A DNA stretch of 23,497 nt. Source: an uncultured archaeon. Lineage in GTDB: Archaea; Asgardarchaeota; Lokiarchaeia; Sigyniarchaeales; SOKP01. A program made the translations under genes and the position numbers. Location: NCBI GenBank assembly GCA_964583985.1, contig CAZOYD010000055.1, positions 1-23,497 of the forward strand, given 5' to 3'. How positions within the stretch are numbered: position 1 is the first letter of the stretch; each line of letters starts with the position of its first letter. The notes beneath the pieces are model-generated. The model saw only the letters and a program-made list of their open reading frames with translations. It was not told the origin of the DNA and made no database searches. This document shows, piece by piece, positions 1 through 23,497 of this stretch.

Positions 1-2
1 GT

Positions 3-1697
3 GAATTCTATAATGGAATTCTAAATGAAAAATGTGGAATATACAATAAAAAATCAGTGAATGAAGCAGTTAACGAAGTAATTCAGGATTTAACCAATGA
101 AGGAAAAGTTGATAGAATTTACGTTCCCGTTACTCGTAATTTGAGGTGTCGATGTGGTGAAAAAATAATAGTAACTATTTTAGAGGACCAATGGTTTTTA
201 AATTTCAATTCAGGAAATTGGAAGGAAAAAGCATTTGAATGTCTAGAACAAATGCAAATAGTGCCCAAAAAATATAGGCAAAATTTCATTAATGTATTTC
301 ATTGGCTAGAAAAGCGACCTTGCGCTAGAAAACGTGGATTGGGAACTAAGCTACCTTTTGATAAAAACTGGATAATTGAATCATTAAGCGATTCAACTAT
401 TTATATGAGTTTCTACACCATCATACACATAATAAATAGGAATAAAATTGATGCTAATCAATTAATTCCAGAAGTTTTTGATTTCGTTTTTTTGGAAAGT
501 GGTGATATCAATCGGATATCTCAATTGTCTCAAATTCCAAAGGCGATATTAGACGAGATGCGCTCGGAATTTACATACTGGTATCCTGTTGATCATAGAC
601 ATACCGCAATAATGCACATCTCTAATCACTTGAGTTTTTACCTATTTCATCATGCAGCTATTTTTCCCGAAAAATATTGGCCAAAATTGTTAACATTAAT
701 AGAACCCGTCATTGTTGAAGGTGAAAAAATGGGAAAATCTAAAGGAAATCTAATTTCATTAGCAGAAATTCGAGAAAAATACTCCACAGATTTATTTCGC
801 TTTTACATATCACATAGTGCAGATCTTGGTGCTAGCATGGATTGGAGAGAGAAGAAAATCCAATCTGTTTCAAGCCATATCGAAAAATTTTATAGGTTTG
901 TTAGAGAAAACATAACAAAATCAAAACAAATTGATCTGAAAATTAAAGATATTGAATCAGATTATTCTAGATTAATTCTCTCAAAAATAGTTAGGAACTT
1001 CATAAATGCTGCAAACGCTCTAAAAGAGTTTAATCTGCGGAAGTACCTTCAAATTGGGTTTTATGAAACTTTTAATTTGATCCAAGAATTCAAAAAAAAT
1101 GTCGAGGATAAATCTGAGTTTATGGATGTGTTTCATATTATGATACCAGATTGGTTAAAATTATTATCTTTAACCATTCCTCATGTTTGTGAAGAACTAT
1201 GGGAATATGCCGGACTGGAAGGTTTTGTTTCAAATGCTTTATGGAGTGATTTTAATGAAAAATATCTTGATCAAGATATAGAAAATGAATACGATTATAT
1301 TACTAATATTATAGAAGACATTCTAAACATACAAAAAATTGCTAAAACACAAAACATTGACAAAATATTCATTTATACCGCTCCAAAGTGGAAATTTGAT
1401 GTTTTAAAAGTCATCACTTCAAGGAAAGGCGACTTTAATCTAATTTTGACCGAACTTAAGAAAGATAGTAATATAATGAAAAATAAACAACTCATCCCAT
1501 TTGTCAAACTTCAAATTAAAGATAGAGTGTGGGAAACCTTTTATCAAAATATAGACGAAAAAGCGCTTATTAAGAAATTCAATAATTATATTGAGAAACG
1601 AGTTGGAAAAATGGTTGTTTTAAATTCTACGCACGATCCCACTAATAAAGCTTTAAAAGCCAATCCATTTAAACCTGCAATATATATTGGAGATTAA
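3..1697 (+). CDS. leuS: Leucyl-tRNA synthetase, archaeal/eukaryotic type, 5'-truncated by the window edge
   Basis: Frame is open from position 3 (EFYNGIL...). Motifs: CRCG, DQWFL, CARKRGLGTKLPFD..WIIESLSDSTIYM, FTYWYP, NHL, KMGKSKGN (KMSKS loop), PHVCEELW and terminal KANPFKPAIYI. Confidence 0.95.
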   Translation, partial: EFYNGILNEKCGIYNKKSVNEAVNEVIQDLTNEGKVDRIYVPVTRNLRCRCGEKIIVTILEDQWFLNFNSGNWKEKAFECLEQMQIVPKKYRQNFINVFHWLEKRPCARKRGLGTKLPFDKNWIIESLSDSTIYMSFYTIIHIINRNKIDANQLIPEVFDFVFLESGDINRISQLSQIPKAILDEMRSEFTYWYPVDHRHTAIMHISNHLSFYLFHHAAIFPEKYWPKLLTLIEPVIVEGEKMGKSKGNLISLAEIREKYSTDLFRFYISHSADLGASMDWREKKIQSVSSHIEKFYRFVRENITKSKQIDLKIKDIESDYSRLILSKIVRNFINAANALKEFNLRKYLQIGFYETFNLIQEFKKNVEDKSEFMDVFHIMIPDWLKLLSLTIPHVCEELWEYAGLEGFVSNALWSDFNEKYLDQDIENEYDYITNIIEDILNIQKIAKTQNIDKIFIYTAPKWKFDVLKVITSRKGDFNLILTELKKDSNIMKNKQLIPFVKLQIKDRVWETFYQNIDEKALIKKFNNYIEKRVGKMVVLNSTHDPTNKALKANPFKPAIYIGD

Positions 1698-1740
1698 TTC
1701 AATTACATTTTTAAAATTAATTTAATCTCCCATTTTTATC

Positions 1741-2934
1741 CTATTCAATTTTTATAACATTAACGATTCTCTTCATACAATCTTCTAGAATTGACTTTGG
1801 ACAAGCTACATTGATTCTTTCAAATCCAGAACCACCTGGACCGAACATTATACCATCATCGAGTACTACTTTAGCTTTTTTAAGCATTAAGTTTTTAAGT
1901 TCTTCATCGCTCAAATTTAGACAATTAAAATCTAACCAAGCAAGATATGTACCTTCAGGGACTATAAATTTTACACTCGGGAGTTCTTTTTCAATAAATT
2001 CCTTTAAATAATTGAAATTATCATTAATATAATGTATAACTTGCTCCAACCAATCTGATCCTTCATTATATGCTGCAATCATTGCCACAATTCCAAAAGT
2101 ATTAGGAACATGGATCCCATTTTTATGAAGTATCGTATGGTTAAAGGATTCTCTTATTTTTTCGTTAGGTATGATAATATTTGAAATTTGAAGTCCTGCC
2201 ACATTAAATGTTTTACTTGGAGCAGTACAAATTATAGCGTTTTGCTCAAATTCTTCTAAAATCGTTGAAAATAAGGTATGTTTAAATCCTGGGAGAATTA
2301 AATCATGATGAATTTCATCTGCTATTACCATAATATCATTCTCAAGACAAATTTCACCGATTTTTTTGAGTTCTTGTCGAGTCCATACTCGTCCTACAGG
2401 ATTGTGAGGGCTACATAAAATAAATATCTTGGTAAGAGGATCTCTCGCTTTTTTTTCAAAATCCTCCAGATCAAATTTATATCTGTTGTTTTCATAGAGT
2501 AATTGGTTTATCAATACTTGACGACCATTATTGGTAATAGCAGAAAAAAAAGGATAATATACAGGGGATTGTATGATGATTTTATCACCAATGTTGGAAA
2601 ACGTTTGTACCATCATGTATATTGCTGGAACTATTCCAGGACTGTAAACTATCCAATTAGGGTCAACTTTCCAACTATGTCTTCGATACATCCATCCTGT
2701 AACAGCATCATAATAAGTTAATGTTTCATGCCAATTATATCCATAGATTTCTTCGTTTGCTCTTTTCTTTATAGCGTTGATTACGGGTTGAGGACACTGA
2801 AAATCCATATCTGCAACCCAGAGGGGTAATAAATCATCATCAGTCGTCTTAAAAAATTTTTGGATTGCTTGCTTATTCCATTTTAATGCGAAAGAAGAAT
2901 CTCTATCAATTAACTTATCAAAATCATATTTCAT
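1741..2934 (-). CDS. patB: MalY/PatB-family PLP-dependent C-S lyase (cystathionine beta-lyase-like)
   Basis: MKYDFD N-terminus (ATG 2934 preferred to TTG 2958), LPLWVADMDF, LCSPHNPVGRVW, ADEIH, SKTFN (PLP lysine), EGTYLAWLD, GFERINVAC. Confidence 0.9.
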   Translation of the reverse strand: MKYDFDKLIDRDSSFALKWNKQAIQKFFKTTDDDLLPLWVADMDFQCPQPVINAIKKRANEEIYGYNWHETLTYYDAVTGWMYRRHSWKVDPNWIVYSPGIVPAIYMMVQTFSNIGDKIIIQSPVYYPFFSAITNNGRQVLINQLLYENNRYKFDLEDFEKKARDPLTKIFILCSPHNPVGRVWTRQELKKIGEICLENDIMVIADEIHHDLILPGFKHTLFSTILEEFEQNAIICTAPSKTFNVAGLQISNIIIPNEKIRESFNHTILHKNGIHVPNTFGIVAMIAAYNEGSDWLEQVIHYINDNFNYLKEFIEKELPSVKFIVPEGTYLAWLDFNCLNLSDEELKNLMLKKAKVVLDDGIMFGPGGSGFERINVACPKSILEDCMKRIVNVIKIE

Positions 2935-3268
2935 TTTGAATCTAGAGATGAAATTCAAAAATTAATTTAAAGATTTATTATTTGTAAGCTTAAAATAAAT
3001 TCAAAGCGCATTTTTCAATAAAAAAATAAAGTAAAGTCAGTAATATTAATTCTGAATATAACCCTCTTAATAAAAAGACGGAAAAAGCTCTTTCCAAACT
3101 ATTACTATATCTCTGAAATTTATACAATTGAAAGATACTTAAAAAATTTCTTTATGAATTTCTCAATCGCATGTTTTTTTGAATATAAATTCAAAATTGT
3201 CTTATAAAATAAAATTAAATAATTACCAATCATTTATTTCCCTATATTCTAATATTATGTGAAGTTTT

Positions 3269-4618
3269 ATGGCAGAAGCAATAAATATGTATGAAAAATA
3301 TTTCAAAGATCCAAAAAGGGAACCTGTATTAATAGATTATGTCCGTACTCCAATAGGAAAAAAGAAAGGTACAATAGTGCGTCATCGAGGTGATGATTTA
3401 GTAGTTCACTGTTATCAAACCATACTAAAAAGAAATGATTTTGATCCTAGGATAATTGAAGATTCAATAGTTTCATGTAACAGTCAAATTGGAGATTGTG
3501 CTCTTGATATTGGCAGAACATCAGCTTTAGCAGCACACTTACCAATAAGTGTTCCTGGAATGTCAATTAATAGGCAGTGTGCGAGTGGATCTCAAACCGC
3601 GTTATCTGCATGGCAATCAATAGCATCAGGCATCCATGATTGCGTAATATGTGGTGGTGTAGAAGTTCAAAACCGGTACCCGATTATGTCAGATTCTTAC
3701 GTGTTTGATGAAAAAGAAGGAAAGCTTGTAATGGTTGCTCCAAACAAAAAAATTCTGACAAATCCTGAGGTAGATGCAAAACTTAAAGAATACAATACGT
3801 CTTTTGCAGGTCAGATCAATTCTGCACACGTAATTGGTCAAGTTTATATGAAAAAATATGGGCAATCTCTTGATGAATATAGACATGAAGTAGATAGTTT
3901 ATCATTATTATCACATCAAAAAGCAGATAAAACTTGGGATCTAAGAGGAAAAGAAATTGAACCAATTTGGTGTCCAAAATTAAATGAGGAGACTGGAGAA
4001 CTTTTACTTGATGATAATAATAATGTGAGTCAAGATTCGAGTTTATCGGTCTTAACCGAAAGAGATGAAACCCCTCGACCAAATTCAACGATCGAAAAGC
4101 TTGCAAGTTTGAGAACCCTAATTGGAAGAAAAAGCCAAGCATTTTTAACAGCCGGGAATAGTTGTCCGACTAGCGATGGTGCTGCAGCTCAATTATGGAT
4201 GACTCGTGCCCTAGCACAAGAACTTGGTTTGAAACCACGTGCATCGATTGTTGATTGTGCAATAATTGGTTCAGATCCGGTACTTCAGCTCACTGGACCC
4301 ATAATATCGATGCCTAAAGCCTTAGCGAGAGCTGGATTGACGTTTGATGATATGTCTTTCATTGAAATTAATGAAGCTTTTAGTCCGGTTATTCATGCTT
4401 GTTGCCGGGATCTTGAATTAGATTGGAAGGATCCCCGTTTTAATCCTTGGGGCGGTGCGATTGCTCTTGGACATCCAACTGGAGCAACAGGAAGTAGATT
4501 GATTGGAACGAACTTGCATCAATTAGAACAAAGTGGTAAAGAGTTTGCCATTTCATCAATGTGTGTGGGATTGGGTATGTCTATTGCTACTATCATAAGA
4601 AATGAAAATCCAAAATAA
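3269..4618 (+). CDS. Thiolase (acetyl-CoA C-acyltransferase), canonical catalytic set
   Basis: RTPIG, INRQCASG (nucleophile Cys), TAGN...DGAAA, EINEAF, GGAIALGHPTGATG, SMCVGLGM. Confidence 0.93.
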   Translation: MAEAINMYEKYFKDPKREPVLIDYVRTPIGKKKGTIVRHRGDDLVVHCYQTILKRNDFDPRIIEDSIVSCNSQIGDCALDIGRTSALAAHLPISVPGMSINRQCASGSQTALSAWQSIASGIHDCVICGGVEVQNRYPIMSDSYVFDEKEGKLVMVAPNKKILTNPEVDAKLKEYNTSFAGQINSAHVIGQVYMKKYGQSLDEYRHEVDSLSLLSHQKADKTWDLRGKEIEPIWCPKLNEETGELLLDDNNNVSQDSSLSVLTERDETPRPNSTIEKLASLRTLIGRKSQAFLTAGNSCPTSDGAAAQLWMTRALAQELGLKPRASIVDCAIIGSDPVLQLTGPIISMPKALARAGLTFDDMSFIEINEAFSPVIHACCRDLELDWKDPRFNPWGGAIALGHPTGATGSRLIGTNLHQLEQSGKEFAISSMCVGLGMSIATIIRNENPK

Positions 4619-4740
4619 TTCTTATTTCTTATTTTTATTTCATTTTTTAGGCTATCATCTCATAGTTTAAGTATAATACTGGTAGACTTTTTTTGTTTTT
4701 TTCATGTTAAAGACATCATTACCAAAAAAGGATAAATAAA

Positions 4741-5295
4741 TCATTTAATTGATAAGGAATCAAATCCTCTATCAAAAGCATGAATATTTAATTTAACAAA
4801 TCGTGAATGAACAGAATCAGCGATTGATTTATGGATTGACTCCTTTGAGACTAAATTAGTCAGCTTAACTAGACTTCCAAGCATTATCATATTTAAAATT
4901 TTCTCATTATTTAATTCTCTAGCAATAGTACTAGCAGAAATTTTAAAAATTTTGTCAGAGTTAGTTCTATTTTCAATTAAATCTGAATTTATGAAGATTA
5001 AACCATCTTCTTTAACTTTTTGCGAAAAATAATCATATGCATTTTGACTAAATCCAATTAAAATATCTACTTTACCATCTGTAGGGTAAGATATTAGGGG
5101 ATCATTGGAAATGATTACATCACTTTTAACCCTGCTACCTCTTTGCTCTGGACCATAAGATTGCGTTTGTATTGCATTTTTGTTATCGTAGATTGCAGCT
5201 TTACCCAGAATAATGCTGGTTAAAATGACGCCCATTCCCCCAAGTCCACAAAACCTAATCTTGATCTCTTTTTTGCCGTTCTTCCCAAAACTCAC
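4741..5295 (-). CDS. korC: 2-oxoacid:ferredoxin oxidoreductase gamma subunit
   Basis: IRFCGLGGMGV, QSYGPEQRG, NMIMLG, NIHAFDRG. Start placed at GTG 5295, preceded by AAGGAG, giving a 41-nt overlap with the beta gene. Confidence 0.88.
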   Translation of the reverse strand: MSFGKNGKKEIKIRFCGLGGMGVILTSIILGKAAIYDNKNAIQTQSYGPEQRGSRVKSDVIISNDPLISYPTDGKVDILIGFSQNAYDYFSQKVKEDGLIFINSDLIENRTNSDKIFKISASTIARELNNEKILNMIMLGSLVKLTNLVSKESIHKSIADSVHSRFVKLNIHAFDRGFDSLSIK

Positions 5296-6148
5296 TTTGA
5301 CTTCTCTCCTTAAGTTTTTTATACAATTCACTAAATGATGGTTTTTTTTCCACGTCCGCGATCTCACCGACTATAATTTTTCCAGCATATTCTGCCGTAA
5401 AACATTCATTTAAGTCCTTAAAAACACGAGCAGATGTCTCATCTTGTACTTTAGGTGAATATCTAATTGTTTGATCTAGAAAATACCGTAAATTTTCTCG
5501 AGGATTTCTGAATTGTTTTTTATTAACTGGACAGGCAGATATAATTTCAATAAAGGCAAAACCTTTTTTTTGTAAACCTTTTTTCAATGATTTAATCACT
5601 TGAATTGAATGGGCAGTTGTCCATCGTGCTACATAACTAGCTCCCGCTGCTTTTGCTAAGAAAGATAAATTAAAAGCGAATTCAATATTTTGATATGGGG
5701 AAGTTGTGGTAAAGTATCCCACAGGAGTAGTAGGGGATAATTGACCTCCTGTCATACCATATGTTTCATTATTAATGCACACTACTTTAATATCGATATT
5801 TCTTCGAACAGCGTGTAGAAAATGACTCAAACCTATAGCAGCTAAATCTCCATCTCCCGTAAATACAATTACTGTTAACTCTGGATTAGTTAATTTTATT
5901 CCCGTAGCAAATGCAATTGCTCGACCATGAGTCGTATGAATACCATCAGCTTCAATATAGGCTGGTAACCTTGAGGAACAACCGATTCCTGAAACAAAAA
6001 CTAATTTGTCTTGTTCTACATTTAATTCATCAAGAGCCCTAATCATATAGTTTAATACTTGACCGTTACCACATCCGGGGCAAAAAAGAGTAGGAAGTAA
6101 ATCTTTTTTTAAATACTTTTCTCTTAACTTAATAGATGAGCTCATCAC
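5255..6148 (-). CDS. korB: 2-oxoacid:ferredoxin oxidoreductase beta (TPP-binding) subunit
   Basis: FCPGCG, SGIGCSSR, HTTHGRA, GDGD...N (TPP motif), YGMTGGQLSPTT. GGAGG SD upstream of GTG/ATG at 6148/6145. Confidence 0.93.
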   Translation of the reverse strand: MMSSSIKLREKYLKKDLLPTLFCPGCGNGQVLNYMIRALDELNVEQDKLVFVSGIGCSSRLPAYIEADGIHTTHGRAIAFATGIKLTNPELTVIVFTGDGDLAAIGLSHFLHAVRRNIDIKVVCINNETYGMTGGQLSPTTPVGYFTTTSPYQNIEFAFNLSFLAKAAGASYVARWTTAHSIQVIKSLKKGLQKKGFAFIEIISACPVNKKQFRNPRENLRYFLDQTIRYSPKVQDETSARVFKDLNECFTAEYAGKIIVGEIADVEKKPSFSELYKKLKERSQSEFWEERQKRDQD

Positions 6149-7325
6149 TAATTCTTCCTCCTTTTATTTTTTTAAATATTTCTTTTGGTTGAGGGATATT
6201 ACCCCCGATTTTATTTAATCGATCTACATCACAATTCCCTTTTGAATGTTCCTTAATTTTATGGTAAATTTGACCTAAGTTCATTTCAACAACCACGTAT
6301 CTCTTTATTTCTTGGGAAAGTTCATAAATTATATCATGAGGAAATGGCCATATTGTTATTAAACGTAAATAACCTACTTTAAAGCCTTTATTTCGCGCTC
6401 TTTCAACCGCCATAAGCGTTGTTCGTGATGATATTCCATAAGATACGAACACAACATCTGCATCATCAATATACTTTGCCTCATAAGCAATAATATCTTC
6501 TCTACTATCTGCTATCTTTTCATAAAAACGTTTTACCAATTGCTCATGTATATCCGCTCTATCTGTAACTGGATACGCCCTCCAGTCATGAGTTAATCCT
6601 GTTAAGTAAGTATGATATTTATCTCCTAATTTATCCATCTCAGGAACTTTAGTTGGATGAGTATAACCAGTTCTAAACGGATGGTACTTCTCTTTATCAA
6701 TTGTAACGGGTACTCTATTTATGATATCAACATCTTTTTGTAAAGGAATAACTAATTTTTCTCTTGTATGGGCAATGGCAGCATCAGAGAGCAAGATTAC
6801 AGGAACACGGTATTTATCGGATAAATTGAATGCCCTTATCGTTAGCCAAAGACTTTCTTGAACACTATTAGGATAAAGGGCTATAATATAATGATCTCCA
6901 TGGGTACCCCATCTTGCTTGCATAATATCTCCTTGAGCTGCCTTTGTTGGCTGACCTGTAGAAGGACCTGATCTTTGTACATCAACTATAACACACGGTG
7001 TTTCTGTCATACAAGCATAACCGATGTTTTCTTGCATAAGAGAGAAGCCGGGACCTGATGTAGCTGTCATTGTGCGATAATTATTCCAGCTTGCTCCAAT
7101 TATCGCTGCTAAGGAACTAATCTCATCTTCCATTTGTAAACAATATCCATCTTCTAAAATAGGCAGAAATTTCATCATTAGTTCTAAAATTTCAGTTGCT
7201 GGAGTAATAGGGTAACCTGCAAAAAAACGGCAATTTGACAATAATGCTCCATACACAATTGCCTCATTTCCAGTTGCGAATTGTAACTTTGGTTCTAATA
7301 GCTCATCTACTTTCGGTGCTTCCAT
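6129..7325 (-). CDS. korA: 2-oxoacid:ferredoxin oxidoreductase alpha subunit
   Basis: GNEA, FFAGYPITPATE, QMEDE, TATSGPGFSLMQE, QRSGPSTGQPT, VVEMNLGQ. Start likely ATG 7325 (MEAPK). Substrate specificity cannot be assigned from sequence alone. Confidence 0.93.
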   Translation of the reverse strand: MEAPKVDELLEPKLQFATGNEAIVYGALLSNCRFFAGYPITPATEILELMMKFLPILEDGYCLQMEDEISSLAAIIGASWNNYRTMTATSGPGFSLMQENIGYACMTETPCVIVDVQRSGPSTGQPTKAAQGDIMQARWGTHGDHYIIALYPNSVQESLWLTIRAFNLSDKYRVPVILLSDAAIAHTREKLVIPLQKDVDIINRVPVTIDKEKYHPFRTGYTHPTKVPEMDKLGDKYHTYLTGLTHDWRAYPVTDRADIHEQLVKRFYEKIADSREDIIAYEAKYIDDADVVFVSYGISSRTTLMAVERARNKGFKVGYLRLITIWPFPHDIIYELSQEIKRYVVVEMNLGQIYHKIKEHSKGNCDVDRLNKIGGNIPQPKEIFKKIKGGRISDELIY

Positions 7326-7536
7326 CCTTTTTTTCCTCTTGTTCAATAAATATTGCCATTTCTGGGCAAATTAATTCACATCTTTTACATTGGGTGCAAG
7401 AATCAGAATTATTAATTTCTGGTAATGGATAACCCAATACATTTAATCTTTTTGACTCTTTAAATATCTCTACAGGACATATTTCTATGCAGTAACCACA
7501 ACCTTTACAATAATCTTCCAAAATTTTAATAGACAT
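7303..7536 (-). CDS. korD: 2[4Fe-4S] ferredoxin-type delta subunit of the oxidoreductase
   Basis: Two CxxCxxCxxxCP motifs (CKGCGYCIEICP, CTQCKRCELICP). First gene of the overlapping delta-alpha-beta-gamma operon. Confidence 0.92.
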   Translation of the reverse strand: MSIKILEDYCKGCGYCIEICPVEIFKESKRLNVLGYPLPEINNSDSCTQCKRCELICPEMAIFIEQEEKKDGSTESR

Positions 7537-7562
7537 GAGATATTTCTTTTTTAACTCCTAAA

Positions 7563-7693
7563 TTAAGATATAATACTCATATATTTCTTAAGATCTAATA
7601 CATTAATATTTATCTAAGATTATTAGATTTATTTATTAATTGAAATGCTAAAATATTTTGTTAAGATCTAATAAAAAAGTGATTATCTAAGAT
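7563..7693. promoter_or_regulatory. Divergent promoter region with repeated candidate regulator-binding boxes
   Basis: TTAAGATCTAATA-N9-TTATCTAAGAT at 7588-7620 and 7661-7693, plus a 1-mismatch TTAAGATATAATA at 7563-7575. Confidence 0.55.
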
Positions 7694-8915
7694 GAATAAA
7701 GTTGCTATAATTGGGGTAGGTCATACAAAATTTGGAGTTCTAGAAAATAAAGAATTGTTAGATTTGTTATGTGACGCATCACTAGATGCTCTTGAAGATT
7801 CAAATACAAGTGAGAAGGATTTTGATTCTGTCTATGTAGGGGCCATGAGTCCTGCTATTTTTAATAATATATCTGGAATAGCAAGTGCCTTGGTAGATCG
7901 CATTAGTCTATTGCCTGCTGCAGCTGACCACATTGAAAATGGACCAGCAAGTGGCGGTTCTGCCATAAAAGCTGGTTTCCAGGCTATTGCATCTGGAATG
8001 AGTGATCTAGTTCTAATTGTAGGCGGCGAAAAAATGACTCACATCACTACACCCGGTCATGTTACGTCCGTGGTCGCTACTTTAACACATCCTCAAGCTG
8101 AACGTCCTTATGGTGTTTCATTACCCTCTTTAGCTGGCATGTTGACTCGATCATATTTAGAGAAATATAACGCCAAATTAGAATGGATTTCTGATATTGC
8201 TATTAAAAACCATCGGAACGGTGCATTAAATCCAAATGCACACTTTCAGAAGACTATAGAAGAATTTATGAAAAGTGCGATAGAGAAAGGGAAAGGAAAT
8301 TGGAATGATATTTATGAATTTTTAAGAGACGATGAGAGAAATCCAATAATTGCTGATCCTTTACGATTATTTCATGTCTGTCCAATATCTGATGGAGCTG
8401 CTGCTCTAGTGTTATGTAATGCTGAAAAAGCAAAAGCATATTCCGATTCTCCAATTCTAATTAGTGGGATAGGGCAAGCAACTGATACTCATATTGTTTT
8501 TGAAAGGGCGGATATCACTACTTTAAAAGCCTTAAAGCTAGCATCCTCTCAAGCATATAAAATGGCACACAAAAAGCCAGAAGATATTGATGTTGCAGAA
8601 TTGCATGATGCTTTTGAAATTTTAGAAGCAATACAATCTGAAGATATTGGTTTTTTCAAGAAAGGAGAGGGCGCTAAAGCTGCACATGAAGGGTTAACAG
8701 AAATAGGTGGAAAAATACCAATCAATCCATCTGGGGGACTAAAAGCTCGAGGACATCCTTTAGGGGCTACTGGTGTTGCTCAAGTTGTTGAATTGGTTTG
8801 GCAACTACAAGGAATAGCAGGAAAAAGACAAATTGATGGTGCTGAAACGGGTATTACATGCAATTTTGGAGGATTTGGGAATAATATTTTATCAATATTA
8901 GTAGAGCGGATATAA
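7692..8915 (+). CDS. Archaeal/SCP2-type thiolase-fold protein with atypical active site
   Basis: VAIIGVGHTKFG, GGEKM, KNHRNGALNPNAHF, PISDGAAA, AELHDAF, INPSGGLKARGHPLGATG. ENGPASG stands where ExACASG is expected. Confidence 0.88.
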   Translation: MNKVAIIGVGHTKFGVLENKELLDLLCDASLDALEDSNTSEKDFDSVYVGAMSPAIFNNISGIASALVDRISLLPAAADHIENGPASGGSAIKAGFQAIASGMSDLVLIVGGEKMTHITTPGHVTSVVATLTHPQAERPYGVSLPSLAGMLTRSYLEKYNAKLEWISDIAIKNHRNGALNPNAHFQKTIEEFMKSAIEKGKGNWNDIYEFLRDDERNPIIADPLRLFHVCPISDGAAALVLCNAEKAKAYSDSPILISGIGQATDTHIVFERADITTLKALKLASSQAYKMAHKKPEDIDVAELHDAFEILEAIQSEDIGFFKKGEGAKAAHEGLTEIGGKIPINPSGGLKARGHPLGATGVAQVVELVWQLQGIAGKRQIDGAETGITCNFGGFGNNILSILVERI

Positions 8916-9001
8916 TAATACGAAAAAAGACAAGTTGAGACTATAATAAGAGTATTAATAGAGAGGAAATAATTTTTTTCAATCGAATTTAAACTCAAAT
9001 A

Positions 9002-10951
9002 TCAAAAATCTTCAGTAATCGCTTTAATCTCTTCGATAAAGGGATTAGCATAAGAGTGCCACATCTGTTTTGTAATGTCATCACCTAGAGTTTGTTCTAT
9101 AAGCTCTTCACCTTTCATTAAATGTTTAAGTGCTAAATCATAATCTTCCAACTCCCTATAACAAATTCCAAGTTTAATGTGTGTTTGATAAATATACCAA
9201 CTATTTGGATTCAATTCTATCGCCTTTTGAAACTTGCTTATTGCTGATTTATGATCATTGAAAGCCATAAGAATTTCACCATATGAGTCTTGATAAATTT
9301 CATTATTTGGCTCTCGTTCTATGAGATCCTGGATTACATTTAAAGCTTCTTCCCTTTTATTTAAATATTGATACCATAGCGCTTTGTAATTGAGAAGATC
9401 GTTGTCTTTGGGGTATTTTTTAGTTAATTCGTCTATTATTTTGAATCCTCCAATAAGATCTCGCATATTTTTTAGAATAGATGCTTTTTTCAGTTTGAGA
9501 TCTTTTTCATTTTCAGGAAAATCTCTTAGCATTCCATCAAAAAGGATTAAAGCTTCATTGTATTTATCAAAATAAAGTAGAATCCTGCTTTTAATATAAT
9601 ATAGATTGAGTTCTTTAGGGTTTTGTTCAATGGCGTTATTTATTTCTTCCAAAGTTTCATCAAAACTCTTTGCAGGGTCTATATAAAAGCTATGCGTAGT
9701 TATTTTTTCGGACTGCTCTTGTGCTTCAGAAGAACTGAAGATCTGGATTTCTTTCCATATTAATCCTTCTAATTTGTCATAAGTATCTAATAGTTTTCTT
9801 TCTTTCTCAATTTTGTATGCTAAATAGTTGATATAATCTGGTAAGAATATTTTTAGAGCTGGTCTTAAACCCGGTTTAAACAAATTTTCAATAATCTCCT
9901 CTAATATTGCATTAACAATACTTTCCATGGTTAATGGAGAGGTTCCTTCTGATATTTCTTCATTTAACTTATTTAAATATGTAAATTTAATAATATGCTC
10001 TTCCACAATTACATTAAGCATCCGTTCTAATTTCCCATTTACTTGAAAATAAAAAGTATTTCCATTGGCTAAATCTAATTTAAAAAATTTTATTGGAAAA
10101 ATATTTTCTTCAACAATACAAAGAATAACAAATTTAAGTTTAATCAGATTGATGTCGTACTTTTTAGAAAACGCCTCTGGAGAAAAATAATGAGGAAATT
10201 GGTCTGGATGATTTATAGAGAGATAAAGTAAAGCTTTATCGAAATTTTTTTCATTTTTTAAAGTGGATTTGACCTTTTCATATGGTAACTTTAACTTATT
10301 GTTTAAAAACCGAAATTTGATATCAATATCTTCTATTTTATACTCTTTAAAGAAAGTGTTTGTGCTTTTAGTAATTTCATTTATCCGTTTACTTTCTTCA
10401 TCTAAGATTGATTGTCTATCTAAATTATACAGTTTTAGTATATTTGAGTATTCAATTCTACCTAATCGAGTAATTCTATATTTTCTCTCTTCCTTTCTTA
10501 TAAACTCCTTGTCTAATAACAAATTCAAATTTTTAGATAAAGAAGATTGATTGATCGAAAGAGGAGACTCAGAAAAATCCGACCACTTACAATAATTATT
10601 GTTAGACACCATCCAAAGAATCCAATGGTCATAATTTCTTGTTCTACGTATAGCTTCGGGAGGAAAACTTATTTTTCTTATTTTTTGCTTTGCTTCAGAT
10701 AACTTATAAAATCTATCCTTACCCTTAGAGGTAATTTTATACTGATTGAAAGTGCTCTTTTCAACATAGTCTTTATCCCTTAGTCTTTTTAGGTAGTTTG
10801 ATAATGTGGAATGCGTAATTTTTTCTTTCAGGTTTGCCCATGTGCACACATCATTATTGTTCAAAATCCATAATATGATAAATTCGTAGTTAGGCTTACC
10901 AAAAGTAGGTTTTATAATCTCTTCAGGAGGATAATTACATGTAGAAACCAC
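9002..10951 (-). CDS. Tandem winged-helix + C-terminal TPR protein (paralog 1), function unknown
   Basis: Two N-terminal wHTH-like repeats (STLSNYLKRL..YVEK..YKITSKG; SSLSKNLNLL..FIRK..YRITRLG). C-terminal TPRs (e.g. YQDSYGEILMAF..AISKFQKAIELNP). GTG start with AAGGAG SD. Collinear paralog at 19224-21155. Confidence 0.8.
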   Translation of the reverse strand: MVSTCNYPPEEIIKPTFGKPNYEFIILWILNNNDVCTWANLKEKITHSTLSNYLKRLRDKDYVEKSTFNQYKITSKGKDRFYKLSEAKQKIRKISFPPEAIRRTRNYDHWILWMVSNNNYCKWSDFSESPLSINQSSLSKNLNLLLDKEFIRKEERKYRITRLGRIEYSNILKLYNLDRQSILDEESKRINEITKSTNTFFKEYKIEDIDIKFRFLNNKLKLPYEKVKSTLKNEKNFDKALLYLSINHPDQFPHYFSPEAFSKKYDINLIKLKFVILCIVEENIFPIKFFKLDLANGNTFYFQVNGKLERMLNVIVEEHIIKFTYLNKLNEEISEGTSPLTMESIVNAILEEIIENLFKPGLRPALKIFLPDYINYLAYKIEKERKLLDTYDKLEGLIWKEIQIFSSSEAQEQSEKITTHSFYIDPAKSFDETLEEINNAIEQNPKELNLYYIKSRILLYFDKYNEALILFDGMLRDFPENEKDLKLKKASILKNMRDLIGGFKIIDELTKKYPKDNDLLNYKALWYQYLNKREEALNVIQDLIEREPNNEIYQDSYGEILMAFNDHKSAISKFQKAIELNPNSWYIYQTHIKLGICYRELEDYDLALKHLMKGEELIEQTLGDDITKQMWHSYANPFIEEIKAITEDF

Positions 10952-11126
10952 AGTTGTTACTCCTTATTTAATGAACCTTAGATGAATAATGCATTAAATT
11001 CTATTTATACTTTATGATCCATAATTATTCCAAGACTCCATATAAACTTCACTAATTTAAACTATATATGCAATAATAACTTATTTACTAATAAGTAAAA
11101 AAAAAATAAAAAGGTGAAAAAAAAAA

Positions 11127-11363
11127 ATGGTTGAAGCTTATGAAAAACTTATTTTTGAAAATGAACTAATTTTTATAGAAGAACTACTCCCTGTTAAACA
11201 AAAACTGATTACAATAAAAGAAACAAACCAAAAAAATGATGCACAATTAGAAAAGAGGAAATTACTTAAGAAATGGAAAAAATCAGAAGGGAAATATTAT
11301 TTAAATACAAAGAACTTAGCTAAAACATACACTAATTTCTTAGGCGTTGGGTTTATCGCCTAA
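11127..11363 (+). CDS. Small hypothetical protein (78 aa), copy 1
   Basis: AGGTGA SD upstream of ATG, duplicated with frame conserved, followed by hairpin and T-tract. Confidence 0.7.
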   Translation: MVEAYEKLIFENELIFIEELLPVKQKLITIKETNQKNDAQLEKRKLLKKWKKSEGKYYLNTKNLAKTYTNFLGVGFIA

Positions 11364-11384
11364 TCTTTTTTTATATCTTATTTT
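11340..11384 (+). terminator. Hairpin plus T-rich tract at the end of small ORF copy 1
   Basis: TTAGGCG-N10-CGCCTAA (11340-11363) followed by TCTTTTTTTATATCTTATTTT. Confidence 0.5.
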
Positions 11385-11583
11385 GAATTTAACAATTTTT
11401 TGTTATATTTTAATGATTTCAATTATCGTTAACCTTAGATGAATATCGCATTAAATTCTATTTATACTTTATGATCCATAATTATTCCAAGACTCCATAT
11501 AAACTTCACTAATTTAAACTATATATGCAATAATAACTTATTTACTAATAAGTAAAAAAAAAATAAAAAGGTGAAAAAAAAAA

Positions 11584-11802
11584 ATGGTTGAAGCTTATGA
11601 AAAACTTATTTTTGAAAATGAACTAATTTTTATAGAAGAACTACTCCCTGTTAAACAAAAACTGATTACAATAAAAGAAACAAACCAAGAAAATGATACA
11701 CAATTAGGTAAGACGCAATTACTTAAGAAATGGAAAAAATCAGAAGGGAATTATTATTTAAATCCTAAAAAATTCGAATTTAGTTTGAAAAATTTAAAGT
11801 GA
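11584..11802 (+). CDS. Small hypothetical protein (72 aa), copy 2, with a different C-terminus
   Basis: Identical to copy 1 for 35 codons, shares LLKKWKKSEG.YYLN, same SD. Confidence 0.65.
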   Translation: MVEAYEKLIFENELIFIEELLPVKQKLITIKETNQENDTQLGKTQLLKKWKKSEGNYYLNPKKFEFSLKNLK

Positions 11803-12138
11803 ATTTTTTAGGTATAACACCCAATACTTTTTTTATATCTTATTTTGAATTTAACAATTTTGAGTAATATTTTAATAAATTCAATTATCGTTAAACCTTT
11901 TATACATTTATAAAGATAGCATAGAAGAATTAATCAATTAGCGTAATTTTTTCGGGTTGCTAAGACAAATTTAAACAGTTCTGCAACAATTGATGATTTT
12001 TACGTAAATATGAGGCATTATTAGAAGAATTATACCATCTTATCAGAAAACCTTTTATACTAACTTAACTTCTTTTTCGTAAATCCAAATAGATGCTCAG
12101 TTCATTTCATTAAAAATTAAATTACGATTGCGTTTGGA

Positions 12139-12675
12139 ATGATATTAAATTTTAAGATTACTGTCATCGGTGATGGAATGGTTGGCAAGACCTCAGTCAT
12201 TAAAAAATTCACAAAAGGCATGTTTAAGAAGGATTATATTAAAACTATTGGAGCGCAATTTTTCGTATTTGATCAAGAAATTAATGAGGATAAAATTAGA
12301 TTATTATTTTGGGATATTGCTGGTCAAGTTGACTATAATTTTTTACGACCCTCTTTTTACAATAAAAGTGACGCGGCTATAATTATCTATTCTCTGGAAG
12401 ATAATGATCTTGGAGAAAAAAGTTTTAATCATATTGTCGATTGGTATGCTGATATCTCAAAATACTGTAGTAAGATTCCTCTCGTTATATTTGCGAATAA
12501 AGTAGATTTAGTGGACCAAAACAATTTTGATGATTCTAAAATCCAAAAATTAGTAGATAGATACGACTTTCTTGGGTTTTATAAGACAAGTGCTAAAACT
12601 GGGGCTGGAATTAATGAAGCCTTTAATGCAATTATTAAAAAACTATATTATAATTATAAAAATCTAAGTGCTTAA
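12139..12675 (+). CDS. Rab-like small GTPase (copy 1)
   Basis: G1 GDGMVGKT, G2 KTIG, G3 WDIAGQ, G4 NKVD, G5 TSAK. 178 aa, no C-terminal Cys. Confidence 0.95.
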   Translation: MILNFKITVIGDGMVGKTSVIKKFTKGMFKKDYIKTIGAQFFVFDQEINEDKIRLLFWDIAGQVDYNFLRPSFYNKSDAAIIIYSLEDNDLGEKSFNHIVDWYADISKYCSKIPLVIFANKVDLVDQNNFDDSKIQKLVDRYDFLGFYKTSAKTGAGINEAFNAIIKKLYYNYKNLSA

Positions 12676-12747
12676 AATGAGTTAATTGCCAATAATATAA
12701 TCTATATATTAGTTGAAAGAACCTAATCTAATTAAAAATCAGAGCTA

Positions 12748-15700
12748 TCAAGAACTCTCTTTTTCAGTCTGTTCTACGCTTTTAAGTAGATCTTCCTTTC
12801 CAAGTTTACGAAATATTACTTTAGCCTCCTGTAATAACGAAACTATTTTTTCTCTTGCAGACGACACGTAATTTTTCTTAAGAAAAAGAGCATAACCATA
12901 AGTTAGCTTCCCCAAGTATTCGGTAATTTCAGGTTTTAATTCTACTAATTCTTTAGCCATCCTTAAGGATTCTTGATACAATAACTCAGCATCATCAAAA
13001 CGATTCATTTTATCCAACAATTCGGTCAATTGAACCGATATTCTCAACGCTCGTGTTTTCATATCTGGTGTTTGTTCCATTTTTCCAAAAAGATTCATGA
13101 CTTCTCTATATTTTGATTCTGCTTTTTCATGCTTTTCAGGAGGACCATACAAATGTAAAGAAGCTGCAAGAAAAAAGATGCACTCCCCTAAATTAACCAT
13201 TAATCCTGGCGTTTTCTTTACTTCTTCTTCATAGATCTGAATAGTTTCATCCATCAAGGATTCGATTTCATCAATTTTATCATTCTTTCTTGATTTGATC
13301 TGTGATGATAATGCTTGGGCTAGTTTATGTTGTACATTTGCTATGTTTATGCGCATCTCTGGTAATGTTTCATTCATTTTTCTTAAAATAACCAAAGCAT
13401 CACGTAAAAGTTCTTCAATCTCACTCAATTTTTCCGTATTCCCTAACAACGTTAATACATCTGCCAGTTTTACTTCAATATTTACAATATCTGAATTAGA
13501 AGTAGTGGATAATTGTGAATTTGTTCTAAGCATGATGAGAACTTCTTTATATAAAATTTCCGCTTGAATTAATTTATCTTTAGTTCTGAATTGAGTTGAT
13601 AATTCTGCCAATGAAAACAAGCTTTTGAGATATTCTGTTTTAACATCAGGAAAATCAGAAGCAAGTTTTCTTTGGATATTAATCGCGTTTTTAAAATGAT
13701 CTTCTGCTTCAATCAAATTTTCTCTGGTTCTTAAAATAGTTAATACAAACGCTAATCCATACTCGATACGTGCAAAAAGGGCTTGAAATTGAGGTGTATC
13801 TATTAAATTTGTCCTTGCGTAAGCTAAAGCTTCTCGCAAAATTAATTCTACTTCATTGTATTTCTGATTACCTTCACCTAATAATATGATATTTGCCAGT
13901 TTATAGGATGTATCCATGATTGCAATTTCAATACCGGGCATGTCGCGTTGATTTTTCAAATATGTAAGAGCATCTCTACAATAGATTTTTGCTTCTTTTA
14001 CCTTCTCCTTTTTAGCTGATTGCTGATACAGTTCAACTAACGCAATCTTGGTTTTATATAAATTCATTTCTGCATTTGGAATATTGCTTATATTTTCTTT
14101 AAAAATTGATAACGCTTCGATTAAACATTTCTCTGTTTCTGCAAATTTCAATGGATTTCTTAACCTTAGTAAAAAGGATGAAAAATTCAATAATGATATT
14201 GCTAGATCACCCTTGCTCCCGGGAAATTCTTTAATCCGTTTTCTAAACATATCAATAGAATTAGTATAAAATTTTTCTGCTTCAATTAGTTTCTCAGGAA
14301 CATTAATCTTACTTAGAAGATCTGCTAAAACTCCCAATGTCCGGGCGAGATTAATCTCGGCTAAGGGATTGTGTTCAATTTGGTCTCTATTTATTTCTAC
14401 AGTATCACGCAATAAATTTTCCGCTTCTGCAAAACGTTGTACACCGCCTAAATTGATTAAAATATTAGCTAGATCGGTTGCTGTAGTCGTTATATCAATT
14501 TTGAGTCCATGACTGGTTTTATTTAATTCTTGTTGGATGGATAATGCCTCTCGATAACACTTTTCTATCTCACTTAAATTCGTTGAATCTCCCATCATTC
14601 TTAAAATGCTTCCCAAACTGGTCAACGCATTTGAAAGATTTACCTTTAGGTCTTTCGATTCTTGGGTAAAATCTCGGTAAATTTGTATGCTTTCCCTTAA
14701 TAAAGATTCTGCCATTTTCATGGATTGAATTCCACCTTTACTTGCAATAAAATTAGCATAATAGTATAAAATATGTGCCATGAGTCCACGTATTTGGGGA
14801 TTCAATTCCACTAATGCTTTGGTAGTTTTGAGTGCATCTTGATATAAACTTAAAGTTTGATTGTAGTAATCTTCTCGACCAAAATTGTGTAGAAAATTTG
14901 CATAGTTTAGTTTTATCATCGCAAGATTGATTTTTAGTTCCGGAATTTGATCCATTAGATCCTCTTGAATTTTTATGGATTCTTGATAAAGGGATATGGC
15001 TTCTGTGAGATTTTTCGCTCCACCTTTTATCATTATTAATTCTGCGAGAGTTACGTTCATTGATGCAATACTTAATCGTGATCGTGGCAAGTATTGAGCT
15101 TCTTCTCTCATTATATTAATAATTTGATGATAAAGATCTTCAGCTTGATCTAATTTCTCTGTCCCTCCTATTATCCTAAACAATTGTGCAAGTGTAAACA
15201 AGTTTTGAACTTTTAATTTTGAAGTAGATATCCCCATTTCTTCTAATCTGGTAGTTATAGATAATGATTTTCTAATTAATGATTCTGCTTCACTTAATTT
15301 TTCTTTATCACCGTAATCTTTTATAAAAGTAGCTAATTGTATGAGATTATAGGCAAGACCTTCCAATGCAGAAGGCATTTTCTCCGAAATATCCTCAAAT
15401 ATCATTAAAGCTTCTCTTTGGAGTGTTTCAGCTTCTTTAAAATAGTGCTCTCCTTGAGTCCTCAAATGAATTGCTAACGAATATAATGAAGAAGCTAAAC
15501 CTCTTTGCATTGACGGTTGAGTTTTTACAATCTCTCTTTGGATCTTAATCGCTTCTCGATACATTTCTTCAATATCTTGAGATTTTTCTACTTTTTTCTG
15601 AAGTACTAATACGTTAGCATATTGTACTAATGATTCTACTAAAGCAGTTTTTGCTCCAGGGATAAAAGTTGCAATTTCTTTATGAATTGTCAAAGCCTCT

Positions 15701-18282
15701 CGACATAAAGTCTCAATTTCAGGCATTTTTTCAGCTTCTCCGTACTTTTGCAACAATCTTGATAAGGATAACATGGAACGAGCTAAATTAAACTTTAAAC
15801 GGGAATCACCCTCAGCTAATTTCTTATTAATTGCATATGATTCACGGATTAATGACTCTGCTTCTCTTAAATTAGTTTCACCTTGGAAAATTAATAAGAG
15901 ATTAGCTAATGCATCAGCAGTTTTAGCAATTTCCCGTTGATCTTCAATCGAATTATTATCATATTTTCTCTTCATTTGTAATGCGTTTCTGAAGAGGATC
16001 TCTGCTTCTTGTAAATTTATTTTGCCCCCCACATTCATTAAGAGGAACGCGAGTGAATCAGAAGCTTGAATTATGCGTTTTCGAGACAATGAAGTTAATT
16101 CAGCAACTTTATCATAATGCTCTAATATCCTTTTATATATCTTTTCGGCCAATGCATTATTTTCCGGACCGCCAAATCTTGCGAGGTTATTGGCAAATAG
16201 TATAAGTATGCCAGTATCATGAGAAGAAATAACCTCACTTGTATAAACCGTTCTTATCCATCGAGTTGGATCTTCTAATAACCCCGCCCAATCAAAAAAT
16301 AAGCATATCGCTGGCGTCAATTCCTGTAATTTTAAATGATCGAATTTCTCAGCTATATTAGCACAAGCTGAAATGTTTGCATACTCTTCCAATAAAAAAG
16401 TAGCATTTGAAGGTTTATATATGCCCGATCTCATCTCATTTTGAAAGGAATTTATCTCTTTTAAATAAAAATCAATAGCCTCTATTAAAGTCTTTCTTGT
16501 AATCTCATCTGAGGAAATCATCTGTCGTATTGACTCGATGCTACGATATCGACCTCCTGATCTTATTAACAAACCATTAGTTAAAGCGGGGGCCAATAAT
16601 TCAGTAAACTTATCTCCAATCTTAAATTGAGCAACTTTTGGGGATAAACCAGCCGGAAAAGCTAGTGCTATTTGTAACGCTAAGCGAGAATCTTCCGGTA
16701 AAAGCTCAAACGTCGTATTTATTACAGCTTTAGAGGCTTTTTCTGGATCTTCTAATAAACTTTTATATAAGTTCTCTTTCCCCTCATCTGATAATTTTGC
16801 TGCTCGACGACCAAGAATTCTTATAGAACCGGGATTTGTGGAAAGCCGATTTAATAACTTTTCTCCCTTTTCTGAGATCGCCTCTGCTTTTGATTCTAAA
16901 ATGAAAAGCTCTCGTGCTTCTTCATAATTAAGAGGTCCTAAGTTAATAGTTAGTGCATTTACGTTATCTAAAAAATCAGATCCGACTTCTTCGCTAATAG
17001 ATGTTCTTGTTGTTAAAATGAGTGCACCATTACCCTCTAATTTCATGAGTAATTGGAATAGGGTGTCTAAAAACTCAGTCTTGAGTTCCTTTTCTTGCCT
17101 TAAAGGATCCTCAACATTATCTGCAATAATTAAAGCTCGACGAGCGCTAACCTCATTAAAAATTTCGTCTTTTTCTGTTATTTCCTCAGATAATCCTAAT
17201 GCGTCTCTGATGCCAAAAATTAAGGAAGACGCTCCCTTCTGATTTCTTAAATCCACAAAAATAGACGTACTAAAAGTATTATTCATGCCTTGTTCTTGTC
17301 GTATGTTCTGAGCAGCAGCTCGTGCTAATTGAGTTTTTCCAATACCCGCAGGTCCAATAATTTCAACTAAAACTGCCTTACTATTGACTAATGCTTTATT
17401 TATCCGTTCTATTTCGATAATCCTTCCTTGAAATCCAGATTCTGGGGCAGGGATGAAATCACTTGATTCTAATAAAGCCAAAAATGCATCCACTGCAGAA
17501 TGAGCTGTTATTCCTGTTCCAACTGCATAAGGAATTACACGTACTCCGATTCGCCTCAATCGTTTCTGTAGTTCAAATTCAGCATCTGGTAAAAGAGCAA
17601 ACACTTCCAATTCATCAACGAAATTTCTATGTAAATATTCTAAATTTTTTAAAATGTAGGTATCAGTTATCGAATAACCAACAAAAATTATCGCCCATCG
17701 TAAAAAAATTTGTTTAAGGACTTCTTGATATGCTTTATCATCTTCAAGCGCTTGATATTGTTCTTTTGTAAACACCATGAGATGAGGTTTAGTAGGATCA
17801 CCATGAATCTTAAATAAAAATTTTCTCTGTTGGAGATTCATCAGCACATCTTTATAATCTCGATATATGATTTCTTCAAGCGTAAATCCACAATGATCTT
17901 CCAAAATTGTATCAAAATTAGTAGTTACTACACCAGGTAGATCATCGCGGAGTTCAGACACTACTTTATATCTTTCAGGCATATCACCAGAGATCTCTGG
18001 TTTTAAGGCTTCTTGAAGGAAATTCATAAAAACTTGAATATCTCCTGAAGCTATCGTCAATTTAGAAGCAATATCAGATAATTCCTCAAAATTTGTATCC
18101 CATTCTAAAGAATTAATTCTTTCCTTTAGATTATCGGAACAATTGATTTTTTCGGAAATTGCTTTTAATAATCGCGCCCAAGATGGAACTCCTAATGCAG
18201 CGCTTACACCAGCGCCGAAAAATGGTAAAAGAGTTCCTGATTTTTTTGCTCTAAATAGTTCTTCTGGAACTGTAACTTTCAT
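12748..18282 (-). CDS. SIR2-like NADase + STAND (NB-ARC/AfsR-like) ATPase + long TPR-like repeat array; NLR/Avs-like immune receptor candidate
   Basis: SIR2: FFGAGVS, PSW, TTNFD, KIHGD, FVGYS. STAND: FQGRIIE, Walker A GPAGIGKT, Walker B LIIADNVE, sensor-1 LILTTR, LGPL..EEARELF, FPAG. Then ~24 helical repeats of ~48 aa. ATG 18282 (in-frame TTG 18285). Confidence 0.9.
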   Translation of the reverse strand: MKVTVPEELFRAKKSGTLLPFFGAGVSAALGVPSWARLLKAISEKINCSDNLKERINSLEWDTNFEELSDIASKLTIASGDIQVFMNFLQEALKPEISGDMPERYKVVSELRDDLPGVVTTNFDTILEDHCGFTLEEIIYRDYKDVLMNLQQRKFLFKIHGDPTKPHLMVFTKEQYQALEDDKAYQEVLKQIFLRWAIIFVGYSITDTYILKNLEYLHRNFVDELEVFALLPDAEFELQKRLRRIGVRVIPYAVGTGITAHSAVDAFLALLESSDFIPAPESGFQGRIIEIERINKALVNSKAVLVEIIGPAGIGKTQLARAAAQNIRQEQGMNNTFSTSIFVDLRNQKGASSLIFGIRDALGLSEEITEKDEIFNEVSARRALIIADNVEDPLRQEKELKTEFLDTLFQLLMKLEGNGALILTTRTSISEEVGSDFLDNVNALTINLGPLNYEEARELFILESKAEAISEKGEKLLNRLSTNPGSIRILGRRAAKLSDEGKENLYKSLLEDPEKASKAVINTTFELLPEDSRLALQIALAFPAGLSPKVAQFKIGDKFTELLAPALTNGLLIRSGGRYRSIESIRQMISSDEITRKTLIEAIDFYLKEINSFQNEMRSGIYKPSNATFLLEEYANISACANIAEKFDHLKLQELTPAICLFFDWAGLLEDPTRWIRTVYTSEVISSHDTGILILFANNLARFGGPENNALAEKIYKRILEHYDKVAELTSLSRKRIIQASDSLAFLLMNVGGKINLQEAEILFRNALQMKRKYDNNSIEDQREIAKTADALANLLLIFQGETNLREAESLIRESYAINKKLAEGDSRLKFNLARSMLSLSRLLQKYGEAEKMPEIETLCREALTIHKEIATFIPGAKTALVESLVQYANVLVLQKKVEKSQDIEEMYREAIKIQREIVKTQPSMQRGLASSLYSLAIHLRTQGEHYFKEAETLQREALMIFEDISEKMPSALEGLAYNLIQLATFIKDYGDKEKLSEAESLIRKSLSITTRLEEMGISTSKLKVQNLFTLAQLFRIIGGTEKLDQAEDLYHQIINIMREEAQYLPRSRLSIASMNVTLAELIMIKGGAKNLTEAISLYQESIKIQEDLMDQIPELKINLAMIKLNYANFLHNFGREDYYNQTLSLYQDALKTTKALVELNPQIRGLMAHILYYYANFIASKGGIQSMKMAESLLRESIQIYRDFTQESKDLKVNLSNALTSLGSILRMMGDSTNLSEIEKCYREALSIQQELNKTSHGLKIDITTTATDLANILINLGGVQRFAEAENLLRDTVEINRDQIEHNPLAEINLARTLGVLADLLSKINVPEKLIEAEKFYTNSIDMFRKRIKEFPGSKGDLAISLLNFSSFLLRLRNPLKFAETEKCLIEALSIFKENISNIPNAEMNLYKTKIALVELYQQSAKKEKVKEAKIYCRDALTYLKNQRDMPGIEIAIMDTSYKLANIILLGEGNQKYNEVELILREALAYARTNLIDTPQFQALFARIEYGLAFVLTILRTRENLIEAEDHFKNAINIQRKLASDFPDVKTEYLKSLFSLAELSTQFRTKDKLIQAEILYKEVLIMLRTNSQLSTTSNSDIVNIEVKLADVLTLLGNTEKLSEIEELLRDALVILRKMNETLPEMRINIANVQHKLAQALSSQIKSRKNDKIDEIESLMDETIQIYEEEVKKTPGLMVNLGECIFFLAASLHLYGPPEKHEKAESKYREVMNLFGKMEQTPDMKTRALRISVQLTELLDKMNRFDDAELLYQESLRMAKELVELKPEITEYLGKLTYGYALFLKKNYVSSAREKIVSLLQEAKVIFRKLGKEDLLKSVEQTEKESS

Positions 18283-18643
18283 CAAAATAACAACGTTTTA
18301 TAACTATAATTTTTTTTATTTGGACTTATTACGTTGTTTAAAACGATTATAAAATTTATTACTTTAGATTTTTTTTAAGTCATATTTTATGGACTTTATG
18401 CTGATTATTAATTCCAACGCTATAGAATTAACAATTATAATAAATATGAAATCATTCAAGCTCTATCCTATAGTTCTCATCCAGTATATGACGGTTCTTT
18501 TTGAATTTTATTAGATATCTGGCTCACGCATCTAATTCTTTTAATCTAACTGGCGATGATTAAATTAAACGGTTGTTTGATCAAACTTTTGGTTTTACCA
18601 ATCTTTATATTAACCTTCACTATATTTCCTTTGTGGTATATGT

Positions 18644-19183
18644 ATGCTAGAACAAGATCTTTACAAGTTTAAAATTGTATTAATTGGAAATGGTGGTGTA
18701 GGGAAAACATCCTTGATTAAACGTTATACACAAAATTCATTCCAAAAACAATACATAAGAACCATTGGAGCTCAATTTTCTTTTCATGAGAATGAAATTG
18801 AAAATGATCACGTAAAATTGATTTTATGGGACATCGCTGGTCAAGACAACTTTATTTTTATGCGATCACTGTTTTTCAAAGATAGTAAGGCAGCTATTAT
18901 TGTATATAGCCTTGAAATGAACAAATTAGGTAAAAAGAGTTTAGATGATATAAAAATTTGGTACGACGATATAAGAAAACATTGTGGAAGTATACCAGTT
19001 GCTGTTTTCGCGAATAAAGTGGACTTAGCATATGAAAATGTTGTCGATATTGAAAAAGTAAAAGATATCATTGGAAAAAATGATTTTCTTGGATATTTCG
19101 TTACCTCAGCAAAAACTGGTCAAGGAGTAATAGAAGGCTTTGAATCTATCTACGAGCAAATGTATTATAAGTATCGAACTTAG
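18644..19183 (+). CDS. Rab-like small GTPase (copy 2)
   Basis: GNGGVGKT, RTIG, WDIAGQ, NKVD, TSAK. 179 aa. TATA-like CTTTATAT about 35 nt upstream. Confidence 0.95.
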   Translation: MLEQDLYKFKIVLIGNGGVGKTSLIKRYTQNSFQKQYIRTIGAQFSFHENEIENDHVKLILWDIAGQDNFIFMRSLFFKDSKAAIIVYSLEMNKLGKKSLDDIKIWYDDIRKHCGSIPVAVFANKVDLAYENVVDIEKVKDIIGKNDFLGYFVTSAKTGQGVIEGFESIYEQMYYKYRT

Positions 19184-19223
19184 GTATTATCTAGTTTTGT
19201 TAGAAAAATAAGTAGTATGATAA

Positions 19224-21155
19224 TTAATTGCGCTTGAATTCCTTTAATTCTTCAATAAAGGGCTCAACGATCGATAACCATTTTTGTTTAGATTCCTCAT
19301 TGACTTCACTTTTTTCAACCGCTTCTTTCCCTCTGAGTAAATATTCCATCGCAATCTCTAAATTTCCAATTTGTCTGCGACATATACCTATTTTAATTAA
19401 GGTTTGGAACTCATACCAATTATCTTTACCCAAATCAAGAGCTTTTTGAAATGCATTTATTGCTTTCTCATATTCTTCAAAGGCCATTAATATTTCGCCA
19501 TACGTATCATGATAAGCTGCATTATCTGGTGCTAAATCTATAATTCCCCGAATAGTGGATATAGCTTCACCTTTTCGATCCAAATATTGGAGCCAATAAG
19601 CTTTATAACTAATAAGATCGAGATCATCAGGATACTCCGTTATCAAATCCTCAATAATTTCTAGCCCTTCCTCTATATCTCGTTTTTCTTTTAATATATA
19701 AGCGATTTTAATCTTAATCTCTTTTCTCTTACCGGGGAATTTATCTATCATTTCATCATATAAACCAAGTAACGCATCATATCTATTAAAATAGACCAAT
19801 ATGTTTTCCTTAGATCGATAATGTTCAAGATTGTAAGGATCTTTCTTGATATTTTTTTCAATTTGCTTTACCTTTTCTTCAACATTTATTCCTTCTTTCA
19901 CGTCTGGATCTGTTATCGCAATCTTTTTTACTTCTTTCCAGATTAATCCCTTTAACTTGTCATTACTTCCCCTAAAAATCCTTTTACGCTCAAATTTAAA
20001 TGCTAAATATCTAATATATGATGGCAACAAAATCTTTAACATTTCCCGAAGACCGCCATTAAAGATCTTGCCACAAATATCGTCTAATATTGAATTTATA
20101 ATAACATCCAAATTTTCTAATAGTTCTTCTCGTAATTCATTTTCATACATTCTATTTAAATACGTAAATTTTGTAATTTGTTCCTCAACACTAGCTTTTA
20201 ACATTTTTTCGAGCTTGTCGTCTTCCTGTAGAAAAAAACACGATCCATTTGTACTTTCGATCTTGAAAAACTTGATTGAATATAACGACTTTTCAATAAT
20301 TTGGATGACAAAAAAATCTAATGTTGTGAGTGCGATGTCATATTCTAACGAAAAATCTTCTTTGGTAATATGGTTAGGAAATTGACTTGGATGGTTATAT
20401 GAAAGGAATAATATGATTTTATAAAAATCGTTTTCAGTCAGGAGATCCTTCACTTTTGCATGTGAAAGCTTTAATAAGTAATTGAGAAACCGAAAACGAA
20501 GGTCATTATCCTGAATATTATAATTTTTAAAAAAATCGACTGTTTTTGCCGTTAAATCTTTAATTCTATTACTCTCAAATTCTAAAATAGATTGTCGATC
20601 AAGTTCATACTTTTTGAGCATTCTCGAATATTCTGATTTCCCTAGTTGTGTTATGTGATAATTATGTTTCTCATCTTTTCGAATATATTCATTTTCTTCG
20701 CTCATTAAATTATTGAGTGCTTTTGAAAGTGAAGATTGGTTAATAGATACGGGTTTTTCAAGAAAATCGCTCCACGTGAGAAAATTATTATTATACGCCA
20801 TCCATAAAATCCAGTCCTCATAATTCCTTCCCGATTGTAACATCTGCCGAGGTGGATAATTCACTTTTCTCTTCTTACTTTTTGTTTGTGATAATTCATA
20901 AAATCGATCTTTACCACTTAAAGAAATGCGATATTCATTATATTCAGTACGTTCTACATGTTTTATTGCTAAAAGTTTCTTTAGATAAAGAGAAAGTGTT
21001 GAAGGTTTTATTATCTTCTTAAAATCGCCCCAACTGCAATTTTCATTATTATTGAGCATCCATAAAATTATCAACTCAAAATCAGCCTTGCCAAAAATAG
21101 GATTTGCGACTTCTTCAGGCGGATAGTTTATCGGAGTATCCATGAGGGTCATCAT
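19224..21155 (-). CDS. Tandem winged-helix + C-terminal TPR protein (paralog 2), function unknown
   Basis: Collinear with 9002-10951: NYPPEE..P.FGK, IILW.LNNN, SINQSSLSK, LDRQSIL, FRFLN, NHP.QFP, KFTYLN, YKA.W.QYL, D[ST]YGEILMAF. Exact start (21155/21152/21143) uncertain. Confidence 0.8.
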   Translation of the reverse strand: MMTLMDTPINYPPEEVANPIFGKADFELIILWMLNNNENCSWGDFKKIIKPSTLSLYLKKLLAIKHVERTEYNEYRISLSGKDRFYELSQTKSKKRKVNYPPRQMLQSGRNYEDWILWMAYNNNFLTWSDFLEKPVSINQSSLSKALNNLMSEENEYIRKDEKHNYHITQLGKSEYSRMLKKYELDRQSILEFESNRIKDLTAKTVDFFKNYNIQDNDLRFRFLNYLLKLSHAKVKDLLTENDFYKIILFLSYNHPSQFPNHITKEDFSLEYDIALTTLDFFVIQIIEKSLYSIKFFKIESTNGSCFFLQEDDKLEKMLKASVEEQITKFTYLNRMYENELREELLENLDVIINSILDDICGKIFNGGLREMLKILLPSYIRYLAFKFERKRIFRGSNDKLKGLIWKEVKKIAITDPDVKEGINVEEKVKQIEKNIKKDPYNLEHYRSKENILVYFNRYDALLGLYDEMIDKFPGKRKEIKIKIAYILKEKRDIEEGLEIIEDLITEYPDDLDLISYKAYWLQYLDRKGEAISTIRGIIDLAPDNAAYHDTYGEILMAFEEYEKAINAFQKALDLGKDNWYEFQTLIKIGICRRQIGNLEIAMEYLLRGKEAVEKSEVNEESKQKWLSIVEPFIEELKEFKRN

Positions 21156-21408
21156 GCAATAATAATATTATTATTAATAATAATTCATCATCTTAATTTA
21201 TGAATAAACTTTTGGACTATTATTAGACTCTTCTTAAAAACAGCAAATAATGGCTAAATATCCACAAACAAGCAATTATCCGCTATTTTTGAAACTTTTT
21301 CATTATGGAAATTCTAAAAAAGAAGCTATAAATTTTTATATTAGAATATATCTAATCTTACATTAGAATATTAAAATTTATTCAATTCCACATTAAAGGG
21401 ATGATTGA

Positions 21409-21954
21409 ATGCCTAATAATCGATTCCAATTTAAAATAGCTGTAGTGGGATATGGTGCGGTCGGAAAGACTTCATTGATTAGCCAGTTTACAAAAACATC
21501 ATTTAAAGAGGAATATATCAAGACAATTGGGGCTCAATTCTCCGTATATGAAAAATCAATTAACGATGATAAAATTAAACTCTTATTTTGGGACATCGCA
21601 GGTCAGGATGATTTCAATTTCTTGCGGCCCTCTTTTTTCAATAATAGCAAAGCCGCTATCATAGTATTTAGCTTAGAAGAAAATGAGCTTGGAAAAGTGA
21701 GTTTTGAACACGTTAAAAATTGGCACGAAGATGTTAAAAAGTACTGTGGAGATATACCCATTATCTTATTCGCAAATAAGGTTGACTTAGTTGATGAGAC
21801 TCAGATTAATAGAGATCAGCTTAACAAACTTGTTAAAAAATTAAAATTCTTAAATTATCGCATTACGTCCGCTAAAACCGGAGAGGGCGTGGTTGAAGCT
21901 TTTAATGAAATCATTGAAATATTATATCGTAATGCAATAGTCACAATCCAATAA
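21409..21954 (+). CDS. Rab-like small GTPase (copy 3)
   Basis: GYGAVGKT, KTIG, WDIAGQ, NKVD, TSAK. 181 aa, no C-terminal Cys. Confidence 0.95.
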   Translation: MPNNRFQFKIAVVGYGAVGKTSLISQFTKTSFKEEYIKTIGAQFSVYEKSINDDKIKLLFWDIAGQDDFNFLRPSFFNNSKAAIIVFSLEENELGKVSFEHVKNWHEDVKKYCGDIPIILFANKVDLVDETQINRDQLNKLVKKLKFLNYRITSAKTGEGVVEAFNEIIEILYRNAIVTIQ

Positions 21955-22108
21955 ACTGGTCCTTATTTTCTCGCAAATCTAAAATTAGTCCAATATTTTA
22001 TTTAGACTTTTATGTAAAAAACTATTAATATAATTTTCCTCCATTTCTATATCAAAAGAAGTATGACGATTCATTGTTTCATCCTAAATTTTCAAAAAAA
22101 GGAGAAAA

Positions 22109-22360
22109 ATGATGAAAAGATCTGTAATGACTCGAGAAGAGTTAGACGAGAGAATATTGAACAGAATACCGCATTCAGGATGTCAACAGTATGATGGTGT
22201 CTTCTTTTTAACAAGTTTGCTCGTGAATCGAAGAAGAAAAAAGCAAGAGAAATTGGAAAAATTGATGCTTACGCGGGAGCAAAACCAATCAGCGGTAATA
22301 GTAGAATCTCCTAAAGAGGTGCAAAGACTTAACCTTATCGAAAGAGTGAATGAGGTGTAA
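22109..22360 (+). CDS. Small hypothetical protein (83 aa), paralog of the next ORF
   Basis: AAGGAG SD. Shares the RIP...C..[DE]G-hydrophobic-basic pattern and VE[SA]PKE with 22367-22597. Confidence 0.6.
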   Translation: MMKRSVMTREELDERILNRIPHSGCQQYDGVFFLTSLLVNRRRKKQEKLEKLMLTREQNQSAVIVESPKEVQRLNLIERVNEV

Positions 22361-22366
22361 TATTAA

Positions 22367-22597
22367 ATGAGTGAAAAAGATTATATAGAAGATAATTATA
22401 ATAGAACCATTTATTACCGCATTCCCACAATGAGTTGTTGCTCTGAAGGGCTCTGGGTCCTGAGCGCACTTTTTACTAAATGGCGTAAAAACCGTAAGGC
22501 TAAAAAACAAGGACAAGTAGAAGCTCCAAAAGAAGCGTTAGAAACTGAACAACCAATAGAATCACCAGAAAGGAAATTAGAAACAATTACAATTTAA
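22367..22597 (+). CDS. Small hypothetical protein (76 aa)
   Basis: GAGGTG SD 9 nt upstream, similarity to the preceding ORF, followed by a T-tract. Confidence 0.65.
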   Translation: MSEKDYIEDNYNRTIYYRIPTMSCCSEGLWVLSALFTKWRKNRKAKKQGQVEAPKEALETEQPIESPERKLETITI

Positions 22598-22618
22598 TTT
22601 TTTTTATTTCTTATTTTT
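22598..22618 (+). terminator. Oligo-T archaeal-type terminator candidate
   Basis: TTTTTTTTATTTCTTATTTTT immediately after the stop codon. Confidence 0.5.
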
Positions 22619-22763
22619 GTATTAATTTTTAGAGGATTTATCTGAGATATTAGGTTTTTTTAAGTCAGTGCAATAATAATCCAAAAATGTGTTCATAGTT
22701 TCCCTTTCTAAATTATATATGTACAGCTGCGATCTTATTTTTTTAATAAAAAAGTCTTAATGA

Positions 22764-23048
22764 GTGTGTAAGGAAATGACCCAAATGAATAATATTGGTT
22801 TCTTGGCAGGTTATAAAGAAGATATACATGAAATAATAAAAATGCCACGTAGAATAACTGAAGATAATCTAAGATCTAGCCTGTATAAATCTATTGAAAA
22901 CGCTTATAGAAATTTCCAAGTAGATGTTAAAAAGGTTTTAGTGAACGAAAAGAAAGAGAATTGGAGGGCCGTAACTTTAGATTACTTTAAAGAAGTCGAA
23001 GAAATACTGCGAGACCAGGAAATTTGGGCAAGTTTAACATCATGCTAA
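22764..23048 (+). CDS. Hypothetical helical protein (~90 aa)
   Basis: Open frame with protein-like composition. AAGGA upstream of alternative ATGs at 22776/22785. No family recognised. Confidence 0.55.
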   Translation: MCKEMTQMNNIGFLAGYKEDIHEIIKMPRRITEDNLRSSLYKSIENAYRNFQVDVKKVLVNEKKENWRAVTLDYFKEVEEILRDQEIWASLTSC

Positions 23049-23139
23049 TTAAATTCTATGAGGGAGAATTTATTTAGACTAAAGCGGGCGAAATCCGCTG
23101 GGAGGAGGGCTCTTCCTTAAAATAAAGGTTGAAGAAGTC

Positions 23140-23349
23140 ATGAATGCAGTAAATATTGAATTAACAGGACCATCCGAAGAAGAGGAACTTGAAGAAATTG
23201 ATAAAAAAAAGCTATTCAAGGAATTGCGTAAACCATTATCCTATTATTCCTTAAATCCGGAAGATTTCAAATTCAGATTCTCAGATTTATATTCACTTTA
23301 TTTTTTTTTAAAATTTAAGTTATATGCACAACCTTTTTTAAGGCTCTGA
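23140..23349 (+). CDS. Small hypothetical protein (69 aa)
   Basis: ATG start and charged N-terminal half. The C-terminal part runs through T-rich sequence, so coding status is uncertain. Confidence 0.35.
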   Translation: MNAVNIELTGPSEEEELEEIDKKKLFKELRKPLSYYSLNPEDFKFRFSDLYSLYFFLKFKLYAQPFLRL

Positions 23350-23397
23350 CAGAAAATTAATACAATAATGTAATATTTAAATGAAAATCCAATAGAG

Positions 23398-23497
23398 ATG
23401 AATAAAATGGCAAAATTAAAAGAAAAACTTCTCGCTCGATACGGGAAAGAATTAGGAGAAAAATTATTTTCAAGCATTCAAGAAGGGATTAAAAATA
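23398..23497 (+). CDS. 5' fragment of a hypothetical protein running off the window
   Basis: ATG 23398 opens MNKMAKLKEKLLARYGKELGEKLFSSIQEGIKN with no stop before the edge. Confidence 0.45.
   Translation, partial: MNKMAKLKEKLLARYGKELGEKLFSSIQEGIKN

Follow-up and report, generated by a model that had tools for sequence, protein, structure and literature searches.

In Myxococcus xanthus the small GTPase MglA is encoded beside, and co-evolves with, a roadblock/longin-superfamily regulator, MglB (PMC7668184; PMC4316618). A TPR protein, SgmX, reads the GTP state, its TPRs binding MglA-GTP (PMC7668184). Eukaryotic Rabs have longin GEFs as partners (Rab23/Fuzzy-Inturned, Rab7/Mon1-Ccz1, TRAPP), and longins act as GTPase platforms (PMC10933270). 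A conserved Asgard pairing of a Rab-like GTPase with a putative GEF is known from the DENN-roadblock-Rab operon (10.1101/2020.10.19.343400). In MK-D1, GTPase genes generally lie outside regulator operons, which makes it hard to match GTPases to their GEFs and GAPs (Tran et al., 2024, PMC10933270).

The locus described here carries Rab-like GTPase genes beside genes for a protein with winged helices and TPRs (termed WT) and a TPR protein with a longin-like domain (TPR-longin). It resembles the Mgl system in the pairing of GTPase, longin-type regulator and TPR protein, but differs in that the GTPase has Rab-type motifs (WDIAGQ, NKVD, TSAK) and the putative regulator has longin and not roadblock topology, fused to TPRs or to a 7TM part. 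The WT partner also bears winged helices, unlike SgmX, and therefore the predicted output is transcription and not pili; GTPase binding, shown for SgmX, is weakly predicted here. With eukaryotic Rabs and longin GEFs the cassette shares Rab matches and a partner of longin topology. However, its GTPases have no C-terminal cysteines or hypervariable tail, their RabF3-5 regions are altered and they carry an LExNxxG insert, and a single longin is fused to a TPR solenoid; such similarity does not amount to orthology. The DENN-roadblock-Rab operon has DENN and LAMTOR-like parts, is pan-Asgard and has no transcription regulator, whereas the WT cassette occurs in multiple copies and almost exclusively within one family. 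RRNPP (NprR, PlcR, Rgg) and MalT-like regulators differ from WT, which has tandem winged helices and generic TPRs. A search of the literature, mostly open-access, found no description of a WT-GTPase-longin cassette.

Gene order of the locus

The stretch of DNA analysed (the window) is 23,497 nucleotides in length and has the following features.

9002-10951 (-): WT1, 649 aa, probable transcription regulator (Pfam HTH_45, HTH_34, TPR)
10974..11894 (+): recent 457-bp tandem duplication of promoter block and micro-protein gene (D1 97%, D3 93%)
10994..11074 (.): weak candidate operator, WT1/micro-protein intergenic block
11127-11363 (+): micro-protein copy a, 78 aa (alignment of family)
11584-11802 (+): micro-protein copy b, 72 aa (orthologs in G014, G015)
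12139-12675 (+): Rab1, WT-linked clade GTPase, divergent partner of WT1 (Pfam Ras E 1.7e-39; G1-G5 intact; trees)
12748-18285 (-): SIR2-STAND-TPR, 1845 aa, Avs-like predicted NADase (SIR2_2, NACHT, NB-ARC, TPR)
18644-19183 (+): Rab2, clade GTPase (conserved neighbour WT2, tail-to-tail, 40 bp)
19224-21155 (-): WT2, 643 aa (AlphaFold2 model and alignment)
21409-21954 (+): Rab3, clade GTPase, divergent partner of WT2 (gap 253 bp)
22109-22360, 22367-22597, 22764-23048 (+): three small ORFs 3′ of Rab3 (order kept in G023)
23140..23349 (+): third micro-protein family member
23398..23497 (+): start of a small ORF that continues into contig C54 (exact 55-bp contig overlap; translation)

Past the window end, contig C54 carries genes for a B12 radical SAM protein, TPR-longin, DUF35 and methylmalonyl-CoA mutase, in an order identical to that of G023. 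An independent Logan contig covers window positions 12517-19776 at 99.99%, and an assembly artefact is therefore rejected as the source of the gene order.

The coordinates, strands and domain calls of the initial annotation are correct, and its three Rabs are indeed close paralogs (51–60% mutual identity, vs. no more than 39% with any GTPase of the genome that falls outside the five-member subfamily). Its three-fold repeated module is not borne out: SIR2-STAND-TPR shows no similarity to either WT protein in BLAST and is thus unrelated to WT, and the GTPase paralogs are older than the species splits; there are two modules and one insertion. It also had every Rab head-to-head with a large TPR gene. 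Three divergent gaps of 1187 bp (WT1/Rab1), 358 bp (SIR2-STAND-TPR/Rab2) and 253 bp (WT2/Rab3) are present, but the conserved partner of Rab2 is WT2. On balance, the window seems to hold a lineage-specific signalling cassette twice, together with an unrelated immune gene. The cassette block separates a thiolase/DUF35 pair, and cargo at corresponding loci varies between species.

A probable regulator and a GTPase clade inherited together

WT proteins of about 645 aa have three winged helices and TPRs; a helical linker and C-terminal TPRs are seen in WT1. The AlphaFold2 model of WT2 (mean pLDDT 81.5, pTM 0.40) predicts winged helices at about 26–90, 112–182 and 241–310 and TPRs at 425–642. WT1 has a profile match to the Sso10a family (E 9.5e-10) and orthologs of 74–81% identity in G008, G014 and G015. 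Fold searches with the WT model (PDB, Atlas) gave generic TPR matches only, with Atlas feature matches for the N-terminus all below 0.9. The TPRs resemble generic TPRs and not those of RRNPP, which are absent among the matches listed for the model. The family is near-exclusive to one Promethearchaeota family and falls into size classes of ~640, ~850 and ~1000 aa.

Rab1–3 retain the Ras-superfamily G1–G5 motifs with the catalytic Gln (G..VGKTS, T, WDIAGQ, NKVD, TSAK). The RabF1–F5 signature motifs are not matched: IGAQF replaces IGVDF, and F.FLR, F(Y/F)..S and (Y/F)SLE stand in place of RabF3–5. The chain of the clade GTPases stops just past helix 5, and no GTPase in the genome has a Cys in its last 5 residues, whereas eukaryotic Rabs are prenylated on C-terminal cysteines. 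LExNxxG is specific to the clade, whose profile finds Rab23, Rab21 and Thor-Rab as its best solved-structure matches.

The WT gene and this one GTPase clade have been inherited and duplicated together. In the genus, 39/45 of the ~640-aa WT genes have a clade GTPase no more than 15 kb away, 23 of them within 1.3 kb, and the same holds for 32/43 WT genes in held-out genera, although the genomes compared are all kin and the counts are therefore not independent events. None of 30 genes of the ~1000-aa class is near a clade GTPase (0/15 in the genus, 0/15 in held-out genera). The link is kept in divergent, convergent and tandem orientation. At Rab2-clade loci the upstream gene is variable but WT2 is the tail-to-tail neighbour in 5/5, an arrangement also present in G001, G006, G022 and G023. 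In this genome, 4/5 subfamily GTPases are at most three genes from a WT or any TPR gene vs. 0/55 of the others, the four not being independent because three share this locus; the background rate is 0.7% of genes for WT and 2.5% for any TPR gene. The expectation of Rab-TPR adjacency above chance was thus upheld, and chance adjacency of two expanded families is rejected by the enrichment in this genome and in held-out genera. WT and GTPase trees agree (rho 0.62, 45 pairs) vs. a mean of 0.16 and a maximum of 0.37 in 1000 within-genome shuffles. It should be pointed out that matching trees can arise from co-duplication of linked genes without physical contact.

Many ~850-aa WT genes and all tested ~1000-aa ones live without a GTPase neighbour, and thus the WT fold needs no GTPase in cis. 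No WT-GTPase fusion was seen; the two long ORFs that hold a clade GTPase are CDC48-N fusions.

A third regular component, absent from the initial annotation, is TPR-longin, whose gene here sits just past the window end on the overlapping contig. In many loci its gene lies immediately 5′ of the GTPase gene and in the same orientation. Among fetched clade GTPases it lies within 9 kb of 31/58, and a 7TM-longin is beside nine; WT or TPR-longin is within 9 kb of 53/58 GTPases of the expanded clade vs. 0/16 outside it. AlphaFold2 secondary structure gives the C-terminal domain (residues 431–537) a beta-beta-alpha-beta-beta-beta-alpha-alpha longin topology. The TPR-longin profile matches the genome's best Fuz_longin_1 protein (E 3.7e-6), a transitive link. 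Searches with the sequence of the domain itself found no significant match in PDB or Pfam, and in fold searches of the whole model the matches were taken up by the TPR part. The domain is a putative longin, called by topology and a transitive profile match.

The usual cassette has WT divergent from micro-proteins or exported proteins, TPR-longin and GTPase. It is present, in multiple copies, in most of 134 family genomes. The micro-proteins, also absent from the initial annotation, are hydrophilic and by inspection have no evident signal peptide, unlike the RRNPP case. They share a conserved aromatic C-terminus (WK..YYLNP..F.F...L) that is intact in copy b and deviates in copy a. The WT2-Rab3 gap contains tiny ORFs that are not kept in G023.

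The block at 10994..11074, a weak candidate for an operator, is mostly invariant in four species; it contains short phased repeats as well as a TATA-like element. A family motif of about AGTTC is enriched 9-fold upstream of WT genes. The motif drifts: with a matrix trained on half of the family, only 3/28 or 7/29 members of the remaining half scored at p<0.05, and neither promoter in the window was recognised.

A possible GTPase-linked switch and its rivals

The best reading of the cassette is a GTPase-linked transcriptional switch that would control the divergent operon. WT probably acts as a transcription factor: its tandem winged helices would bind the phased repeats that lie between the two promoters, and WT would regulate both its own gene and the divergent operon. 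Whether the longin of TPR-longin or 7TM-longin serves as a GEF/GAP platform for the GTPase, with the TPR or membrane part sensing an input, is evenly balanced. More tentatively, the GTP-bound GTPase might dock on WT and switch its DNA binding; since the WT-regulated operon includes the GTPase gene, this would close a feedback loop. The full chain, in which a TPR- or 7TM-longin sensor loads a Rab-like GTPase that in its GTP form binds and directly gates a DNA-binding transcription factor, is rather doubtful as a whole.

Modelling of a cognate Rab/TPR pair, WT2 and Rab3, gave a score of 0.37 vs. 0.00 for the best control, graded as weak support, with one of three runs at 0.00. Contact agreement between runs was at least 0% and partner pLDDT at least 73. 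In the benchmark, 58/80 solved pairs attain this mark, as do 2/110 mismatched ones; of these, just seven solved pairs but both mismatched ones score 0.60 or below. Direct GTPase-WT binding is thus weakly predicted. The earlier proposal of GTPase-coupled signalling with a winged-helix output stands as regards a conserved, non-random WT-Rab link and co-duplication; the binding it implies is the weakly predicted part.

If the switch is real, Asgard archaea would have a self-contained circuit of receptor, G-protein and transcription, with eukaryote-like trafficking parts controlling genes and not membranes. An output in transcription would mean that Rab/longin modules can work in gene control even where prenylation and organelles are absent. 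Rab-like GTPases and longin proteins number in the dozens in Asgard archaea, and the cassette family offers many cognate, co-duplicated sets of GTPase, longin and regulator, so that partner specificity and output can be tested with small soluble proteins.

The linkage could also be explained if WT were a one-component regulator of the GTPase/longin operon without feedback. Its TPRs would read another ligand, e.g. the micro-protein C-terminal tail in an RRNPP-like manner, and the GTPase would act further downstream, on membranes or on cargo that is exported. C-terminal peptides are common TPR ligands, the aromatic tail is conserved, and the cargo often consists of exported or membrane proteins. 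Of the non-training micro-protein matches, 15/34 have a clade GTPase no more than about 9 kb away, and six of these sit between WT and GTPase, but the other 19/34 are elsewhere and many cassettes have no micro-protein. The GTPase adjoins WT even tail-to-tail, beyond what a shared promoter explains, and the weak predicted WT2-Rab3 contact also speaks against this reading, which we regard as unlikely. It is improbable that WT and GTPase are uncoupled and their linkage a by-product of tandem duplication in a thiolase-DUF35 hotspot. The recent 457-bp duplication does show regional instability, and the cargo is species-specific in a block that splits the thiolase/DUF35 pair; however, the WT-GTPase pair occurs at several unlinked loci per genome, in four genera and three orientations, and the paired paralogs are only 42–55% identical.

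The SIR2-STAND-TPR gene raises a further alternative to the switch, from the initial annotation, in which this protein is a third partner that guards the adjoining Rab-like GTPases and depletes NAD+ upon tampering. It lies between two GTPase genes, head-to-head with Rab2. The SIR2 catalytic Asn/His motifs are intact (TTNFD at 121 and KIHG at 159, which align with KomC and ThsA), as are those of the STAND part (NACHT E 7.5e-9, NB-ARC, Walker A at 311, IIADN, LTTR at 424). Moreover, a guard and its target can be encoded at separate loci, and the Avs7 TPR sensor binds a host GTPase, EF-Tu (PMC12803255). Yet the gene is found in 2/134 family genomes, vs. most for the cassette, and only two close homologs were found. 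The alignment to these orthologs (G007 and a JGI contig) is limited to the gene itself; their neighbours are unrelated and include no GTPase or WT gene. At syntenic loci other genes fill the slot. Of 107 SIR2 genes in 48 genomes, the only one that shares a contig with a 640/850-class WT is this one, and no SIR2 domain was found in 1.16 Mb of fetched loci apart from the control locus. SIR2 genes are not enriched near WT-GTPase cassettes. The guard or decoy role is therefore without genomic support and appears highly improbable.

SIR2-STAND-TPR lies outside the WT-GTPase cassette, and looks like a one-off insertion, a passenger. It is very likely an Avs-like NADase that works alone, has a viral product as its trigger and was inserted into the variable Rab1-Rab2 slot. 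A recent foreign origin is not supported, because the gene does not stand out from the rest of the genome in GC3 or codon usage; its flanks show no informative repeats. Avs5-type SIR2-STAND proteins (PMC11897194) and Dsr1 likewise have SIR2, STAND and a helical-repeat sensor in one chain, with catalytic Asn/His, Walker motifs and a patchy distribution. SIR2-STAND-TPR differs in its repeats, which are 48 residues long and make up about 1100 residues, and in that PADLOC/NCBIfam gave no Avs profile match, only SIR2-domain matches to LmuA, Dsr1 and ThsA. It is a separate, rare candidate for an NLR-like Asgard defence protein. The other SIR2 gene near a subfamily GTPase, at G019:C106, adjoins an unlinked TBP-adjacent ortholog.

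Gene order and composition of the block

The studied genome comprises 3.8 Mb in 138 contigs, and the window is contig C55. On its left are genes for leucyl-tRNA synthetase, a PatB-like lyase, two proteins of thiolase fold and a set for 2-oxoacid:ferredoxin oxidoreductase (assigned partly by inspection). The following genes lie to the right (WT, wHTH-TPR family protein):

9002-10951 (-), WT1
11127-11363 (+), micro-protein
11584-11802 (+), micro-protein
12139-12675 (+), Rab1, Rab-like GTPase
12748-18285 (-), SIR2-STAND-TPR protein
18644-19183 (+), Rab2, Rab-like GTPase
19224-21155 (-), WT2
21409-21954 (+), Rab3, Rab-like GTPase
23140-23349 (+), micro-protein

ORF and domain calls agree with the ORFs, strands and domains of the initial annotation, which also rightly paired every Rab head-to-head with one of the large TPR genes (1187, 358 and 253 bp apart) and took the three Rabs for close paralogs (51-60% pairwise identity). 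An independent Logan contig covers 12517-19776 with 99.99% identity. Rab1 and Rab2 are additionally tail-to-tail with the next large TPR gene (72 and 40 bp).

WT1 and WT2 share 46% identity, and the genome has three more paralogs. The SIR2-STAND-TPR protein has no similarity to either; thus the block is not the three-fold repeated module that had been proposed. Synteny reveals a composite: the WT1-micro-protein-Rab1 unit is common to genomes G014 and G015, and Rab2-WT2-Rab3 with the downstream ORFs is also found in G023. None of these three has the SIR2 gene. The two small ORFs ahead of Rab1 are the product of a recent 457-bp duplication, and all three micro-proteins belong to one family, in which an aromatic tail is conserved at the C-terminus; 15 of 34 non-training matches are near GTPases of the Rab1-3 clade (hand count).

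The WT-GTPase cassette

The AlphaFold2 model of WT2 (pLDDT 81.5, pTM 0.40) has three helix-helix-helix-hairpin units (about residues 26-90, 112-182 and 241-310), followed by a helical linker and by TPRs from residue 425. Profile searches match the first winged-helix unit to HTH_45 and the Sso10a family. The WT family consists of 906 clusters in three size classes (~640, ~850 and ~1000 aa). Among 250 sampled genomes of the phylum, it is present in 43 of 53 from the host's family and absent from all other sampled families; a separate search gave one match in a sister family.

Locus neighbourhoods show a recurrent order. WT lies on one side and, divergent from it, a variable cargo of micro-proteins and of exported or membrane proteins, followed by at least one TPR protein of ~560-700 aa and finally the GTPase. 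Where the unit is repeated in tandem, genes come to lie tail-to-tail. A fold search with a model of this TPR protein finds a Rap/NprR/MalT-like solenoid; the C-terminal domain has longin topology, and its profile reaches the genome's best Fuz_longin_1 protein. The TPR-longin gene seems missing from the window, but C55 shares an exact 55-bp overlap with contig C54, on which a B12 radical SAM gene, a TPR-longin gene, DUF35 and methylmalonyl-CoA mutase follow; gene order in G023 is the same as far as the TPR-longin.

From window position 23398-23497 into C54:1-2472, a ~75-90-aa ORF lies directly 5′ of a ~750-aa B12-binding radical SAM gene, and the pair recurs in cassette loci L067, L069, L135 and L138. 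The small ORFs have helical N-termini that resemble one another and C-terminal tails that vary, and the arrangement looks like a putative RiPP precursor/maturase pair. The thiolase-fold protein at 7692-8915 has ENGPASG at the acylated-Cys position; its DUF35 partner (C54:4600-4986) has been pushed away by the signalling block. Tandem ~360-aa membrane proteins, with a C-terminal domain loosely alignable to that of TPR-longin, are tail-to-tail with a clade GTPase (L041:3846-6027, L042:2007-4194, L048-L051). A LuxE-like acyl-protein synthetase gene is downstream of WT in four species (L041:8933-10204, L044, L049, L050).

Rab1-3 and the GTPases on C13 and C53 form a five-member subfamily among ~60 small GTPases of the genome. 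Four of the five, vs 0/55 others, have a WT or any other TPR gene no more than three genes away. Within the genus, a subfamily GTPase lies no more than 15 kb from 39 of 45 ~640-aa WT genes (no more than 1.3 kb from 23 of them), with 14 divergent and 14 convergent adjacencies. Linkage is seen for 10/19 of the ~830-aa class, six in tandem, and for 0/15 of the ~1000-aa class. Corresponding values in held-out genera are 32/43, 1/18 and 0/15. Other same-strand genes lie downstream of ~850-aa WT genes that have no GTPase (L063-L066, L077, L079-L081), such as a small radical SAM gene at L079:6331-7047, which suggests a different regulon for these GTPase-free genes.

The GTPase tree has a supported clade of 62 rows (99/98). 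Among loci selected partly for WT adjacency, 53 of 58 clade GTPases from other genomes are within 9 kb of a WT or TPR-longin gene, vs 0/16 outside the clade. Distances among WT proteins track those among their partner GTPases with a rho of 0.62, where shuffling within genomes gives a mean of 0.16 and a maximum of 0.37. Cross-genome P values are not given because the compared genomes are kin. The pattern shows the cassette to be the unit of duplication; matching distances do not show protein binding.

Rab1-3 have complete G1-G5 motifs and the catalytic Gln, and the nearest solved structures to the clade are Rab23, Rab21 and Thor-Rab. Clade members carry an LExNxxG insert and have neither RabF3-5 nor any C-terminal cysteine. 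A Rab-like switch function is predicted, yet they fall outside the Rab family. In two genomes a clade GTPase is fused C-terminally to a CDC48 N-domain, a helical region and a degenerate GTPase (L131:2853-4904, L132:205-2190). An outside-clade ortholog (C53:7539-11324, L178:3947-6819) is in a conserved block with a second small GTPase and genes named by inspection as TBP-like, V4R-like and thioredoxin-like.

A possible transcriptional switch

WT looks like a transcription factor that controls its own gene, given its tandem winged helices, its divergent placement and a conserved block in the intergenic DNA. Regions upstream of WT genes show about 9-fold enrichment of an AGTTC-type repeat, often with 11-bp spacing, and the top upstream words are related between two halves of the family. 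Cross-validated scores of the candidate operator motif are weak, and both window promoters fail. TPR-longin is a natural GEF/GAP candidate for the clade GTPase, since longins serve as GTPase platforms (PMC10933270). In the output step, the GTPase would bind WT directly. Binding of MglA-GTP to SgmX TPRs provides a precedent for such docking (PMC7668184). The predicted WT2-Rab3 complex scores 0.37 vs 0.00 for the best control, which is weak; separate runs gave 0.38, 0.00 and 0.37, with contact agreement of at least 0% and partner pLDDT of at least 73. Among solved pairs 58/80 attain the mark for such scores, and among mismatched pairs 2/110; of those that attain it, 7 solved pairs and both mismatches do not exceed 0.60. 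Direct binding is a tentative proposal.

The reading we favour, as a probable one, is a GTPase-linked transcriptional switch of a divergent operon, with SIR2-STAND-TPR separate. A literature search found no published description of the cassette. The known Asgard GTPase operon differs in having DENN and roadblock proteins (10.1101/2020.10.19.343400), and GTPase genes of MK-D1 are in general not operonic with regulators (PMC10933270). The cassette resembles MglA/MglB/SgmX in its working as a coupled prokaryotic GTPase system, but is not a member.

The SIR2-STAND-TPR gene and alternative readings

By alignment, this protein preserves the sirtuin Asn and His of KomC/ThsA-type NADases. The Walker A, Walker B and TTR motifs are also present, as are about 1100 residues of 48-aa repeats. 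The domain architecture is like that of Avs5 (PMC11897194); defence and family profile searches found no family-level Avs match. SIR2 genes are widespread (114/134 genomes of the host family), and this one occurs in 2/134. Orthologs are 68% and 66% identical, with alignment confined to the gene and unrelated neighbours. Among 107 SIR2 genes in 48 genomes, only the window's is on a contig with a 640/850-class WT, and 1.16 Mb of fetched loci have no SIR2 domain except in a control locus. A single SIR2 landing beside the cassette is compatible with chance.

The annotation had suggested that this gene may be a guard that watches the Rab-like GTPases. The idea is not impossible, because Avs7 binds the host GTPase EF-Tu (PMC12803255), but the rarity of the gene, its orthologs outside any cassette context and the placement of SIR2 genes elsewhere away from WT contigs leave it unsupported and very improbable. 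Two other explanations bear on the cassette itself. WT might head a regulon without feedback, which seems unlikely; that the duplicated units are an accordion locus without function is less likely still.

The studied genome has three more SIR2-TPR proteins (C17:44020-46458, C94:5623-9687, C133:677-2962), and some SIR2-domain genes of the family carry another domain ahead of SIR2 (e.g. L178:481-2967).

Follow-up and report, generated by a model that had tools for sequence, protein, structure and literature searches.

A rare SIR2-STAND-TPR protein of an Asgard archaeon with the layout of antiviral NLR-like receptors

A 2026 survey catalogued 589 clades of STAND proteins and found defence-associated and non-defence clades to be intermingled (PMC12803255), so that the fold alone is insufficient to assign a function. 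In the majority of defence-associated STANDs the sensor consists of TPR-like repeats, and antiviral members with TPR sensors are sporadically spread and prone to horizontal transfer (PMC12803255). Avs1–4 and Avs7 consist of an effector, a STAND module and a long TPR-like α-solenoid sensor that binds conserved phage proteins (PMC12803255). Avs5, or AVAST type 5 (EfAvs5, 9jap; PaAvs5, 9nc9), is a bacterial protein of about 770–830 aa in which an N-terminal SIR2 domain is followed by a STAND NTPase and a sensor that is unusually short (PMC11897194) and groups with the SAMD9 family (PMC12803255). EfAvs5 no longer defends against phage once the Asn of its SIR2 domain, the Lys of Walker A or the Asp of Walker B is mutated (PMC11897194). 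A SIR2_2-type catalytic domain is also present, without a STAND NTPase, in DSR1/DSR2, ThsA and KomC, and in DSR2 it is coupled to a large helical part that senses a phage protein by binding it.

The gene described here lies at positions 12748–18285, on the minus strand, of a 23,497-nucleotide stretch of DNA from an uncultured archaeon (contig CAZOYD010000055.1, positions 1–23,497; the whole stretch is referred to below as the window). Re-translation of the DNA gave a single uninterrupted frame of 1,845 aa, with its stop codon at 12748–12750; in DNA of 31–33% GC, an open reading frame of this length is far beyond chance. Two start codons are available, TTG at 18285 and, one codon downstream, ATG at 18282, and the database copy of the protein (1,844 aa) agrees with the ATG start. 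An initial annotation of this DNA had proposed that SIR2, STAND and repeat-sensor parts are joined in one protein of a probable Asgard archaeon. The three-part layout is borne out by the Pfam domains and the repeat count, and the frame and every motif named in that annotation were found in place in the re-translated DNA, which confirms that this three-domain, single-gene protein is real. The host, too, is Asgard as had been thought probable, since its genome carries five actin-family genes and Vps28.

Residues 1–270 (17476–18285, minus strand) form a SIR2_2-type effector domain, as judged from Pfam, from the PADLOC SIR2-domain models and from sequence matches in the PDB. The Pfam SIR2_2 model (PF13289) is matched over its full length by aa 119–251 with 68.9 bits, against a cut-off of 24.5 (E 6.4e-19). 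In PADLOC the SIR2-domain matches are LmuA-SIR2 (4.7e-27), Dsr1 (2e-21) and ThsA (4e-15), and in the PDB they are KomC (2e-8), DSR2 (2e-5) and also ThsA, so that the top matches in both collections are SIR2 NADases from defence systems. Translation of the DNA located the GAGVS loop at aa 24–28 (nt 18202–18216), the TTNFD motif containing Asn123 at aa 121–125 (nt 17911–17925) and the HGD motif beginning with His161 at aa 161–163 (nt 17797–17805), all on the minus strand. Residues G24, G26, S28, T121, N123, D125, H161 and G162 are invariant across the seven closest relatives; moreover, in 24 proteins that combine SIR2 with a P-loop, N123 is invariant and H161 is at least 90% conserved. In the alignment with KomC, His161 falls on H146, which is mutated in entry 9xvc, and the same Asn and His are found in DSR1/DSR2 and ThsA. 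The catalytic pair is thus intact, as it had been taken to be, and the domain is by sequence of the defence-NADase type and, by analogy with these enzymes, may well hydrolyse NAD+. A complex prediction for two copies of aa 1–275 returned a score of 0.00, which says nothing for or against self-association.

The STAND NTPase core, comprising a nucleotide-binding domain, a helical domain and a winged helix, occupies aa 271–600 (16486–17475, minus strand) and was delineated with Pfam, AF2, Foldseek and VIA-align. It is followed by a helical ‘arm’ or HD2-like linker (aa 601–712, 16150–16485, minus strand) that leads from the winged helix to the repeats; this segment is all-helical in the AF2 models, and the structural alignments to Apaf-1, 6mfv and MalT run through it. 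Along the minus strand, the translation contains FQGRIIE (aa 285–291, nt 17413–17433), the Walker A motif GPAGIGKT (aa 311–318, nt 17332–17355), the Walker B motif LIIADN (aa 385–390, nt 17116–17133), the sensor-1 TTR (aa 425–427, nt 17005–17013), NPGSIR at the GxP position (aa 484–489, nt 16816–16836), FPAG (aa 543–546, nt 16648–16659) and RYRSIESIR at the position equivalent to MHD (aa 579–587, nt 16525–16551). Of these motifs, G311, G316, K317, D389 and T425 are invariant across the seven closest relatives, and P485 of NPGSIR and R579 and Y580 of RYR are likewise invariant in relatives. The module therefore looks complete.

Sequence profiles place this module near both NACHT and NB-ARC. In the query, Pfam NACHT scores 36.1 bits (cut-off 26.7), nSTAND1 is also matched, and NB-ARC gives a weak match of 30.7 bits (cut-off 23.5) that covers 172 of the 248 model positions; among the 24 SIR2 and P-loop relatives, NB-ARC is the commoner match (19, against 12 for NACHT). 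The sole sequence match to the STAND region from outside the family is an AfsR-like BTAD-NB-ARC-TPR protein (E 1e-3). The structural comparison was made with confident AF2 models, of pLDDT 83.7 and 86.9 (86.9 for the STAND part). With VIA-align, the predicted STAND part aligns over 300–411 residues to the Pyrococcus STAND-TPR protein (6mfv, Z 25.0), MalT (8bob, Z 22.0), NRC2 (Z 21.2) and Apaf-1 (Z 20.6), whereas the NACHT proteins NLRP3 and NLRP9 reach only Z 12.3. Consistent with this, the top Foldseek matches to the NOD are Apaf-1, CED-4 and plant NLRs (TMq 0.52–0.64), which share the NBD-HD1-WHD(-HD2) fold, and no NACHT protein is among the matches listed, to rank 49. By structure, the module is predicted to be NB-ARC/AP-ATPase/MalT-like, not NACHT-like, which supports the earlier view that its motifs look AfsR/NB-ARC-like. 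The TT/SR arginine and the GxP motif of Apaf-1 and plant NLR NB-ARC domains are present; however, the winged helix has RYR at the MHD position, without the His of NB-ARC proteins, and nucleotide handling may differ as a consequence.

The sensor is a strikingly regular array. An iterated self-HMM delimited 23 consecutive TPR-like repeats of the kinesin-light-chain type between aa 713 and aa 1811 (12853–16149, minus strand), each unit with an E-value of 1e-14 to 1e-19 and a spacing of 44–51 aa, mostly exactly 48, compared with the canonical TPR unit of 34 or 42 aa. The repeat region spans about 1,100 aa, close to the 1,150 or so that had first been estimated, and is followed by a C-terminal tail that, with the stop codon, occupies 12748–12852 (aa 1812–1845, minus strand). 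Within the array, repeats in the DNA are spaced by multiples of 144 nt. In phmmer searches the array matches kinesin light chain TPRs, and Pfam recognises the last units as TPR_10 (45.8 bits, cut-off 27.5) and TPR_12 (38.3 bits, cut-off 30.1). Orthologues are about 80% identical across the SIR2 domain, 70% across the NOD, 62% over the TPR array and 56–61% over its last half, a gradient expected if the effector is conserved and the sensor diverges.

How does this protein compare with described systems? A full-length match to a characterised system was sought in PADLOC, NCBIfam and PDB sequences, and only SIR2-domain matches were obtained. The full-length NCBIfam Dsr1 model (NF041818), for example, scores 22.2 bits, far below its cut-off of 1,400, and covers aa 6–131 only, and the matches to DSR1/DSR2, ThsA and KomC are all confined to aa 6–254. 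No Avs model of PADLOC-DB 2.0, a collection that presumably includes Avs5 models, matches at E≤1, in keeping with the initial suggestion that the protein may fall outside the named Avs models, and no Avs model is among the PADLOC families listed for its relatives. In structure, Avs5 comes closest. With aa 1–720 as the Foldseek query, EfAvs5 (9jap, E 4e-13) is the top match, followed by the AVAST5 filaments and then DSR2, and Avs5 also has the Walker A/B motifs and the TTR sensor-1 arginine of the Asgard protein (PMC11897194). Avs5 is thus the closest solved two-domain structure and the best functional analogue. The two differ, however, in that they lack detectable sequence similarity (Avs5 chains are absent from the PDB sequence matches at E≤1) and in that the much shorter Avs5, known from bacteria, has its short sensor where this archaeal protein of 1,845 aa has 23 TPRs; for the NOD alone the AVAST5 alignment gives Z 11.5, against 20.6–25 for Apaf-1, MalT and 6mfv, a comparison confounded by conformational state. 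With Avs1–4 and Avs7 the effector-STAND-solenoid layout is shared, whereas their effectors are mostly nucleases, proteases or Cap4; none gave a sequence match, and in the Foldseek search with the NOD Avs4 and Avs3 come no higher than ranks 37 and 44. 6mfv is, like the Asgard protein, archaeal with a TPR sensor and, together with MalT, heads the structural matches to the NOD plus arm, but both are only 11–17% identical in sequence, lack SIR2 and are not immune effectors.

The same three-part architecture is found in bacteria, and it is therefore neither unusual nor new to prokaryotic catalogues. A protein encoded on a Bacillus mycoides plasmid (WP_305927703.1, 1,120 aa) and the metagenomic proteins P0013 and P0006 are all of the SIR2-NB-ARC-TPR type, and their SIR2 domains match the same PADLOC SIR2 models; they differ in being only 19–25% identical to the Asgard protein, shorter (about 950–1,250 aa) and poorer in repeats. 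Their records name them only ‘tetratricopeptide repeat protein’. The PADLOC candidate PDC-S65 is matched by six of 24 distant relatives, in the one case shown (P0006, aa 1–288) via the SIR2 domain, and full scans of the query and of four close relatives (P0008, P0009, P0010, P0028) gave no match to it. Overall, the protein looks like a rare archaeal addition to the antiviral STAND (NLR-like) receptors that are already known, and not like a new kind of system.

The gene is indeed rare: among 1.8 billion representatives only four clusters span both SIR2 and STAND. For the scan of contigs the profile was seeded with an alignment of three orthologues, as the seven-sequence alignment was too divergent to serve as a seed. 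The gene is present in two of 24 genomes of the genus, in different neighbourhoods, and the four orthologue loci have no neighbour in common. At the syntenic loci of two relatives its slot holds a LuxE-like gene, in one of them together with a HepT/MNT toxin-antitoxin pair, and 2.7 kb separate a 32%-identical relative from a complete AbiEi/AbiEii system. A search for mobile-element boundaries revealed neither direct nor inverted repeats on the flanks; the repeats detected were weak and lay inside the TPR region. A contig assigned by binning to Ca. Hodarchaeum mangrovi holds a 73%-identical copy, and the tRNA synthetase of that genome is only 39% identical to that of the window. This may signal horizontal transfer, although it could instead be a 5-kb contig that was mis-binned; the GC content of the window, of the orthologue loci and of the locus in the Hodarchaeum-binned genome is 31–35% throughout and does not discriminate between the two. 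The distribution, patchy and independent of context, is that of an accessory gene.

By analogy with ThsA, DSR2, KomC, Avs5 and Avs1–4/7, from which a role in defence, NADase activity, oligomerisation and the sensing of a ligand by the TPRs are all extrapolated, the protein is probably a single-gene, NLR-like, NAD-depleting sensor for abortive infection. This reading is built on observed features: the order of the domains, catalytic and nucleotide-binding residues that are intact, a fold like that of Apaf-1 and MalT, the array of repeats and a distribution that is patchy and independent of context. At rest, the STAND NTPase would keep the protein closed, monomeric and ADP-bound. Binding of a protein from a virus or other mobile element to the 23-repeat solenoid would lift autoinhibition, and nucleotide exchange at the Walker A/B and TTR site would then lead to oligomerisation. 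The N-terminal SIR2 domains, brought together in this way, would hydrolyse NAD+, and the infected cell would arrest or die ahead of replication of the invader.

The genes next to it in the window encode no defence proteins but Rab-like GTPases and wHTH-TPR proteins, with metabolic genes upstream, and a PADLOC scan of two of them (Ras2 and the wHTH-TPR protein at 19224–21155) gave no match. The gene is divergent from a Rab-like GTPase (18644–19183) and stands in the position that wHTH-TPR proteins hold in the two flanking modules. This arrangement would suit a cellular signalling or regulatory STAND whose TPRs sense an endogenous protein or state, possibly via the GTPase, and whose SIR2 domain modifies a host target or tunes NAD+; the non-immune STANDs MalT and 6mfv are among the top structural matches, and the intermingling of defence and non-defence clades (PMC12803255) leaves room for such a role. 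The pairing with the GTPase is not conserved, however: the orthologues in G007, on the Hodarchaeum-binned contig and on a JGI contig, where the upstream gene is not a GTPase, have no Ras-like neighbour, and no evidence of a functional tie to the Rab-like GTPases was seen. No relative has a close orthologue of Ras2 (59% at best). This divergent partner is unique to the locus in the window, and at syntenic loci in relatives the GTPase/TPR modules occur without the SIR2-STAND-TPR gene. Nor is the TPR array specifically akin to the adjacent wHTH-TPR proteins (BLASTP E 2.2). Moreover, the gene is missing from most of the searched genomes of the genus, which is atypical of a core regulator, and its SIR2 subtype is closest to defence NADases. 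A signalling role is accordingly judged unlikely.

Alternatively, the protein may serve conflict or defence while its SIR2 domain has a task different from depleting NAD+ in bulk, such as ADP-ribosylating a host or viral target or making a signalling nucleotide. Some SIR2-family proteins have ADP-ribosyltransferase activity, and the features established here, the Asn/His pair and the NAD-binding loop, would also serve NAD-dependent transfer. Against this, all of the characterised close matches, namely ThsA, DSR2, KomC and Avs5, are NAD+ hydrolases (PMC11897194), and no conserved adjacent partner gene could read such a signal; this chemistry is likewise judged unlikely. Decay of the accessory gene into a relic that no longer functions might be suggested by its rarity and by a 31%-identical relative from another family of the order (G026), whose SIR2 domain is interrupted by a TAA in frame. 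Yet three genomes or contigs retain the 5.5-kb frame uninterrupted, at 66–75% identity and the same length (1,845–1,846 aa), with all catalytic and nucleotide-binding residues kept, which points to purifying selection, and decay is most improbable. NAD-depleting abortive infection thus remains the preferred reading.

The initial annotation had also raised a relevance to the origin of eukaryotic NLRs, and this idea found no support. The best structural match is an archaeal STAND-TPR protein, MalT is about level with NRC2 and Apaf-1, and the NB-ARC sequence match is weak; since Apaf-1, CED-4 and the plant NLRs are no closer than prokaryotic MalT and 6mfv, no specific affinity to eukaryotes is apparent. 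It is very unlikely that the protein represents an archaeal NB-ARC-type NLR lineage specifically akin to the ancestor of eukaryotic NB-ARC receptors, or that Rab-wired, GTPase-gated immune signalling here foreshadows that of eukaryotes. Because the architecture is well catalogued in prokaryotes, the value of the finding lies in its host lineage and its subfamily and not in a new principle. If it is active, the protein would provide an example, from archaea and from Asgard in particular, of an NLR-like receptor that is armed with SIR2 and has a switch of the Apaf-1/MalT type, and its regular solenoid of 23 repeats of 48 aa would offer a tractable sensor for finding the Asgard-virus protein that it recognises. 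STAND-gated immunity by NAD depletion would then extend beyond bacteria to the prokaryotes most closely related to eukaryotes.

The SIR2-STAND-TPR receptor is encoded by a single, uninterrupted ORF (12748-18285 (-), 1,845 aa). Its start codon is TTG and its second codon is ATG, and the database copy of 1,844 aa is consistent with the ATG at 18282. All motifs named in the initial annotation, like the giant ORF itself, were confirmed. The motifs re-translated from the DNA are GAGVS (aa 24-28), TTNFD (aa 121-125) and HGD (aa 161-163), then FQGRIIE (aa 285-291), GPAGIGKT (aa 311-318), LIIADN (aa 385-390), TTR (aa 425-427), NPGSIR (aa 484-489), FPAG (aa 543-546) and RYRSIESIR (aa 579-587).

Pfam analysis of the receptor identified SIR2_2 (68.9 bits), and a PDB sequence search returned only defence-system SIR2 NADases (KomC, ThsA and DSR2), with receptor His161 aligned to KomC H146, the residue mutated in H146N entry 9xvc. 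PADLOC-DB 2.0 models for LmuA-SIR2 (4.7e-27), Dsr1 (2e-21) and ThsA (4e-15) matched the SIR2 domain, and the sole match outside it was a weak one to the mad8 P-loop. The Avs models of PADLOC-DB 2.0 gave no match, in keeping with the earlier suggestion that the protein may lie outside named Avs models, and NCBIfam gave nothing near any cut-off (Dsr1, 22 bits vs 1,400). When the seven closest relatives were aligned, G24, G26 and S28 of the NAD loop, T121, N123, D125, H161, G162 and GYS-x-x-D were invariant in the SIR2 part, as were G311, G316 and K317 (Walker A), D389 (Walker B), T425, P485 and R579/Y580 in the STAND part. Identity among the three full-length orthologues is highest in SIR2 (~80%), lower in the STAND part (NOD; ~70%) and lower still in the TPRs (~62%, and 56-61% over the second half of the array). 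This gradient is the pattern that would be expected of a conserved effector joined to a faster-evolving sensor.

Over aa 279-475 the Pfam matches to NACHT (36.1), NB-ARC (30.7) and nSTAND1 overlap. Confident AF2 models were obtained for aa 1-720 (pLDDT 83.7) and aa 272-720 (pLDDT 86.9). With the two-domain model (aa 1-720), the top Foldseek matches were EfAvs5 (SIR2-STAND, 9jap) and AVAST5 filaments, then DSR2, ThsA and Apaf-1. With the NOD alone they were Apaf-1, CED-4, the Pyrococcus STAND-TPR protein 6mfv and many plant NLRs; Avs4 and Avs3 ranked 37th and 44th, and no NACHT protein was among the matches listed (to rank 49). A VIA-align search of the NOD, independent of Foldseek, gave 6mfv (Z 25.0), MalT (22.0), NRC2 (21.2) and Apaf-1 (20.6), with NLRP9 and NLRP3 at Z 12.3 and AVAST5 at 11.5. 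Moreover, NB-ARC matched 19 of 24 SIR2+P-loop relatives and NACHT 12 of 24, and the sole non-family sequence match to aa 275-720 in a 5.8-billion-protein set was an AfsR-like BTAD-NB-ARC-TPR protein (E 1e-3). Together, these data support the description of the module as AfsR/NB-ARC-like, not NACHT-like. The TTR motif alone is not diagnostic of class, because EfAvs5 also retains it (PMC11897194), and the MHD histidine is missing from the receptor. Eukaryotic NB-ARC resembles the module no more closely than prokaryotic MalT or 6mfv does, and the proposed relevance to eukaryotic NLR origins finds no positive support here.

An iterated self-HMM resolved 23 consecutive repeat units (aa 713-1811), each with E 1e-14 to 1e-19 and almost always spaced by exactly 48 residues; the repeats in the DNA are spaced at multiples of 144 nt. 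The region matches kinesin-light-chain TPRs in the PDB, and Pfam TPR_10 and TPR_12 match the last repeats only. Judged by its sequence, the array appears to be a variant of the TPR_10/12 type that is extended and unusually regular.

The receptor is rare. Only four clusters among 1.84 billion 50%-identity representatives span SIR2 and STAND (E<1e-30), namely the receptor's own and three with 29-32% identity. Three orthologues (66-75% identity) were found, in a JGI metagenome contig, in the genus genome G007 and in a contig binned as Ca. Hodarchaeum mangrovi, and only two of 24 genus genomes searched, the window's own and G007, carry the gene. G026, from another family of the same order (55% GC), has a 31%-identical SIR2-STAND-TPR relative whose SIR2 domain is interrupted by an in-frame TAA (G026:C219; L013 7940-8467 and 8480-11722 (+)), perhaps because it is a pseudogene or because of an assembly error. 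The Hodarchaeum-binned contig is 5 kb long and its end cuts the receptor gene. The receptor shares 68-73% identity with the G007 and Hodarchaeum-binned copies (73% for L015, JAEOUE010000317.1), whereas the class I aminoacyl-tRNA synthetase of the window is 60% identical to that of G007 and 39% to its best Hodarchaeum-genome match. This discrepancy points to either horizontal transfer among Asgard lineages or mis-binning of the contig, two explanations that GC content does not separate.

No neighbour is common to the four orthologue loci. In G007 (L012) an AMP-binding enzyme lies upstream of the receptor, and nearby are an NYN nuclease-like protein (4247-4744 (-)), a 257-aa TIR_2-domain protein (5344-6117 (+)), a 293-aa LRR protein 105 bp downstream on the same strand (16376-17257 (+)) and, also downstream, a UvrD-like helicase (17264-19414 (-)), which also matches GajB and DRT-helicase models that are unspecific for UvrD helicases. 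The JGI contig has a gene other than a GTPase upstream and a DUF6011 gene downstream; the Hodarchaeum-binned contig carries an unannotated 299-aa protein. The 32%-identical relative P0008 has a complete AbiEi/AbiEii abortive-infection pair 2.7 kb downstream (L033 6132-7746 (-)), on a contig that is archaeal-looking and encodes a methenyl-H4MPT cyclohydrolase.

In the window, the receptor is flanked by tandem modules of a ~645-aa wHTH-TPR protein and a divergent Rab/Ras-like GTPase (wHTH-TPR, 9002-10951 (-) and 19224-21155 (-); GTPases, 12139-12675 (+), 18644-19183 (+) and 21409-21954 (+)). The two wHTH-TPR proteins are paralogues with 46% identity, from a multi-copy family that every one of the 15 genus genomes searched contains (up to 14 matches per genome). 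The receptor TPRs are not related to them. Two near-identical small ORFs (11127-11363 and 11584-11802 (+); 78 and 72 aa), both starting MVEAYEKLIFENELIF and matched by nothing in Pfam, form a tandem duplication ~457 bp apart; the spacer that holds them, which separates the wHTH-TPR gene from Ras1, has 22% GC. Synteny in module order extends to G014, G015 and G008, and the G014 and G015 loci retain thiolase, TPR1, Ras1 ... TPRx and a Ras3-like gene. Between Ras1 and the next wHTH-TPR gene, the slot of the receptor and the GTPase Ras2 (18644-19183), both have a LuxE-like acyl-protein synthetase (L030 6191-7462 (-); L031 4933-6204 (+)), and G015 additionally has a HepT-like RNase and nucleotidyltransferase (MNT) toxin-antitoxin pair (L031 6281-6700 (-) and 6675-7088 (-)). 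This slot is a variable hotspot. No close Ras2 orthologue was found elsewhere (best 59%). Given the unshared neighbours, the replaced slot and the lack of a close Ras2 orthologue, the receptor gene behaves as an accessory gene carried in a variable slot, and its pairing with the GTPase is not conserved.

The host, initially called a probable Asgard archaeon, is one. Its 3.8 Mb genome (G000, 138 contigs) encodes two Asgard hallmarks, actins and Vps28. Five full-length actin-family ORFs (C1:25549-26661, C116:713-1822, C18:53780-54856, C3:34165-35112 and C12:25500-26594) score 162-441 bits with the Pfam Actin model, and up to 440 bits when compared with eukaryotic actin; the Vps28 homologue (C27:28189-28713) had no match in 14 control genomes. 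Three Ras/Rab-like GTPases are encoded within the window. Three further SIR2_2-domain ORFs of 813, 761 and 1,358 aa (C17:45712-46092 (-), C133:2462-2830 (-) and C94:5959-6333 (+)) have no NB-ARC match, and none is a close paralogue of the receptor.

By analogy with ThsA, DSR2, KomC and especially Avs5, a mechanism can be inferred. In EfAvs5, defence is abolished by N141A (SIR2), K379A or D426A (NOD) (PMC11897194), and the TPR sensors of Avs1-4 and Avs7 bind conserved phage proteins (PMC12803255), which suggests a ligand-released, oligomerising, NAD+-hydrolysing receptor. Once the TPR solenoid bound its ligand, the protein would leave an ADP-locked closed state and oligomerise in a nucleotide-dependent manner, and SIR2 NAD+ hydrolysis would then be switched on by proximity, with growth arrest or death of the cell as the outcome. 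A homodimer prediction run on the SIR2 domain spoke neither for nor against self-association.

The receptor would work like Avs/NLR-type receptors, most like Avs5, but it differs from Avs5 in sequence homology and in sensor type. Bacterial SIR2-NB-ARC-TPR proteins exist, among them one of 1,120 aa, encoded on a Bacillus mycoides plasmid, that carries no annotation except as a TPR protein, and PADLOC models do not match them beyond the SIR2 domain. Surveys have already reported NLR-type systems in Asgard archaea (PMC11291487), and 589 prokaryotic STAND clades have been catalogued; 198 of these are associated with defence, their sensors being mostly TPR-like (PMC12803255). The receptor is therefore an uncharacterised member of a known architecture, and its interest lies in its Asgard host, its rare subfamily and its regular 23-unit sensor.
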